A stretch of DNA of 64,000 bases from Chloroflexota bacterium (GCA_019873685.1 JAIOAT010000001.1:324298-388297), one strand, 5' to 3'. Shown: positions 1 through 64,000, numbered from the stretch's first letter. The notes: generated by a model not told the origin, from the sequence alone. Program-made: numbers and translations.

Positions 1-921
1 CGCGAAAACATCGAAGGCGTCTTTGGCGGCATTGGCGCCTATGTTAACCTGAACGAGTATGGCCAGCTTTACATCGCCTATCCGTTCCCTGACCAACCGG
101 CAAGCCGGGCCGGGCTGCAGGTAGGCGATATTGTCCTGAGTGCCGATGGACAGTCCCTGGAGAATCTGACTCTGGCCGAGGGCACTGCTCTGATCCGCGG
201 CCCGCTGGGGACGAAGGTGCATCTGCAGATCTTCCGACCGCAGACCGGCGAGATCTTTGAGGTTGATGTTGAACGGGCTGAAATCCAGATTCCAACAGTT
301 CGCGCCGAGATGCTTGAGGACGGGATCGCCTATGCGGCGCTGTTCCGCTTCAATGGTGTCGCAACGCGGCAGCTGGAAGCTGAGCTAAGCCGTCTGTTCG
401 CCCGGAATCCGCGGGCACTGATTCTCGATCTACGTGGCAATCCGGGCGGGCTGCTGGACGAGGCAATCAGCGTCAGCGATCTGTTCTTGCCGCAGGGTGT
501 CGTAGCGATCCAGCGCACTACCCTGCTCAAGGAACCGCGTGTGTATTATTCAGATACCGGTGATATAGCCGAAGACATTCCGCTGGTGGTCCTGATTGAT
601 CGCGGCAGTGCCAGCGCCTCCGAGATCGTGGCTGGCGCAATCCGTGACCGTGAGCGCGGGGTGCTTATCGGCCTGCCTACGTTTGGCAAAGGATCGGTTC
701 AACTCGTGCATGATCTATCCGACGGCTCGCAGCTGCGGATCACCTATGGCGCCTGGTACACCCCTGATGAGATCGCTCTGAATGGCACGGGCATCTCGCC
801 AGATATCGAGGTTGAGTTGCCCGCCGAGGGTTTCGGCCCGGCCGATGATCCCTGGCTGGCAGCGGCTATTGAGTATATCGATGCGACGTATCCAATGGTG
901 ACAGAAAGCAATGGCTCCTAA
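1..921 (+). CDS. S41 family C-terminal processing peptidase (5' end lies outside window)
   Basis: Frame 1 is open from base 1. PDZ-like segment GLQVGDIVLSADG, then S41 motifs RGNPGG, GSASASEIVAG and TFGKGSVQ. Stop TAA at 919-921. Confidence 0.9.
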   Translation, partial: RENIEGVFGGIGAYVNLNEYGQLYIAYPFPDQPASRAGLQVGDIVLSADGQSLENLTLAEGTALIRGPLGTKVHLQIFRPQTGEIFEVDVERAEIQIPTVRAEMLEDGIAYAALFRFNGVATRQLEAELSRLFARNPRALILDLRGNPGGLLDEAISVSDLFLPQGVVAIQRTTLLKEPRVYYSDTGDIAEDIPLVVLIDRGSASASEIVAGAIRDRERGVLIGLPTFGKGSVQLVHDLSDGSQLRITYGAWYTPDEIALNGTGISPDIEVELPAEGFGPADDPWLAAAIEYIDATYPMVTESNGS

Positions 922-1390
922 AAAGGCAGAAGATGGCCGGTTAATCATTGCTACCAACCGCAAAGCCCGTCACGACTACTTTCTGGAAGACACGTTCGAG
1001 GCGGGTATGGTGCTGGTTGGCTCGGAAATCAAGTCAATCCGCGCCCGGCATGTCAACTTGCGGGATGGCTATGTGCAGATCAAGGGCGGCGAACTGTGGC
1101 TGCTTAACACCCATATTGCTGACTACAAGCAAGCCGGGCCTTACCATGGCCACGACCCTCTGCGTCCTCGCAAGTTGTTGATGCATCGCAAGGAGATCAA
1201 CCGGCTGGCGACCAAAATTCAGGAGAAAGGCTACACCCTGATCCCGGTCACGCTGTATCTCAAGCGTGGCAGAGCCAAGGTGGAAATCGCCCTGGCGCGC
1301 GGCAAGAAGCAATATGATAAGCGGGAAGCCATCGCCCGCCGGGACAGCCAGCGCCAGATCGACCGTGCGTTACGAGACCGGGGCCGGTAA
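911..1390 (+). CDS. smpB: SsrA-binding protein SmpB
   Basis: 159 aa with typical SmpB sequence (NRKARHDYFLEDTFEAGMVLVGSEIKSIR ... LLMHRKEI) and a basic C-terminal tail. The ATG at 911 overlaps the upstream stop by 11 nt. Confidence 0.95.
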   Translation: MAPKKAEDGRLIIATNRKARHDYFLEDTFEAGMVLVGSEIKSIRARHVNLRDGYVQIKGGELWLLNTHIADYKQAGPYHGHDPLRPRKLLMHRKEINRLATKIQEKGYTLIPVTLYLKRGRAKVEIALARGKKQYDKREAIARRDSQRQIDRALRDRGR

Positions 1391-1404
1391 CGACGTCCAG
1401 CCTT

Positions 1405-2217
1405 ATGGAAATCGCTCCTCATCCGCCACCGGTATGGCCTCGTTCCATCCGGGGGATCAATGATTTACCGGCAGCGCAAAAACACGCCATCTATCGGACG
1501 TTGCTGGCGCCGTGGCTGTATTCACGGTTCCGCATTGACCCGCAAACGCTGACCCAGGACGGGCAGCCGGTGGTATCCATCAACTGCCCTGCTGGCAGCC
1601 GCGCTATGGAGATGAGCGTCTGGCACGAGCCCGGTGCGGAAGACCCGGTCATGTACATCAACATGGTTGATACGTTCAATAACCAGTTGCTGGTATTGCT
1701 GGTGGTGATCAACAACCCGGACTCACCACGCTTTCCCATTGACCGGGATGCGGATGGGATGCCCACCTTCCTGGGAACACGTGGGCGCAATATTCCGGCG
1801 GAAGTCGCCGCATTGCAGGCTGGCCTTGCTCCGGGACAGGTACGCGCCGGCCTGCGCAGCGGCCGTTCTACTGTCCCGATCTTTGAGCAGTTCGTGCGCC
1901 ATATGGGGCATGACCTGTTTTTGGTTGAGCCGCTGGCATACCACAATGCCATCACATTCGAACGGTACGGCTTCAATTACCTCTCTGGCCGGCAGGAGAT
2001 GGAACGGATCAACAGGGAGTTCCAGCCCGGCGGCGAATTGCACCGCCAACTGGATGGTTCTACCCCATTTCGCAACCCTGATGCCTGGCGAACGGTACGT
2101 GGGCGCTCCTGGGCCATTCATGACGGCATCTTGGGGCGTCCCTTCACCGGTTTCCACATGTACAAGCGTGTTGGCGTTCATGCTGGCATCAACACATTTC
2201 CCGGTGCGGTCTGGTAG
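1405..2217 (+). CDS. Hypothetical protein, 270 aa
   Basis: Long ORF with genome-typical codon usage and no competing ORF of quality. The C-terminal segment LAYHNAITFERYGFNY faintly resembles the GNAT motif B. No clear SD, so the start is uncertain. Confidence 0.6.
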   Translation: MEIAPHPPPVWPRSIRGINDLPAAQKHAIYRTLLAPWLYSRFRIDPQTLTQDGQPVVSINCPAGSRAMEMSVWHEPGAEDPVMYINMVDTFNNQLLVLLVVINNPDSPRFPIDRDADGMPTFLGTRGRNIPAEVAALQAGLAPGQVRAGLRSGRSTVPIFEQFVRHMGHDLFLVEPLAYHNAITFERYGFNYLSGRQEMERINREFQPGGELHRQLDGSTPFRNPDAWRTVRGRSWAIHDGILGRPFTGFHMYKRVGVHAGINTFPGAVW

Positions 2218-2289
2218 TTTCACTGTCAACTTTGCCTGCACCTATCCGTAGCGGATCAGATGTATGCCTGAACCGGACACAAAAAGCCG

Positions 2290-2319
2290 TTGACGTCGCT
2301 TGAATCGCCATGCTATACT
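2290..2319 (+). promoter_or_regulatory. Sigma-70-type promoter for the valS leader
   Basis: TTGACG (2290-2295), 18-nt spacer, TATACT (2314-2319). Confidence 0.55.
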
Positions 2320-2325
2320 GAGCAG

Positions 2326-2590
2326 AAATTGCATACCGTCAGTAACTGAGATGGAGAGGAGTAAGCGGTCAACGTCTCCCCAGAAAGGTGGGTCACCGGC
2401 TGAAAGCCCACTGTGATGGTCCCGCTGAACGTCGCTCCGGAGTTGAAATGCTGAACCCTGTCTGGCAGTAGGCATTTCCGGGTCAGCCCGTTATCGCGCA
2501 AAGCGCCGGCAGGCTATCTCATCTGCACGGAAGCAAGGTGGTACCACGGAAGGTCTGGCCTTTCGCCCTTGGGGGCGAAAGGCTTTTTTT
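2326..2590 (+). promoter_or_regulatory. T-box riboswitch leader (Val specifier) with intrinsic terminator
   Basis: Stem I elements: AGUA (2360-2363), AG-rich bulge AGAAAG (2382-2387), and GAA-C-GUC-G on the 3' side of the specifier loop (GUC at 2431-2433). T-box sequence AAGGUGGUACCACGG at 2535-2549. Terminator GCCUUUCGCCC/GGGCGAAAGGC at 2558-2583 plus U7 at 2584-2590. Sits directly upstream of valS. Confidence 0.85.
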
Positions 2591-2714
2591 CTGGCACGGC
2601 TGAGAACTGGTTTGTGCGGCAAGTCTCAGGCGTCAATCGCCGTAGAGGCTTGAGCCGCAAAGACTACCCGAAGTCGTGGTCTGTTGCACTCAATCACCGA
2701 GGGAAGACGCTGCT

Positions 2715-5351
2715 ATGACCAACGAAATGCCCAGGATATTCGACTTCCAGAATGAGGAACCACGCCTCTACCAGTGGTGGGAACAAAATGGCTGGTTCAA
2801 ACCGGAGGCAGCTCGCAACCCGGATGCTGAGCCATTTGTGATCAGCATCCCGCCGCCCAATGTGACCGGGGAATTACACCAGGGTCACGCCATGTTTGTC
2901 AGCCTGGAAGACATGATGATCCGGTACGAGCGCATGCGTGGCAAAGCTGCCCTGTGGGTTCCCGGCACTGACCACGCTGGCATCGCCACTCAGCTTATGG
3001 TTGAGCGGATGTTGGCTGAGGAAGGTACCTCCCGCCAGGCAATTGGACGTGAGGAGTTTCTGCGCCGCACCTGGGAGTGGAAAGCCAAGTACGGTGGGCG
3101 CATCGTTCAGCAACTCCGCCGTCTGGGGGCCAGCTGCGACTGGGACCGCGAGCGTTTCACCATGGATGACCAGCTCTCGAAGGCCGTGCGGGAGGCGTTT
3201 GTCCGCCTGTGGGAGGACGGGCTACTCTACCGCGGGACAAGACTGGTTAACTGGAGTCCCAACCTGCAAACTGCCGTCAGCGATCTGGAAGTGGAATACG
3301 AGGAGCGTGACGGCACGCTCTACTACTTCCGCTATCGCCTCAAGGCTGATCCGGCCCACTACATTCCTGTGGCGACTACCCGCCCGGAGACTATCCTGGG
3401 CGATACTGCGGTGGCCGTTCATCCTGAAGATGAACGCTACCGCCATCTGATTGGTCAGGAGGTGCTTGTTCCCATTCTGGACCGTGCGATTCCCGTCATC
3501 GGGGACGAGTATGTGGATCGCGCCTTCGGCACCGGCGCGTTGAAGATCACCCCCGGTCACGATCCAAATGACTATGAGATCGGCCTGCGCTTCAACCTGC
3601 CAATGATCAACATCCTCAACAAGGATGGTACGCTTAACGAAAATGCGGGGCCGTATGCCGGGCTGGATCGTTTTGCAGCCCGGGAAAGACTGTGGGCGGA
3701 TATGCGGGCAGCAGGGCTGGTCATCAAGGAAGAGCCTTACCGTCACAGTGTGCCCATCAGCCAGCGCGGTGGCGAACTGATCGAACCCCTGCTGAGCGAA
3801 CAGTGGTTTGTCCGCATCAAGCCTATGGCGGAGAAAGCAATCGTAGCAGTGCGCAGCGGCCAGATCAGGATCGTGCCAGAACGCTTTGAGAAGATTTACT
3901 TCCACTGGATGGAGAACATCCGTGACTGGTGCATCAGCCGGCAGCTCTGGTGGGGGCACCGCATCCCGGCCTGGTACGCTGACGATGGTGAGATCTGGGT
4001 CGGGCGCGAGGATACGCCTCCGCAGGATGGCCGTCACTGGACTCAGGACCCTGACGTGCTGGATACGTGGTTCAGCAGCGGCCTCTGGCCGTTCAGCACA
4101 CTGGGCTGGCCGGAGGATACATCTGACTACCGGCGCTTTTACCCGACCAGCGTTATGGAGACGGGTTACGACATTTTGTTCTTCTGGGTGGCCCGGATGA
4201 TCATGATGGGCCTCTGGTTCACCGGCAAGGCGCCGTTCCACACCGTCTACCTGCACGGCCTTGTCCGGGATGAGAACGGTCAGAAGATGAGCAAGACTAA
4301 GGGCAACGTGATTGATCCTCTGCAAAACATCGAGGAGTACGGCACGGATGCCCTGCGCTTTACTCTGTTGACTGGCAGCACCCCCGGCCAGGATATGAAC
4401 CTCTCGGAGGATCGCATTCGGGGCAATCGGAACTTCGCCAACAAGCTGTGGCAAATGACCCGGTTCGTGACCAGCAATCTGGATGGCGAGGAACCGCTTG
4501 GCCCGCCCCCGCTGAGCGCCGACCTTACCCTGCCCGATCGCTGGATTCTCAGCCGCCTTCAGACCCTGGTTGGTAATGTGCAGCGTCTCTTTGACACCTA
4601 CCAGTATGGTGAGGCCGGACGCCAGATCTATGAATTCATCTGGGGAGAGTATGCCGACTGGTACATCGAGATTAGCAAGGAGACGCTTTACGGTGGCGAA
4701 GCTGCAGCCAAGTCCCGTGTGCGGCACATTCTGGTGTATGTGCTGGAAACCTGCCTGCGCCTCCTGCACCCATTTATGCCCTTCGTAACCGAGGCGGCGT
4801 GGCAGTACCTGCCCCATGAGGGTCAGGCGCTGATCGTGGCCGAATGGCCAACCGTGCAACAGGCTTACCAGAATCCCAAGGCTGAAGAGGAAATGCAGGT
4901 GCTGCTTGAACTCATCCGGGGTTTGCGGAATCTGCGCGCTGAGTACAACGTTGACCCCGGTCGGCGCCTGCAGGCAATGGCCCATGCCGGCTCTCGCCAG
5001 CAGCTCCTGGCGGACTACGCCGATCTCTTTGATCGCTTGGCGCGGATTGAGGCTATCACCTTCCTTGATCAGAACCAGCCCGCGCCGGACAAGGCGGCCT
5101 CAGTGGTGGTTGGCGATGCCACCATCTACCTGCATCTTGCTGACATGATCGACCTGAGCGCAGAACGCGCCCGCCTTGCACAGGAACTGGAGGCCATCTC
5201 GCAACAACTGGAGCGCGCCTCACGACTTCTCAGCAACGTGGACTTTGTGAGTAAAGCCAATCCAGCTGTCGTTGAGCGTGAAAGGGCTAAAGTAGCCGAT
5301 CTGCAAACGAGGAAGGATGCCATCCTCAAGCGCCTGGAGACGCTCGGCTAA
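2715..5351 (+). CDS. valS: Valyl-tRNA synthetase
   Basis: Class I motifs PPPNVTGELHQGH (HIGH-like) and KMSKTKGN (KMSKS), plus a C-terminal coiled coil. The ORF opens at 2676, but the ATG at 2715 with GAGGGA upstream is the likelier start. Confidence 0.97.
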   Translation: MTNEMPRIFDFQNEEPRLYQWWEQNGWFKPEAARNPDAEPFVISIPPPNVTGELHQGHAMFVSLEDMMIRYERMRGKAALWVPGTDHAGIATQLMVERMLAEEGTSRQAIGREEFLRRTWEWKAKYGGRIVQQLRRLGASCDWDRERFTMDDQLSKAVREAFVRLWEDGLLYRGTRLVNWSPNLQTAVSDLEVEYEERDGTLYYFRYRLKADPAHYIPVATTRPETILGDTAVAVHPEDERYRHLIGQEVLVPILDRAIPVIGDEYVDRAFGTGALKITPGHDPNDYEIGLRFNLPMINILNKDGTLNENAGPYAGLDRFAARERLWADMRAAGLVIKEEPYRHSVPISQRGGELIEPLLSEQWFVRIKPMAEKAIVAVRSGQIRIVPERFEKIYFHWMENIRDWCISRQLWWGHRIPAWYADDGEIWVGREDTPPQDGRHWTQDPDVLDTWFSSGLWPFSTLGWPEDTSDYRRFYPTSVMETGYDILFFWVARMIMMGLWFTGKAPFHTVYLHGLVRDENGQKMSKTKGNVIDPLQNIEEYGTDALRFTLLTGSTPGQDMNLSEDRIRGNRNFANKLWQMTRFVTSNLDGEEPLGPPPLSADLTLPDRWILSRLQTLVGNVQRLFDTYQYGEAGRQIYEFIWGEYADWYIEISKETLYGGEAAAKSRVRHILVYVLETCLRLLHPFMPFVTEAAWQYLPHEGQALIVAEWPTVQQAYQNPKAEEEMQVLLELIRGLRNLRAEYNVDPGRRLQAMAHAGSRQQLLADYADLFDRLARIEAITFLDQNQPAPDKAASVVVGDATIYLHLADMIDLSAERARLAQELEAISQQLERASRLLSNVDFVSKANPAVVERERAKVADLQTRKDAILKRLETLG

Positions 5352-5365
5352 CCCATAACCCAAAA

Positions 5366-5399
5366 CACCAGCGGGACCTCTGGGGGCCCCGCTGGTGTT
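5366..5399. terminator. Hairpin between convergent valS and the HEAT-repeat gene
   Basis: Perfect 11-bp arms ACACCAGCGGG/CCCGCTGGTGT. A T-run follows only when read on the minus strand (TTTTGGG). Confidence 0.6.
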
Positions 5400-5432
5400 C
5401 TACCGCAGTGGTGAGCGGTCGGGCACTGCTTT

Positions 5433-5651
5433 TTATTTGCCTTGCTGGAGACGTATCCGTTTAAAGATCGCCCTGCCAGCTTCCTGGGCAGCTCGCTTAA
5501 CCTCCGGATCCCGGTCGGTCTGGAAAAGCTCCTCAAGGATGCTTAATGCAGCGGCGTCCCCCAGCAGCCCCAGCTCACGGGCAGAAGCAGCGCGAACCCT
5601 GGGATTCTTGTCCTTTAGCCGTGCAATATGATATTGCACCAGATCGGGCAT
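5433..5651 (-). CDS. Small HEAT-repeat (PBS-lyase-type) protein, 72 aa
   Basis: Repeat signature NPRVRAASARELGLLGDAAALSILEELFQTDRDPEVKRAA. Confidence 0.6.
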   Translation of the reverse strand: MPDLVQYHIARLKDKNPRVRAASARELGLLGDAAALSILEELFQTDRDPEVKRAAQEAGRAIFKRIRLQQGK

Positions 5652-5832
5652 CGATCCTGCTCCTTGTCCAACACAGCTGGCATGCCGGCCTGCACGTATC
5701 AGCCGTGTTGCTGATGCGCGGCGGCTTAGCCAGTTTGTTCATGCTATAACATGCCGGATTCGCAGTACAAGTATAGCCCTGTTTTGAGATCGGGCCATGG
5801 CCGCAGTGCCAGGCTCAACTCCCATTTTGCCC

Positions 5833-5861
5833 TTGAACGCCCTACACCCAACTGCTATAAT
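5833..5861 (+). promoter_or_regulatory. Promoter of tRNA-Thr
   Basis: TTGAAC (5833-5838), 17-nt spacer, TATAAT (5856-5861), about 14 nt before the tRNA 5' end. Confidence 0.6.
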
Positions 5862-5875
5862 CAGCCACGTTATAC

Positions 5876-5948
5876 GCCACCGTAGCTCAATCGGCAGAGC
5901 AGGCGCTTCGTAAGCGTCAGGTTATCGGTTCAACTCCGATCGGTGGCT
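5876..5948 (+). tRNA. tRNA-Thr (anticodon CGU)
   Basis: Hand-folded 73-nt cloverleaf. Acceptor GCCACCG/CGGTGGC, D arm GCTC..GAGC, anticodon arm GGCGC-TTCGTAA-GCGTC, T arm ATCGG-TTCAACT-CCGAT. CCA is not encoded. Confidence 0.9.
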
Positions 5949-6047
5949 CACTGGATGCCCGTCACGATAGTTGATGCGGGCATTTTTCATATCACGCCCG
6001 GCCACCCCGTAGTCAATGTTGCCCTGCCCGCAACTGGAGTCCAGTCT

Positions 6048-6689
6048 ATGAGCCAACCCACACAGCGTCCGGTCACCATTGGCGTTGCCGGTGGCACTGC
6101 CTCCGGCAAGAGCACGGTGTCCGCCAGGTTGCTGGAACAAGCCGGCAGCAATAACATTGCCTACCTGTCCCATGATTCCTACTACCGGGATATGGCTGAT
6201 ATCCCGCGCACCCAGGATGGCCGCCCCAACTTTGACCACCCTGATTCCCTGGAAACGTCGTTGCTCATCGCCAATATCCGCCGCCTGCAGAACTGGGAAG
6301 CGGTTGAAGAGCCGGTTTACGACTTCACAACCTACAGCCGTACAGCTCGCACGCGCACCATTCTGCCTCAGCCTGTGATCCTGGTGGAAGGTATCCTGCT
6401 CTTTGTGGAGCCGGAACTGCGCAACCTGTTTGACATTCGAATCTTCGTTGACACGCCGGATGACATCCGCCTGATCCGCCGCCTTAAGCGGGATATCGCT
6501 GAGCGAGGACGTACTGTGGAGTCGGTCATCGATCAGTATCTGGCCACTGTCCGCCCCATGCATCTGGAGTTTGTCGAGCCAAGCAAGCGTTACGCGGACG
6601 TGATCATCCCCGAAGGTGGGTTTAATCAGGTGGCCATTGACATCGTGGCGGCCCGTATCCGATCGATGCTAGCTGACCTGCGCCGATGA
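6048..6689 (+). CDS. udk: Uridine kinase
   Basis: P-loop GVAGGTASGKST and DTPDDIRLIRRLKRD. The ATG at 6048 follows GGAG. The ORF-track start at 5943 would overlap the tRNA and is rejected. Confidence 0.92.
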   Translation: MSQPTQRPVTIGVAGGTASGKSTVSARLLEQAGSNNIAYLSHDSYYRDMADIPRTQDGRPNFDHPDSLETSLLIANIRRLQNWEAVEEPVYDFTTYSRTARTRTILPQPVILVEGILLFVEPELRNLFDIRIFVDTPDDIRLIRRLKRDIAERGRTVESVIDQYLATVRPMHLEFVEPSKRYADVIIPEGGFNQVAIDIVAARIRSMLADLRR

Positions 6690-6692
6690 GCC

Positions 6693-7028
6693 TCACTCCT
6701 GATCCGAAGCGGGTGGCGTAACAGCCCGTACTAGCGCCACGAGAAACGCCGAAGTCTCATCAAGACGCGCCTTCAAGTCCTTCATTTCGCTCAGCGCCAT
6801 TTCAGGCCGTGTTGACCACGCTCGCAGGATGATTTCAGCCTGGATACTGGCATTGGTGATGGGCCCTCCAAGCTGATCGTGAAGCAGATCGGCCAGCCAT
6901 TGCCGCCCCTCTCGTGTCAGATGTCTGTCTAAAGCTGCCTGCAGTGCCTGAGGATCAAAAAAAGCAGAGTTGGGCATACCCATTTTCTCCCTTCGATAAC
7001 AGTTTTCCACGCCAAGGAATTGACCCAC
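6693..7028 (-). CDS. Hypothetical protein (about 96-111 aa)
   Basis: ORF only, no recognisable motif. The internal MGMPNS start is plausible. Convergent with udk across a 3-nt gap. Confidence 0.45.
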   Translation of the reverse strand: MGQFLGVENCYRREKMGMPNSAFFDPQALQAALDRHLTREGRQWLADLLHDQLGGPITNASIQAEIILRAWSTRPEMALSEMKDLKARLDETSAFLVALVRAVTPPASDQE

Positions 7029-7088
7029 TCAAGGTGAATCTGCGTGGCCAGGTACAGATTGACGCCTGTATCTGCACGTCTACCTGCG

Positions 7089-7117
7089 TTGCTCCCCGCT
7101 ATGCAGAATGCTATAAT
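7089..7117 (+). promoter_or_regulatory. Promoter of the sensor kinase gene
   Basis: TTGCTC (7089-7094), 17-nt spacer, TATAAT (7112-7117). Confidence 0.5.
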
Positions 7118-7183
7118 GCTCTTCGGGGATTTGCCACTCCCACCTGCATTTCCTTCTTTACTCGTCGCAACTGATCCGGAGAA

Positions 7184-8773
7184 ATGTGCGTGGCGCAACC
7201 AGGTATAACCCGACAAGACCCTGTCAGCCTAGACAAACTGGAACGGCAGATCGCTGAGCAGGCGCTTTTGCTTCGCGCTTCGGAATATCTCACTTCCAGC
7301 CTGGATATCGCCCACACTCTCCCTCCCGTAGTTGAACTGATTCTGCTGACTGGAGTCGGGCACTCTGTTCGCCTGGTTCTTGCCGGCGTTGGCCACGAGA
7401 TCACTGTTTTTGCTGCCGGACGTCTGGCTGACTCTCCGACAGCTCTGGACGAGCACATTCTGCAAGCGTCGGCGACTCCTCATGAGGTGTTGACACTTGA
7501 TCCTGAGGAGTTGCCGGATGCCATCCGGCAGTCACGTGCATGGGAGATTTCTGGCAGGATTCTGGTCTGGCCGCTTCGCGTTCCGGCCCCCTGGTCCGCC
7601 GTGCTCTGGATCGCCACCGATAGTCCCGCGGCTCCAGCCACCGATCCTCTCTCTCTGGTCTCCGGACTGGTAGCGCAGGTTTCAGCCGCCCTGGCCAACA
7701 TGTTGCGTTTTGAACTGTTGCACAGGGATCATCAGCGTCTGCAGGCGGCACTGGATGATGTGGGTGATGCCGTTTTGATCATGGATGGCCAGGGAGATCT
7801 GGTGTTCGCCAACCGTGCGGCGCAAACCCTGCTGGACATCGATCCAGCAGAGGCCGTAGACCAGCCAGCAAGCATCGCGCTTCAGGCCTACCCGGAACTA
7901 CTGGACCTTCTTAACATCAGCGAGAACGCTTTGGATTACTGGGAAGGGCCTGGCAACCGGATGTTCTCGCCGCGCTTGCGGGTCGTTGAAGAGGGCGAAG
8001 CCGCGGCTGGCAGTATGGTGCTCATCCTGCACGATGTCACGGCCAACGTGTTGCTTGATCGAAATCAGCGCGAGATTGTCGATTTGATGGGGCATGACAT
8101 CCATACCCCCCTTACCGTAATCAAGGGTGCAACGGATATGCTGGGTATGGCCGGCGATCTCAACAGCAGGCAGGCGGCGATGCTGGATAAGGTGCTCAGC
8201 GGAGTCCGGCAGATCACTGCCCTGGCGAATAATATCGAGGATGCTGGCCGCTGGGACCCTCAGACCGGCAGTTACCAGATGATCCGTGGGCCGGTCAATA
8301 TTGCGGCCATCGTGTCCAGCATCGTGGCTGATCAGCAGGATATCGCCGCCAAGCAGAACATCCGCCTCAGCACGATCGTTCCCCCAGAGGTTCCGATTAT
8401 CTCCGGCGACAAGCTGATGATTGAACGCGCTCTGACTAATCTGGTCAGCAACGCTATCAAGTACACGCCGGACGGTGGCGATGTTACTGTGACTGTCACC
8501 ACCACAGACACGGCGCTAACCGTCTGTGTGAGCGATACCGGCCTGGGCATTGCCAAAGAAAATCTCGACCGTTTGTTTAAACGTGGCAGCCGGATTGTTA
8601 CCCCGGAGATCACTAGAAGGCGCATCAAAGGCAGCGGCCTGGGGTTGTTTATCGTCCACAGTGTTGCCCAGTACCATGGAGGCAAAGTGTGGGTGGAAAG
8701 CGAACTGGGCAAAGGGAGCAAGTTCTACTTCAGCCTGCCGCTGACGCCGGAAGGTACTCCTGCCGGACAATGA
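7184..8773 (+). CDS. Sensor histidine kinase (N-terminal sensory region, PAS-like, HisKA, HATPase_c)
   Basis: H-box MGHDIHTPLTVIKG, N-box LVSNAIKYTPDGG, G-boxes DTGLGI and GSGLGLFIV. Confidence 0.9.
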   Translation: MCVAQPGITRQDPVSLDKLERQIAEQALLLRASEYLTSSLDIAHTLPPVVELILLTGVGHSVRLVLAGVGHEITVFAAGRLADSPTALDEHILQASATPHEVLTLDPEELPDAIRQSRAWEISGRILVWPLRVPAPWSAVLWIATDSPAAPATDPLSLVSGLVAQVSAALANMLRFELLHRDHQRLQAALDDVGDAVLIMDGQGDLVFANRAAQTLLDIDPAEAVDQPASIALQAYPELLDLLNISENALDYWEGPGNRMFSPRLRVVEEGEAAAGSMVLILHDVTANVLLDRNQREIVDLMGHDIHTPLTVIKGATDMLGMAGDLNSRQAAMLDKVLSGVRQITALANNIEDAGRWDPQTGSYQMIRGPVNIAAIVSSIVADQQDIAAKQNIRLSTIVPPEVPIISGDKLMIERALTNLVSNAIKYTPDGGDVTVTVTTTDTALTVCVSDTGLGIAKENLDRLFKRGSRIVTPEITRRRIKGSGLGLFIVHSVAQYHGGKVWVESELGKGSKFYFSLPLTPEGTPAGQ

Positions 8774-8852
8774 TCCTGAGGCGCCCTTCAAGCGGCGACA
8801 TGAGCGAACACGCCCCGGCGAAAGCCGGGGTGCGGCTTTCAGGCAAATTGCG

Positions 8853-10697
8853 ATGACCATTCACATTCTCCCTGAGATCGTCGCCGCGCAGATCGCTGCC
8901 GGAGAAGTCGTTGAGCGCCCGGCCTCGGTGGTCAAGGAGCTGGTGGAAAACGCTATTGATGCCAGCGCCGACCATATCCGCATTGAGGTCGAGGAAGGCG
9001 GGCAGCGCTTGATTCGAGTCAGCGACAATGGCCAGGGCATCCCCTCAGCCGATGTGGCGACTGCCTTTTTGCGCCATGCCACCAGCAAGATACAGACTCT
9101 GGCCGACCTGGATCACCTCCACACACTGGGGTTCCGGGGGGAAGCCTTGCATAGCATCGCCAGCGTCAGCCGTCTGACGCTGATCACCCGGCACCGCGAT
9201 GAGCAGGCCGGCACGCGGATGGTCATCGCTGGCGGCAAGACCCAGGATCAGCGGCCTGTTGGCGCACCAGCCGGCACAGTAGTGACGGTGGAAGACCTGT
9301 TCTTCAATACCCCCGCACGTCTCAAATTCCTGAAGAGTGCAACCACTGAGCGCCGCCAGATTACAACCCTGGTCACCAACTTCGCACTGGCCTATCCGGC
9401 CATTCAATTCTCCCTGTCGCATGACGGCAGGGAAGTCTTCCGTACCTATGGCGGGGGTAAGCTGGCGGATGTCTTGCCCTTGGTGCTTGGCGCTGAAGTC
9501 TTTCGCCACATGCTGGAAGTGGCACCGCTGCCAGTTAGCCGTCCCGATCTCCCGGAGATACAGGTTTCTGGCTTTGTATCTGCTCCCGATCATCATCACG
9601 CAAACCGTACACAGATCACCCTCTTTGTGAACGGCCGCCTGATTCGAGATGCAGCGCTGGCCTATGCAGTCACCCAGGCTTATCATACGCTCCTGCCACA
9701 GGGCCGTTATCCCATTGCCGTGCTCATGATCACGCTACCCCCTGACGAAGTGGATGTGAATGTCCACCCCACCAAGGCGGAGGTACGCTTTCGTAGCCCG
9801 GATGCCGTCTTTGCGGCCGTCCAGCGAGCGGTGCGCAGCACGGTTATCAACCAGGCTCCGCCACCGGAGGTCAGACCCCATTCGGATGTTCAATGGCGCA
9901 GCACGGCTTGGTCAGCACGCCGCGACCTGGCCGCTGTTCAGGCCGATTCAGGTGAATCTATTCGTCAGTCGCCCTTGGGTCTGGAGATCGATTCGCCAGG
10001 CTCCCATGGTCAGCACATGACCTCCGCACAACCGGATGTTTCTGGAGGTACATCGGACGATGAGGAGGCGTTTCTGGCTGGCATCCCTGAGGGTATAGGG
10101 CGCCCCAGTCAGCCGCGGACTCTGCCCATGTTGCGCGTGTTGGGGCAGGTTGGCGCTGCCTATATTGTGGCTGAAGGACCGGCTGGTTTGTATCTGATCG
10201 ATCAGCACGCTGCCCATGAGCGCATCCTCTACGAGCAGTTCCTGGCGGAAGCGGTCGCCCGGCGATCGATCGCCCAGCAGACACTGGATTCCGTTACGGT
10301 CGAACTCCCCCTGCGTGACATAGCGCTTATTGAGGAGAACCTGGAGCAGCTGGCCAGTCTGGGGTTTGAGCTGGAGCCGTTTGGCGCCACTACCCTGCGC
10401 GTCCGCGCTATTCCCGCCATGCTTGCCAGAACAGATCCGGCTCAAGCGGTGCAGCTGGTCCTGGCCGATCTGGAAGCCGGCGCTCCGCCCGGTCAGCGCA
10501 AGCTTGAAGAGATTATCGCGCTGCGCGTCTGCAAAGCAGCCGCAGTCAAAGCCGGACAGGTGCTCAGCTTCACCGAGATGCAGGCAATTATCCGCCAGCT
10601 TGAGCGCAGTCAGTCTCCCCACACGTGCCCGCATGGACGTCCTACCATGATCCACATCAGTGCCGAGCAACTGGCGCGCCAATTTGGGCGCACCTGA
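8853..10697 (+). CDS. mutL: DNA mismatch repair protein MutL
   Basis: N-terminal GHKL motif IAAGEVVERPASVVKELVENAIDA and DNGQGI. C-terminal dimerisation region ends in CPHGRP. Confidence 0.95.
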   Translation: MTIHILPEIVAAQIAAGEVVERPASVVKELVENAIDASADHIRIEVEEGGQRLIRVSDNGQGIPSADVATAFLRHATSKIQTLADLDHLHTLGFRGEALHSIASVSRLTLITRHRDEQAGTRMVIAGGKTQDQRPVGAPAGTVVTVEDLFFNTPARLKFLKSATTERRQITTLVTNFALAYPAIQFSLSHDGREVFRTYGGGKLADVLPLVLGAEVFRHMLEVAPLPVSRPDLPEIQVSGFVSAPDHHHANRTQITLFVNGRLIRDAALAYAVTQAYHTLLPQGRYPIAVLMITLPPDEVDVNVHPTKAEVRFRSPDAVFAAVQRAVRSTVINQAPPPEVRPHSDVQWRSTAWSARRDLAAVQADSGESIRQSPLGLEIDSPGSHGQHMTSAQPDVSGGTSDDEEAFLAGIPEGIGRPSQPRTLPMLRVLGQVGAAYIVAEGPAGLYLIDQHAAHERILYEQFLAEAVARRSIAQQTLDSVTVELPLRDIALIEENLEQLASLGFELEPFGATTLRVRAIPAMLARTDPAQAVQLVLADLEAGAPPGQRKLEEIIALRVCKAAAVKAGQVLSFTEMQAIIRQLERSQSPHTCPHGRPTMIHISAEQLARQFGRT

Positions 10698-10773
10698 CCC
10701 TGCTCAGCCTGCCCTCTCGTGTTTATAATCCTGAACAGTCTGGGCATGTGATGCCAGGAGGCCACAAAAGGAA

Positions 10774-11130
10774 ATGTCGAAGATCAGAGTCGCTGTGGCA
10801 GTGTTGATCAGCCTGATATCCTTGTCGGCCTGTGTGGGACGCACAGCGGTCATCTTCGACAATCAGACGGTATGCAACAGCATTCGTGTCGAACTGACCA
10901 ATGATCAGACTGGCGTCACTGAAGTCTATGCGGTACTGGCTGGCGAGACTCTGACCGTCGACGTTCAGCCCAACACCACCTATACCTACTATATCGATTA
11001 CTCAGCAGGGAACACTCCCGGCGCGGGAAATCAGTGCTCCGGCGAATACCGCGGCCAGGTGACCGTGCCGCTTGGCGCCTCGCAGCGGTTCAGCCTGACC
11101 GTAGCTACCCCTACTCCGCTTACGCCATAA
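10774..11130 (+). CDS. Small putative lipoprotein, 118 aa
   Basis: Signal peptide with lipobox-like LSAC, then a beta-rich mature part. SD AAAGGAA precedes the ATG. Confidence 0.6.
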   Translation: MSKIRVAVAVLISLISLSACVGRTAVIFDNQTVCNSIRVELTNDQTGVTEVYAVLAGETLTVDVQPNTTYTYYIDYSAGNTPGAGNQCSGEYRGQVTVPLGASQRFSLTVATPTPLTP

Positions 11131-11167
11131 CTCCCTGGCGAAGGCTGATATCCAGACAGAGCCGCTG

Positions 11168-12244
11168 TCAGGGAGAGCTAGTCCACTGGAAGGGCCGTTG
11201 TTCTCCAACGGCGCCGACCCGGAAGGCGACATTGTCATTGCCCACCCGGACAACTTCAACTTCCCAGATCATCTGATGTGCCTGAGTGTCGGTTGGCTGA
11301 AGGTCGGCAGGTAGCGTTAAGGCATTGTTCCGGGTGAATTCCGTGTATACAACGCCACGTGTCGTATCGGTTACTGTCACTTGATACAGCTCATCGGGCT
11401 GCAGCACACCTACCGAGACCCAGCGCAGGGTCAAGGGGCCGCCGGCGATGATGCTGCCTGCCGCCGGCCATAGCAGTCTGACCGGGCCAGGGGTGGGAGT
11501 CGGCGTTGCCGTTTCAAAGCCAGACGGTGTGGGCGAGAGTGTGGGCGTCGGAGTCGGCATAGGTACGACCAGTTCCTGGCCGATGCTCAACTGTGGATTG
11601 CAGTTCTCCCCGCCACTGGCGATCGTGAAATCACAGCCAAACCAGAACAGCTGAGGATTCAGTTCGGCCAGGATAGCCATTGTGGTGTTGTACTGAAGGG
11701 CGATCCCGATGATCGTCTGTCCTTCCTGAACCGTGTGAATCATTGTCAGTAACGGCGGCGTGGCGCTGGGCGGATTGCGGGCGATGACTGTTGCGGTAAG
11801 TTCGCCACCCGGCGGTGTGGGTGAGGACGTGGGACGCGGGATCAGGATCACCGATCCGGGGGGTGGCAGGCGATCCGGGTTCGGCACGTTCGGGTTCATC
11901 GTTACCACGACGCTCAACACGTCTAGGGAAAAGTGCCCGTATTGCTGTACCACCGCGATGAGTTGATCATTCGGCTGGACCACATGTTCGTACGGCCCCG
12001 GGGTGTCGGTGATTGTAGGGGTAGCAGAAGGCGTCACCGGCGTGGGCGTGCTGGCAGGGGTAATCTGAGCAATGGGTGGTGGTGTAGCGGTCGCGGTAGC
12101 GGTTGCCGAGGGCACTACCTGCTCAGTAGCCGTCGGAGACACGGTTGGCGCCTGCGGTGTCTCCACAGCCAGGGCAAAGTTGCAGCCAGCCAGCAATAAC
12201 GCACAACCAAGCACAGCTAGCAATGTTGCACGCGATGTACGCAT
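11168..12244 (-). CDS. Lipoprotein with PT-rich linkers, two LysM domains and an uncharacterised C-terminal domain
   Basis: Lipobox LLLAGC. LysM-like segments YEHVVQPNDQLIAVV... and HTVQEGQTIIGIALQYN.... Paralogous to the next gene. Confidence 0.8.
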   Translation of the reverse strand: MRTSRATLLAVLGCALLLAGCNFALAVETPQAPTVSPTATEQVVPSATATATATPPPIAQITPASTPTPVTPSATPTITDTPGPYEHVVQPNDQLIAVVQQYGHFSLDVLSVVVTMNPNVPNPDRLPPPGSVILIPRPTSSPTPPGGELTATVIARNPPSATPPLLTMIHTVQEGQTIIGIALQYNTTMAILAELNPQLFWFGCDFTIASGGENCNPQLSIGQELVVPMPTPTPTLSPTPSGFETATPTPTPGPVRLLWPAAGSIIAGGPLTLRWVSVGVLQPDELYQVTVTDTTRGVVYTEFTRNNALTLPADLQPTDTQAHQMIWEVEVVRVGNDNVAFRVGAVGEQRPFQWTSSP

Positions 12245-12255
12245 AACGGCGTTCC

Positions 12256-13638
12256 TTATCGGCTATCCCAGAAAAACCGGCGGCTCGGCGTGCTGAAAGT
12301 AATGGAGGACAGTCCGCCACGGCCATCAGCAGGCCCCACAGCCACCTTCCAGGTGAACTGATGCCGCTGCCCGTCCTTTGGCTGCCATTCATCCGGCAGG
12401 ATGACCATCGTCTCACGGGACGTCAGGGCATAGGTTGTGTTCAGGGTGTCATCGGTTACTGTGACCAGATACAGGTCTGCCGGGCCAAGCACACCGGATG
12501 CAGTCCAGCGCAGGGTTACAATTTCATTGGCGCGGAACAGATAGCGATCCCCAGGGGAGTACAGAGCCGGCGCGTTGAATGTCGGTGTTGGCGTCGGCGT
12601 CGGCGTCTCACTGCCGGAAGGTGTCGGGGAGAGCGTCGGGGTCGGCGTTGGAGCGGGCACACGCAGCCGCTGTCCTTCGTAGAGCTGTACAATGCAACTG
12701 GCTCCGCCAAAGTCCTCACCAAAGTCACACTGCGAGAACGTCACCTCCGGGTTCAGCTGGGAGAGAATCTCTACATTGGCGTCAAATTTCAGGGCGATCT
12801 CGATGATCGTCTCTCGTGGTTGCACGGTGTACCACATCACCCCCGGCTGGAGTGTCGCCGTCGGGATGACCTCGCTGATCGGGGTGAATGCTCCGGCGCC
12901 ACTGGCGGCCCCATCGTATGCCGTTAGATCAAGACTGCTCTTGCCCCCGGTGTCTGAAGATGGCGCGGCAGCGGTCGGTCCGGGCGTTGGCGTCGGCCAG
13001 GGGATGAGAATAACCTGACCAAGCTGCAGACTCTCCGCAGAGCGCAGGCCGTTCATCCGCAGGATTTCGTCGATGACATCGAGGTCTCGATGCCCGCAAC
13101 GGGTCGCTAGCATGATCAGGGTATCCCCCTGCCCTACCGTCTGTTCGCAGGGACCGGGTGTCTCCGTTGGCGACGGTGTCAGCGAGGGGGTGTCGGTTGG
13201 CGTCAGCGTTGGCAGGAATAGGGTCGGCAATGCTGTTGCGCCCGAACCTGTTTGCCCGCTGCCAGCCAGTGTCGGGATGGCCGTTGGCCTCCCTGGCCCC
13301 CCGGCAGGCACTGAACCGGTTTCTCCGCCCAATACACCTGCCAGAAGTACCACCGCCACAACCAGAGACACGACAAACACCCCTGACCCGATCAGACTCC
13401 ACCATGGGAATCCAAGCATATCAGGGGCATACAGGTCATCCTCGCCCTGATCAGAGTCGTAGGCGCCACCGGGCGGTATCTTTCCCCGAGCAAGAGCACG
13501 TGCAACTTTACCGCTAGGCGTGGCTCTACCGGCAAGCGAAGCCCCACAGACCGGGCATTCCCTGACCGTGACCGGGACCGCAGTATCACAGATTGGGCAT
13601 GTAATCTTGTCGGCCATTATTCGCCAGACTCCGGGCAA
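12256..13638 (-). CDS. Zn-ribbon / TM-anchored protein with two LysM domains and the same C-terminal domain
   Basis: N-terminal CPIC-x11-CPVC ribbon, one TM helix, PT-rich linker, two LysM segments. C-terminal LRWTASGVLGPADLYLVTVTDDT matches LRWVSVGVLQPDELYQVTVTDTT in the neighbour. Alternative start at 13617. Confidence 0.8.
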   Translation of the reverse strand: MPGVWRIMADKITCPICDTAVPVTVRECPVCGASLAGRATPSGKVARALARGKIPPGGAYDSDQGEDDLYAPDMLGFPWWSLIGSGVFVVSLVVAVVLLAGVLGGETGSVPAGGPGRPTAIPTLAGSGQTGSGATALPTLFLPTLTPTDTPSLTPSPTETPGPCEQTVGQGDTLIMLATRCGHRDLDVIDEILRMNGLRSAESLQLGQVILIPWPTPTPGPTAAAPSSDTGGKSSLDLTAYDGAASGAGAFTPISEVIPTATLQPGVMWYTVQPRETIIEIALKFDANVEILSQLNPEVTFSQCDFGEDFGGASCIVQLYEGQRLRVPAPTPTPTLSPTPSGSETPTPTPTPTFNAPALYSPGDRYLFRANEIVTLRWTASGVLGPADLYLVTVTDDTLNTTYALTSRETMVILPDEWQPKDGQRHQFTWKVAVGPADGRGGLSSITFSTPSRRFFWDSR

Positions 13639-13720
13639 ACAGCGCCATTATAACTGGCTGGCCCAATCCCGCCACAATGCCATCACTCTCCCCAAGGTTA
13701 CCCTGGCCAACGCACTTTCC

Positions 13721-14383
13721 TCAGCTACTAACTGTGTCGGCGATTCGATGCAGGATACCATCCCACGCAGCAACTGGCAGCGCCAGTAGTTCGCGCAGAT
13801 CGTACCAGCGAGCGTTACTGTATGCTCGCTGATCCGCCGGCACACCTACCGCATCGATGCCCAGCAGATCGCATGTGAACAGTGCGCGTGGCAGATGGAA
13901 GTTCTGGGTGATCAGGACAACCCTCTCTAGCCCGAACACGAATCTGGCCCGATAGCAGGTCTCATAAGTACGTAGCCCCTGATGATCGACAATGATAGCT
14001 TCTGTCGGTACACCGTGTACCTGAGCGTAACGGGCCATGGTCGCAGGCTCGTTATAATCAGCTGTGCGACCATCCCCGGACATGATCAGGCGGTCAACCT
14101 GGCCAAGCTGGTAAAGCCGGATGGCGGTGTCAAGGCGATCACGCAGCACGGTTGTTGGCTGCCCCTGGCGGACTGCCGCGCCAAACACAATCGCGGTGCG
14201 GTAACCGCCGTCTGGAGGCAGTTCCTCGGCGATTCGCGGCGCATAGCGCATCAACACCAGACTGCGTAACAGCAGCGGTGCCAGAGCCAGGACAACCACT
14301 ATAGCGACAAGCAGCACCATCAAGGACCTATGGTTCATCTTCAGACCAGTTATGATCATGCCCTTGACCGTTCGAACCCGCAA
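13721..14383 (-). CDS. SanA/YdcF (DUF218) family membrane-anchored protein
   Basis: N-terminal TM, then AIVFGAAV...DRLDTAIRLYQLGQVDRLIMSGDG...NEPATMARYA, typical of DUF218/SanA. Confidence 0.8.
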   Translation of the reverse strand: MRVRTVKGMIITGLKMNHRSLMVLLVAIVVVLALAPLLLRSLVLMRYAPRIAEELPPDGGYRTAIVFGAAVRQGQPTTVLRDRLDTAIRLYQLGQVDRLIMSGDGRTADYNEPATMARYAQVHGVPTEAIIVDHQGLRTYETCYRARFVFGLERVVLITQNFHLPRALFTCDLLGIDAVGVPADQRAYSNARWYDLRELLALPVAAWDGILHRIADTVSS

Positions 14384-14609
14384 ATCCAGGGCGAAGCGCT
14401 CACGCTTCTGTTCTACCGCCTGAACATGAGACAGAGATGAGGAATCCCCACCGGATCACGCCAGTTTTGATCGGCTGGCGAACGGCGACTATAATACGTG
14501 TGGCGCAGCGGCTATCATATCGTCCTTCTCTCCGCACTTGCCTTTGCGCCTGATCACCTTTTGCCAGAAGCGATCCACGTGACCGTAAGTCTCGCTCAGG
14601 ACTGTACCC

Positions 14610-15614
14610 TTGAAACTCGATATCTGGACGAATGACAGCGTCTTCACTGATTTGGCCGGCTGCTGGGATGCGCTTCTCCAGCATAGCCACAACAATCTGA
14701 TCTTTCTGACCCTGGAGTGGCAACGAACCTGGTGGGAAGCCTACCATCCGGGTGAATTGCATGTTGTCGTTGGAAGAGCTGATGATGGCGATGTAGTTGC
14801 CATTGCGCCCTGGTTCATTCAGCGCCGCGACAGCCAGAGCGTCGTCCGCACTATTGGCTGCGTGGATGTGACCGACTACCTGGACATCATCGTGAAGCCA
14901 GAGCATGCTGAGGATTTTCTGAGTGCTCTGGCTGATCACGTTTCCGGCCCGCAAATGCGCGATGTTGCGCTGCAACTGTGTAACATTCCTGCCGGTTCGC
15001 TGCTCCTCGAGCAGTTGCCTCCGCTGCTGGAAGCCAGGGGCTTTGCCACACAGGTTTCCCTGCAGGAAGTCTGTCCGGTCATCTACCTGCCGGATACATG
15101 GGACGATTACCTCAACCTGCTCAACAAGAAGCAGCGTCATGAACTGAGGCGCAAAATGCGCCGCGTGGGTGAGCAGGCTGACTGGTACATTGTCGATTCC
15201 CGCCACGATCTTCAAGCCGAAACCGAAACCTTCCTTCGTCTTATGGCCGCCAGTGCGCCGGAGAAGAGCGCATTTTTGGCCGATCCACAAAATGCGACGT
15301 TCTTCCGCCTGATCATCCCCCGCCTCTATGCTGCCGGGTGGCTGAGGCTTTGTTTCCTGACCATTAATGGCGAGCCGGCAGCAGCTTATTTCAACCTGGA
15401 CTACAACAACCGCATTCTGGTCTATAACTCCGGCCAGGATGTCGCGCAATATGGTAGTTTCAGCGCGGGGATTGTGCTGCTGGCCTATTGCATCCGCCAT
15501 GCTATCGAGAGCCGACGTGAAGTCTTTGACTTTCTCCGGGGGAACGAAACATACAAATATCAGTTAGGCGGCCAGGACACGCAGATCTTCTTGCTGAAGG
15601 CGCAGCGGGTGTGA
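14610..15614 (+). CDS. CelD/BioF2-like GNAT-fold acyltransferase
   Basis: C-terminal signature FDFLRGNETYKYQLGG and the overall CelD-like layout. Non-ATG (TTG) start, so the start is uncertain. Confidence 0.75.
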   Translation: MKLDIWTNDSVFTDLAGCWDALLQHSHNNLIFLTLEWQRTWWEAYHPGELHVVVGRADDGDVVAIAPWFIQRRDSQSVVRTIGCVDVTDYLDIIVKPEHAEDFLSALADHVSGPQMRDVALQLCNIPAGSLLLEQLPPLLEARGFATQVSLQEVCPVIYLPDTWDDYLNLLNKKQRHELRRKMRRVGEQADWYIVDSRHDLQAETETFLRLMAASAPEKSAFLADPQNATFFRLIIPRLYAAGWLRLCFLTINGEPAAAYFNLDYNNRILVYNSGQDVAQYGSFSAGIVLLAYCIRHAIESRREVFDFLRGNETYKYQLGGQDTQIFLLKAQRV

Positions 15615-15617
15615 GCT

Positions 15618-16913
15618 ATGACCAGAGCTATCCAGCGTATCGCCATGCTCAGCGTACACACCTGCCCTTTGGCGACACTGGGCGGCAAGAAGACCGGCGG
15701 GATGAACGTCTACGTCCGCGATCTCAGCCGCGAGCTTGCCCGGCGGGGCATAGCGGTGGATATTTTCACACGCAGCCAGGACCCCTGCCAGCCTCATATT
15801 AACGACACGCTCGCTGATGGCGTAAGGGTGATTCATGTCCCTACCGGCCCTGAGACACCGCTGGAAACTACTGCTGTCTATCCGCACCTGCCTCAGTTTG
15901 TGGATAACACACTGACCTATGCCGCAGACAATCAGCTCCACTACGACATCATCTACAGTCATTACTGGCTGAGCGGCTGGGTGGCTCATGCCTTGCGGGC
16001 TGTGTGGGGCGTGCCTGTGGCCCAGATGTTCCATACCCTGGGCCAGATGAAGAATCGCATTGCTGGCGAACCACCGGATTCATCACGTCAGCTGCGGGAT
16101 ATCCGGGTCTTTACTGAAACCGACATCATGTCCTGGGCCGATGTGCTCATTGCAGCAACGCCAGCCGAACGCGCCCAGATGCTCTGGCTTTACCAGGCCC
16201 CTCGTCAGAAGATCCAGATCGTGCCGCCGGGGGTAGACCTGACACACTTTCAGCCGATGGATCAGGCCGTTGCCAAGACTGCCATTGGCATTCCGCCGCA
16301 ACATCGCATGCTGCTTTTTGTCGGGCGGATTGAGAGGCTAAAAGGCATCGAGACTCTGCTGCAGGCAGTTGAACTGATCCGCAGCCACCACCCTGAGGCC
16401 CTGAGGGACGTTGACGTAACGATTATTGGCGGTGACCTTGCTGAAGCTGAAGAACCTGATTCGGAGCTAAGCCGCTTACAGGCGATGCAGCGAGAACTGC
16501 AGCTGCATGGCCTGGTTAGCTTTATTGGCGCCAGGGATCAGGATCGGTTGCGTTACTACTACAACGCTGCTGAGGCCCTGATTATGCCATCGGATTACGA
16601 GTCTTTCGGGATGGTTGCCCTGGAAGCCATGGCCTGTGGAACGCCCGTGATTGCCTCAGAGGTCGGTGGTCTGGCCTACCTGATTCGCGATGGTTACACG
16701 GGCTTTCACGTCCCCGTAAGGGAGCCAGAGGCGCTTGCCGACCGTATTCTCAGCATTCTGGAGCGCCCGGAGCTACGCGCCAGCATGAGCCAGAACGCTC
16801 GGCAGATTGCTCAGGAATATGCCTGGCCTCTGATTGCCGACCGCCTGCTGGAGATTTTCGCTGGTTTACCGGCCCCTGCGCCAGAGTCGCGCAGACCGTT
16901 AACCGCCGTATGA
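15618..16913 (+). CDS. GT4 glycosyltransferase, MshA/BshA-like
   Basis: N-terminus IAMLSVHTCPLATLGGKKTGGMNVYVRDLSRELARRG closely follows the MshA-type pattern. C-terminal GT1 core ESFGMVALEAMACGTPVIAS. Starts 3 nt after the previous stop. Confidence 0.85.
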   Translation: MTRAIQRIAMLSVHTCPLATLGGKKTGGMNVYVRDLSRELARRGIAVDIFTRSQDPCQPHINDTLADGVRVIHVPTGPETPLETTAVYPHLPQFVDNTLTYAADNQLHYDIIYSHYWLSGWVAHALRAVWGVPVAQMFHTLGQMKNRIAGEPPDSSRQLRDIRVFTETDIMSWADVLIAATPAERAQMLWLYQAPRQKIQIVPPGVDLTHFQPMDQAVAKTAIGIPPQHRMLLFVGRIERLKGIETLLQAVELIRSHHPEALRDVDVTIIGGDLAEAEEPDSELSRLQAMQRELQLHGLVSFIGARDQDRLRYYYNAAEALIMPSDYESFGMVALEAMACGTPVIASEVGGLAYLIRDGYTGFHVPVREPEALADRILSILERPELRASMSQNARQIAQEYAWPLIADRLLEIFAGLPAPAPESRRPLTAV

Positions 16914-17204
16914 GTTCGGGATATTGGACTGCACCGTGTCAATATAGGGTTCTTTTTCCAGCAGGGTGAGCACTTCCGCTTCGTTGAGCTTGCGCTGTCC
17001 TTTGTGATACAGCACATCATTGAAAGAGTCGTAGCGGTAACGCCTGCTTACCCAGCCGTAGGAGGGATGAAGAAAGACTACATTAAACAGGATTTCTTCT
17101 TTGTCAGCCGTCAGTCTCTCGCTTTCCAGCCACACCGGTGCATATTGCTGGAGGTGCGGGATTGCTTTGGCGTCGCGCTTTCTGCGAATCGTTTCCGCCG
17201 TCAT
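16899..17204 (-). CDS. Hypothetical protein, about 101 aa
   Basis: ATG at 17204 preceded by AAGGAG. No recognisable motif. Its 3' end overlaps the GT4 gene by 15 nt (convergent). Confidence 0.5.
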   Translation of the reverse strand: MTAETIRRKRDAKAIPHLQQYAPVWLESERLTADKEEILFNVVFLHPSYGWVSRRYRYDSFNDVLYHKGQRKLNEAEVLTLLEKEPYIDTVQSNIPNSYGG

Positions 17205-17319
17205 GTTGGCTCCTTCGCTATAGAACGGTGGTGGCCGCAAACAGCTTTATTCTAGTGAACCGCGCCCCCCGTAGCAATAGCCGGTTTGCGCCTGAATCAG
17301 CTTCAAGGAATGGTTCCCC

Positions 17320-18849
17320 ATGCCACGCGCGCTCCTGAGTGTTTCTGACAAGACTGATCTTCTCCCTTTCGCTCAGACTCTGACCGAACTGGGTTGGGAC
17401 CTGATCGCCAGCGGCGGCACGGCTGATGTCCTGCGCAGCCAGGGCCTAGCCGTTGTCCCCGTGGAGGTTGTGACCGGCCTACCGACCATGCTCGGTGGCC
17501 GGGTCAAGACTCTTCATCCGGCCATCCATGCTGGCATTCTCGCGCGGGACACCGAAGAGGATATGGCTGACTTGCAGCGCCATGGGTACGCGCCCATCAG
17601 CATGGTGGTCTGTAATCTTTACCCTTTTGAAAACACTGTTCAGCGTGCCGGTGTGACGCTCGAGGAAGCTATCGAAAACATTGACATCGGCGGCGTTGCC
17701 CTGATTCGCGCCGCGGCCAAGAACTTCCAGCGCGTGACGGTGGTTACCAGCCCGCAAGACTACGGGCAAATCAGCGCCTTGCTCCGCACGACTGGCGAGA
17801 TTCCACCTGAAGTTCGCCGCGAGCTGGCAGCTAAAGCCTTTGCCTATACTAGAAACTATGACACCGCTATCCATGCCTTCCTCCAGGCTGACTCGCCTGC
17901 ACTGGAACACCTGCCCGATTCGCTATCGCTGGGCCTTGTCCGGGTTGGTCAGCTACGCTACGGCGAAAACCCACACCAGGACGCGGCCTTCTATGGATTG
18001 CGTCCGGATGCCCAGCCGCTGAGGGGGGAACTGCTGGGTGGTAAGGAGCTTTCGTACAATAATCTCCTTGATCTCGACGCGGCCTGGCGAGCGGTTGAAG
18101 CTTTCAGCGATCCAACCACCGTGATCGTCAAGCATCAGTCGCCCACCGGGATTGCCACCAATGACACGGTTGCCCTGGCCTTTGGGCAGGCTCTGGCTTC
18201 CGATCCTGTTTCGGCATTCGGAGGAGTCATCGCGGTCAACCGCACTGTTGATGATGCCTTTGTTGCGGCGCTGAATGATCTCTTTATCGAGGCCATCGCG
18301 GCTCCAAATTTCGCCCCCACTGCGGTTGAGGCGCTTGCACGCTCGCGCAAGAATTGCAGACTGCTTCGGATGCTTCCCCTCTCGCAACCGGACCGCTGGA
18401 GCTTGCGAAGCATCCGGGGCGGTTTTCTGGCGCAGACAATTGACCCCGGTGATCCACCCGATGCCACCTGGAAGGTCGTCACCAAGCGCAAGCCCGCGCC
18501 TGAAGAGATGCTTACCCTGCGCTTTGCCTGGAAATGTGTGCAGTTTGTCCCGTCTAACGCGATAGTTCTAGCTCAATCCGGCGCTACAGTCGGTGTGGGC
18601 GGCGGCTTGCCCAGTCGGGTGGACGCGGCGCGGCTGGCTATACAGAAAGCCGGCGCCAGAGGTGTCGGGGCGGTGCTGGCTTCGGATGCCTTCTTCCCCT
18701 TCCCTGATGTTGTGGAACTCGCGGCGCAGGCCGGGATTGTGGCGATAGTTCAACCGGGCGGCTCTATCCGCGACGCCAGTGTGATCGAGGCCGCTGATTC
18801 CGCTGGCATTGCTATGGTCTTTACCGGAGTTCGCCATTTTCTGCACTGA
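17320..18849 (+). CDS. purH: Bifunctional AICAR formyltransferase / IMP cyclohydrolase
   Basis: MGS-like N-terminus ALLSVSDKTDLLPFAQ, KTLHPAIHAGIL, and an AICARFT domain ending VFTGVRHFLH. Confidence 0.96.
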   Translation: MPRALLSVSDKTDLLPFAQTLTELGWDLIASGGTADVLRSQGLAVVPVEVVTGLPTMLGGRVKTLHPAIHAGILARDTEEDMADLQRHGYAPISMVVCNLYPFENTVQRAGVTLEEAIENIDIGGVALIRAAAKNFQRVTVVTSPQDYGQISALLRTTGEIPPEVRRELAAKAFAYTRNYDTAIHAFLQADSPALEHLPDSLSLGLVRVGQLRYGENPHQDAAFYGLRPDAQPLRGELLGGKELSYNNLLDLDAAWRAVEAFSDPTTVIVKHQSPTGIATNDTVALAFGQALASDPVSAFGGVIAVNRTVDDAFVAALNDLFIEAIAAPNFAPTAVEALARSRKNCRLLRMLPLSQPDRWSLRSIRGGFLAQTIDPGDPPDATWKVVTKRKPAPEEMLTLRFAWKCVQFVPSNAIVLAQSGATVGVGGGLPSRVDAARLAIQKAGARGVGAVLASDAFFPFPDVVELAAQAGIVAIVQPGGSIRDASVIEAADSAGIAMVFTGVRHFLH

Positions 18850-18917
18850 TTGTCATACCTGCACAGGAGCAATTTCCTTAAAATTGTCGTCAGATGGCCT
18901 CCAGGGGCGACCAAATG

Positions 18918-18954
18918 TTGGCTTGTAGCACAAATCTGCATATACTAAATGCAG
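18918..18954 (+). promoter_or_regulatory. Promoter with an inverted repeat overlapping the -10
   Basis: TTGGCT (18918-18923), 17-nt spacer, TATACT (18941-18946). Inverted repeat CTGCAT-n7-ATGCAG (18936-18954) spans the -10 hexamer. Confidence 0.45.
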
Positions 18955-18995
18955 CAAACCTTTTATTTAGCCAATGTGCATAAAGGAGAGAAGCT

Positions 18996-20129
18996 GTGGC
19001 AAGTGTGACGTTTCGGAACGTGACGAAGCGCTTTGGCGACACGGAGGCGGTCTCTCACCTCAACCTGAACGTCGCCGACCGGGAATTCCTGGTGCTCGTC
19101 GGCCCATCGGGTTGCGGCAAGTCCACCAGCCTGCGGATGCTCGCCGGCCTCGAGGAAATCACCGAAGGTGAGATCCTCATCGGGGACCGCGTGGTGAACA
19201 ACGTCGCGCCGAAGGACCGCGACATCGCCATGGTGTTCCAGAGCTATGCGCTTTACCCGCACATGACGGTCTATGACAACATGGCGTTCGGCCTCCGGCT
19301 GCGCAAGACGCCCAAGGCAGTCATTGATGAGCGCGTGCGTCGTGCCGCCAAGGAACTTGGCATCGAGCAACTGCTCGACCGCCGTCCGCGTCAGCTCTCC
19401 GGTGGTCAGCGCCAGCGTGTCGCCGTCGGTCGCGCCATCGTCCGTGAGCCTGCTGTGTTCCTCATGGACGAGCCGCTTTCCAACCTGGATGCCAAGCTGC
19501 GTGTTGAGGCCCGTGCCTTCATTCAGAAGCTGCATCAGAACCTGGGCACGACCTTCATCTACGTCACGCACGACCAGGTTGAGGCTATGACGATGGGTAC
19601 CCGCATCGCTGTCCTCAATGCCGGTGTGCTCCAGCAGCTTGACACGCCGTCCCATCTGTACCGTTACCCGCGCAACCGGTTCGTTGCCGGGTTCATCGGC
19701 AGCCCGTCGATGAACTTCTTCGATGCTGTGCTCAAGGAAGAAGACGGCAAGCTCGTAGTGGAATCGGATATCTTCAAGGTCACCGTTCCCCCCGAGTACG
19801 AGAGCCGCTACATCGCCTACAAGAACAAGCCGGTGATCTTCGGTATGCGCCCGGAGAACATCCACGACCCCAACTACCAGCCTCCCGAAACCCAGACGGC
19901 CATCGTAGAAGCCAATGTCGACGTGGTCGAGCAGATGGGCAACGAGATGATCGTCTACTTCGAGAGCAACGGCAAGACCTTCCTGGGCCGTCTCGATCCG
20001 CGCACCAGCGCCCGCGTTGGTATGCGCATGGGCACCGCCTTCGACATGGCTAACATGCACCTCTTCGATGCCGAGACCGACGAGGCCATCTGGCTGCCGG
20101 ATGAGGTCAAGGCGGCGCTGGAGAAGTAG
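18996..20129 (+). CDS. MalK/UgpC/MsmX-type sugar ABC transporter ATP-binding protein (stand-alone)
   Basis: Walker A GPSGCGKST, signature LSGGQRQRVAVGRA, Walker B FLMDEPLSNLDA, and a MalK-like C-terminal regulatory domain. GTG start after AAAGGAGAG. Confidence 0.92.
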   Translation: MASVTFRNVTKRFGDTEAVSHLNLNVADREFLVLVGPSGCGKSTSLRMLAGLEEITEGEILIGDRVVNNVAPKDRDIAMVFQSYALYPHMTVYDNMAFGLRLRKTPKAVIDERVRRAAKELGIEQLLDRRPRQLSGGQRQRVAVGRAIVREPAVFLMDEPLSNLDAKLRVEARAFIQKLHQNLGTTFIYVTHDQVEAMTMGTRIAVLNAGVLQQLDTPSHLYRYPRNRFVAGFIGSPSMNFFDAVLKEEDGKLVVESDIFKVTVPPEYESRYIAYKNKPVIFGMRPENIHDPNYQPPETQTAIVEANVDVVEQMGNEMIVYFESNGKTFLGRLDPRTSARVGMRMGTAFDMANMHLFDAETDEAIWLPDEVKAALEK

Positions 20130-20160
20130 TCGGCAACAGATGCCGCTTACTTGAACAAGA

Positions 20161-20192
20161 CCGCCCGGAGTATCGCTCTCCGGGCGGTTTTT
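20161..20192. terminator. Bidirectional intrinsic terminator
   Basis: CCGCCCGGAG/CTCCGGGCGG 10-bp stem followed by TTTTT on the plus strand. Lies between convergent genes. Confidence 0.75.
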
Positions 20193-20221
20193 CTGTCATG
20201 TCGGGGAAATAACACCTGGAC

Positions 20222-21136
20222 CTAATCAGTACCGCGTAGTTTCGGGTCCAGCGTGTCGCGTAGACCATCCCCCAGCAGATTGAAACCCAAGACTACCAGG
20301 GTGATGCTGATGCCCGGAAACACCATCCCCCACCATGCCCCGGTGACCAGATACTGCTGGCTTTCCGCCAACATCTTCCCCAGTTCAGGATAAGGCGCTT
20401 GCTGGCCCAGGCCCAGGAAGCCCAGCGCCGCTGTTTCTACCACAGCCGTTCCCAGCCCCAGCGTTGCCTGGACGATCAGCGGTGCGAGGCTGTTCGGCAA
20501 GACATGCCGGATCAGGATGTGTCTTGGCCTGGCTCCCACACTGTGCGCTGCCATCACATAATCTTCATTGCGGATGCTGATCGCCATTGAACGGGCCAAG
20601 CGGGCGTAAACCGGGATGTTAACGACCGCAATCGCCAGCATCGCGTTCCGTAGGCCTGGCCCAAAGATGGCTACCAGGGCAATGGCCAGCAGCAAGGACG
20701 GAAAGGCCAGTATGATGTCCATCAGCCGCATGATCACGCTATCGGTCCAGCCGCTGATGAATCCAGCAACCTCTCCCAGCGTTACCCCGATCACCACGGA
20801 CACTGAAACCGAAAGGAGACTCACTACCAGTGAGACACTGGCTCCGTGTCCCACCCGGCGCATGACATCACGCCCAATGTTGTCTGCGCCGAAGGGATGC
20901 TCAAGACTGGGAGGGCTGAAACGGGCTGACAGATTCTGGTCACGCAGCGGATTGTAGTGATCCAGCAGCGGCACCAGCAACGCTACCGCCACGTAGAGGA
21001 TCACGATCACGGCGCCGATCCGTGCACTCTTGTTGCGCCTGAAGCGTAACCAGAGCGACTGCCATTCTGAGAGGTACGGAGCCTCCTCGATACCGAGGGC
21101 AAGGGGGAGTGCCTGTGTGGTATTGACCTGTCCCAT
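20222..21136 (-). CDS. Opp/Dpp-family ABC permease (DppC-like)
   Basis: Six-TM layout and the EAA-region sequence SVGARPRHILIRHVLPNSLAPLIV. Confidence 0.9.
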   Translation of the reverse strand: MGQVNTTQALPLALGIEEAPYLSEWQSLWLRFRRNKSARIGAVIVILYVAVALLVPLLDHYNPLRDQNLSARFSPPSLEHPFGADNIGRDVMRRVGHGASVSLVVSLLSVSVSVVIGVTLGEVAGFISGWTDSVIMRLMDIILAFPSLLLAIALVAIFGPGLRNAMLAIAVVNIPVYARLARSMAISIRNEDYVMAAHSVGARPRHILIRHVLPNSLAPLIVQATLGLGTAVVETAALGFLGLGQQAPYPELGKMLAESQQYLVTGAWWGMVFPGISITLVVLGFNLLGDGLRDTLDPKLRGTD

Positions 21137-21137
21137 G

Positions 21138-22142
21138 CTATTCGTACCTTATCCGCGGGTTCAACCAGGCGTACGAAAGGTCAACAATCAGATTGACAAC
21201 CACAAAGATGAATGTGATGACCAGCGTGACGGATTGCACGATGGCATAGTCGCGCCCCTGGATGCTGTTGAACAACCAGCGGCCTATCCCCGGCCAGGAG
21301 AAGATTGTCTCAGTCAAGACTGCACCGGCCAGCAGCGAGCCGAGCTGCAGGCCGATCACAGTGACTACCGGTAGCATCGCGTTACGAAGGGCATGACCCA
21401 GAATCACCGTCCGTTCCCGCAATCCCTTGGCGCGCGCTGTCCGGATGTAATCCATGTGCAATACTTCCAGCATGGCTGAGCGGGTGATACGGGCGATAAT
21501 TGCGATCGGAATCGTGCTCAGCGTGACTGACGGCAGGATCAAATGCTTGAGCGCGTCAACCAGGCCCGACCAGTTGCCGGTCAATACTGCGTCCACCATG
21601 TTCAGGCCCGTAATAGTCTGAATCTCCACATTGGGACTGAGGCGCCCGATAAAAGGTAGCCACCCCAGCGCTACACCGAAAATCCATAGCAGCAGCAGTC
21701 CCAGCCAGAAGATTGGCATGGATACTCCGACCAGCGAACCCAGCATCGTCCCGGTGTCAATCCAGGAACCTCGTCGCACCGATGAGATGATGCCCAGTGG
21801 CACGCCCACAACCACCGCAATCGTCAGCGCCACCAGTGACAGTTCGACTGTCGCCGGGAAACGCTGCCGCAATTCATCCGCGATTGGTATGTTGCCGGCA
21901 ACGGACCGACCCAGGTCCCCCCGCAGGATGTTCCCAACATAGATCAGGTACTGCTCGTAGAGTGGCCGATCCAGCCCCAACCTTGTGCGCAATTCAGCAA
22001 CATTGGCTTCGCTGCCCCGCTCTCCCAGCAGCACGACTTCTGGGCCGCCAGGAATCAGGTGTACCAGCAAGAAGACCACAATAGACGCGCCAATGAGTAC
22101 AGGGAGTGTTTCAAGAATGCGCCGGATGATGTATCGAGTCAT
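21138..22142 (-). CDS. Opp/Dpp-family ABC permease (DppB-like)
   Basis: MTRYIIRRILETLPVLIGASIVVF N-terminus and ARAKGLRERTVILGHALRNAMLPVVT. Confidence 0.9.
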   Translation of the reverse strand: MTRYIIRRILETLPVLIGASIVVFLLVHLIPGGPEVVLLGERGSEANVAELRTRLGLDRPLYEQYLIYVGNILRGDLGRSVAGNIPIADELRQRFPATVELSLVALTIAVVVGVPLGIISSVRRGSWIDTGTMLGSLVGVSMPIFWLGLLLLWIFGVALGWLPFIGRLSPNVEIQTITGLNMVDAVLTGNWSGLVDALKHLILPSVTLSTIPIAIIARITRSAMLEVLHMDYIRTARAKGLRERTVILGHALRNAMLPVVTVIGLQLGSLLAGAVLTETIFSWPGIGRWLFNSIQGRDYAIVQSVTLVITFIFVVVNLIVDLSYAWLNPRIRYE

Positions 22143-22244
22143 GGGCCAGGCCTCTATGTTGCAGCGATCTCACCAAAAGCCAGGCCCCGGATCGGCCGGG
22201 GCCTGGCGCGGACTGGCGTCAACAGACGCCAGGCACAGACTGGA

Positions 22245-23894
22245 TTACTCGACTGTCACAAACCGGATCAGTTCCGTACCCAGCGGGTTGGCAATGTAGC
22301 CGGAAACATTGCTACGGAAAACCAGCGGCACCTGGCTGTGAGCGATGGTGATCCGTCCAACCGTCTCAGCCAGCATAGCGTCCGCCTGCTGGTACAGTGG
22401 CTCACGATCGGCCTGACTCACCAGGCTACCAGCCTGCTGCAACGTTTCGCAGATCTCAGGGAAGTTGAAGTAGCCTTCCTGGGGCTGGTTGCAGTTCTTG
22501 AAGAAGTAGCCGCTGAAGTTATCCGGGTCGCCGTTATCGCCCGTCCAGCCAAGCTGGTACAGACCAATCAGATCGCCCTTGCGACGGCGATCCAGATAGG
22601 TGGCCCAGTCACCCGCGTTCTCCAGCTGGACATTAATGCCGATCGCCGCAAGGTCCGCCGCCATTGCCTGGCCGATGCCTTCACCGTCTGGGTTGTAGGG
22701 GCGTGTCACTGGCATCCAGAACAGTGTCAGCGGGACCTTTTCACCCTCGGCATCAAGCATCACATTGCCCGCATCGTCAAGCGGCAGCACCGTAACCTCA
22801 GAGAATCCGTTGGGGAAGCCCGCCTGGGCCAGCAACTCGACAGCCTTATCCGGATTGTATTCCGGCATCGGTACATCCGGGTTGTAGCCCCACATCAGCG
22901 GTGGAAGGAAGGTATTCGCTACTTCAGCCGCCACATAAAAGGCGTCCACATAGGCCTGGCGATTCAACGCCAGCGAGATCGCCTGGCGCACCAGTGGATC
23001 ATGGAACTCCTTGATCCGGTAGTTGAAAGCCAGGTAGAAGACGTTTAGCGACGGGCGCAGCATGTAATACAGGTCATCCGAGGCTTCGATCAGGGCGATT
23101 TCCTCAGGAGTCGCGTTCTCCTTGCCATGGATCGCACCCGCTTGCAGCGCCGCAAACCGGGCAGCATTGTCGGGGATCACGCGCTGGATAATCCGTTCAA
23201 CATTGCCCTCGATCTCGCCCCAGTAACCATCCCACAGGTCCTGGGTTACATGGTCGTCGGTCACCCATTCCACGAACTTGTACGGGCCGGTGCAGACGTA
23301 ACCGACCGTTGGCGTGCCGTAGTCCTCGCCGTATTTCTCGAGCGCCGCCGGGCTATGGATTTCAAACATGGGCATAGCCAGTGTGTTGGGCATCTGAACG
23401 TACGGGCGGGACAGGTTGAAGCGTACCGTGTACTCGTCTACGATGTCGATGCTCTGGATCAGCGAAGCGTCATCGAAGCCGTCGAACATGTACTCATAGT
23501 ATTCGTAAACCTGCGAGGCAAAGTGCAGAGGATGATCGGTAGACCGCCAGACGTTGAAGTTGAAAGCGACCGCCTCGGCATTGAATGGCGTGCCATCATG
23601 GAAGGTGACGCCCTCACGCAGCTTGGCTGTCCACACTGTCAGGTCTTCATTGGAGGTGAGTTCGGTCGCCAGGCTGGGTATCACGTTTGTGGTCGCGCCA
23701 TCAAAAGCCAGCAGCGACTCGCAGCCTTGCTCAAGCACAAAGAAAGACACACCGTCCGTCACCACGGCGGAGTACAGCTGCACCGGGTTCGTATAGGCGC
23801 CCCAGATAAAGGTCACCGGCTCTTGCGCCTGCAGCGGACCAACAAGCGTCATGACAAGCAAGACCGCCAGCAGGACACCCAATTTCTTGGCCAT
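22245..23894 (-). CDS. ABC substrate-binding protein, family 5 (peptide/nickel/oligosaccharide type)
   Basis: Signal peptide, about 550 aa, SBP_bac_5-like sequence, first gene of an operon with the two permeases. Confidence 0.85.
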   Translation of the reverse strand: MAKKLGVLLAVLLVMTLVGPLQAQEPVTFIWGAYTNPVQLYSAVVTDGVSFFVLEQGCESLLAFDGATTNVIPSLATELTSNEDLTVWTAKLREGVTFHDGTPFNAEAVAFNFNVWRSTDHPLHFASQVYEYYEYMFDGFDDASLIQSIDIVDEYTVRFNLSRPYVQMPNTLAMPMFEIHSPAALEKYGEDYGTPTVGYVCTGPYKFVEWVTDDHVTQDLWDGYWGEIEGNVERIIQRVIPDNAARFAALQAGAIHGKENATPEEIALIEASDDLYYMLRPSLNVFYLAFNYRIKEFHDPLVRQAISLALNRQAYVDAFYVAAEVANTFLPPLMWGYNPDVPMPEYNPDKAVELLAQAGFPNGFSEVTVLPLDDAGNVMLDAEGEKVPLTLFWMPVTRPYNPDGEGIGQAMAADLAAIGINVQLENAGDWATYLDRRRKGDLIGLYQLGWTGDNGDPDNFSGYFFKNCNQPQEGYFNFPEICETLQQAGSLVSQADREPLYQQADAMLAETVGRITIAHSQVPLVFRSNVSGYIANPLGTELIRFVTVE

Positions 23895-24041
23895 GAAGTT
23901 GCCTCCTCCTTCTAATTTTCACAAGTGAACGCTTTTAGAAAAGGCGATCAGATCGTCTTTACTGTCAAACCTCCTTTCATGCTGTCACGATCTGGGTGAG
24001 CCACGGAGAATACGTAAACGCCTGGGATAGACGTTCACCCA

Positions 24042-24070
24042 AGTATGATTTGAAACGCGACCTTTGTCAA
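24042..24070 (-). promoter_or_regulatory. Candidate promoter for the SBP-permease operon
   Basis: On the minus strand: TTGACA (24070-24065), 17-nt spacer, CATACT (24047-24042). Confidence 0.4.
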
Positions 24071-24221
24071 ACAAATAAGAGCCAAAAAATCGCTCAATAC
24101 GTTCTGGTAATCCCTGTTCAGGGGCCATGTCGATGACTTGGCGCCCGTTTTCCTTGACAGTGTGCCGCCTTCTATGCTACCATGCGCGGCAGTTACCAAT
24201 CGAATATTCAGAAACGGAACA

Positions 24222-24410
24222 CTCATCCAGAGCGGTGGAGGGAACGGCCCTGTGAAACCGCGGCAACCCCTGTTGAGCTGGTAACTACCAGTCTCAGGGA
24301 AGGTGCCAATTCCGACAGATTTCAAGATTGAAATCTGGGAGATGAGAGCAAGTCTGTGAATCATCCCGCCTGCAGGCAAGCTCCCTCTGGATCAGAGGGA
24401 GCTTGTTTTT
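24222..24410 (+). promoter_or_regulatory. SAM-I (S-box) riboswitch with terminator
   Basis: CUCAUCCAGAGCGGUGGAGGGAACGGCCCUGUGAAACCGCGGCAACC ... AAGGUGCCAAUUCC ... GGGAGAUGAGAG matches the S-box core, with P1 CUCAUC/GAUGAG. Terminator AAGCUCCCUCUG/CAGAGGGAGCUU plus U-run at 24378-24410. Candidate promoter TTGACA (24154) and TACCAT (24178). Confidence 0.88.
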
Positions 24411-24486
24411 GGGGTGAGCAGCCTCTAGGAGTGTTCCGCCCGTTGTATCTTTGCAGCCACAACCGGTACATCCAGGGAGGCCCGCC

Positions 24487-25734
24487 ATGACTGTTCCGCG
24501 TCAGAGTATTCGTTCATCTCGCTCGCTTTCGCCAGCCTCATCAGCGCTGCCAGGTGCATCTACCCGCGCCGTTCATGCGGGGAGCAGCCGCCACAAACCT
24601 CACCATGCCCTGACCACGCCGATCTTTCAGACGGCGACTTTCACATTCGCCGACACAGCGGATCTGCTGGCTTTTGTAGAAGGTCGCTATAGCGATGGAG
24701 AGGAACGCCGTGAGGAGTACGGTCGCTATGGCAACCCGACCATCGCTGCCGTCGAGCGAAAGCTTGCTGCGCTAGATGGCGGAGACAACGCCGTGCTGTA
24801 TGCCTCAGGCATGGCCGCGATTACGTCTGTGTTGCTGGCCAGCCTGCCCACCGGCGCGCATATCATCATGACGGATGATTGTTACCGCCGTACCCGCCAG
24901 TTCTGTCAGACCTACCTGCAACGCCTGGGGATTGCCACGACTGTCGTTCCAATGGGCGACTATGCTGGCATGGAAGCGGCGATTCAGGCTGGTAGGACAC
25001 GATACCTTATCTCGGAGACTCCGACCAACCCGTTCCTGCGAGTTGCTGACCTGAGCCGGATTGCCGAGATCGGGCAGCGCTATGGTGTGCGCACCATCAT
25101 CGATAGCACCTTCGCCACGCCGGTTAACCTGCGTCCCCTGGAATGGGGCATTGATCTGGTGATTCACAGCGCCACCAAGTACCTGGCCGGGCACAACGAT
25201 CTGCTGGCAGGTGTCGTGATTGGCCGAGGGGGAATCCTGCAGGCTCTGCGCGAAGCGCGCGGTATCCTGGGCAGTGTCGTTGATCCGCAGAATGCCTTCT
25301 TGCTGGAACGAGGCCTCAAGACCCTCGCCCTGCGTGTGCGCCAGCAGAACGCCACTGCTCATACCGTGGCGCAGTACCTTGAGCGCCACCCCAAGATCCG
25401 CCGCGTCTGGTATCCCGGTTTGCCCAGCCACCCCGATCATGAGATTGCAGCTGCGCAGATGTCCGGTTTCGGCGGCGTGGTCACTTTTGAAATTGACGGC
25501 ACGCTGCAGGATACCAGCCGCTTTATCGACGCGATGCGTATTCCCTACATTGCACCGAGCCTGGGGGGCGTTGAGAGTCTGATCGAGCAACCTGCGATCA
25601 TTTCGTATTACGACCAGTCGCCGGAAGAACGTGCTGCGCTGGGCATCGCGGACAGCCTCGTCCGGCTGGCCATTGGCATTGAGGATGCCGAAGATATTTT
25701 GGAAGATCTGGAACAGGCCCTGCAGGTAGTCTAG
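24487..25734 (+). CDS. Cys/Met-metabolism PLP enzyme (cystathionine gamma-synthase / O-acylhomoserine thiol-lyase family)
   Basis: PLP-lysine motif SATKYLAGHND and family-typical length. ATG at 24487 preceded by GGGAGG. Regulated by the SAM-I leader. Confidence 0.9.
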   Translation: MTVPRQSIRSSRSLSPASSALPGASTRAVHAGSSRHKPHHALTTPIFQTATFTFADTADLLAFVEGRYSDGEERREEYGRYGNPTIAAVERKLAALDGGDNAVLYASGMAAITSVLLASLPTGAHIIMTDDCYRRTRQFCQTYLQRLGIATTVVPMGDYAGMEAAIQAGRTRYLISETPTNPFLRVADLSRIAEIGQRYGVRTIIDSTFATPVNLRPLEWGIDLVIHSATKYLAGHNDLLAGVVIGRGGILQALREARGILGSVVDPQNAFLLERGLKTLALRVRQQNATAHTVAQYLERHPKIRRVWYPGLPSHPDHEIAAAQMSGFGGVVTFEIDGTLQDTSRFIDAMRIPYIAPSLGGVESLIEQPAIISYYDQSPEERAALGIADSLVRLAIGIEDAEDILEDLEQALQVV

Positions 25735-27035
25735 CGCTGCCGTCCCGCGGATTCTGTCTCGGCCAACACGGCCCGGACGGCTTCCAGCGTTGGTTCTACC
25801 CGCAGTAGCGGGTTCGCGTATGTGGCATGAATGCCCTCGATGCGGTTGGTGTGGTAATCCACAATCAGGCCTGGGTCTTTGAGTACGTGCCCGGTCAATA
25901 CGCCTACCACGCGCTCTGAAGGACGGATGATGCCTGCTTTAGCCAGCTTCCGTGCACCTGCCAGCGCGCAGGCAGAGGCGGGTTCGCAGCCAATGCCGCT
26001 GGCGTCAATACGCGCCTTGGCGTCAAGAATCTCCTGATCGCTAACCTGCTCCACCACACCGTCAGTCCAATGCAGCGCCCGTACTGCTTTGTCATAACTG
26101 ACCGGGTCGCCGATCTTAATTGCGGTGGCCAGGGTCTTGGCTTTGACTCGCTCGTGCACAGCGAAACCGCTGCGATAGCCCCGGTAGAGCGGATTGGCGC
26201 CTTCCGCCTGGATGATGGCCAGCCGCGGCAACCGATCAATCAAGCCCAGTTCGCGTAACTCCATCAGCCCTTTGCCGAAAGCTGAGCTGTTGCCAAGGTT
26301 GCCGCCGGGCACCACGATCCAGTCCGGCACTTCCCAGCGCAATTGCTGCAGCACTTCGAAGACAATGGTCTTCTGGCCTTCCAGACGAAACGGGTTAACC
26401 GAGTTAAGCAGATAGATGCCCAGTGACTCAGCGACCTGTCGTACTAGGCGCATCGCTACGTCGAAATCGCCGGGAATCTGGATGCAGGTTGCGCCATAAG
26501 CGATTGCCTGGGCCAGCTTGCCCAGAGCAACCTGCCCTTCCTGGAAGAACACAATCGCCTGCATGCCTCCCCGCGCTGCATACGAGGCCAGGGACGCCGA
26601 TGTGTTGCCGGTAGACGCGCAGGCCACGCGGTTCATCCCTAGCCGCCGCGCCTGGCTGACGCCTCCTGTCATGCCGCGATCTTTGAAGGAGCCGGTTGGG
26701 TTTTCGCCTTCATGTTTCAGCCACAGGTGTCTAAGACCCGCCCATGCTGCTAAGTCGGGGACATGGTAGAGATTGGTGTTACCCTCTGGCCTGGAGACGA
26801 TCAGGTCATCGGCCATGTCCGGATAAACCAGCTCCTTGAACCGCCATACACCGCTACGATAGGGAATCTCCAGGGAGCCGAGTCGCGCGTCAAACAGATC
26901 GCGGGTAACCTGTCCGCGCAGGGCCTCCAGATCATGGATCACATCCAGTAGCCCGCCGCAGGTGATACAACTATACACAAGCCGGTCAAGCGGGTATTCT
27001 GCGCCACAATCTATGCATTTGAGGACACTTTGCAT
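25731..27035 (-). CDS. thrC: Threonine synthase (with N-terminal Zn ribbon)
   Basis: CIDCG...CITCGG ribbon and PLP motif GSFKDRGMT. Confidence 0.92.
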   Translation of the reverse strand: MQSVLKCIDCGAEYPLDRLVYSCITCGGLLDVIHDLEALRGQVTRDLFDARLGSLEIPYRSGVWRFKELVYPDMADDLIVSRPEGNTNLYHVPDLAAWAGLRHLWLKHEGENPTGSFKDRGMTGGVSQARRLGMNRVACASTGNTSASLASYAARGGMQAIVFFQEGQVALGKLAQAIAYGATCIQIPGDFDVAMRLVRQVAESLGIYLLNSVNPFRLEGQKTIVFEVLQQLRWEVPDWIVVPGGNLGNSSAFGKGLMELRELGLIDRLPRLAIIQAEGANPLYRGYRSGFAVHERVKAKTLATAIKIGDPVSYDKAVRALHWTDGVVEQVSDQEILDAKARIDASGIGCEPASACALAGARKLAKAGIIRPSERVVGVLTGHVLKDPGLIVDYHTNRIEGIHATYANPLLRVEPTLEAVRAVLAETESAGRQR

Positions 27036-27098
27036 CTTGGCCCTATCCGGGATTATATTGGCAGGTGTCTGTGCTCCGCGTTGTCAGGATGATACACG

Positions 27099-28040
27099 AT
27101 GTCTCCGTTCTCTGCGACAGCCTACGCCCCGGCTACAGTAGCTAATCTTGGCCCTGGGTTTGATGTCCTGGGGTTGGCTCTGGCCTCTCCCGGCGATCGC
27201 GTAACCGTGGAACATAGCTCATCTCCCGGCGTCACCCTGAAAGCGATCACCGGCCACAGCGATTCGCTGCCGCTTGATCCCGCCCGCAATACCGCATGTA
27301 TTGCTGCCAGCTATGTACTGCGCCAGATCGCACCGGAAGCAGGCATTACCCTGACGCTGGAGAAGGGCTTGCCGCTGGCGAGCGGTCTTGGCAGTAGTGC
27401 GGCCAGCGCTGTTGCCGGCGCAGTGGCCGTGAATGCACTATTTGGCTCGCCCCTCAGCCGGATCGAACTCCTGCCTGCCTGTGTGGAAGCAGAAAGTGTG
27501 GTCAGTGGGCGCCACGCGGATAATGTGGCGCCGGCATTGCTTGGGGGCGTTGTGCTCGTTACCGGCACAACGGCTGATGCGGTTCACCGGCTGCCTGCCC
27601 CGCCCGGCCTTTACCTGGCTGTTGTGACGCCTGCGGTAGCTGTGCCCACAGCCCAGGCCCGTGCTGTTCTGCCTGCGACAGTTCCACTAACTGCCATGGT
27701 TCATCAGACGGCGCAGGTCGCCCTGCTGGTGCATGCGCTGTACGCCGGCGATATCGCCCTGCTCGCCAGGGCAGCCGGCGGCGACCGGGTCATTGAGCCT
27801 GCTCGCGCGCATCTGATGCCTTACCTTACCGAAGCCAAGCAGGTTGCCGCCGAGAGCGGCGCGCTCACCACCATCATCAGTGGCGCCGGGCCTACTCTAT
27901 GCGCATTCTGTGACACTCAGCGTAGTGCCGAGAAGACGGCTACCGCCCTTGTGGCGTTCTATCAGCAAATGGGATTGGCGGCTCAGGGTCAGGCTACCAC
28001 GGTAGCTCCTGATGGCGCCCGCGTGATCGACGTGCATTAG
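27099..28040 (+). CDS. thrB: Homoserine kinase
   Basis: GHMP kinase motif GLPLASGLGSSAASAVA. N-terminal ATVANLGPGFDVLG. Confidence 0.93.
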   Translation: MSPFSATAYAPATVANLGPGFDVLGLALASPGDRVTVEHSSSPGVTLKAITGHSDSLPLDPARNTACIAASYVLRQIAPEAGITLTLEKGLPLASGLGSSAASAVAGAVAVNALFGSPLSRIELLPACVEAESVVSGRHADNVAPALLGGVVLVTGTTADAVHRLPAPPGLYLAVVTPAVAVPTAQARAVLPATVPLTAMVHQTAQVALLVHALYAGDIALLARAAGGDRVIEPARAHLMPYLTEAKQVAAESGALTTIISGAGPTLCAFCDTQRSAEKTATALVAFYQQMGLAAQGQATTVAPDGARVIDVH

Positions 28041-28152
28041 CACGGGTGCTGTGACTGCACCCCATACCAAGGTGTTGTTGCGGTGCCTGTTCTTTCATGC
28101 TAGACTGAGCAACAGCGTCTTGCGGTTACGTAATCAGCACTTATATAAGGCT

Positions 28153-29307
28153 ATGGCAGAAAAAATCCTAATCGTAGATGACGATCTTGACAGTCTCAAA
28201 TTGATCGGGCTAATGCTGCAACGGCAGGGATATGAGATCGTCGCTGCCAGCGCAGGTGCACAGGCAATCGCGAAAGCGACTGCCGAAGCCCCTGACCTGA
28301 TCATCCTCGATGTGATGATGCCGGATATGGACGGCTACGAAGTAAGCCGTCGCCTGCGGGCTAATCCCAGCACGCAGGACATCCCGATTATCATGTTTAC
28401 AGCCAAAACTCTGGTCGATGACAAGGTCGCTGGATTCGAGGCTGGAGCAGATGATTACCTCACCAAACCCACGCACCCGGCGGAGCTAGCATCACGCGTC
28501 AAGGCAGTCCTGGCGCGTCGCGCAGCTAAGCGGGGTGCGGCCGCTGAGCTTGGAACCTTGCTGGCAGTCATTGGCGCCAAAGGTGGCGTGGGGACCACAA
28601 CACTGGCTATGAACCTGGCGGCTGCGCTGAACAGCACATCCGAGGGAACCATTCTGGCTGATGTACGGCCCGGTCAGGGTAGTCTGGGCATCTCGCTGGG
28701 CTTTGGGCGGGCTACAGGATTGGCTAACTTGCTCACCCGTCCGATCACCGATCTCAACCCCCGTGCAGTTGGCGCTGAATTGGTTAGCCACAAGTCCGGC
28801 TTACGTCTGTTGCTATCCTCAGTACGCCCGCGGGAGGCCAATCTTAACATGGCGCCGGAGGTCGTTTCCGGCATCCTGCGCCATCTGCGCGGTCTGGGGA
28901 AGATGGTCGTGGTTGACCTGGGTACCGGCCTCAGCCCTGCCAACCAGCGGGTTCTCCGCGAAGCCACCCATGTCATCGTAGTGAGCGAGCCTCAGCGCAT
29001 CCCTCTCAACATGACACGAGCGCTGCTCAACGATCTCAACGATCTAGGGGTTGGCCCTGGCCGTGTCAGCATTGTGCTAGTCAATCGCGCCCAGTCCGGC
29101 TTGCAGATCTCCTGGCAGGAGGCCGAGCAGATCCTGGGGCGCGAGATTCAGGGGGTTATCCCCCCTGCCCCTGATCTGATCCTCCAGGCAGTGGAGGCGG
29201 CACAGCCTGTAGTCAACCTGCAACCGGACGCGATTGTGACAGCACAGTTCCAGAAGATTGCTGAGAAAGTTGTCAGTCAGGTAGGTGACAGCAGGAAAAC
29301 CGGTTAG
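28153..29307 (+). CDS. Response-regulator receiver fused to a CpaE/TadZ-like (MinD/ParA-fold) domain
   Basis: REC motifs ILIVDDD, DLIILDVMMPDMDG, TAK. The ATPase-like domain has a deviant Walker A, GAKGGVGTTT (no GK[ST] lysine). ATG at 28153. Candidate promoter TTGCGG (28078), 17-nt spacer, TAGACT (28101). Confidence 0.85.
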   Translation: MAEKILIVDDDLDSLKLIGLMLQRQGYEIVAASAGAQAIAKATAEAPDLIILDVMMPDMDGYEVSRRLRANPSTQDIPIIMFTAKTLVDDKVAGFEAGADDYLTKPTHPAELASRVKAVLARRAAKRGAAAELGTLLAVIGAKGGVGTTTLAMNLAAALNSTSEGTILADVRPGQGSLGISLGFGRATGLANLLTRPITDLNPRAVGAELVSHKSGLRLLLSSVRPREANLNMAPEVVSGILRHLRGLGKMVVVDLGTGLSPANQRVLREATHVIVVSEPQRIPLNMTRALLNDLNDLGVGPGRVSIVLVNRAQSGLQISWQEAEQILGREIQGVIPPAPDLILQAVEAAQPVVNLQPDAIVTAQFQKIAEKVVSQVGDSRKTG

Positions 29308-29407
29308 GTCTCCACAATTCTGACCTGCCACTCTCAGTGCAGCAGATCAGCTTTTGCCACCGGCGCGGGCAAGCTCCCTGCCAGGTTTTTGCGGGCGCGG
29401 GGTGCAG

Positions 29408-30169
29408 ATGAACAGATATGCCATAGAACATGCTGCACTGCTCATCCGCAATGCATCCTATCCAATTGCCCTGACCGGTGCCGGGATCAGCACGCCTTCC
29501 GGAATCCCGGATTTTCGTAGTCCCCACGCTGGTCTCTGGGAACAACCGAATGCAGTGGAGACCGCCAGCATCTTTGGCTTCCGGCGCAACCCTCAGGCTT
29601 TCTACAACTGGATGCGCCCACTGGCGCGCAAGATACTGGCGGCCAGCCCCAACCCGGCTCACTATGCTCTGGCGGAGTTGGAGGCGGCAGGATTCTTAAA
29701 AGCGATCATCACCCAGAATATCGACATGTTGCATTCGCGAGCAGGTTCGCGGGAAGTCTACGAATTGCACGGTCACTTGCGGCGAGCGACCTGTATTGAG
29801 TGTTTTGCAGGGTACGAAGCCGAATCTCTGATTATGGGTGTTATTCAGAATGGGCGGGTTCCTCACTGCCCAGCCTGCGGCGGCTTGCTCAAGCCGGATG
29901 TCATTCTCTTCGGCGAGCAGCTTCCAGTCCGCGAACTGCTTGCCGCTCAGCAGGCAACCCGTCGCAGTGACCTCATGCTGGTCATCGGGTCGTCATTGCA
30001 GGTCGCGCCTGCAGGCGATCTGCCGCTGGTGGTGAAAGAGCGCGGAGGTGGCCTGATCGTGATAAACTATCAGGAGACCCATGTTGACCGCGCAGCGGAT
30101 GTGCTCTTCCGGGATAACGCCGCCGAGGTGCTCCCTTTGATCGTCAGGGCGGTGATGGAGGCTAGCTGA
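29408..30169 (+). CDS. cobB: NAD-dependent protein deacylase (Sir2 family)
   Basis: GAGISTPSGIPDFRS, QNIDMLH, and Zn site CIEC...CPACGG. Confidence 0.92.
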   Translation: MNRYAIEHAALLIRNASYPIALTGAGISTPSGIPDFRSPHAGLWEQPNAVETASIFGFRRNPQAFYNWMRPLARKILAASPNPAHYALAELEAAGFLKAIITQNIDMLHSRAGSREVYELHGHLRRATCIECFAGYEAESLIMGVIQNGRVPHCPACGGLLKPDVILFGEQLPVRELLAAQQATRRSDLMLVIGSSLQVAPAGDLPLVVKERGGGLIVINYQETHVDRAADVLFRDNAAEVLPLIVRAVMEAS

Positions 30170-30172
30170 CCT

Positions 30173-31444
30173 ATGTCCGCCAATAGTCTGCCAGCTTCTG
30201 AGTCAAGGCCGGTGGGTGAGCAGTACGCATCGCTGATGGCCCGCTATGAGCGGCTAATGGAGATCAGCCGCCAGCTCACCTCAACGCTGGACCTTAACGC
30301 CCTGCTTGATCAAATCATCCAGGCCGCTATTGAGCTTACCGAATCACAGGCTGCCTCGATCCTGCTGGTCGACCCACAGACCGGTGAATTGCGCTTCGAG
30401 GCTGCCTCAGATATCAGCAGTGGTACGCGGGATGCGCTGATTGTCCCCAAAGAAGGCAGCGTTGCTGGCTGGGTTGTCACGCATGGCGAATATGTTCTGG
30501 TACCCGACGCTCCTAACGACCCACGCTGGTTTCAGGAGGTGGAAAAGTCCGTCAAAACGAAGACACGCAATATGCTGGCGGTCCCCATGCGCGCCCACAC
30601 GCGAATCATCGGCGCTCTGGAAGCCCTGAACAAACGGAATGACGCGCCTTTCACTGCGGATGACGTCAACACGCTGACCACGCTTGCCGCACAGGCAGCC
30701 ATTGCCATTGAGAACGCCCGGCTTTTCCAGCAGAATGATTTCATCGCTGAACTGGTTCACGAGCTACGCACGCCGCTGGCGGCCCTGAAAGCCAGTACGA
30801 TGCTTCTGATGCGCCCCTCGCTCCCGGAAGATCGCCGCCATGAGATCATCGCCACGATGGAACGCGAGACGGATCGGCTGATCCGGATGACCACAGAGTT
30901 TCTTGATCTTGCCCGCCTGGAATCCGGACGCACCAAGTTGGAGATGGCCCCGTTCGATCTCCGCGAGCTAATTGATGAAACAGTCACAGTAGTGCGCCAG
31001 CAAGCCCAGGAACGGGCCATCACGATCAATATTGACGCAGAAAGTGTGGTAGTTGAGGGTGATCGCGGCAAGCTCAAACAGGTGTTGCTCAATTTACTGA
31101 CCAACGCGATCAAGTACAACCGGGAGCACGGCCTGATTGATGTTTGTCTACGCTTCCCTCAGGAAAGGGGGCAGGATACTGTGACCGTCTCTGTCCGTGA
31201 CACCGGACGGGGAATTGCCAAAGAGGATCAGGCTCACATCTTTGAGCGCTTTTACCGCGTTGCTGATAGCGAAGGTTTCACGCAGGGCACGGGTCTGGGT
31301 CTGATCATCGCCAAGCGAATTGTTGAAGCGCACAACGGCAATATGTGGCTTGAGAGCGAGCCGGGCGTAGGGTCAACATTCAGCTTCACGCTGCCGCGCC
31401 AATCTTACAAGAGTCGCCGTGCCGCCACCTCGCCAGCGCACTGA
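30173..31444 (+). CDS. GAF-domain sensor histidine kinase (soluble)
   Basis: GAF-like N-terminal half, H-box VHELRTPLAAL, N-box LLTNAIKYN, G2 GTGLGLIIAKRIVEAHNG. Starts 4 nt after the Sir2 stop. Confidence 0.9.
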   Translation: MSANSLPASESRPVGEQYASLMARYERLMEISRQLTSTLDLNALLDQIIQAAIELTESQAASILLVDPQTGELRFEAASDISSGTRDALIVPKEGSVAGWVVTHGEYVLVPDAPNDPRWFQEVEKSVKTKTRNMLAVPMRAHTRIIGALEALNKRNDAPFTADDVNTLTTLAAQAAIAIENARLFQQNDFIAELVHELRTPLAALKASTMLLMRPSLPEDRRHEIIATMERETDRLIRMTTEFLDLARLESGRTKLEMAPFDLRELIDETVTVVRQQAQERAITINIDAESVVVEGDRGKLKQVLLNLLTNAIKYNREHGLIDVCLRFPQERGQDTVTVSVRDTGRGIAKEDQAHIFERFYRVADSEGFTQGTGLGLIIAKRIVEAHNGNMWLESEPGVGSTFSFTLPRQSYKSRRAATSPAH

Positions 31445-31458
31445 GGAAACAGAGGTAT

Positions 31459-32409
31459 TCAGAAGGTCAGCAGTATCTTGAGCCGGCCCGGCTGCGCAGC
31501 CGCAGCCAGCGCTTCTTTGCCTGCTGCGAGCGGGTAGCGCCCCTCGATCAGTGATGTAACCTCAACCAGTCCTCCAGCCAGCAGGCGCAGGGCGGTGTCA
31601 AAAGGCCCACACCGACTGCCGATGACGGTGATCTCATTTACGGCAACCCGGGTCAGGTCAGCCTGTGGCAGGCCGTGGTAAGTGCTCTTCAGTACCAGCG
31701 TGCCGCGTGGCCGCAACAGTCGCAGCGCGTCCGCAAACCCTTCCTGTCGCCCGGTGCAGTCTACAACCACGTGGGCCTGCTGCTCTGGCAAGTCTGCCAG
31801 GCTGGCAGCCCTGATGCCCCATTGGGCCAGCAACTGCGCCTGCCGCTCATGGCGGACGACCACAGTGAGGTCCGCCCCTGTCAGCCGTAACACCTGAGCA
31901 ACCAGCAGTCCCAGCTTCCCCGCCCCCAGGACCACAACCCGATCACGCGGGCGCACATGGGCTGCTTCGAGTACCTGGCAGGCTGCTGCCAGCGGCTCAA
32001 CAAAAACCACCTGCTCGTCGCTGAGGGCATCTGGCACCGGGTGCAAATTGCGGATCGGCAGGGTAAAGCGTTCGGCGAATACCCCGGCGCGGTTCTGGAT
32101 GCCCAGTACAGTTCGCGCCCGGCAGTGCGTGTAGTTGCCTTCCTGGCACAGGTCGCATTGCCCACACACGACGTTGATCTCGCCGACAACGCGTTTCCCC
32201 ACCCAGTCGGACGGGCCGTCAATGACCCGTCCGACAAACTCGTGGCCCAGGATGCCCTCGTAGTTGTAGTATCCGCGCACCAGCTCAAGGTCAGTGTTGC
32301 AGATGCCAGCCAGCAGCGGCTGGATCACGACCTCACCGGGAGCGCAGGTCGGCTCAGGGGCATCGCTAAGCAGCCTGACCTGACCATCATAAACAGCCAG
32401 TGCGCGCAT
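31459..32409 (-). CDS. Zinc-dependent medium-chain alcohol/polyol dehydrogenase
   Basis: GHEFVG, structural-zinc motif CGQCDLCQEGNYTHC, and Rossmann motif VVLGAGKLG. Confidence 0.88.
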   Translation of the reverse strand: MRALAVYDGQVRLLSDAPEPTCAPGEVVIQPLLAGICNTDLELVRGYYNYEGILGHEFVGRVIDGPSDWVGKRVVGEINVVCGQCDLCQEGNYTHCRARTVLGIQNRAGVFAERFTLPIRNLHPVPDALSDEQVVFVEPLAAACQVLEAAHVRPRDRVVVLGAGKLGLLVAQVLRLTGADLTVVVRHERQAQLLAQWGIRAASLADLPEQQAHVVVDCTGRQEGFADALRLLRPRGTLVLKSTYHGLPQADLTRVAVNEITVIGSRCGPFDTALRLLAGGLVEVTSLIEGRYPLAAGKEALAAAAQPGRLKILLTF

Positions 32410-32462
32410 GGGCTTCTTCCCCCGGCAGGAATTGCCGCTGTCTTCAAGAATCCCGCAGCATA

Positions 32463-33422
32463 TCAGGCTGCCTGTTGGCGGCGGCCCCGGCTAAGCAGCG
32501 GAATCTCACCCTTCTCCCAGGAAACCAGCAGCGGCACGGCGTTGAAGATAGAGGAATACGTGCCACTGGCCATACCGATGAACAGGATTGCCACAAACTG
32601 CTTGATGGTTGCGCCGCCAAATAGCAAGAGCGCGGCCATGATGAAGAAAGCGTTCAACTGCGTGGCCAGCGACCGGTGAATCGTCTCCAGTACACTGCGA
32701 TTGACCAGGATCTCGTAATCCTCGCCCCGGCGCTTGCGGCTGTTTTCCCGGATGCGGTCGAACACCACAATCGTGTCCTGCACCGAGAAGCCGATGACGG
32801 TGAGCATCGCCGTCAGGAAGAGCGCATCCACTTCCCAGCCAAAAAGCAACCCCAGGATGGACATCACCCCCATCACCACCAGGATATCGTGGATCATCGC
32901 GGCGATGGCGCAAACGCCGTAGCGAAAAGCGTTGGGCACCTGCCGAAATGCGAAGACAATGAATAGCAGGATGACCACCGTCGCCACAACAACGGCCACC
33001 ACGGCTGCCTGAGTAACTTCGGCGCCAATGGTTGGCGACACCTGCTGGACATTGGTCGCGCCTTTGTCCAGCGGGGCCAGTTGCTCGCCAAGCGCCGCTG
33101 TGATTTCCTCGGTGACTTCTGGCTCCACGAAGCTTGTTCTTACCTGCCAGCGGGAGCCGCTGAGCATGGAAGCTTCGATCGGTTGCAGTTCCTGCAAGAC
33201 CACATCCTGCAGGCCGTACTGGCTAAACACGTCACGAATGGCATCTTCGGTCACGGGTGCGTTGAACTGCAGCTCAAACAGGCTGCCGCCCACAAAGTCA
33301 ATGCCCAGTCGCACGGGTGCGCCAGTGGTGGCTAGGGAGATAAGCATGGCCACGATGCCGGGCACGATCACAAGCGTAGAGACCAGAAAGTAGTACTTGC
33401 GATTCTTGACGAAGTTGAACAT
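32463..33422 (-). CDS. secF: Protein translocase subunit SecF
   Basis: MFNFVKNRKYYF start, typical SecF TM layout, RENSRKRRGEDYEILVNRSVLET. Confidence 0.93.
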   Translation of the reverse strand: MFNFVKNRKYYFLVSTLVIVPGIVAMLISLATTGAPVRLGIDFVGGSLFELQFNAPVTEDAIRDVFSQYGLQDVVLQELQPIEASMLSGSRWQVRTSFVEPEVTEEITAALGEQLAPLDKGATNVQQVSPTIGAEVTQAAVVAVVVATVVILLFIVFAFRQVPNAFRYGVCAIAAMIHDILVVMGVMSILGLLFGWEVDALFLTAMLTVIGFSVQDTIVVFDRIRENSRKRRGEDYEILVNRSVLETIHRSLATQLNAFFIMAALLLFGGATIKQFVAILFIGMASGTYSSIFNAVPLLVSWEKGEIPLLSRGRRQQAA

Positions 33423-33444
33423 GGCGCTTTGGTGCTCCTTGCTC

Positions 33445-34923
33445 CTAGATGCCCATCCACCACATGCGGCGTTCCAGTTTGTCGCCAACCACCTGCATGA
33501 CCAGGATCAGGAGCGTCCGGGTCACAATCACAGCCGTGAACAGATTCAGTACCAGGCCCAGCGCCAGTGTAATAGCAAAGCCACGTACCGACCCGGCGCC
33601 GAACGTGGAACCAAACAGGTACAGAATGACGCAGATGATAATTGTGGACAGGTTCGAATCGCGGATTGAGGTCCAGGCGCGATCAAAGCCTGCCTGCACA
33701 GCGATATTAAGCTGCCGTCCCTTACGCAGTTCTTCCTTGATTCGCTCGAAAATCAGGATGTTACCGTCTACCGCCGTGCCTACTGAAATCAGGAAGCCTG
33801 TGATCGCTGGCAGAGTCAGCGTTACCGGGATGAACTTGAAGAGGGCGATGTTCATGATCCCGAACAGCAGCAGTGCGATATCTGCCGTGATGCCAGGTAC
33901 CCGGTAGTACACGAGCATGAACACCAGTACCGTGATCACACCCAGAATACCTGCGCGGATGCTGCGATCGATGGACACGCGTCCCAGGGTTGGCCCGACA
34001 CTTTCCACGCTTTCTACACGCAGAGGCACAGGCAGCGCACCATAACGGAGTTGAACTGCCAGTTGCTGCGCTTCGTCCTGCGTAAAGGCGCCGGAGATCG
34101 TCCCGCCGTCGGTCAGTGCATCCCTGATCACCGGCGCAGAGATCACCACCCCATCCAGCACAATAGCCAGTGGCTGGCCGATATGCCGGGCTGTAAAGTC
34201 GCCGAAGATTTCCGCACCACGCTCATTCAGGGTGAAGTTGACCACCCATTCCGTACCTAGTCGATCGACCTGAGCGATGGCTGACTGCAGTCCTGCGCCG
34301 GTCATCACGGTCACAAACGGCTGTCCGGTGCGCGGATTCACGATCGGTGCATTCTCGTCAGTGGTTCCAGTGTTTTCTGGTTGTGGCGTAGCAGGTGTAG
34401 CAGTGGGCAATTGTTCCCCTGGTGCCGTGGTCGGCTGTGCTTGCTGCCGCGCGGCCTGCTGCTCAAGCTGGGCCGTTGTGAGAATCCGAGCGCCGTACAG
34501 ATGGCTCACATCTCCAAGCCCGGAAAAGTCCACGAATTCCAGCAGGCCCGTTTCGCGAATGGTCGCGATGGCGGTCTCAGGATCGGAGATTCCCGGTAGC
34601 TCAACGACGATCCGGTTCGCTCCCTCCTGAAGCTGGATTACCGGCTCGACCACGCCGAGCGCGTTGACGCGATTCTCAACAATTCGCCGGGCGGTTTCCA
34701 TGTCACCAGCAGTGATCTGATCCGCAGGCAGGTCTGCCGCCAGTAACACGCGCAGACCGCCCTGCAGGTCCAGACCAGGGCGGATGGCAATAGTGCGGGC
34801 GATCTCTGCCTTGCCATCATTGTTCAGGTCAAGATAGATTCCCGGGTTGTCGGGCAGCACCATCCAGATCGATGCCACGGCAACCACTATGGTCACGATC
34901 AGCCACCGAATATGACCGCTCAT
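33445..34923 (-). CDS. secD: Protein translocase subunit SecD
   Basis: GLDLQGG motif, periplasmic P1 domain, C-terminal TM bundle with LTLPAITGFLISVGTAVDGNILIFERIKEE. Confidence 0.94.
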   Translation of the reverse strand: MSGHIRWLIVTIVVAVASIWMVLPDNPGIYLDLNNDGKAEIARTIAIRPGLDLQGGLRVLLAADLPADQITAGDMETARRIVENRVNALGVVEPVIQLQEGANRIVVELPGISDPETAIATIRETGLLEFVDFSGLGDVSHLYGARILTTAQLEQQAARQQAQPTTAPGEQLPTATPATPQPENTGTTDENAPIVNPRTGQPFVTVMTGAGLQSAIAQVDRLGTEWVVNFTLNERGAEIFGDFTARHIGQPLAIVLDGVVISAPVIRDALTDGGTISGAFTQDEAQQLAVQLRYGALPVPLRVESVESVGPTLGRVSIDRSIRAGILGVITVLVFMLVYYRVPGITADIALLLFGIMNIALFKFIPVTLTLPAITGFLISVGTAVDGNILIFERIKEELRKGRQLNIAVQAGFDRAWTSIRDSNLSTIIICVILYLFGSTFGAGSVRGFAITLALGLVLNLFTAVIVTRTLLILVMQVVGDKLERRMWWMGI

Positions 34924-35037
34924 AGGCGAATTCCCTTCAGTCTGCTTGGCACAGGGATTGACCGGATGCAGGCACCATAAGCCGGCTTCCCAGCGGAGCC
35001 GGCACCCGCAACATCATAACGCTGCGGCTAACCAGTG

Positions 35038-35376
35038 TCAACGACTGCTTCGGTCTTCGGCTGTTCCCGCCCCATCTCCTATACCGATGCGTGCGTTGTG
35101 GGCCAGCGTGGCCGGGTCATATGGTTGTGTCAGCGCAGCAGTAATGATCCTTACTTCGACACCGTCCGCCAGCCGGATAGTCGCCTCACCAAGGTCGGGC
35201 TGTAAGTCGACGATGGTGGCGATCAGACCGCCGTAAGTGATCACTCTGTCGCCAGGCTTCAGCCGCCGAACGAAATATTGGTGCTTCTTGAATTCCTGCT
35301 GCCTGGGCAGAATCACCAGCGACCAGTAAGCCGCCAGAACCAGCAACAGCACAACAAGTGTGGCGATAAGCTCCAT
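35038..35376 (-). CDS. yajC: Preprotein translocase subunit YajC
   Basis: Single TM, then LKPGDRVITYGGLIATIVDL. Lies upstream of secD. Confidence 0.85.
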   Translation of the reverse strand: MELIATLVVLLLVLAAYWSLVILPRQQEFKKHQYFVRRLKPGDRVITYGGLIATIVDLQPDLGEATIRLADGVEVRIITAALTQPYDPATLAHNARIGIGDGAGTAEDRSSR

Positions 35377-35567
35377 GAAAGGCCGCCTCTCATTCTCGCT
35401 TTCTGACTCACCGGGCGCGACCGATTATAGCCGCCGCACCGTTGCGTGCCTACATACCGTTGCAGGAGCGCCCTGCTCTATGGTACAACATCCCCGCTGT
35501 ATCTTACGGCCTGCTGCCATGCGTACAGACAGCGATGTAATCACCGTGACCACGACAAGGAGCTTTC

Positions 35568-36305
35568 ATGCGCGTCATTATCAATCAGAAGAAAGTTCGC
35601 CGTAATCGCCGGCTGGCTCAGTATGCTTTCTTTGGCACACTGGCGCTGCTTATTCTGGGCCTGTTTGTGACCAATATTGCGCCCACGAATCCGCTGTTCC
35701 TGCTGGCACCTTTGCTGGTCTTGCCGGTGGCCTTTGGCGCTACGCTGTACTCGGTCCGCATGGCTAATCTGTGGCTGCGCGAACCACGTCCGGAGGCTGT
35801 GCTTGCCACCAGCCTCAAGGGCTTGAGCACGCGCTCGACTATCTACCACTATACCCTTCCCGCTCGTCACGTCCTGGTCTCACCGCAGGGGGTCTTTTGC
35901 TTTATCCTGCGTCCTCAAGATGGCAGTTATGTCATCAATGGGAATCGCTGGTCAAAGAAAGGGAGCTTCCTGAGTAAGTTCCTGACGTTCTTCCGCCAGG
36001 ATACCATCGGACGCCCTGACCTTGAGGCGTTACGGGAAGCAGCGGCGCTTCAGCGACTCATTGATCAGGTCGCCCCTGAGAGTGGTGTGCGTGTTGAGCC
36101 GGTGATCATCTTCAGCAGCCCGAATGTCAGCCTGGAAGTCGTTCAGTCGGATATCCCGGTGCTCTACGGCGATCCGCGTCAGAAGCCTAACCTCAAGACG
36201 TTCCTGCGCGATCGCAAGAAACAGGGAGAGGTAGCCACGCTGACGGATGAGCAGATTGCCGCCCTGGAAGCCGCTGTTGGGGTGGATGTTGTGGAGCAGG
36301 CATGA
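35568..36305 (+). CDS. Two-TM membrane protein with a possible NERD-like domain
   Basis: Two N-terminal TM helices. The segment YHYTLPARHVLVSPQGVFCFILRPQDG resembles the NERD core. The stop overlaps the next start (ATGA). Confidence 0.55.
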   Translation: MRVIINQKKVRRNRRLAQYAFFGTLALLILGLFVTNIAPTNPLFLLAPLLVLPVAFGATLYSVRMANLWLREPRPEAVLATSLKGLSTRSTIYHYTLPARHVLVSPQGVFCFILRPQDGSYVINGNRWSKKGSFLSKFLTFFRQDTIGRPDLEALREAAALQRLIDQVAPESGVRVEPVIIFSSPNVSLEVVQSDIPVLYGDPRQKPNLKTFLRDRKKQGEVATLTDEQIAALEAAVGVDVVEQA

Positions 36306-38164
36306 CTCTTGGCCGCCAGCCGCCATGGCCCGTGTTGATCGCAATCTTCTTACTGGCGTTTGCGTTGCGCCTGTGGCAACTGGACGCCAGTCCCCTGCGA
36401 GGCGATGAGGCTTTTGCGATCCAGTACTGGGCTGCACCCTGGCCGGACGGCCTGGCCCTGACCCGAGTGGAACCACACCCGTATGGCACGTTCGCCATCT
36501 TCGCCCTCTGGAAGGGCCTGTTGGGTGATGGCGAATGGGTGATGCGCCTGCTCCCAGCCCTGGGAAACCTGCCAGGGCTGGCCGCGGCATATGTGATGGG
36601 CAGACGTCTGTTCCATGATCGGCGAGCCGGGCTGCTGGCGACCTTCCTGTACGCAATTCACCCCCATCTGATCTGGCATGCTCAGGATGTTCGAAACTAT
36701 GCACTCTGGGCAGCCGCAACGCCTGTGTCTGTCGCGGCGCTTCTGATAGCCCTGGATCATGATCGCTTGCGCAACTGGGTGCGTTATGGTGCCGCAGCGG
36801 CCCTGAGCGTCTATATCTTCTTCTTTGCCCTGTTTTTCCTGGCGGCCCACGGGGTCTATGTGGCGCTATTCAGACGCGCTCGCCTGCGGCACTGGGTGAT
36901 GACTGTCCTTGGTGTAGCGGTGCTGCTTGTGCCGCTGGCTGTGCAGGTCCTGACGATTGTGCGCGAGGGGCAGTATACGGGTACGGCAGGGGGCTTTGTC
37001 TTTTCGCAGCTATGGACGTGGTTTCTGCCTACTCTTGCTGTCGGTGATACGTTGCCTGCCGGTTTGACGGCATGGCTGTGGGCGTCGCTGGTGATTGTCA
37101 TGGTCGTCGGGCTGTATGGTTTGTGGCGTTCGCGGCGCTATGTGAATGCGGCGGGATACCTCGCCACTGAGTTTGTGGTACCGGTGATATTGCTGGGACT
37201 GGTCTGTCTGCGGATGGATGTCTTCCGCCCACGGTACCTGTTGCCGCTGACGGCCGATCTGGTCCTACTGCTGGCGGGTACGCTGTTTGTCATGCTGACG
37301 GTACGGGAAAAGCATCTCAAGTCACTGGGATATGTCGTTACAGTAGCTATCCTGCTGCTTGATGGCTGGGCACTGGTCAATTACCATGCCGACCCGGCCT
37401 ATGCCAAAGCGCCAGACTGGCGAACCCTGGGCGCTTTCATGACCGCCGAAACCCGGCCTGATGAACTGGTGATCCAGCAGGCCCTTGATCCTGCATTCAC
37501 GTATTATTTTCGCGGACCGGCTGACGAGACCACCCTTCCCCTGCGCGCCAATGCTCCCGTGGAGGAAACAATCGCCTATCTGGAAGATGCACGGCAACGT
37601 TACACGCGGTTGTGGTTGATTCCCGCTGATCTCCCTTACTACGACGCGGAACATGTTCCGTTGACGTGGCTGACTGAGGAGATGCAGCCCATCGCCGATC
37701 TGTCCGTTGCTGGCTTTCGCGTTCTGCAATTTCAGTCCTGGGATGTCGCCGACTCTGAATACACCCGCCGCGCAAATGTCCGGTTTGCCGATGTTGGCAC
37801 TCTGCTCGATTGGCGGGTCGACCGGCTGGGTAAGGGGATACTGAGACTGACGGTATACTGGGAACCAACGGGCAGGCAAACCAGCGCATTGACAGGGTTC
37901 GCCCACCTGGTAGGACCGCCGCATCCGGATACCGGTCTACCGCTTTGGGCACAGGAGGATCACCCCCTGACCACTACCCATTGGCAGATCGGTCATGTAC
38001 GACGGGATGTTTACCTTCTGCCCCTGCCAGATACTCTGCCGCCTGGTGACTGGCAGTTACATGTCGGTCTCTATGATCCTGCCACCCTAGAACGTGTACT
38101 GGCTGGTGCGGATGACCACTTCACAATCGAGTTGGGCGTTGATCCACTGGCGAACATCCCATAG
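36302..38164 (+). CDS. GT-C fold (GT39/ArnT-like, PMT_2) glycosyltransferase with a C-terminal beta-rich domain
   Basis: Polytopic N-terminus whose first loop reads LRLWQLDASPLRGDEAF (DE motif). C-terminal soluble domain ends HVGLYDPATLERV. Confidence 0.8.
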   Translation: MTLGRQPPWPVLIAIFLLAFALRLWQLDASPLRGDEAFAIQYWAAPWPDGLALTRVEPHPYGTFAIFALWKGLLGDGEWVMRLLPALGNLPGLAAAYVMGRRLFHDRRAGLLATFLYAIHPHLIWHAQDVRNYALWAAATPVSVAALLIALDHDRLRNWVRYGAAAALSVYIFFFALFFLAAHGVYVALFRRARLRHWVMTVLGVAVLLVPLAVQVLTIVREGQYTGTAGGFVFSQLWTWFLPTLAVGDTLPAGLTAWLWASLVIVMVVGLYGLWRSRRYVNAAGYLATEFVVPVILLGLVCLRMDVFRPRYLLPLTADLVLLLAGTLFVMLTVREKHLKSLGYVVTVAILLLDGWALVNYHADPAYAKAPDWRTLGAFMTAETRPDELVIQQALDPAFTYYFRGPADETTLPLRANAPVEETIAYLEDARQRYTRLWLIPADLPYYDAEHVPLTWLTEEMQPIADLSVAGFRVLQFQSWDVADSEYTRRANVRFADVGTLLDWRVDRLGKGILRLTVYWEPTGRQTSALTGFAHLVGPPHPDTGLPLWAQEDHPLTTTHWQIGHVRRDVYLLPLPDTLPPGDWQLHVGLYDPATLERVLAGADDHFTIELGVDPLANIP

Positions 38165-38170
38165 AGACGG

Positions 38171-38194
38171 CAAAAGGGCTGCCGAAGCAGCCCT
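38171..38194 (-). terminator. Intrinsic terminator of the SPFH operon
   Basis: On the minus strand: AGGGCUGC-UUCG-GCAGCCCU followed by UUUUG. Confidence 0.75.
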
Positions 38195-38238
38195 GCATAT
38201 AGCGCGGCGTATCTGGCCAGAGTCAAACCATCTCGCAA

Positions 38239-39288
38239 TTAGCCGTTGAGCCTGGCCTGCCACTTGGCCACAAGGCTCTTGTACACCTCTTCGCTGATCT
38301 CACCGTTAGCGAACCGCATATCCAGATTGTCCAGGATCGCCTGAATCTGTTCGCGAGTCTGTGGCGCAGCGGTTTGCTGCACATTCTGCTGCATCATTTG
38401 CATCATCATCTGCTGCATCATCATCTGTTGCTGTTGAAGTTGCTGCTGCAGGGCGGCCTGCTCCGGGTTGAGCGTTGCGCCGATGCTCTGCCCGACTCCC
38501 AGCCCCACCCCGGCTCCGGCCAGCGCACCACCCGCGCCGGTATTCTGGGCGGCGGCCTGAGCGATGTCCAGCCGACGAACGCGCTCATACGCCTCAATGC
38601 TCATGTAATTGCGCAGTTCATCAAGCGTAGCTTCCTTGGCCGTGAACGGCTTGATCTCAATAGCCTTGAAGCGCATTCCCAGCGCGCCGAACTTCTCGTT
38701 CAGGCGGGCCATCAGTGCGCCTTCAAGATCGTTGAGCAACTGGTTGACCTCGGGGACGCTGGTCACATCGGCGCTGCCAATCAGAGTGGTAATCTCACCC
38801 AGAAGCATCGATTGCAGCCGATCCTTGATGTCCGGGATGCGCAGGATAGGCTTGCCAATCGCATACTGGCGCACAAAGCGCACCGGATCGTCAATGCCAA
38901 TATCCATCACCCCGTGGGTTACCAGCAGGACAACGCCCATGCCTTTTCCCGGCGTCTCCATCACAATCGGTGGATTCGTCCCCCAGGGCACCTGTGGCAG
39001 GTCTTTTTGATTCACAAAATAGAGATCAGCGGTGAAGGGGTTACGCCCGCCGGTGACCATGCCGATCAGGCTGGACAGAATCGGCAGGTTGGCTGTAGAG
39101 AGTGTATGGTTGCCTGGTCCAAGTGCATCCAGGACTTCCCCCTGGCGCACAAAGACCGCCGCCTGGCTTTCCTGAACGATCACCTGCGACCCCATCCGCC
39201 AGTCACCGCCGCCAGCCTGCGGTTCGCGGTACGTTAGCTCGTCATCCATCACATTGACATGGTCAATGACATCAATAATCCGCGCCAT
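38239..39288 (-). CDS. YdjI-like SPFH/Band-7 protein with a Q/M-rich linker and C-terminal SHOCT
   Basis: N-terminal two thirds match the Band_7_1-type pattern (VIVQESQAAVFVRQGEVLDALGPGNHTLSTANLPIL). Low-complexity QQQLQQQQMMMQQMMMQMMQQ. SHOCT-like tail GEISEEVYKSLVAKWQARL. SD AAGGAG. Confidence 0.8.
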   Translation of the reverse strand: MARIIDVIDHVNVMDDELTYREPQAGGGDWRMGSQVIVQESQAAVFVRQGEVLDALGPGNHTLSTANLPILSSLIGMVTGGRNPFTADLYFVNQKDLPQVPWGTNPPIVMETPGKGMGVVLLVTHGVMDIGIDDPVRFVRQYAIGKPILRIPDIKDRLQSMLLGEITTLIGSADVTSVPEVNQLLNDLEGALMARLNEKFGALGMRFKAIEIKPFTAKEATLDELRNYMSIEAYERVRRLDIAQAAAQNTGAGGALAGAGVGLGVGQSIGATLNPEQAALQQQLQQQQMMMQQMMMQMMQQNVQQTAAPQTREQIQAILDNLDMRFANGEISEEVYKSLVAKWQARLNG

Positions 39289-39337
39289 CGGTTGTTGTCT
39301 CCTTGTCTGAAATCTCTGAATCTCTACCAGAAATCGG

Positions 39338-39871
39338 CTAAGCCAGACCGTTGATCACATCGCGGCGCAGGTCAAAGGCATGAGCTGCTTCATCCACAAC
39401 AGCTCGCAATTCGGCCAGCACTCCGGTGATGTCGGCGTTTGTTCTGGCTGCCTCTACGAACTTGTCGACGACGGCCGTAATCTGATCCACGTACCGTAGC
39501 ATGGCTTCATCAAAGGCAAAAACATCAGCCAGTTGCTCATGGCTGATCTTCAGCGCACCGGTGAACGCATACCCCGGTGCTGCTGTGCCAATACGGTCTG
39601 CCAGAGTCTGCAGTCGATCCTTCTCTGCCCGCGTCTTGCTCATCATCCGCAGCCCGCCGCTGTCAAGAATGAGGTTTTCCGCGTCGGCCATACGGACTAC
39701 CTGGGCGCGAAGCTGGCTGGCAATGTGCTCGCGCACAATGCGGTCAGCGTCACGCTGGGCGCTCATGTCGAAGTAACTCTCAATGTGCTTACCAAGCAAT
39801 GGGATGCGCGATACCAGGTTCTCAAAGGACCCGCGCTGGTTCACAATACGGTCATACAGATTGCTGCTCAT
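39338..39871 (-). CDS. Hypothetical soluble, probably all-helical protein, 177 aa
   Basis: ATG preceded by GAGGAG. No TM segment and no motif I can assign. Embedded in the operon. Confidence 0.6.
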   Translation of the reverse strand: MSSNLYDRIVNQRGSFENLVSRIPLLGKHIESYFDMSAQRDADRIVREHIASQLRAQVVRMADAENLILDSGGLRMMSKTRAEKDRLQTLADRIGTAAPGYAFTGALKISHEQLADVFAFDEAMLRYVDQITAVVDKFVEAARTNADITGVLAELRAVVDEAAHAFDLRRDVINGLA

Positions 39872-39992
39872 CGCTGTTCTATCTCCTCAGGGCTGCCCCT
39901 ATTTACACAGAGTCTGACCGGCGCAGAGTCCCCTGTACCTCAAGCATACAACAGAGTACCAGCCGGAACAATCGCGGTGCCTGGCCGCAGCC

Positions 39993-40514
39993 CTAGCTAA
40001 GAAAATACTCGGTGCCGCAGAACCGGCACGACAGTACACCCTTGCCAGTCAGTGTGATTTCGCCGCCGCAGTTTTCACAGCGCTTCAGCTCGCGTAGTTC
40101 GCGCGCCTCGCTAGAGTACAGAATCCCCTTCTCCCAGTTGATGTAGCCGCTGAACACCTGCAAGCCCACCAGCCGGTGCACCAGCGCCCTGATCTCCTCC
40201 TGGCTAACCTGCATTTCGAGCGCCAAATCTCGGACATCAACCTGACCGCGGCTGCGCACAATGTCGAGTAACTGCCGTTGCTTACCAGCTTCAGCAAGCC
40301 GCGCCGCCTCGCGATTACCCTGCACCACCATGAAGATGCCAAAACCTACCAGCGGTGCCACCAGTACAACAAAGGCAATACCCAGACCAAGGATCGCGCC
40401 TGAGGTCGTCAGGCTGCCACTGCTGACGCCGCTAAAAAGAAAGGCTGTCACGATGAGTGCAATGACCAGCCCCACTGCGATCAGAACGATGCCGACCACC
40501 CGTCCGCTACCCAC
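39993..40514 (-). CDS. Two-TM protein with a winged-helix-like segment and C-terminal Zn ribbon, 173 aa
   Basis: GTG start after AGGAGG. Two TM helices, LLDIVRSRGQVDVRDLALEMQVSQEEIRALVHRL, and CENC-x13-CRFC. Confidence 0.65.
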   Translation of the reverse strand: MGSGRVVGIVLIAVGLVIALIVTAFLFSGVSSGSLTTSGAILGLGIAFVVLVAPLVGFGIFMVVQGNREAARLAEAGKQRQLLDIVRSRGQVDVRDLALEMQVSQEEIRALVHRLVGLQVFSGYINWEKGILYSSEARELRELKRCENCGGEITLTGKGVLSCRFCGTEYFLS

Positions 40515-40550
40515 CAGTCTCCTCCTTTTGTCCCGGTTATCCCACCCGGC

Positions 40551-42470
40551 TTAGCCAAAGCCAGCGCTGCCACCACCACCGCCACCGCCGCCACCGCTGA
40601 ACCCGCCACTGAAGCCCCCTCCCCCACCGCCGGAGGAAGACGGACGGCTCACCAGCGTTGAAGAGGCGTTGTTCAGCATGGTGAACAGACCGGCTGACAT
40701 CGCGTTCAATCCGGTGTTCAGGTTGGAAGCCATACCATCCAGCGAACCGCCGGGCCGTGCTAGCTGGCTTCGGATGTCCGGGCTGCGCATGTCGACCAGT
40801 GGTTCTCCGAAGGTGTAACCCCGTACCCACGGCCCGCCCACATATCGCGGGTAGTACCAGTAAGGAATCGGGGTGGACTCGATCCGGGAAAACTGGTTGA
40901 CCCATGTTCGTTCCAGACCAAACGCGATGGCGTACGGCAGGTAATCGTTGAACTGATCAGTGGCCGCTTCAATGTCTGCGTACTGGCGCACGTTCTGCAA
41001 GTAGTTCCTGAACGCCCGCCATTTTGCCGCTTCCTCCGCTCCTTTGGCTGTCTTGGCGGGCATGCGCGGCCCGGCGATCATCATCACTACCCCTACCAGG
41101 CCCAGTGCGATGGGCAGGCAGATCACCCCTTCTGGCAGGCCGATCGCCATCTCCGCGCCGAAGGCGGCCATCACGAAAGGTGCGCCGAACGCGGCGATGG
41201 CGACCAGCGCGCCTCCGAGGCCGATCCAGCGCCGACGAACGCTCTGCGGGTTGGCGTCAAAGAATCCCTCCTTCACCACTTCATCGTAGATCTGGTTCTG
41301 AATCGTTGGGATGTGGGTGTAGAATTTGTTCTTTAGCGCCTCCATCTCGACGGCATCTTTGCGGCCAAAGAGCTTGTTGAGCAGAGTCAATTCGTAGCGG
41401 CGCAGGCTATCGGTGAGGGGTTTGGCAGTGCGCTTGAAAGTGAACGTCGTTCGGCTGCCAATCCCCAGAATACCAGGGTTTCGCTCCTCCTCAATAACCA
41501 GATATCCCCGGCGCGCCAGGTCGATGATGGTTGAGAGCACATCGCGCAGTTCGGCGCTCTCATCGATCAGCGTCCCGGCTACAGCCGGGGGAAGATCAGA
41601 CGGAGGTTCGGTCAGATATTCCGGCGCGACACCCACTTCAGGATCACGCCCACGCGACCACCAGCGGTAATAGGTGAATGCTACACCGGCAATAGCCAAT
41701 ACTATTGAACCGCTGCCCAGCAAGAGATTCAGGATAGGATAAAGCGTAGCCTGTCGGTCAAATGCGGCCTGCCAATCGGCGACCCGCCCGGCAGGGTTAT
41801 GCGGGAACTGCACCCGTACTTCCAGCGCCTCGTTGGCGGCAATCTGGCGTGTGGCACGGAATGTAACCACATTGCCATTGCGGCTGATCTCTGCTGGTGC
41901 ACCATAGGCCGCCACCGGGTCTGTGTCGCGCGGCGTATAGGCTTCAGGCAGCCGGACTGTCACTGTCGCACTCTGGATCGGGTAGGCATGATCCGGGGCA
42001 ATAGCGAACCAGTCGATCTGATCGCCCCCCTCATAATAGAACAGCGGGCCACTTACGTCATAGCTAATGGTGAACACACGCTGTTCGCTCTGAGCAGGCC
42101 GGAGGAAGTAGTAAACAATCCGCAACTCCCGTCCATCATCAGTCACGCAGTAGGTGCCTGCTCTTTCTGCACATCCCGGCTGCAGCGGTGTCCCGCCCTC
42201 TGCCACCCGCACGTTGGTGATCCGTTCTAGGCGGTCGGCAACCGGGATCGCCCGAAAACCGTATCGGAAACTTCCACCAATGAATTGAATATCATGCACC
42301 TCGGTGACGCTAAAGCGGTTGGCAGTTGTGTCTACGTTGTCGATCGTGACGTCCCACCGGCGCCAGTATAGCGATCGGCTCTGGGCGCGTGCCGCCGCGA
42401 CCGTGCCCAGCAAAACTACTCCGATAACCCACAGCGCAGCCACAAGCCACAGCCGGCGTCTTGTGATCAT
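40551..42470 (-). CDS. DUF2207-family polytopic membrane protein with a Gly-rich C-terminal tail
   Basis: Signal/anchor, extracytoplasmic N-domain, TM, cytoplasmic middle domain, further TMs. Tail SSSGGGGGGFSGGFSGGGGGGGGGSAGFG, typical of DUF2207. Confidence 0.8.
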   Translation of the reverse strand: MITRRRLWLVAALWVIGVVLLGTVAAARAQSRSLYWRRWDVTIDNVDTTANRFSVTEVHDIQFIGGSFRYGFRAIPVADRLERITNVRVAEGGTPLQPGCAERAGTYCVTDDGRELRIVYYFLRPAQSEQRVFTISYDVSGPLFYYEGGDQIDWFAIAPDHAYPIQSATVTVRLPEAYTPRDTDPVAAYGAPAEISRNGNVVTFRATRQIAANEALEVRVQFPHNPAGRVADWQAAFDRQATLYPILNLLLGSGSIVLAIAGVAFTYYRWWSRGRDPEVGVAPEYLTEPPSDLPPAVAGTLIDESAELRDVLSTIIDLARRGYLVIEEERNPGILGIGSRTTFTFKRTAKPLTDSLRRYELTLLNKLFGRKDAVEMEALKNKFYTHIPTIQNQIYDEVVKEGFFDANPQSVRRRWIGLGGALVAIAAFGAPFVMAAFGAEMAIGLPEGVICLPIALGLVGVVMMIAGPRMPAKTAKGAEEAAKWRAFRNYLQNVRQYADIEAATDQFNDYLPYAIAFGLERTWVNQFSRIESTPIPYWYYPRYVGGPWVRGYTFGEPLVDMRSPDIRSQLARPGGSLDGMASNLNTGLNAMSAGLFTMLNNASSTLVSRPSSSGGGGGGFSGGFSGGGGGGGGGSAGFG

Positions 42471-42881
42471 TGCCCTCTCTCTTGCATCTCACTGCCGTGA
42501 ATACGGTGAAATCTCTATCTTTCAGGTTCGTTATAACCGCGCTCATCGTGACGCGCAAGTTGGGGGCTGTGATATCAGGTGCAACCCTTCGCCGGTATCA
42601 GCATCAAACTCCAGGGGACTTCCGCTCTCCAGAGCGCTCAATCTCAGTCGCGCGATCCGGCGGTATTACGGTACAATGAAGTTTGACAACCGGGCGCGCC
42701 TGAAGCAAGGTAACCACTCCACATCGCTGCCGGCATAGGTTTGGCTCGAGGATGATACGCAAATCTTGCTCGAGACCAACATTCAGAGTGGGAATATCGC
42801 ACCAACGGGTTATAATGTACCGCCGCCCTGAGGGCTGTCCACAGCTGCGATTCTTGTATCTGCTCCTGGGGAGTGTATGTG

Positions 42882-42957
42882 CCTGAGTATCGTGTTGTTA
42901 GGCAAGGGAGTCTGTGCGTATGCTCAGGAAGCCTTGCCTGACCGCAAGGCTCTTTTT
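42882..42957 (+). promoter_or_regulatory. Attenuator-like leader: terminator hairpin with a competing upstream helix, before the sigma gene
   Basis: Terminator GCCUUGC-n6-GCAAGGC (42931-42950) plus a U-rich run (42951-42965). Segment 42932-42942 can instead pair with 42897-42907 (11 bp including one G-U). Confidence 0.5.
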
Positions 42958-42998
42958 CTGTGTTTTCGGAACCCTGATAGGCAACTGACCCTCACGCT

Positions 42999-44213
42999 AT
43001 GACGGTGACAGAAGCAACCCGCGATCCCATTCTCGACCTGCTGCTCTCACAGGGAGACAAGCAGGGATACCTGACCTACGACGACATTCTGGCGGTTCTC
43101 CCACCGGAGCACCAGGATGATGTCTCCAGACTTGATGAGATTCTGGAACTCCTGGCAGAGTCCGGCATTTCCGTTCTCTCAGAACCGCCTGGAGACGAGC
43201 AATTTGCCAGGCAACTCGGCGATGTCACCGGCACGGCTGACCTCACCGCCGTTGAGGAATTTGACCTGCGAGACGACGCGGGCTACCAGCAGGCTCTGGA
43301 GACCGATGATGTCGTCGGCCTTTACCTTAAGGAAGCCGGGCGGGTCCCTCTGCTGACTGCTGAGCAGGAGGTTGCCCTGGCGCGGCGGATTGAATCGGCG
43401 ACCCTGGCCAGAGAGCAACTTGAGGAATATGGCGACTCGCTCGATCCGGATACCCGTTACGAGCTTGAGAGGATCATTGCCGACGGCGAGGAGGCGCAGG
43501 AGCATCTCATCAGGGCTAATGCCAGGCTGGTCGTCAGCATCGCTAAGAAGTACGTTGGGCGTGGTGTGGCATTCCTGGACCTGATTCAAGAAGGTAACAT
43601 CGGCCTGATCCGCGCTGTGCGCAAGTTCGAATACCGACGCGGTCACAAGTTCAGCACCTATGCGACCTGGTGGATCCGGCAGGCGGTCAGCCGGGCGGTT
43701 GCCGATCAGGGCCGCACGATCCGCGTGCCGGTGCACATGGGCGACCAGATCAACCGGCTGCTGCGTGTGTCGGCGTTGCTTGCGCAGCAACTGGGCCGCG
43801 ATCCGACCATTGAGGAACTGGCTGAAGCGATGGAGACGGAGCCAGAGCGTGTCTCGGAACTCATGGAAATCTCCCGCCGTCCGGTCAGCCTGGACGAGCC
43901 AACCAACGATGAGCAGGATGCCGAGATCGGGGACTTCATCGAGGATATCTCATCCCCTTCCCCACCCCAGATCGTGGCCGATCAGCTGTTGCGCCAGCAG
44001 GTGAACGAGTTGCTTAACCGTCTGCCGGAACGCGAGGCTTACATCCTGAAGCTGCGCTATGGCCTCTTGGATGGCCGGGTGCATACCCTGGAAGAGGTTG
44101 GGCAGGAGATCGGGGTAACCCGCGAACGGGTGCGCCAGCTGGAAGCCCAAGCGCTCAACCGGCTGCGTCACTCGTCTGCACTGATGTTGCGTGACTACCT
44201 GGTTGAGGATTGA
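42999..44213 (+). CDS. rpoD: Primary (group 1) RNA polymerase sigma factor
   Basis: Region 1.1 at the N-terminus, region 2 ([35 protein letters not shown]), region 3, and region 4.2 ([24 protein letters not shown]). Confidence 0.93.
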
Positions 44214-44227
44214 CAAGGAGGGGGCAA

Positions 44228-45019
44228 GTGGAAAGACGCGCTGCCCGGCAAAACCTGTCATTCTGGGTCTGGCCGCTGGTGCTGGTCGTTGCTGGCATCC
44301 TGCTACTTCTGCGCAATTACCTGTTGCTGGATTTTGACGTGTGGCAGCTGTGGCCGCTCGTGTTGATTATTCTGGGGATTCAGATTGCCCTGGCGGGCGA
44401 ACCGGGCAACCGGGCTGCGCAGAGCTTTCGGGTTTCTCGCGGCAGTGTTGAAGCGGCCACATTGCAGGCCAGCAGCGGTGATGTGGACATCCACCTGAAT
44501 GCTCTAGAAGGGCAGGAAGGCCGTTTGATTGCCGGTCAATATACGGCTAACTCGCGCCCGGAATTGGCAACCCAGGGTAATCGGGCAATTATCACCATGC
44601 AGCGCGGAAAGACATGGTTCCTCTCGCTGGCGGACTGGGAAATTGAACTCGCTACAGACCTGCCATGGGAGATTCTGGCAAGCACCCACCTTGGCGAGAT
44701 CAGCGGCGATCTGCGCGGGCTGATCATTGATCGGGCGCACTTCGCGACTGGTTTGGGTGATATTCGTCTGATCGCCCCTGATAGACCCGCTGGCCCCCTG
44801 GTCTTCCGCTCAACACTGGGTAACATTCACCTGACCGTACCTGCTGATATGGAAGCCAGCCTGACGATCCAGGCTGGCCCTCTATTCACTGTCAAGATTG
44901 AAGATCCACGATGGCGCTCAGATGGCAATCGCCATTATGTGACTGCCGGCTACACAGGCGCTGTCGAGCCACTTGAGCTGATTGTCGGTGGAACCTTCGG
45001 CGGCCTGACTCTGAGCTGA
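44228..45019 (+). CDS. LiaF-like membrane protein (LiaI-LiaF-type TM pair plus toastrack/DUF4097-like domain)
   Basis: N-terminal WVWPLVLVVAGILLLLRN...LWPLVLIILGIQIAL. Repetitive beta-strand region with GDVDIHLNA, GDIRLIAPD, GNIHLTVPADMEASL. GTG at 44228 after AAGGAGGGGG. The ORF opens at 44210, overlapping the rpoD stop. Confidence 0.7.
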   Translation: MERRAARQNLSFWVWPLVLVVAGILLLLRNYLLLDFDVWQLWPLVLIILGIQIALAGEPGNRAAQSFRVSRGSVEAATLQASSGDVDIHLNALEGQEGRLIAGQYTANSRPELATQGNRAIITMQRGKTWFLSLADWEIELATDLPWEILASTHLGEISGDLRGLIIDRAHFATGLGDIRLIAPDRPAGPLVFRSTLGNIHLTVPADMEASLTIQAGPLFTVKIEDPRWRSDGNRHYVTAGYTGAVEPLELIVGGTFGGLTLS

Positions 45020-45892
45020 TCACCGGAAGATCAGGTCAAGCGTTGTGTCTGTCAACCGTATTTGTACCAGGCCAAGCGAATAGCCGCTTGCCTGAACACG
45101 TAGCTGGCTCAGGGCAGTATTCATCTGAGCTACCGTCTGGTTGACGTACCTGGCGATATCGGCGTTCACGTCTATTGTGTAGACCTGCCCGTTGAGCACG
45201 ACTCCCTGAGCAGCGACGCTCTTCGCATCCGGTCCCAGCACCAGCAGCAAACCTAGACCTTGCGTCAACCCTCCCAGTGAGACAGCGCCATAGACCAGCA
45301 AACCGCCGGGGTGAAAGTCAACGGCTGTCACCCGGAACTGATCAGTTACGCACCCGCGCAGTAGTGTGCGGCAGATGCCGTCAAGCGCGCTTTCGTTATA
45401 GGAAATCAGTGCCAGCGGGGCGCCGTCCACGGCCTGTCCGAACCATGCCGCCTCGGTGAGCGATTCGGCGGTGCGCAACGTAACGCTGCCAGTTCCGCTG
45501 CTCATCTGAATCTCCGCCGGCACGCTATAAGACTGAAACCACCCCTGGTATGGGTTGCTGCCCGAGGCGCCTGCGGAATTGCTACTGGAACCAGTAGCGC
45601 CTCCGGCCACGCTCACGGGCGTCGGCGTTGGTCCGGTCACTCCGGCCTGACCCTGTACTGCGGGAGGCGTAGGCGGCAGATTCACCACCTCAAAAGGCGT
45701 CACTACAACCTGTTCCCAGAAGTCTTCTACGCTGCCCTGTGGGCGGAACCCAACTACCTGCAGGAGTAACCCCGGAAGCGCCGAGATCATCAGTACTGCG
45801 CCAATACACCCCAGCACAACAAAAGGGATCAGCCAGAGCAGGCACGAACCGCGTTGTCGCCTTCTTGCGGGAAGTTTTCTGGTTTGCATCAT
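45020..45892 (-). CDS. Hypothetical membrane-anchored protein, 290 aa
   Basis: Arg-rich N-terminus, one TM, PT/GS-rich linker, and an uncharacterised domain. Abuts the convergent toastrack gene with no spacer. Confidence 0.55.
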   Translation of the reverse strand: MMQTRKLPARRRQRGSCLLWLIPFVVLGCIGAVLMISALPGLLLQVVGFRPQGSVEDFWEQVVVTPFEVVNLPPTPPAVQGQAGVTGPTPTPVSVAGGATGSSSNSAGASGSNPYQGWFQSYSVPAEIQMSSGTGSVTLRTAESLTEAAWFGQAVDGAPLALISYNESALDGICRTLLRGCVTDQFRVTAVDFHPGGLLVYGAVSLGGLTQGLGLLLVLGPDAKSVAAQGVVLNGQVYTIDVNADIARYVNQTVAQMNTALSQLRVQASGYSLGLVQIRLTDTTLDLIFR

Positions 45893-45932
45893 TTGCTCCT
45901 GTATTTAGGAAGTCCGAGTGTCGGAAAACGCC

Positions 45933-45961
45933 TTGTCAATCCGCCTGCCATTCGCTATACT
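45933..45961 (+). promoter_or_regulatory. Promoter of tRNA-Cys
   Basis: TTGTCA (45933-45938), 17-nt spacer, TATACT (45956-45961). Confidence 0.55.
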
Positions 45962-45972
45962 ATCGTTTACCT

Positions 45973-46043
45973 GGCGACGTCGCCAAGTGGCAAGGCAAGG
46001 GTCTGCAAAACCCTCATCGTCGGTTCGATTCCGACCGTCGCCT
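45973..46043 (+). tRNA. tRNA-Cys (anticodon GCA)
   Basis: Hand-folded 71-nt cloverleaf. Acceptor GGCGACG/CGTCGCC, anticodon arm AGGGT-CTGCAAA-ACCCT, T arm GTCGG-TTCGATT-CCGAC. A13:A22 mismatch and U73 discriminator, as known for bacterial tRNA-Cys. Confidence 0.9.
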
Positions 46044-46051
46044 CCTGGGTT

Positions 46052-46083
46052 AAACGCCGGTCCAGTGCCTGGATTGGCGTTTT
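46052..46083 (+). terminator. Terminator after tRNA-Cys
   Basis: AAACGCC..TCCAG-TGC-CTGGA..GGCGTTT composite hairpin followed by TTT. Confidence 0.55.
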
Positions 46084-46149
46084 GCCATATGATGGGTTGT
46101 CGCGCAACTTCACTGGGTTATCGCGGCAACTACATGACTATAGTGCAAA

Positions 46150-46431
46150 GCGTTGATGGCGACGAGTACGGCATGCTGCGCAGCACAGAGAGCGACCGCC
46201 CGCTGAGAGAGTCGCCTGCAGGCATGTCTGGAAGAACCCGCCAGAGCGTCACGGCGAAGCTCGGGGGCTGTTGCCCGCCGTCAGTAGCTGTGAACGGGTG
46301 CGCCCGTTACCGCGCCTGAGTTCCGTAATCCTGTTCGGGACTTGCAGAGGCCAGCGGTCGTGAGGCCGCTGGCGATCCAAGGTGGCACCACGAGCGCCCC
46401 CTCGTCCTTGGCGACAGGGGGCGTTCTTGTT
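46150..46431 (+). promoter_or_regulatory. T-box riboswitch leader upstream of aspS
   Basis: Stem I elements: AGUA (46165-46168), AGAGAG (46187-46192), and 3' specifier-loop strand UGGAAGAACC (46229-46238). T-box sequence CCAAGGUGGCACCACGAG (46377-46394). Terminator CGCCCCCU/AGGGGGCG (46395-46423) plus UUCUUGUU. Confidence 0.8.
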
Positions 46432-46489
46432 GCCACATCCCGGCGCGGTGGTCAAACCCCGCCGGAAAGGACTCAGACAGGAGGGTCCC

Positions 46490-47791
46490 ATGCAACGCGT
46501 TCTGGCTGCACAACTGGGTGAACATGTTGGTCAGCGGGTGCTTGTTCAGGGCTGGCTACATGCTGTGCGCAAGCTGGGTGAGGTGAACTTCCTGGTGGTG
46601 CGCGATCGTAGCGGAATCTGCCAGGCCGTCACCAGCCTTGATGACCTCAAACCGCTGGATGGCCTTCAGCACGAAAGCGTGATCGCTGTTGAAGGTGAGG
46701 TTGTTGCCGCGCCGAAAGCACCGGGAGGTTATGAGCTATACCATAACCGCGTGCAGGTCATCTCTCCTGTAACCACGCCGCTACCCTTTTCGCTCAACAA
46801 GAATCGCATCCGGGCTAATCAGCCCGCCTTTCTGGATCATGCGGTCATCGGCCAGCGTCACCTGAACCAGCGAGCTATTCTGCGTCTGGCCAGCGGGGTG
46901 ATGCAGGGCTTCCGCGCCACACTGGACGCCCTCGACTTCGTTGAGATTCAAACTCCCAAGCTGGTCGCGTCCGCTACGGAGAGCGGCGCCAATGTCTTTG
47001 CCGTAGACTACTTTGGCCAGACCGCTTACCTGGCCCAGAGTCCGCAGTTCTATAAGCAGATCATGGTTGGAGTCTTTGAACGCGTCTACGAAGTTGGCCC
47101 GGTCTTCCGTGCTGAACCACACGCCACAACCCGCCATCTCAACGAATATGTCAGCCTGGATGTGGAAATCGGCTTTATCGAGGATCATTACACGGTCATG
47201 GCGCTGCTGACCGACGTAATCAGAGGCATTCTCAACCATCTGGTCACACATTACTCGGCGCAACTGTGTCTCCTCAAAGCCAAGCTGCCTGACGTCAGTG
47301 AGCGCATCCCGGACATTCACATCGTTGATGCCCAGCGCTTGCTCACCGAACAGTTCGGCATGACCGATGCCCTTGGCGCTCCTGACCTGACACCGGAACA
47401 CGAGCGCCTGCTGGGCAACTGGGCAAAGGCGGAGTACGGCAGCGACTTTCTGTTTGTTACCGGTTATCCCCTGGCTAAGCGCCCATTCTATACCCACCCT
47501 GACCCGGAGCGTCCCGGCTACTCACGGGGGTTTGACCTGTTGTTTCGGGGTATGGAACTGGTGACAGGCGGGCAACGTTTGCACCGTTATGAAGACTATC
47601 TGGCTGCTGCCCGCGCGCATGGCCTGGATCCAGCCCCCTTTGCTTCCTACTTTGAAGCATTTGCCCATGGCATGCCACCACATGGCGGCTTTGCCATCGG
47701 TCTGGAGCGTTTCCTGATGCAACTGCTCGATCTGCAGAATGTCCGCCAGGCGGCGCTCTTCCCCCGCGATCTTAACCGCCTGGCGCCCTGA
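46490..47791 (+). CDS. aspS: Aspartyl-tRNA synthetase, short archaeal/type-2 form
   Basis: About 433 aa with no bacterial GAD insertion. OB-fold N-terminus (RVLVQGWLHAVRKLGEVNFLVVRDRSG), class II motif 2 FRAEPHATTRHLNEY, motif 3 GFAIGLERF. ATG at 46490 after AGGAGGG. Confidence 0.92.
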   Translation: MQRVLAAQLGEHVGQRVLVQGWLHAVRKLGEVNFLVVRDRSGICQAVTSLDDLKPLDGLQHESVIAVEGEVVAAPKAPGGYELYHNRVQVISPVTTPLPFSLNKNRIRANQPAFLDHAVIGQRHLNQRAILRLASGVMQGFRATLDALDFVEIQTPKLVASATESGANVFAVDYFGQTAYLAQSPQFYKQIMVGVFERVYEVGPVFRAEPHATTRHLNEYVSLDVEIGFIEDHYTVMALLTDVIRGILNHLVTHYSAQLCLLKAKLPDVSERIPDIHIVDAQRLLTEQFGMTDALGAPDLTPEHERLLGNWAKAEYGSDFLFVTGYPLAKRPFYTHPDPERPGYSRGFDLLFRGMELVTGGQRLHRYEDYLAAARAHGLDPAPFASYFEAFAHGMPPHGGFAIGLERFLMQLLDLQNVRQAALFPRDLNRLAP

Positions 47792-47927
47792 CACGCAGCG
47801 ATATGTAATTGCTGGTCTGCAACCGGCATGGTATTCTGCGGACGTGCACGGGGCACTTGTAAGCGGCACGCTGGTTTCGCGGATGAGCGGGTGCCGCGGA
47901 GACCTGCCCGGAGACGAAGGTCAGGAC

Positions 47928-50618
47928 ATGAAAGCGCATGCTCTTAGGACGGCGGTGGTGCTCCTACTGATAGCCACTGGCCTGCGGACCTGGAACCTGA
48001 CTTCGCAGAGCATCTGGTTTGATGAGGGCTACTCCTGGTACGCTGCCTCGCAGCCTACCCTGCTCCAGACGGTCACTGGTGACCTGACCAACCCGCCGCT
48101 GTACTATCTCCTGTTGCATGTCTGGATACGCCTGGTAGGTGATTCGGAGTTTGGGCTTCGGTCGCTATCGCTGCTGCAGGGTATCCTGCTGCTGGCTGTG
48201 ATGGGCATGGCTGCCCGCCGCTGGTTCGGGGTAAGTGCAGCGACGCTGACGATTGGGCTTGGAACGTTCACGCCGCTGCTCTGGTGGGCTTCCCAGGAAG
48301 CGCGGATGTACAACATGCTGGCGCTGGCCGTGCTGTGTGCCATGATTGGCCTCAGGGATGTCCTGACAGTTGAGCGCCCTTCGCGCCGATCCTGGTGGTT
48401 GTTGCTTGGTGGAGAAGTTGCAGCGCTATACACCCACAATACTGGCATTGTTGTTCTGGGCGCTGTCAATGTACTGGCCGGTATCTGGTGGCTGGGGGCG
48501 CTGTTGCGTCGCCGCCGGGGATGGGGATTGTTGCGGACCTGGTTGATCGGCCAGGGGATCATTCTGCTGGTCTGGGCGCCTGAACTGATCGGGCGCTTCA
48601 GAACGCTGGGTACTGCTAACGCCGCCACCCGCACCCCGCCAGACCTCACTCCGACCCTGATCTGGCAGGCCTGGCAGGGCCTGTGGGCCAGCTCGTGGGA
48701 AATGGTGCGGGCTAACCCTGCCACACTCAACCTTATCGCACTCGTGATGGTGCCGTTGCTGGTGGTTGGTCTGGCTGGTCTGCGCACCTCAAAGGGCCGC
48801 ATGGTATGGGGCGCCATTCTTGCCCTATGGGGGATACTCATCGCTGCTCTCTCAGTTCTGGGCGTCAACTACCACGCTCGGTATAGCGTGATGGTGACAC
48901 CCTTGTTTCTGATGGCAGTTGTTGCGGGCGTGACTGGCCTCAGTCGTTGGTCTCCTATTCGCAGTGTTCTCAGCGTGACTGTGATATTTCTGACGGGTGT
49001 TGCCTGGTTTGTTCTGCCGGGCCATCCTGATCCCGGCTACCAGCACGACCAGGCTCGTGAGATGGTCGCTTACTACCGGCAGACTCTCGGCCCGGATGAT
49101 CTCGTGCTGACATGGTCGTATGCTGCGCGGTATGAGCTGCTCTACTATCAGCAGCGGCAGGGATTGCAGGCACAGATCATCACACTGCCGGACGGGGCCG
49201 ATACGGACACTGTAGTCGATATACTCAACCGCTACCTGCCGCCCGGCCAACCTGTGCGCGTCGAAATCAACACCTGGTACACACAGGGCAGCGATCGCCG
49301 CGGCATGTTGCGCTGCTTGATCGGTCACAATCGCCCTGCCCCCGTGCAAACGATGGCTGTGCAGGGAATGGCTTCTACCGCTTATGAGGTCACGGGACCT
49401 CTAGCGACCCCTCCCCTGCAGGCGATCACGCCGGTGCGGTTCGACGCAGTTGCGCTGCTGGCAGCCGGCGTTACCGGGGAAGCCCAGCCAGCTAGTCATG
49501 GAATCTGTGTTCCTCTGGACGTGACGTTGACCGCGCCGGTTCAAGACGATTTGCAGGTGGCGGTCCGTCTTCTCAATACTCACGGTCAGGAAATCGCCGC
49601 CGCTGATGCACCGATTTTGTCCGCGCAGCAAGTTAGCACCCGTTACCTGCAACCGGGAGGGTCGGCGACGGCCTACCCCTTGCTCTATCTACCTCAGGGA
49701 ACTCCACCCGGCGCGTACCGGGTGACCGTCCGTCTCTATGGCGCTCATGCCCCCTCTGGACTCGATATCCGCGATCCGGCCAGCGGTGCACCTGCAGGCA
49801 AAGATGCCGAGATCGGTTTTGTCCACCTGACTGATGGGAACTGGCCACCCTTCCTACCTGGCTGCGCTCTGTCGATTGCACCGGGCGTTACGCTAACCAA
49901 CTGCGCCGACCTCTCATCGGCAGAGTCACTGTACCCGGGACAGGTTCTATCACTCACACTGGCCTGGCAAATTGATGGTGCGTCGCCGCCAATTGCCATT
50001 GCGCTCACAGGATCAGATTGGCAGATTGAGAATACAGCTACCCCGCTGGCAACCGGGGCAGTTCTCGACTGGCGAGAGATGATCATCCCGGCCCAGGCGA
50101 CTGGACAGGCAATGCTCAGTGCCCGCGTCGCCGGTCAGGAGCCAGTGATACTCGCGGAGTACATCATTGAAGTCAGCGAGCATATCATGTCTCCACCTGC
50201 TGTAGCATTTCGCTCCGGTGTGCATTTTCCCGGTCTTGGGACCCTGTATGGGTTCACTGTTGACGGGGAAGCGATCTTCAATGGTTCGCCGATGACTGTT
50301 ACACTGGTATGGCAGGCCGAAACATCTACGCAGACAGCCTACGTGGTGACGGCGCAGCTCCTGGACTCAGACGGCACACTGGTTGCCCAGCACGATTCTC
50401 CGCCGGCGCAAGGAGAACGCCCGACGACTGGCTGGGTTGCTGGAGAGTATGTTTCTGATACTCATTACCTGGTATTCCGGGACGATCGTCGGGACTATAC
50501 TGGCCCGGCCACGCTGATCGTCGCTGTCTATGATCCCGCTACCGGCGTTCGGATTCCAACTGATGACGGCTCTGCTGAAGCGGTACTGTTGAACAATCTG
50601 GTGGTCAGTTCGCGCTAG
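47928..50618 (+). CDS. Large GT-C fold (GT39/ArnT-like) glycosyltransferase with a multi-module C-terminal region
   Basis: Polytopic N-terminus with LRTWNLTSQSIWFDEGYSWY. About 450 aa of repeated beta-rich modules ending VAVYDPATGVRIP. Start uncertain (47883 or 47928; the ORF opens at 47739 inside aspS). Confidence 0.8.
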   Translation: MKAHALRTAVVLLLIATGLRTWNLTSQSIWFDEGYSWYAASQPTLLQTVTGDLTNPPLYYLLLHVWIRLVGDSEFGLRSLSLLQGILLLAVMGMAARRWFGVSAATLTIGLGTFTPLLWWASQEARMYNMLALAVLCAMIGLRDVLTVERPSRRSWWLLLGGEVAALYTHNTGIVVLGAVNVLAGIWWLGALLRRRRGWGLLRTWLIGQGIILLVWAPELIGRFRTLGTANAATRTPPDLTPTLIWQAWQGLWASSWEMVRANPATLNLIALVMVPLLVVGLAGLRTSKGRMVWGAILALWGILIAALSVLGVNYHARYSVMVTPLFLMAVVAGVTGLSRWSPIRSVLSVTVIFLTGVAWFVLPGHPDPGYQHDQAREMVAYYRQTLGPDDLVLTWSYAARYELLYYQQRQGLQAQIITLPDGADTDTVVDILNRYLPPGQPVRVEINTWYTQGSDRRGMLRCLIGHNRPAPVQTMAVQGMASTAYEVTGPLATPPLQAITPVRFDAVALLAAGVTGEAQPASHGICVPLDVTLTAPVQDDLQVAVRLLNTHGQEIAAADAPILSAQQVSTRYLQPGGSATAYPLLYLPQGTPPGAYRVTVRLYGAHAPSGLDIRDPASGAPAGKDAEIGFVHLTDGNWPPFLPGCALSIAPGVTLTNCADLSSAESLYPGQVLSLTLAWQIDGASPPIAIALTGSDWQIENTATPLATGAVLDWREMIIPAQATGQAMLSARVAGQEPVILAEYIIEVSEHIMSPPAVAFRSGVHFPGLGTLYGFTVDGEAIFNGSPMTVTLVWQAETSTQTAYVVTAQLLDSDGTLVAQHDSPPAQGERPTTGWVAGEYVSDTHYLVFRDDRRDYTGPATLIVAVYDPATGVRIPTDDGSAEAVLLNNLVVSSR

Positions 50619-51124
50619 GGAGTGGTAGCGCCACCCTGAGGAGTATCTTCATCAGGGGATGCAGGCTCCTCGCCAGAGGAATCCGTGGTATCGTCTAGCG
50701 CAACGGTGCGCTGCATCCGCCATGTGTCCGGGGCAGCCTGGCGTCCGGCTGCCAGCAAAATACGCACGCGATCAAGTAGAGTCTCTGACAAATAGGCCGT
50801 AGTGGCATAGCTGTCGGCGCCTGCATGCAAACCACGCCGGATCACCTCAGGATCGATGCTGTGAGACAGGGCCAGTACGGGGATGCCGACGAATCGTGTG
50901 TCAGTGCGCAAGCGTTCCAGGACACTGTAACCGTCCAGTTCAGGCGCTGCCAGCGCAACGATGATCAGGCCCGGCATCAGGCCACCATCCAGCAGGGCCA
51001 ACGCTGTCTCGCCATCCTTGACCAGGATCGACTGTACCCCGATCCCCTGTAACAAGCGTGAGATGAGTCTGCGGGTGTCGGCGTCGCTTTCCACAACCAG
51101 AACCTGCGCCGTGTTGCCGCTCAT
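50615..51124 (-). CDS. Single-domain response regulator with an acidic C-terminal tail
   Basis: VLVVESD, LIIVALAAPELDG, ALSHS receiver pattern. ATG at 51124 after AAGGAAGG. Confidence 0.8.
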   Translation of the reverse strand: MSGNTAQVLVVESDADTRRLISRLLQGIGVQSILVKDGETALALLDGGLMPGLIIVALAAPELDGYSVLERLRTDTRFVGIPVLALSHSIDPEVIRRGLHAGADSYATTAYLSETLLDRVRILLAAGRQAAPDTWRMQRTVALDDTTDSSGEEPASPDEDTPQGGATTP

Positions 51125-51394
51125 GACACCTTCCTTCGCGTGGCTGTCTTTGCCTGCCTTGCGCTCGCAGCCACTCCCCGAGGAATCCTGCAACAGCATG
51201 CCATCATTATAGTCCTAATGCGATCGGGCGCTGTTCCGGTGCAATGTAGCTGCACAGATTAGATGGCCCCCCTGACAGAGTATGTCTTTGTCGCCGCAGA
51301 ACGCCTATCGCAACCGGTGCCAAAGTATGCTACAGTATCGTTCTGGTACCTCCTGGACTGGATCGCTTGGAGCTGGGTGATAAGGAGTTTCTGC

Positions 51395-52351
51395 ATGAAT
51401 ATTGTGCAGAGGGTGGCAGAGCAAATTATCAACAATGTTAGCAATGTGATTATTGGCAAACGCAACGAGATCCGGCTGACTACACTCGGCCTGCTCTGCA
51501 ATGGTCACATTCTCATCGAAGATGTTCCCGGCGTGGGCAAGACGATGATGGCCCGCGCACTGGCAAAGTCGATTGGGTGCACCTTTAGCCGTATTCAGTT
51601 CACGCCGGATATGCTCCCCACCGATGTTACGGGCGTCTCGGTATATAACCAGAAGACAATGGAGTTTGAGTTTCGTCCCGGGCCGATCATGGCTCAGATC
51701 GTGCTCTCCGACGAAATCAACCGCGCTACGCCAAAAACCCAGGCCGCGCTCTTGGAGGCGATGGAAGAACACCAGATCACGGTTGATGGTCGGACCTACC
51801 GTCTAGGGCCTCCTTTCCTGGTGCTGGCGACCCAGAATCCCATCGAGTACGAAGGAACATTCCCCCTTCCTGAGGCGCAACTGGATCGTTTTCTCATGCG
51901 CATTGAGCTGGGCTATCCCTCTCCTCAGGAGGAGATCGCCATGCTGGATTCGCAGCAGTACGAACATCCGGTGAATCTCATCCAGCAGGTTGTCAGTGTG
52001 CAGGAGCTGCTGGCTGCCCAGCAGGCCATTCGCGATGTGTATCTTGCGCCGGAAATCAAGCAGTACATCATTGACCTGGTCACGGCGACCCGCCGCCATC
52101 CAGATGTCTATCTCGGCGCTAGCCCGCGCGGTGCTCTGGCCCTCTACCGTACCGCTCAGGCTCGCGCAGCCAGTGTCGGCCACGATTACGTCCAGCCTGA
52201 TGACATCAAGGCTCTAGCGGAAGCTACGCTTGCTCACCGGATCATTGTTGGTCCCACGGCGCGGATCCGGGATATCTCCGCCCAGGCGATTGTCCGGGAT
52301 ATCCTGGCCACAGTGCCGGTGCCGGGCGCGACCATCGGGGCACGGCGCTGA
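51395..52351 (+). CDS. MoxR-family AAA+ ATPase
   Basis: Walker [10 protein letters not shown], Walker [25 protein letters not shown]-terminal lid. ATG at 51395 after AAGGAG. Confidence 0.93.
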
Positions 52352-52365
52352 GATACCTGTGAGCC

Positions 52366-53619
52366 ATGAGTAACCGGCGTATCGCGATCTACATCCTGCT
52401 GATAGCTGTACTGCTAGCAGGTCTGCTGAGCAGCCGTCCGATCATGTTCACGATTGCGTATGTGCTCGGCGGGTTATTGCTGGCGTCGTTTGTGCTGTCG
52501 TGGACGGGCGTGTCGTGGGTGCGGATCAGGCGGCGTACAGTTGCGCGGCGTGCTCAGGTTGGCAATGAGTTCGGTGAACGTTTCGAGGTTATGAACACCG
52601 GTCTCCTGCCCAAACTGTGGCTGGAAGTCCTGGATCACTCGACGTTGCCAGGCTACCGTGCCAGCCAGGTGGTGCCAGCGTTGCTTCCCAAAACACGCTA
52701 CCGCTGGGAGACCAGGACGATCTGCACGGTGCGTGGGGAATATCAACTGGGGCCGGTGACGGTGGCCAGCGGTGATCCATTCGGATTGTTCCGCCTCACG
52801 CGCACTGTTGCTGCGACTTCAAAGATCATTGTCTACCCGGCTACGATTCCTATTGATGACTTTGCGTTGCCCAGCGGCCTTCTTTCTGGTGGAGATGCTC
52901 AGCGCCGGCGGACACACTTCGTGACCACCAATGCGGCCGGGGTACGCGATTACGCGCCCGGTGACAGTTTTAATCGGATTCACTGGCGCAGTACGGCACG
53001 CAAAAACCGCCTGTTAGTCAAGGAGTTTGAACTGGATCCGCTGGCGGACGTGTGGATCTTTCTCGATCTCTCAGCCAGTTCGCTAGTTGAGCTGCCTGGT
53101 GCTCGTACTTACAGTACGGGCTTTGACTATACAGTGACACCATTCTATCTTCCTCCCTCCACGGAAGAATACGGTGTGGTCATTGCCGCTTCGATTGCCC
53201 GGCACTTTCTTGAGAAAGGTCGCAATCTGGGGTTGGTCACGTATGGGCCGCATCGGGAAGTACTCAATGCAGATCGCAGTCAGCGCCAGCTCAGTCAGAT
53301 TCTCGAGCTGCTGGCGGTGGTTAAGAGTGGCAGCGACTTTGATCTGGAGCACGTGCTCAGCCTCAATACAGAGTATCTTGGGCGCGGGACGACAGTGATC
53401 TTGATTACCGCGGATCAGAGTGAGGGTTGGGTACGCGAGGCCCATACACTCTCCCGGCGCGGTATCCGTCTGGTGGCTGTTTTGCTCGACCCGGTTAGCT
53501 TTGGTGGTGTTGTGGATACGACTGCCACGCAGGCTCGCCTGGCAACGTTTCATGTACCTACGTATGTTGTTCATGCGGGGGATGATCTCTCCGCGGTCTT
53601 GAGTCAACCTCTTTACTAG
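52366..53619 (+). CDS. DUF58 (vWA-like) protein, MoxR partner
   Basis: Two N-terminal TM helices. Signature GVRDYAPGDSFNRIHWRSTARKNRLLVKEFE. Confidence 0.9.
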   Translation: MSNRRIAIYILLIAVLLAGLLSSRPIMFTIAYVLGGLLLASFVLSWTGVSWVRIRRRTVARRAQVGNEFGERFEVMNTGLLPKLWLEVLDHSTLPGYRASQVVPALLPKTRYRWETRTICTVRGEYQLGPVTVASGDPFGLFRLTRTVAATSKIIVYPATIPIDDFALPSGLLSGGDAQRRRTHFVTTNAAGVRDYAPGDSFNRIHWRSTARKNRLLVKEFELDPLADVWIFLDLSASSLVELPGARTYSTGFDYTVTPFYLPPSTEEYGVVIAASIARHFLEKGRNLGLVTYGPHREVLNADRSQRQLSQILELLAVVKSGSDFDLEHVLSLNTEYLGRGTTVILITADQSEGWVREAHTLSRRGIRLVAVLLDPVSFGGVVDTTATQARLATFHVPTYVVHAGDDLSAVLSQPLY

Positions 53620-53637
53620 CCGGGTCAACCGGGTCGG

Positions 53638-54354
53638 TTGGCCGGCTTAGTCTTGTTCGGAATCCTGATGAGTCTCCTGTCCTCTCGCTTCTCTGTTCGT
53701 TTGTTGTTTCTGACGGTGCTGCTCAGTGGAGCGGTGACGCTGGGTGTGGAGTTGTCGGCGTCCCGGTTACTGGGAAGTGCTTTTGGCACTGGTAATCTGG
53801 TGTGGGCGAGTGTGATTGGTCTGATTATGCTGTATCTGGCAGCGGGTTACTTTCTTGGAGGGCGTCTGGCGGATCGCTCTCCTGCTCCGCTGCGGCTATA
53901 TCGACTTGTGGCGTGGGCAGCATTGCTGAGTGCGCTGGTGCCGTATGTGGCGCGCGTAGTTGTACCGGTGGTTGGTAGGCTGTCGCTGCCGCTGGTGCTT
54001 GCAGTTCCTCTGGTGGTGATTGTGTTGTTTGCTGTTCCTGTGGCGTTATTGGGTTGTGTGCCCCCGTATGTGATCCGGCTTGTTCTGGTGAATGCTGGTC
54101 AGGCTGGGCGATATGCTGGTCAGGTGTATGCGTGGTCTACAGTAGGGAGTGTGCTGGGGGCTTTGGCTCCTGTGCTTTATATGTTGCCTGTTCTGGGTGT
54201 CACAGCAACGTTCGGTGTTCTAGGTGGACTGCTACTAGTTATGGCTGTTATGGGTGTGTGGGTGCATGGTGGTAGGCGAGCACTTGGGCGTGTTGTCTGG
54301 ATGCCCGGGCTGCTTATGCTGATTTGGTCTGTGTCGGTGTTGGGAGGGTTATGA
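53638..54354 (+). CDS. Polytopic membrane protein resembling the membrane module of fused MFS/spermidine-synthase-like proteins (no catalytic domain)
   Basis: LLSGAVTLGVELSASRLLGSAFGTGNLVWASVIGLIMLYLAAGYFLGGRLADR matches the N-terminal pattern of that family. The protein ends after about 7 TM. Alternative ATG at 53668. Confidence 0.6.
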   Translation: MAGLVLFGILMSLLSSRFSVRLLFLTVLLSGAVTLGVELSASRLLGSAFGTGNLVWASVIGLIMLYLAAGYFLGGRLADRSPAPLRLYRLVAWAALLSALVPYVARVVVPVVGRLSLPLVLAVPLVVIVLFAVPVALLGCVPPYVIRLVLVNAGQAGRYAGQVYAWSTVGSVLGALAPVLYMLPVLGVTATFGVLGGLLLVMAVMGVWVHGGRRALGRVVWMPGLLMLIWSVSVLGGL

Positions 54355-55097
54355 TGGCGTCTGTGGCGCGGCTTCTGGCGGTGGGGGTTGTTGTTGCGAT
54401 ACCGGTGGGGTTGCTTATTGCTGGCGTTCAGCTGGCATTGACTGAGGGATATGTTGCTCTGGAGTATAGTCGGTCAGATTTTCCGTCTGATAGCTTTGGG
54501 TTTGCGCCTAGCGAGCGGCTGTCCTATGCGGTGGAGACGGTCAGGTGTCTTCGTGGTGGTGGGAGTGTTGAGTGTCTGACTGGTATGAGTTTTCCAGATG
54601 GTGCGGCTCTCTATAATGTGCGTGAGTTGCGTCATTTGGGGGATGTGGTGTGGGTGTTGGGTGGCTTGTCTGTGGTGGGTGTTGGGTTGGTTGTTTTCTT
54701 GGTGGTGTGTTTTCTGGTGTTTTTGCTTAGTGATATGACTATACGAATTATGTTGATCAAAGCTATTCAATGGGGCGGTACGTTGACGCTCAGCATCCTT
54801 GCTGTACTGCTGGGTTTGGCTCTCCTCCGCTGGGATCAGTTCTTTGAGGCGTTTCACCGCCTCTTCTTCGCCGATGGCACGTGGCGCTTCGAGTATTCGG
54901 ACACGCTTATCCGTCTCTTCCCGGAGAAGTTCTGGTTTGACACGGCCTTGAATCTCGGCTTGTTCGCGGCGGCAGGCGCGATCGCGCTGATCACGGCCAG
55001 TTCGTGGGCGCTACGTAGAATCAAACGGCGGCATCCGGACAATCAGGATGCCGCCAGCCAACAGGCCATGCTTGAGCAGCCTGATCTTTCCCCTTAG
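54351..55097 (+). CDS. TIGR01906/DUF1461-family integral membrane protein
   Basis: FFEAFHRLFFADGTWRFEYSDTLIRLFPEKFWFDTAL is the family signature. ATGA start/stop overlap with the previous gene; SD GGGAGGG. Confidence 0.75.
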   Translation: MMASVARLLAVGVVVAIPVGLLIAGVQLALTEGYVALEYSRSDFPSDSFGFAPSERLSYAVETVRCLRGGGSVECLTGMSFPDGAALYNVRELRHLGDVVWVLGGLSVVGVGLVVFLVVCFLVFLLSDMTIRIMLIKAIQWGGTLTLSILAVLLGLALLRWDQFFEAFHRLFFADGTWRFEYSDTLIRLFPEKFWFDTALNLGLFAAAGAIALITASSWALRRIKRRHPDNQDAASQQAMLEQPDLSP

Positions 55098-56308
55098 GCT
55101 CCAAATTTCTCCAGCCGTCGGGCATGAGCCAGCGCCAGCGGCATCAGATCCGTCGCCGGGAACTGCCCCAGGCCGCCTACCATACACTCCCGTTCCCCAA
55201 ACGCCTGAGCGCGATCGGGCAGAATTACTCCCGGCGCCCACAGCAGAGTCGGCACAGGATGCCAGCTATGAGCCTTGTAGCTTGCCGGTGTCGAATGATC
55301 GCCGGTAATGATCAGCACGTCGGGTTTCAGATCAAGCAGAATAGGCAGCGCCGCATCAACCCCCTCGATCACCTTCACCTTGGCATCGAAGTTCCCATCC
55401 TCGCCCCGACTATCCGTGTACTTAATGTGACAGAACACGAAGTCGTACTGATCCCAGATCTCCGCGACCTTGCGGAATTCATCTTCGGTGCTGTCATGAT
55501 CCCCTGTCTGGATCACGTCCATCCCGACCAGTTTGCTCACGCCCTTGTACATGGGATAAACCGCCACACACGCTGGCTTGAGCTTAAAGACATCCCGCAT
55601 CTTGGGCAGGTTCGGGTCCATAGCAAAGCCACGGAGCGTAAGCATGTTCGCGGGATGCTGACCCTTGAGCACTTCCCTGGCTCGGTCGATCCACTGGTTG
55701 ATCAGGTCAGCAGTGTAGGCAGCTTCCGGCTTCAATGCCTTGGCGGGCAACGGTGCCACGCCGGTAGCCTGCGGATCGGTATCACTGACCGCGGCGTTCA
55801 GCCCCTCGCCCCGCAGCACAAAGACAAAGCGGTATTCCTTCTCAACACTCAGTTCGATTTCTACACCGGGCAGCTTGATGCTACGCAGCAGCGCGATCAT
55901 CTGCTCGCCGACTTCAGTTGGGATACGCCCGGCCCGGCGATCCGTGATCAAACCGTTGGCGTCAACCGTGCAGAAATTGCCGCGTGCCGCAACATCCGTC
56001 GGCCCAAGCTCCAACCCCACGCCAAAAGCGGACAGAACCCCCCGCCCCACTTCAAACTCCACCGGGTCATAGCCAAAAAGCGCCAGATGCGCCGGGCCAC
56101 TACCCGGGGAGATTCCTCTTGCCACGGGAATACTCAGACCCACCGCCCCTTCCCGCGCCAGGCGATCCATGTTGGGCGTATGGGCTGCTTCCAGTTCAGT
56201 CGGCCCACCCTGTTCGCGCGGCAAACCGCCCAGACCATCCATGACAAGCAGCAGGATCTTCCCGCCGTTGCTCTTGGCCAAGCGACGTATCAACTCGAAA
56301 CTAGCCAT
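55094..56308 (-). CDS. apgM: Cofactor-independent phosphoglycerate mutase, archaeal type
   Basis: ILLLVMDGLGG, ...GDHSTP..., about 404 aa. ATG at 56308 after AAGGAAGG. Confidence 0.88.
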   Translation of the reverse strand: MASFELIRRLAKSNGGKILLLVMDGLGGLPREQGGPTELEAAHTPNMDRLAREGAVGLSIPVARGISPGSGPAHLALFGYDPVEFEVGRGVLSAFGVGLELGPTDVAARGNFCTVDANGLITDRRAGRIPTEVGEQMIALLRSIKLPGVEIELSVEKEYRFVFVLRGEGLNAAVSDTDPQATGVAPLPAKALKPEAAYTADLINQWIDRAREVLKGQHPANMLTLRGFAMDPNLPKMRDVFKLKPACVAVYPMYKGVSKLVGMDVIQTGDHDSTEDEFRKVAEIWDQYDFVFCHIKYTDSRGEDGNFDAKVKVIEGVDAALPILLDLKPDVLIITGDHSTPASYKAHSWHPVPTLLWAPGVILPDRAQAFGERECMVGGLGQFPATDLMPLALAHARRLEKFGA

Positions 56309-56438
56309 CGCTGCAACCTTCCTTTCCGCACAGGCATCCAGTCCTCTTTTTAACATGGCCGGGGGTCTGTCACAAGTTACCGGCAAGGTCTCCTGCTTTT
56401 AGGCAGGCCAAATCAGGACAAGAATCAGCCCGCAAGCT

Positions 56439-56468
56439 TTGACAGGCACTGCAGCCTCATGTTACTCT
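56439..56468 (+). promoter_or_regulatory. Candidate promoter of the yvcK-gap-pgk-tpiA cluster
   Basis: TTGACA (56439-56444), 18-nt spacer, TACTCT (56463-56468). Confidence 0.4.
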
Positions 56469-56513
56469 ACACTCTGGATTGTCTGCGGTCATTGACAGGG
56501 TTTCGCTGGCGCT

Positions 56514-57815
56514 ATGCACAGCAGATTCAGGGATGTCAGGTATCGGCTACTCCCCTTGCTCGAACGGCCACGCTGGCTGTTCCTGCTTGGAATAGGGGTG
56601 ATCTTCCTGATCATCGCGCTGGCAGAGCCGCTTGGTGCGCTCTACCAGGCGCAGCCAGTAACTGACATCATCACGGTAGTTCTGCTAAGACCACTACCTG
56701 CTGCGCTCCGTCTGATACTGGCCGGCACGATTGGGATTGTCATGCTGGGAGCAGCGATTGTAGCACTGCGGCATACCATGGAGTCGGCGGTCTTGCAGCC
56801 ACAGACACGCGTGGAACTGATCAGAGATCGTGACTATGCAGCACGCGAACTGAAGGTAGTGGCCATCGGCGGCGGAACAGGGTTACCTAGCGTGCTCAGA
56901 GGCATGAAACACCTGACCGGCAATCTTACCGCCATCGTTACAGTAGCCGATAATGGGGGGAGTTCGGGACGGATTCGCCGCGCGATGGGCATCCTGCCGC
57001 CGGGCGACCTGCGCAATAACATTGCGGCGCTGGCCAACGATGAAGACCTGATGACGCAACTCTTTCAGTACCGCTTCAGTTCAGGCGATCTGGACGGCCA
57101 TAGCTTCGGCAACCTCTTCATCACTGCACTGTCCGACATTACCGGCAGCATGGAACAGGCCCTGCAGGAGACTGAGCGCGTATTGGCTGTACAGGGGAGT
57201 GTCCTGCCCGCGACCCTGGATGACATCACCTTGTGTGGCGAGATCTGGCATCCGCAGGATAACACCCTGCACCAGATTACTGGCGAATCCCAGATCACCG
57301 AACTCGGCGGGCGCATCGAGCGGGTCTACCTGGAGCCACCCCACGCCCGTGCCTATCCGAAGAGTGTGCAGGCCATCCTTGCCGCTGATCTCGTCGTCAT
57401 TGGGCCGGGCAGTCTGTTTACCAGCATTCTGCCTACCCTTCTGATCAATGGGATCGCTGAGGCAATCCGGGCCAGCAATGCGCTGTGTGTGTACGTCTGC
57501 AATGTCGCAACCCAGCCTGGCGAAACCGACGGCTTTACGGTTGCCGAACATGTGCTGGCGCTGGAAAAGCACGTTGGGCCGCGTTTGTTCCAGCTGATCG
57601 TAGCTAACAACCACTTCCCGCGGGAAAATGCAGGCGAGAACACGCATTACGTGTTACCAGCAGACGCCCACCACGAAATCGCCCATCGCTACGATATTGT
57701 CTATGCGGACCTTACCGACACGCTCTATCCCTGGCGGCACGATCCAGCCAAGCTGGCCCATGTACTTTCCACCGCTTATGCCAACTACCAGGCCACCCGG
57801 CAACGAGTAGCCTGA
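56514..57815 (+). CDS. yvcK: YvcK/CofD-family gluconeogenesis factor with an N-terminal two-TM extension
   Basis: KVVAIGGGTGLPSVLRGMKHLTGNLTAIVTVADNGGSSGRIRR core. The first roughly 110 aa contain two hydrophobic helices. Confidence 0.88.
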   Translation: MHSRFRDVRYRLLPLLERPRWLFLLGIGVIFLIIALAEPLGALYQAQPVTDIITVVLLRPLPAALRLILAGTIGIVMLGAAIVALRHTMESAVLQPQTRVELIRDRDYAARELKVVAIGGGTGLPSVLRGMKHLTGNLTAIVTVADNGGSSGRIRRAMGILPPGDLRNNIAALANDEDLMTQLFQYRFSSGDLDGHSFGNLFITALSDITGSMEQALQETERVLAVQGSVLPATLDDITLCGEIWHPQDNTLHQITGESQITELGGRIERVYLEPPHARAYPKSVQAILAADLVVIGPGSLFTSILPTLLINGIAEAIRASNALCVYVCNVATQPGETDGFTVAEHVLALEKHVGPRLFQLIVANNHFPRENAGENTHYVLPADAHHEIAHRYDIVYADLTDTLYPWRHDPAKLAHVLSTAYANYQATRQRVA

Positions 57816-57864
57816 TAATTGGAGCCTTGTGAAACGGTCGCAGGCTGTTTACCGGAGTTGGTAA

Positions 57865-58908
<1,044 letters not shown>

Positions 58909-58927
58909 CTGGCGTGCCTGCGGTTTG

Positions 58928-58964
58928 ACAGGGGCGGGGCCAAAGCCCCGCCCCACCCTGTAAG
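58928..58964 (+). repeat. GC-rich hairpin element in the gap-pgk spacer
   Basis: GGGGCGGGGC-CAAA-GCCCCGCCCC perfect 10-bp stem (58931-58954), flanked by ACAGGGG...CCCTGTAAG. Confidence 0.7.
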
Positions 58965-58984
58965 CTACATAAGGGGATTTCGAC

Positions 58985-60178
58985 ATGAACAAGAAGACTA
59001 TCCGCGATGTCGACCTGAAGGGCAAGCGCGTTCTCGTACGGGTTGATTTCAACGTCCCGCTTCAGGACGGCGAAGTCACCGATGATACGCGCATCCGTGC
59101 GGCCATCCCCACCCTGAAATACATCCTCGATCAGAAGCCGCGTTCCGTGATTCTGATGTCGCACCTGGGCCGACCCAAGGATGCTCCCGATCCTGCCTAC
59201 ACCCTGCGCCCGGTGGTTCCGGTTCTCAGCAAGTTGCTGGGCGTTCAGGCGTTCTTCGCCGAAGATTGCGTCGGGCCAAAGGCCATCGAGGCTGCTAATG
59301 CTCTGCCGGAAGGCGGCGTGCTCATGCTGGAGAACACCCGCTTTCACGTCGAGGAAAAGAAGAATAACCTTGACTTCGCCAAAGAGCTGGCCAAACTTGG
59401 CGATGTCTACGTCAATGATGCCTTTGGCAGCGCCCACCGCGCCCATGCCTCAACTGAAGGCGTGACCCATTTCCTGCCCGCCGTTGCCGGCTTCCTGCTG
59501 GAAAAGGAAATCGAGTTCCTCAGCAATGCCATCGCCAACCCGGTTCGGCCTTTTGTTGCCATTCTCGGCGGGGCCAAGGTGGGCGATAAGATCGGTGTCA
59601 TCGAGGCGCTGCTGGGCAAAGTCGACACACTGATCATCGGCGGCGGGATGGCCAACACCTTCCGCAAGGCGCAGGGCTACCCGATGGGCAAGTCGCTCGT
59701 CGACGAAGAGGCGCTTGACCTGGCCAAGGGGCTGCTGGCGAAGGGCGGCGCCAAACTCCGCTTCCCGGTGGACGTCGTTGTAGCCGACGCTTTCGACAAC
59801 AACGCCAACACCAGAATCATCAAGATCGAAGAGGAAGGCGGCGTGCCAGAGGGCTGGGAAGTGCTGGACATCGGCCCCGAATCGATCAAGAACTTCGAGC
59901 AGATTCTGCGCACCGCCAAGACTGTCGTCTGGAACGGCCCGGTAGGCGTCTTCGAGATGGAGAACTTTGCCCGCGGCACGCGTGAGATCGCGCGCATCCT
60001 CAGCGAGATCACCGCAACCGGCGCCAAGACGATCATCGGCGGCGGCGACTCTGCCGCGGCTGTTGCCCAGGCCGGTTACGAAGACCGCATGACCCACATC
60101 TCAACCGGTGGCGGCGCCAGCCTGGAGATGCTGGAAGGTAAGGTTCTACCCGGCGTTGCCGCGCTGCTGGACCGCTAA
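58985..60178 (+). CDS. pgk: Phosphoglycerate kinase
   Basis: [10 protein letters not shown], and GGGDSAAAV near the C-terminus. Confidence 0.97.
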
Positions 60179-60188
60179 CAAAAAGCAA

Positions 60189-60233
60189 CTTACAGGGGCC
60201 AGCGTGACCATGCTCATGCACGGCCCCTGTAAG
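60189..60233 (+). repeat. Hairpin element in the pgk-tpiA spacer
   Basis: Perfect 12-bp arms CTTACAGGGGCC / GGCCCCTGTAAG with a 21-nt loop. Shares the CCCTGTAAG arm with the gap-pgk element. Confidence 0.7.
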
Positions 60234-60400
60234 CCATCAGGGCTGCCTGTACAGGCGATCCGCCTAGCTGGTGCCAGCACAAAGCCGACACCGGTCAATG
60301 CCCTACCGCCGCAACCATCCCACATCAGGCGTCAGGGTCTTCTGCCCTCAGGCGCCAGTTCCATAAGCTATCCTGAAATCGTATAAGGAGTTACAGGAGC

Positions 60401-61168
60401 ATGCGTATTCCGATCATTGCGGGCAACTGGAAGATGTACAAAACCCCCGCTGAAGCTGAAGCGTTTGTGCGGGAGCTTGCGCCAAAGCTGGCGCCGTATA
60501 CCAACGTGGAGCGGGTAGTTTGCCCACCCTATCTGGCGATCCCCGCCGTGCGGTCTGCCCTGCAGGGCACAGCCATCAAGGTTGGCGCTCAGGATGTGCA
60601 TTGGGAGAACGAAGGAGCATACACAGGTCGGGTGTCGCCGCTGATGCTCAAGGGCTGGGTGGAGTATGTCATCATCGGTCACTCGGAATGCCGGCGCGAT
60701 CTTGGCGACACCGACGAAACCGTCAACAAGAAGGTGAAGGCTGCCCTCGCTCACGGCCTGACCCCAATCATCGCCTGCGGTGAAAGCCTCCAGCAAAACG
60801 AAGCCGGAGAAACAAGAGCCTTCGTAAGCCAGCAAATCCGCGGCGCTTACGCTGGTCTCAGCGCTGAGCAGGCCCTCAAGACCGTGGTCGCCTATGAGCC
60901 AATCTGGGCTATCGGCACTGGCCGCAATGCCACCGCCACCCAGGCCAACGACATCATTGGCGGCGTCGTCCGCAGGACACTGGCCGACCTTTACGGGAAC
61001 GAGGTAGCCCGGCAGATTCGTATTCAGTACGGTGGGAGCGTCAAGCCAGATAACATGGCTGAGTATATTGCCCAGTCAGATATTGACGGCGCTCTGGTGG
61101 GCGGCGCTTCACTCAAAGTAGACTCGTTTGTTGAGCTGGTCCGCATCACAGCGGAGACCGTCAAGTAG
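60401..61168 (+). CDS. tpiA: Triosephosphate isomerase
   Basis: IAGNWKM, AYEPIWAIGTG, YGGSV. Confidence 0.97.
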   Translation: MRIPIIAGNWKMYKTPAEAEAFVRELAPKLAPYTNVERVVCPPYLAIPAVRSALQGTAIKVGAQDVHWENEGAYTGRVSPLMLKGWVEYVIIGHSECRRDLGDTDETVNKKVKAALAHGLTPIIACGESLQQNEAGETRAFVSQQIRGAYAGLSAEQALKTVVAYEPIWAIGTGRNATATQANDIIGGVVRRTLADLYGNEVARQIRIQYGGSVKPDNMAEYIAQSDIDGALVGGASLKVDSFVELVRITAETVK

Positions 61169-61183
61169 CGCGGCAGCCGCCCC

Positions 61184-62368
61184 ATGCCACACCTGGATTT
61201 GCTGAAACCCTGGCTGACCTTTGTCGTCATCCTTCTGCCCCTCCTGCATCTGGAGCGCTGGATTCATCGACATCTGTACGGCGTGGGGTGGCTGCTCACT
61301 CAGGACAAAGAACGCGCCACCGTTCTGTACTACCTCATTCTGCTGCCCGGCGTTTTCCTGCACGAGTTCACCCAGTGGCTTGTCGCCGGAGCGTTCAAAC
61401 TCAAACTCGGTAAGATCAGGGTCTGGCCCAGACCACAGGCTGACGGCGCCCTGCGACTCGACTTCGTGCGTCTCAGCCGCAACACTGGCCGCGCGGGCCG
61501 GGCAGTGTTCGAGTTCGCTCCTATCGCCGCGGCTATCGGTGTCGTGCTCTTCATCAGCCACAACATTTTCAACGTAGGTGGGCTTTCGATCGCGCTATCG
61601 ACTGGTGAGTTGCCGATCATCCAGGCGGAGATTGGGCGGCTACTAGGCACGCCGGACTTCTGGTTGTGGCTATATCTGCTCTTTACCGTGGGCAACGCGA
61701 TGTTGCCCACCACACCGGCTGAGGAACAGGATTGGCCGGTCAGGGCAGCGGTCTTTGCTGGCATAACAGCTTTGCTCATCGCCGTCGCCTTCCTGGGGGA
61801 GAGCGTCCAGGCGACTCTGGAGCCAATTCTGCGCGGCGGCCTGGATACCCTGGCCACGGCGTTTGGCACGATCCTTGTGCTGGATACTCTCGTCGTGCTG
61901 GCGCTGATGATAGCGGAGAGACTGCTGGAACGACTCACCGGCCGACGAGCCAACTATCCCCGGCCCCGTCGGGAACGCCCCACCCAACCGGAGCCTGGCG
62001 GCGAAACGCCGCTTCCGGCCAGCGAAGCGCCAGAGCGCGTTACCGAGCGCCGTCTGCCTATTCCCCCTCCCCCCGACAACGAGCAACGCGCCGTTCTCCT
62101 CCCCCAGGCAGACTCCCCTGCCCTCCCCCAACCGGGGGCGTTTATGACGTCCGCCGAAGATTCGCCGGGTGATCGCGATTATCGTCCTGCGCGTCGAAGT
62201 TCTTTCAACGCGCCTGACACAGAAGCTGACGTACTACCAGCAGAGCCAGAGTACAACCAGGCGCTAGAGGACGAGCCAGCCGAAGATTCAGCGACCATAG
62301 CGTCAGAACCACCGGACTACACCGGAGACGATGAGCTGTATTACGAAGATCTTGAGGATATCCCCTGA
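61184..62368 (+). CDS. Polytopic membrane protein with a Pro/acidic-rich C-terminal tail
   Basis: Several TM helices, HEFTQ where metalloproteases carry HExxH, then about 150 aa of disordered P/E/D-rich tail. Starts 15 nt after tpiA. Confidence 0.6.
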   Translation: MPHLDLLKPWLTFVVILLPLLHLERWIHRHLYGVGWLLTQDKERATVLYYLILLPGVFLHEFTQWLVAGAFKLKLGKIRVWPRPQADGALRLDFVRLSRNTGRAGRAVFEFAPIAAAIGVVLFISHNIFNVGGLSIALSTGELPIIQAEIGRLLGTPDFWLWLYLLFTVGNAMLPTTPAEEQDWPVRAAVFAGITALLIAVAFLGESVQATLEPILRGGLDTLATAFGTILVLDTLVVLALMIAERLLERLTGRRANYPRPRRERPTQPEPGGETPLPASEAPERVTERRLPIPPPPDNEQRAVLLPQADSPALPQPGAFMTSAEDSPGDRDYRPARRSSFNAPDTEADVLPAEPEYNQALEDEPAEDSATIASEPPDYTGDDELYYEDLEDIP

Positions 62369-62378
62369 GCCGTAACGT

Positions 62379-63440
62379 TCACGACTCCGTCGATTGCCGG
62401 GAACGCCGCGTCAGCATCAGAAACCCTACGCTGACCAGTAGCGCCATCACCACCAGCGCCACAAACTTGAAGAAACGGCTGGTCGTTACCAGCGCCAGAC
62501 CACCGAAAAATGCGCAGAAAGCGTAATACCCCAGCACAATCACACGAGGGTTGAGACCCGCATCAATCAGGCGGAAATGGAGATGCCCGCGATCCCCTAG
62601 CCCCGGATTCCTGCCCTTCACCACACGATTCACAATCTGCCACGCCACGTCAAGCAGGGGCAGCCCCATCACCAGCAGGATCGTTGCTACTTTAGCCCCA
62701 CCAATGATACTCAACGCCCCGACCGTATAGCCCAGGAAAAACGCCCCGTTAGACCCCATAAAGACTTTGGCCGGTGGAAAGTTAAAGACCAGGAATCCTG
62801 CTACACTGCCCATCAAGGCCAGCGGCAGAAGACTCACGCTTAGCTGCGGCGGGTCGAGTCTGAATACCGAGTTAGCAAAGAGCACCAGCGCCGCGATGAA
62901 CACCACCCCGCCTGCCAGACCGTCCACGCCATCCAGCCAGTTGACAGTGTTCATCATCAGGCCGAGCCAGAACAGGCTCAGCGTAACGGTCACCCAGAAG
63001 GGCCAGGGATCGGTCTGCTGGCCCGTGAACGGGTTATTGAACGTCTCGATGAAAATCCGGAAGAATACCGCGATGGCTGCCGCAGTAAGCTGGGCGAAAT
63101 ACTGCGGCAATGGGCCAAATTCAAAGAGATCGTCAAGCAACCCGAAGACAAAGATGAACAGCCCACCCAGCAACAAGCCGGCCAGCCGGATCCACTCCCA
63201 GGAGTCAAACCGTGGGACTGGCAAAACCTGAGCTAGAACAACCACCAGCGTGAAACTAACATACAGCGAGAGGCCGCCTAGCTTCGGTGTGGGCCGACGA
63301 TGCTGGTGTCGCCCGCGTGGTCGATCGACAATGTTCCACCGGAACGACAGCCACTTGGCCAAAGGCACTACCGCCACTGACAGGACAAAGGCGCACACAA
63401 AGACAACACAGGCGACAATCACATAGGTCCTGTCGGGCAC
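62379..63440 (-). CDS. WecA/TagO/MraY-family polyprenyl-phosphate N-acetylhexosamine-1-phosphate transferase
   Basis: NTVNWLDGVDGLAGG motif and an 10-11 TM layout. Confidence 0.88.
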   Translation of the reverse strand: MPDRTYVIVACVVFVCAFVLSVAVVPLAKWLSFRWNIVDRPRGRHQHRRPTPKLGGLSLYVSFTLVVVLAQVLPVPRFDSWEWIRLAGLLLGGLFIFVFGLLDDLFEFGPLPQYFAQLTAAAIAVFFRIFIETFNNPFTGQQTDPWPFWVTVTLSLFWLGLMMNTVNWLDGVDGLAGGVVFIAALVLFANSVFRLDPPQLSVSLLPLALMGSVAGFLVFNFPPAKVFMGSNGAFFLGYTVGALSIIGGAKVATILLVMGLPLLDVAWQIVNRVVKGRNPGLGDRGHLHFRLIDAGLNPRVIVLGYYAFCAFFGGLALVTTSRFFKFVALVVMALLVSVGFLMLTRRSRQSTES

Positions 63441-63494
63441 GTTGTTCCCCCCTGATCCAGAAAACTCCTGCGCCTCGGGCTACAGACCCTCCCC

Positions 63495-64000
63495 TCAGGC
63501 TGTTCCAAACTGGCGGTCGCCGGCATCGCCAAGGCCCGGCACAATGAAGCCCACCTCATTGAGATGATCATCCACAGCAGCCACATGGATCGGAACATCC
63601 GGGTGGCGTTCTGATAGGTGAGCAATCCCCTCTGGCGCGGCAATCAGCCCCACGAACTTGATACGCCGCACGCCCCAGTTCTTCAGCACATCAACCGCTG
63701 CCGAAGCTGATCCGCCGGTTGCCAGCATCGGATCAAGTACGAGGCAAAGCTGCACGGTTGGCTCCACCGGGAGTCTGTTGTAGTACTCAACAGGACGTAG
63801 GGTCTTCTCATCGCGATAGATGCCCAGGTGCCACACCTGAGCGCCCGGAACCATCTCCCACACACCATCCACCATACCCAGGCCAGCCCGCAGGATCGGC
63901 ACCAGGCCAACATCCTCCTGCACGGCATATCCCGTGGTCTCCGCCAGCGGTGTCCGGACCGTTCTCGTCACCAGCGTGAGATCGCGCGTTGCTTCGTAGC
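63495..64000 (-). CDS. upp: Uracil phosphoribosyltransferase (5' end outside window)
   Basis: PRPP motif [13 protein letters not shown] and [12 protein letters not shown]. The frame stays open to the window edge (...YEATRDLTL upstream of the tracked start). Confidence 0.92.

Follow-up and report, generated by a model that had tools for sequence, protein, structure and literature searches.

Four genes on the minus strand of a Chloroflexota genome, here called A to D, constitute two separable dyads, A-B and C-D, rather than one fixed operon, and C-D is the core pair of the locus. We favor the view that the two gene pairs together make up a membrane-scaffold (envelope-maintenance) module of the YdjI/PspA type, in a variant that lacks PspA. 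Bacterial membrane maintenance depends centrally on SPFH proteins and PspA, and to our knowledge the recruitment and regulation of soluble YdjI-type SPFH proteins are known from one organism only.

ORF calling in the window, by which we mean the whole stretch of 64,000 nucleotides that was analyzed, recovered four co-directional genes with the lengths and domains given in the preliminary description (Table 1), and hydropathy identifies A and B as membrane proteins and C and D as proteins without a transmembrane (TM) segment. The strong Shine-Dalgarno sequence claimed for each gene was overstated: the AGGAGG of B is spaced 6 nt from the start codon, but the GAGGAG of C and the AAGGAG of D have spacers of 10-11 nt, and the GAGAGGG of A lies only 2 nt before the ATG. 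A UUCG-loop terminator had also been said to close the set, and the hairpin is indeed present (AGGGCUGC-UUCG-GCAGCCCU at 38175-38194, an 8-bp GC-rich stem with a centroid fold of -16.1 kcal/mol); this putative terminator begins 44 nt past the stop codon of D, but its tail is just UUUG, and a terminator scan made no call for it 3' of D because the T-run is short.

Table 1. Features of the A-D locus, with positions counted from the first nucleotide of the window
Feature	Position	Strand	Description	Basis
Gene A	40551-42470	minus	639 aa, DUF2207 polytopic membrane protein	ORF and Pfam
Gene B	39993-40514	minus	173 aa, 2TM / PCI-like winged helix / Zn ribbon	ORF and AF2
Gene C	39338-39871	minus	177 aa, soluble four-helix bundle	ORF and AF2
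Gene D	38239-39288	minus	349 aa, soluble YdjI/SamI-type SPFH protein	ORF and Pfam
Promoter candidate, B-C gap	39943-39971	minus	conserved sigma-70-like motif	
Putative intrinsic terminator after D	38171-38194	minus		sequence and fold

The assignment of D as a YdjI-like SPFH protein is well founded. It matches the Pfam family Band_7_1 (PF13421) at 1.1e-35, with 123.7 bits against a cut-off of 24 and over profile positions 10-196 of 211, and its hydropathy (maximum KD19 of 1.27, with no 19-residue window at KD >= 1.6) indicates a soluble protein with no N-terminal TM anchor. The Band_7_1 domain is followed by a Gly-zipper segment, a Q/M-rich linker and a C-terminal tail, and it is only the naming of this tail as SHOCT that has to be softened to SHOCT-like, its match to PF09851 lying below the cut-off (E 0.069, 13.4 bits versus 27); the tail motif GEISEExY...KW..RL is nevertheless kept in several dozen orthologues. 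The C-terminal Zn ribbon of YdjI is absent from the D protein of the window, which has no CxxC pairs, whereas distant D partners of C do have Zn-ribbon tails.

C is a small cytosolic protein of a large uncharacterised family, for which a profile search found 1636 cluster representatives at E<=1e-3 (clusters at 50% identity) and in which residues R40, D43, R47, G100, D121 and R169 are invariant. Its AF2 model is all-helical (pLDDT 87, pTM 0.85; helices 36-70, 74-95, 111-144 and 148-173). It had been described as assignable to no family, and this holds: C has no Pfam family, and there is no confident match to a characterised one. The NCBIfam model NF047596 (LIMLP_15305 family) aligns with C over its full length (residues 4-172 against profile positions 6-172 of 175) at 31.1 bits and E 2e-7, and it is matched by all 50 diverse members (best 3.6e-21). 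Since the score does not reach the equivalog cut-off of 210 bits, we regard C as a distant homologue of NF047596 and not as an equivalog; the family is named solely via a Leptospira locus tag. The C family was not found in the comparative-genomics literature on PSP systems, and the portions of PMC11237479 that contain helix-related terms make no mention of a helical-bundle family of this kind.

The pairing of C with D is close to constant. Among the 121 C loci with enough flanking sequence, D follows on the same strand in 117 (~97%), that is, in 48 of 48 genome loci, 64 of 67 metagenome loci and 5 of 6 other contigs, leaving four loci with C and no D. The order is kept where C is only 22-28% identical to the window protein, and the gaps between the two genes in such distant loci, one of them in a MAG labelled Eremiobacterota, are 0-6 nt. 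Besides Chloroflexota, the pair occurs in MAGs that bear the label Eremiobacterota or, through a cluster mate, Bacillota, and members of the C family are known from further phyla as well.

It is the variants of this pair that lead to PspA. In two independent contigs (L143 and L144) a C::DUF4178 fusion gene is followed by PspA_IM30 and Band_7_1, and these two contigs, both with the fusion, hold all the PspA-linked C genes found. A further contig (L059) has the order DUF4178-DUF350-Spermine_synth-x-x-C-D, the first three of which belong to the gene set around CesT/Tir-PspA dyads (PMC11237479). At one locus C is instead fused to a Ser/Thr kinase, A-B-[Ser/Thr kinase::C]-D, with the arrangement otherwise unchanged. 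The resemblance to the pspA-ydjGHI operon first seen in the window thus gains substance from the C family as a whole, both from the fusion clusters with PspA and from distant C-D pairs that combine Band_7_1 with a Zn ribbon. In the window itself, the reported lack of PspA and LemA was confirmed, with no Pfam match among A-D to PspA_IM30, or to LemA (PF04011) at E<=0.1, and no PspA among the ORFs of the 64 kb by jackhmmer seeded with a real PspA.

Gene A encodes a DUF2207 protein, with both Pfam domains above their cut-offs (PF09972, the N-terminal domain, at 4.6e-15 and 56.7 bits; PF20990, the C-terminal domain, at 3.6e-43 and 148.5 bits) and a polytopic topology with hydrophobic segments at 5-30, 242-268, 415-441 and 441-470. 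An N-terminal signal/TM segment precedes the extracytoplasmic DUF2207_N domain, which is followed by the three other hydrophobic segments and by the long Gly-rich C-terminal tail already noted in the preliminary description; a Gly/Ser-rich tail is typical of the family (PMC10457818). In related loci B is preceded by orthologues of A with 43-67% identity. Co-occurrence of all four families is not confined to the window: of the Chloroflexota genome loci, 18 of 44 have A-B ahead of C-D, as do 5 of 35 metagenome loci. Shared ancestry inflates these counts, since much of the co-occurrence is within a single phylum in which the flanking genes (PMT_2, NERD-like, YajC, SecD) are syntenic. B-C-D without A is found in four further loci and recurs in divergent lineages (B 32% and C 28% identical). 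C-D stands without A-B in 26 of the 44 genome loci and 24 of the 35 metagenome loci, and Aggregatilinea lenta has A-B without C-D, with an M23 peptidase and PrsW after it instead. The LiaF/toastrack gene reported about 2 kb away is real, a LiaI-LiaF-TM protein (9e-11, Pfam) at 44210-45019, 1.7 kb from A, but it is no conserved neighbor: none of the 53 related genome loci has this gene or its sigma factor, and its proximity to A-D is thus probably incidental.

The 121-nt gap between B and C (39872-39992) had been named as a place where an internal promoter could lie, and a conserved sigma-70-like candidate is found there, an exact match to TTGTTC-N17-(TG)TATGCT whose -10 hexamer begins 77 nt 5' of the C start codon. 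Of 53 related genome loci, 30 have this motif at 36-102 nt 5' of C, compared with 5 of 2720 shuffles, and it is present both in loci with C-D only and in those of the window's clade that have A-B-C-D; a promoter of the same type lies 12 nt upstream of tRNA-Cys. C-D therefore probably has its own transcript in this genome, from a housekeeping-type promoter of its own, with read-through from A-B possible. Given this site, the operon status of A-D is not established, and the single four-gene operon originally proposed has to be abandoned in view of the C-D-only loci, the A-B pair of A. lenta and the promoter-like site before C.

These same observations could mean that A-B and C-D are functionally unrelated modules, a self-contained SPFH pair and an independent DUF2207 pair that became neighbors by chance in some Anaerolineae, with an adjacency that may simply be inherited along with the conserved flanking synteny. 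We consider this unlikely, though it deserves serious weight. Against it, B-C-D and A-B-C-D recur in lineages whose C and B share only ~30% identity with those of the window, gene order and strand are constant, the locus with the kinase::C fusion still has A-B directly upstream, and 13 A-B-C-D loci of another clade are without the internal motif and have B-C gaps down to 7 nt.

For B, sequence and AF2 model (pLDDT 82.7) agree with the original account of a protein with two TM helices, a winged-helix-like segment and a CxxC-x13-CxxC ribbon: two hydrophobic helices and a long connecting helix lead to a winged helix and to a C-terminal C146xxC149-x13-C163xxC166 motif, for which the model has the strands of a Zn ribbon, with the soluble part predicted to lie in the cytoplasm. 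No TPM or TF_Zn_Ribbon match was obtained from Pfam for any of A-D. The 688 homologues of B, where named, are all from Chloroflexota, and identities range over 57-96% among the 120 matches listed. The winged helix and Zn ribbon, the extreme conservation (46 invariant alignment columns) and the position of the gene directly 5' of the conserved promoter might suggest that B is a membrane-tethered transcription regulator binding the C-D promoter, with A as its sensor, and there are weak matches to DNA-binding winged-helix families (Sul12a at 2.9e-5; the Z-alpha domain by Foldseek). We think this improbable. The best sequence and fold matches, all of them weak, are to PCI-type winged helices that bind proteins (Pfam PF01399 at 0.0018, with 18.9 bits against a cut-off of 22; CSN2 and proteasome-lid PCI (Rpn) subunits by Foldseek, at E of about 0.01-0.1), and one B homologue has a precomputed PCI match. 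Moreover, C-D-only loci without an adjacent B conserve the promoter equally well, its motif is similar to the housekeeping-type promoter found at tRNA-Cys, and B of A. lenta is not near C-D.

The preliminary description also placed C where an effector or scaffold would be expected, and a helical protein of about the right size adjoining an SPFH gene could be a membrane-remodelling effector that replaces PspA, either cryptically ESCRT-III/PspA-like or LemA-like. This is now largely refuted and, in our estimate, very improbable: neither C nor the 50 diverse members match PspA_IM30, Snf7 or LemA in Pfam, a profile search of PDB sequences found nothing relevant, C has no amphipathic or hydrophobic segment, and L143 and L144 encode PspA separately, next to C. 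The best 50 Foldseek matches listed include neither PspA nor Vipp1 nor ESCRT-III, and the top ones are generic helical bundles, so that the structure of C offers no functional hint. Finally, although SPFH and Zn-ribbon membrane proteins are found in some defence loci, an anti-phage or mobile-element role for A-D is hardly credible, with PADLOC giving only weak matches and no significant family (JetC-like coiled coil, 5e-4, for D; PDC-S64, 0.05, for B), no C homologues in 72,556 plasmid and 50,697 phage records, and the locus in conserved housekeeping synteny beside yajC-secD across species.

Among known systems, the closest comparison is pspA-ydjGHI (samGHI) of Bacillus subtilis, in which, as experiments have shown, the membrane proteins YdjG and YdjH recruit YdjI, which in turn recruits PspA (PMC8581546; bioRxiv 10.64898/2026.02.06.704340); YdjI is described as likely soluble (PMC8581546), YdjG has two N-terminal Zn ribbons and an NTF2-like domain (PMC11237479), and YdjH has a TPM domain. 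In both cases a soluble Band_7_1 SPFH protein is encoded with membrane proteins, one of them with a Zn ribbon; the distant C-D pairs share the Band_7_1 and C-terminal Zn-ribbon architecture of YdjI, and L143 and L144 include PspA. The window differs in having neither PspA in its 64 kb nor a YdjH-type TPM or YdjG-type protein, B being instead a 2TM protein with a PCI-like winged helix and a single C-terminal Zn ribbon, and D having a SHOCT-like tail in place of the ribbon. C fits none of the published descriptions of that operon's proteins that were consulted (among them PMC11237479 and PMC8581546).

The CesT/Tir-PspA dyads are similar in that a small cytosolic partner is encoded just 5' of a membrane-scaffold protein, and they share the accessory genes of L059 and the DUF4178 of the fusions; a variant is also known in which a SHOCT-domain band-7 protein takes the place of the dyad (PMC11237479). 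[quoted passage not shown] In NfeD-SPFH pairs (YuaF-FloT, YqiJ-YqiK) an SPFH gene is likewise tightly paired with a small dedicated upstream partner, but the SPFH partners of NfeD/YqiJ-type proteins are membrane-anchored, whereas C and D are both soluble and the four-helix bundle of C has no NfeD match. The NfeD/YqiJ-type partners, known from YqiJ/YuaF-band-7 operons, are themselves 3TM membrane proteins (PMC11237479). LemA was absent from three Pfam-annotated contexts of A orthologues. DUF2207 is commonly paired with LemA, and both arrangements join DUF2207 to a small membrane-anchored protein with a cytoplasmic domain, but here that partner is B, downstream of A.

Gene families, adjacency statistics, fusions, PspA-containing variants and promoter conservation were computed here, and we infer the physical interactions and the stress-related role of A-D. 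If the locus is a PspA-less scaffold module of the YdjI/PspA type, then by analogy with B. subtilis D would oligomerize at the inner membrane face, and C would bind D as an adaptor or regulator through its conserved Arg/Asp cluster at one pole of the bundle, coupling SPFH assembly to variable effectors, which may be PspA in some lineages and, where C carries a fusion, DUF4178 or a Ser/Thr kinase. For the lineage of the window, the membrane side would come from the upstream A-B pair, as lineage-specific partners of C-D, A with its large extracytoplasmic domain and B offering its PCI-like winged helix and Zn ribbon in the cytoplasm for docking, possibly of the SHOCT-like tail of D. The YdjG/H-YdjI logic is matched in that C and D are soluble while A and B are membrane proteins. 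More tentatively, the C family may be an unrecognised two-gene system of several phyla, in which soluble YdjI-type SPFH scaffolds have C as their obligate adaptor or gatekeeper, C controls their assembly at the membrane and links it to interchangeable outputs (PspA, Ser/Thr kinase signalling or DUF4178/polyamine modules), and DUF2207 and B form a transmembrane sensor-anchor specific to Chloroflexota.

The analysis replaces the operon model with two dyads and an internal conserved promoter, and it identifies the C family, outside Pfam, as a new conserved partner of the YdjI-type SPFH class. Fused or adjacent to PspA-network genes and a kinase, and next to D at nearly all loci, C is a concrete candidate for the missing adaptor or regulator. 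For DUF2207, a membrane family that is very widespread and, as far as we know, has no assigned function, the analysis offers a candidate functional neighborhood, and if C is indeed an SPFH gatekeeper with A-B as its sensor-anchor, this would be the first mechanistic context for the family.

The four genes A to D are present exactly as the preliminary description gave them, as co-directional open reading frames on the minus strand (see the table). In Pfam, A scores above the cut-offs for both DUF2207 domains, D matches Band_7_1 (PF13421; 1.1e-35) with a SHOCT match below threshold (E 0.069), and no significant family is matched by B or C; by hydropathy, A has four hydrophobic segments and B has two, and C and D have none. 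Near-identical proteins carry the NCBI names 'hypothetical', 'hypothetical' and 'SPFH domain-containing'. The genes are separated by 36 nt (A-B), 121 nt (B-C) and 49 nt (C-D). As a translation signal, the strong Shine-Dalgarno (SD) sequence described for each gene proved uneven: AGGAGG precedes B at a spacing of 6 nt, C and D have good cores at 10-11 nt, and the purine run of A stops 2 nt short of the ATG. The UUCG-loop hairpin said to close the set does lie 3' of D (8-bp stem, -16 kcal/mol), but its U-tract is short and the terminator scan was silent. As an observation, the description was largely correct.

Features of the window discussed in the text, with RNAs found at the Rfam gathering threshold
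Feature	Position	Strand	Remark
T-box leader	2339-2573	+	Rfam gathering threshold
tRNA-Thr	5876-5949	+	Rfam gathering threshold
SAM riboswitch	24220-24348	+	Rfam gathering threshold
Synteny block downstream of D	33445-38164		PMT_2 glycosyltransferase, 245-aa protein (weak NERD match), YajC, SecD
Hairpin 3' of D	38175-38194	-	UUCG loop
Gene D	38239-39288	-	349 aa
Gene C	39338-39871	-	177 aa
Promoter-type motif upstream of C	39943-39971		exact match
Gene B	39993-40514	-	173 aa
Hairpin inside B 3' end	40012-40029	-	T-rich tail
Gene A	40551-42470	-	639 aa
Hairpin 5' of sigma gene	42930-42961	+	T-run
Sigma-70-family gene	42999-44213	+
LiaI-LiaF-TM protein gene	44210-45019	+	weak toastrack match
tRNA-Cys	45973-46045	+	with promoter, 45933-46045 region

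The conservation of these genes in other genomes was followed through loci encoding C from three sources: a genome scan with one genome per species (53 loci, 52 labelled Chloroflexota or its classes and one Oceanobacillus sp.), a metagenome scan with a 12-sequence alignment of distant C proteins (80 loci), and look-ups of individual proteins. Reading frames in the loci were classed with jackhmmer seeded with the window proteins, and C was counted as followed by D where a Band_7_1 gene in the same orientation lay at most 400 nt away. Such a gene follows C in all 48 of 48 genome loci, in 64 of 67 metagenome loci and in five of the first six contig look-ups, and the adjacency persists down to 22-28% identity of C to the window protein. 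The pair is also found in an Eremiobacterota-labelled MAG and in a contig whose C clusters with a protein from a Bacillota-labelled MAG; in the distant, Eremiobacterota- and Bacillota-linked loci the gap between the two genes is 0-6 nt.

The proposal that the four genes form one fixed operon was not borne out. When only loci with enough flank are counted (44 genome and 35 metagenome), all four families do co-occur elsewhere, in 18 genome and 5 metagenome loci, but C-D without A or B is commoner (26 and 24); B-C-D occurs in 0 and 4 loci, A-C-D as scored in 0 and 1, and C alone in 0 and 1. For most of the C-D-only loci the genes on the 5' side are divergent and unrelated. In the cultured Aggregatilinea lenta, what comes after the A-B pair (43% and 57% identity) is not C-D but genes for an M23 peptidase and a PrsW protease. 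Because of these locus architectures and the A-B pair of A. lenta, the cluster is best described as two separable dyads, A-B and C-D, with conservation falling in the order C-D >> B-C-D > A-B-C-D, and these gene associations are established by the neighbourhood data. The block of PMT_2, NERD-like, YajC and SecD genes 3' of D is itself conserved in many Chloroflexota loci, and part of the A-B-C-D count therefore reflects shared ancestry. Two of the metagenome A-B-C-D loci have a small NTP_transf_2 nucleotidyltransferase reading frame (~3e-7) between B and C (L069, 2426-2839; L071, 3278-3823).

The LiaF/toastrack gene, earlier pointed out as lying about 2 kb away, is probably an incidental neighbour, and together with the sigma-70-family gene it is rejected as a member of the system: the two, which lie upstream of A in the window, are absent from 53 of 53 related genome loci. 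The sigma gene overlaps the start of the LiaI-LiaF-TM gene by 4 nt, which suggests that this pair is translationally coupled, and sigma/Toastrack is mentioned as a context type in PMC11237479. Within the divergent intergenic region of 528 nt, ~40 nt 5' of the sigma gene start and with no plus-strand gene before it, there is a hairpin that resembles a terminator and has a T-run (AGCCTTGCCTGACCGCAAGGCT CTTTTTCTGT). It may act as a leader attenuator or mark where a small RNA ends, and Rfam returned nothing for it. A defence or mobile element is likewise rejected, since a PADLOC search of the four proteins found no significant family and no homologue of C was present in 72,556 plasmid and 50,697 phage records.

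Transcription signals were compared across the same loci. Upstream of C the window has an exact match to TTGTnn-N17-(TG)TATGCT, and the same motif occurs 36-102 nt 5' of C in 30 of the 53 genome loci, a score reached by 5 of 2720 shuffled controls. A-B-C-D loci from the window's own clade carry it (4/5 in one scoring, 5/5 in another), as do C-D-only loci, but 13 A-B-C-D loci from a different clade do not. The tRNA-Cys gene has a promoter of the same type 12 nt upstream (TTGTCA-N17-TATACT). Because of the conserved motif and its counterpart at tRNA-Cys, C-D in this genome probably has a housekeeping-type promoter of its own; read-through from A-B may also occur, as there is no convincing terminator after B. 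A hairpin that resembles a terminator and has a T-rich tail does lie at the 3' end of the B coding sequence, shortly before the internal promoter, but it probably results only from the codons for CxxC/YFLS (CRFCGTEYFLS). The only promoter candidate 5' of A is a weak TGGACA-16-TACATT ~345 nt upstream, and Rfam at E<=1 recognised no riboswitch or other known RNA in either the leader of A or the gap between B and C.

Protein C proved to be a genuinely unassigned partner family, as had been suspected. A profile built from its 45 close homologues retrieved 1636 cluster representatives at E<=1e-3 (989 of them at <=1e-10) among 1.84 billion proteins, most of them 170-180 aa long, with named members in Chloroflexota, a Bacillota MAG, a Planctomycetota MAG, Candidatus Eremiobacteraeota and Candidatus Riflebacteria. 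C itself matches the Leptospira-derived NCBIfam model NF047596 ('LIMLP_15305 family'; E 2e-7) weakly but along its full length, and all 50 members of a diverse C alignment match this model too (best 3.6e-21); the same 50 matched no Pfam family consistently. The one paper found to mention LIMLP_15305 names no gene products. The AlphaFold2 model is confident (pLDDT 87, pTM 0.85) and consists of four long helices (36-70, 74-95, 111-144 and 148-173). The family has six invariant residues (R40, D43, R47, G100, D121 and R169), which would all lie at one pole if the bundle runs up-down-up-down, as the order of the helices suggests. Six C proteins from Chloroflexia MAGs (P0103, P0106, P0124, P0161, P0163 and P0189) carry disordered tails of 150-280 residues, rich in Pro, Gly, Ser and Thr and free of Pfam domains.

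The suggestion that C stands in for PspA is not supported by sequence or fold. Foldseek gave no PDB match at E<=1e-3, the top matches being generic bundles (IncA, V-ATPase c subunits and BAR domains, for example), and an HMM search of PDB sequences returned nothing relevant; since these searches and Pfam all lack a match, C is not detectably PspA/ESCRT-III-like or LemA-like, and those identities are rejected. [quoted passage not shown]

Protein B has 688 homologues, the named ones all from Chloroflexota. Among the 120 that were listed, identity to the window protein is 57-96%, and almost every one has a length of 170-173 aa. When 26 sequences were aligned, 46 columns proved invariant, mostly in the soluble part. 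The domain composition read from the sequence recurs in the AF2 model (pLDDT 82.7), where two TM helices are predicted along with a long helix, a winged helix and a Zn ribbon of three strands. Its closest matches by fold are PCI winged helices, those of CSN2 and of subunits of the proteasome lid, in agreement with a weak Pfam PCI match, and all of these are weak (E ~0.01 for the folds).

Fusions and variants tell most about links to the PSP network, and the proposed connection to an SPFH/PspA theme held up in them. Two unrelated contigs encode [C::DUF4178]-PspA_IM30-Band_7_1 (Pfam: PspA 2.5e-50, Band_7_1 2.5e-65). On another, DUF4178-DUF350-Spermine_synth and two small genes precede C-D, and this set is exactly that of the DUF4178, DUF350 and spermine-synthase accessory genes described around CesT/Tir-PspA dyads (PMC11237479). 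The same paper describes a variant in which a band-7/SHOCT protein replaces the CesT/Tir-PspA dyad, and its helix-related passages name no helical-bundle partner of the C kind. In one locus of the A-B-C-D type an N-terminal Ser/Thr kinase is fused to C (A-B-[STK::C]-D-...-YajC-SecD). Across D orthologues of the collected loci the core is constant (Band_7_1 plus Gly-zipper) and the C-terminal tail is exchanged among three small domains unrelated to each other, the SHOCT-like one of the window, an HTH_17-like one and a double Zn ribbon, although the regular expressions used for classing left most SHOCT-like and HTH_17-like tails unrecognised. The double Zn ribbon is the architecture described for YdjI in PMC11237479, whereas D of the window ends in a SHOCT-like tail.

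Overall the earlier interpretation is partly supported. Experiments in Bacillus subtilis have shown that the membrane proteins YdjG and YdjH recruit soluble YdjI, which in turn recruits PspA (PMC8581546), and a later preprint describes SamGHI as a membrane stress-sensor complex (bioRxiv 10.64898/2026.02.06.704340). From the analogy with YdjG/YdjH-YdjI-PspA we infer the contacts between the proteins and their physiological role. D would assemble on the inner face of the membrane, with C as its dedicated cytosolic adaptor or regulator, tying it to variable outputs such as PspA, a kinase or DUF4178. A and B would be lineage-specific membrane partners, the cytoplasmic winged helix and Zn ribbon of B offering a docking surface and the extracytoplasmic domain of A being a possible sensor.
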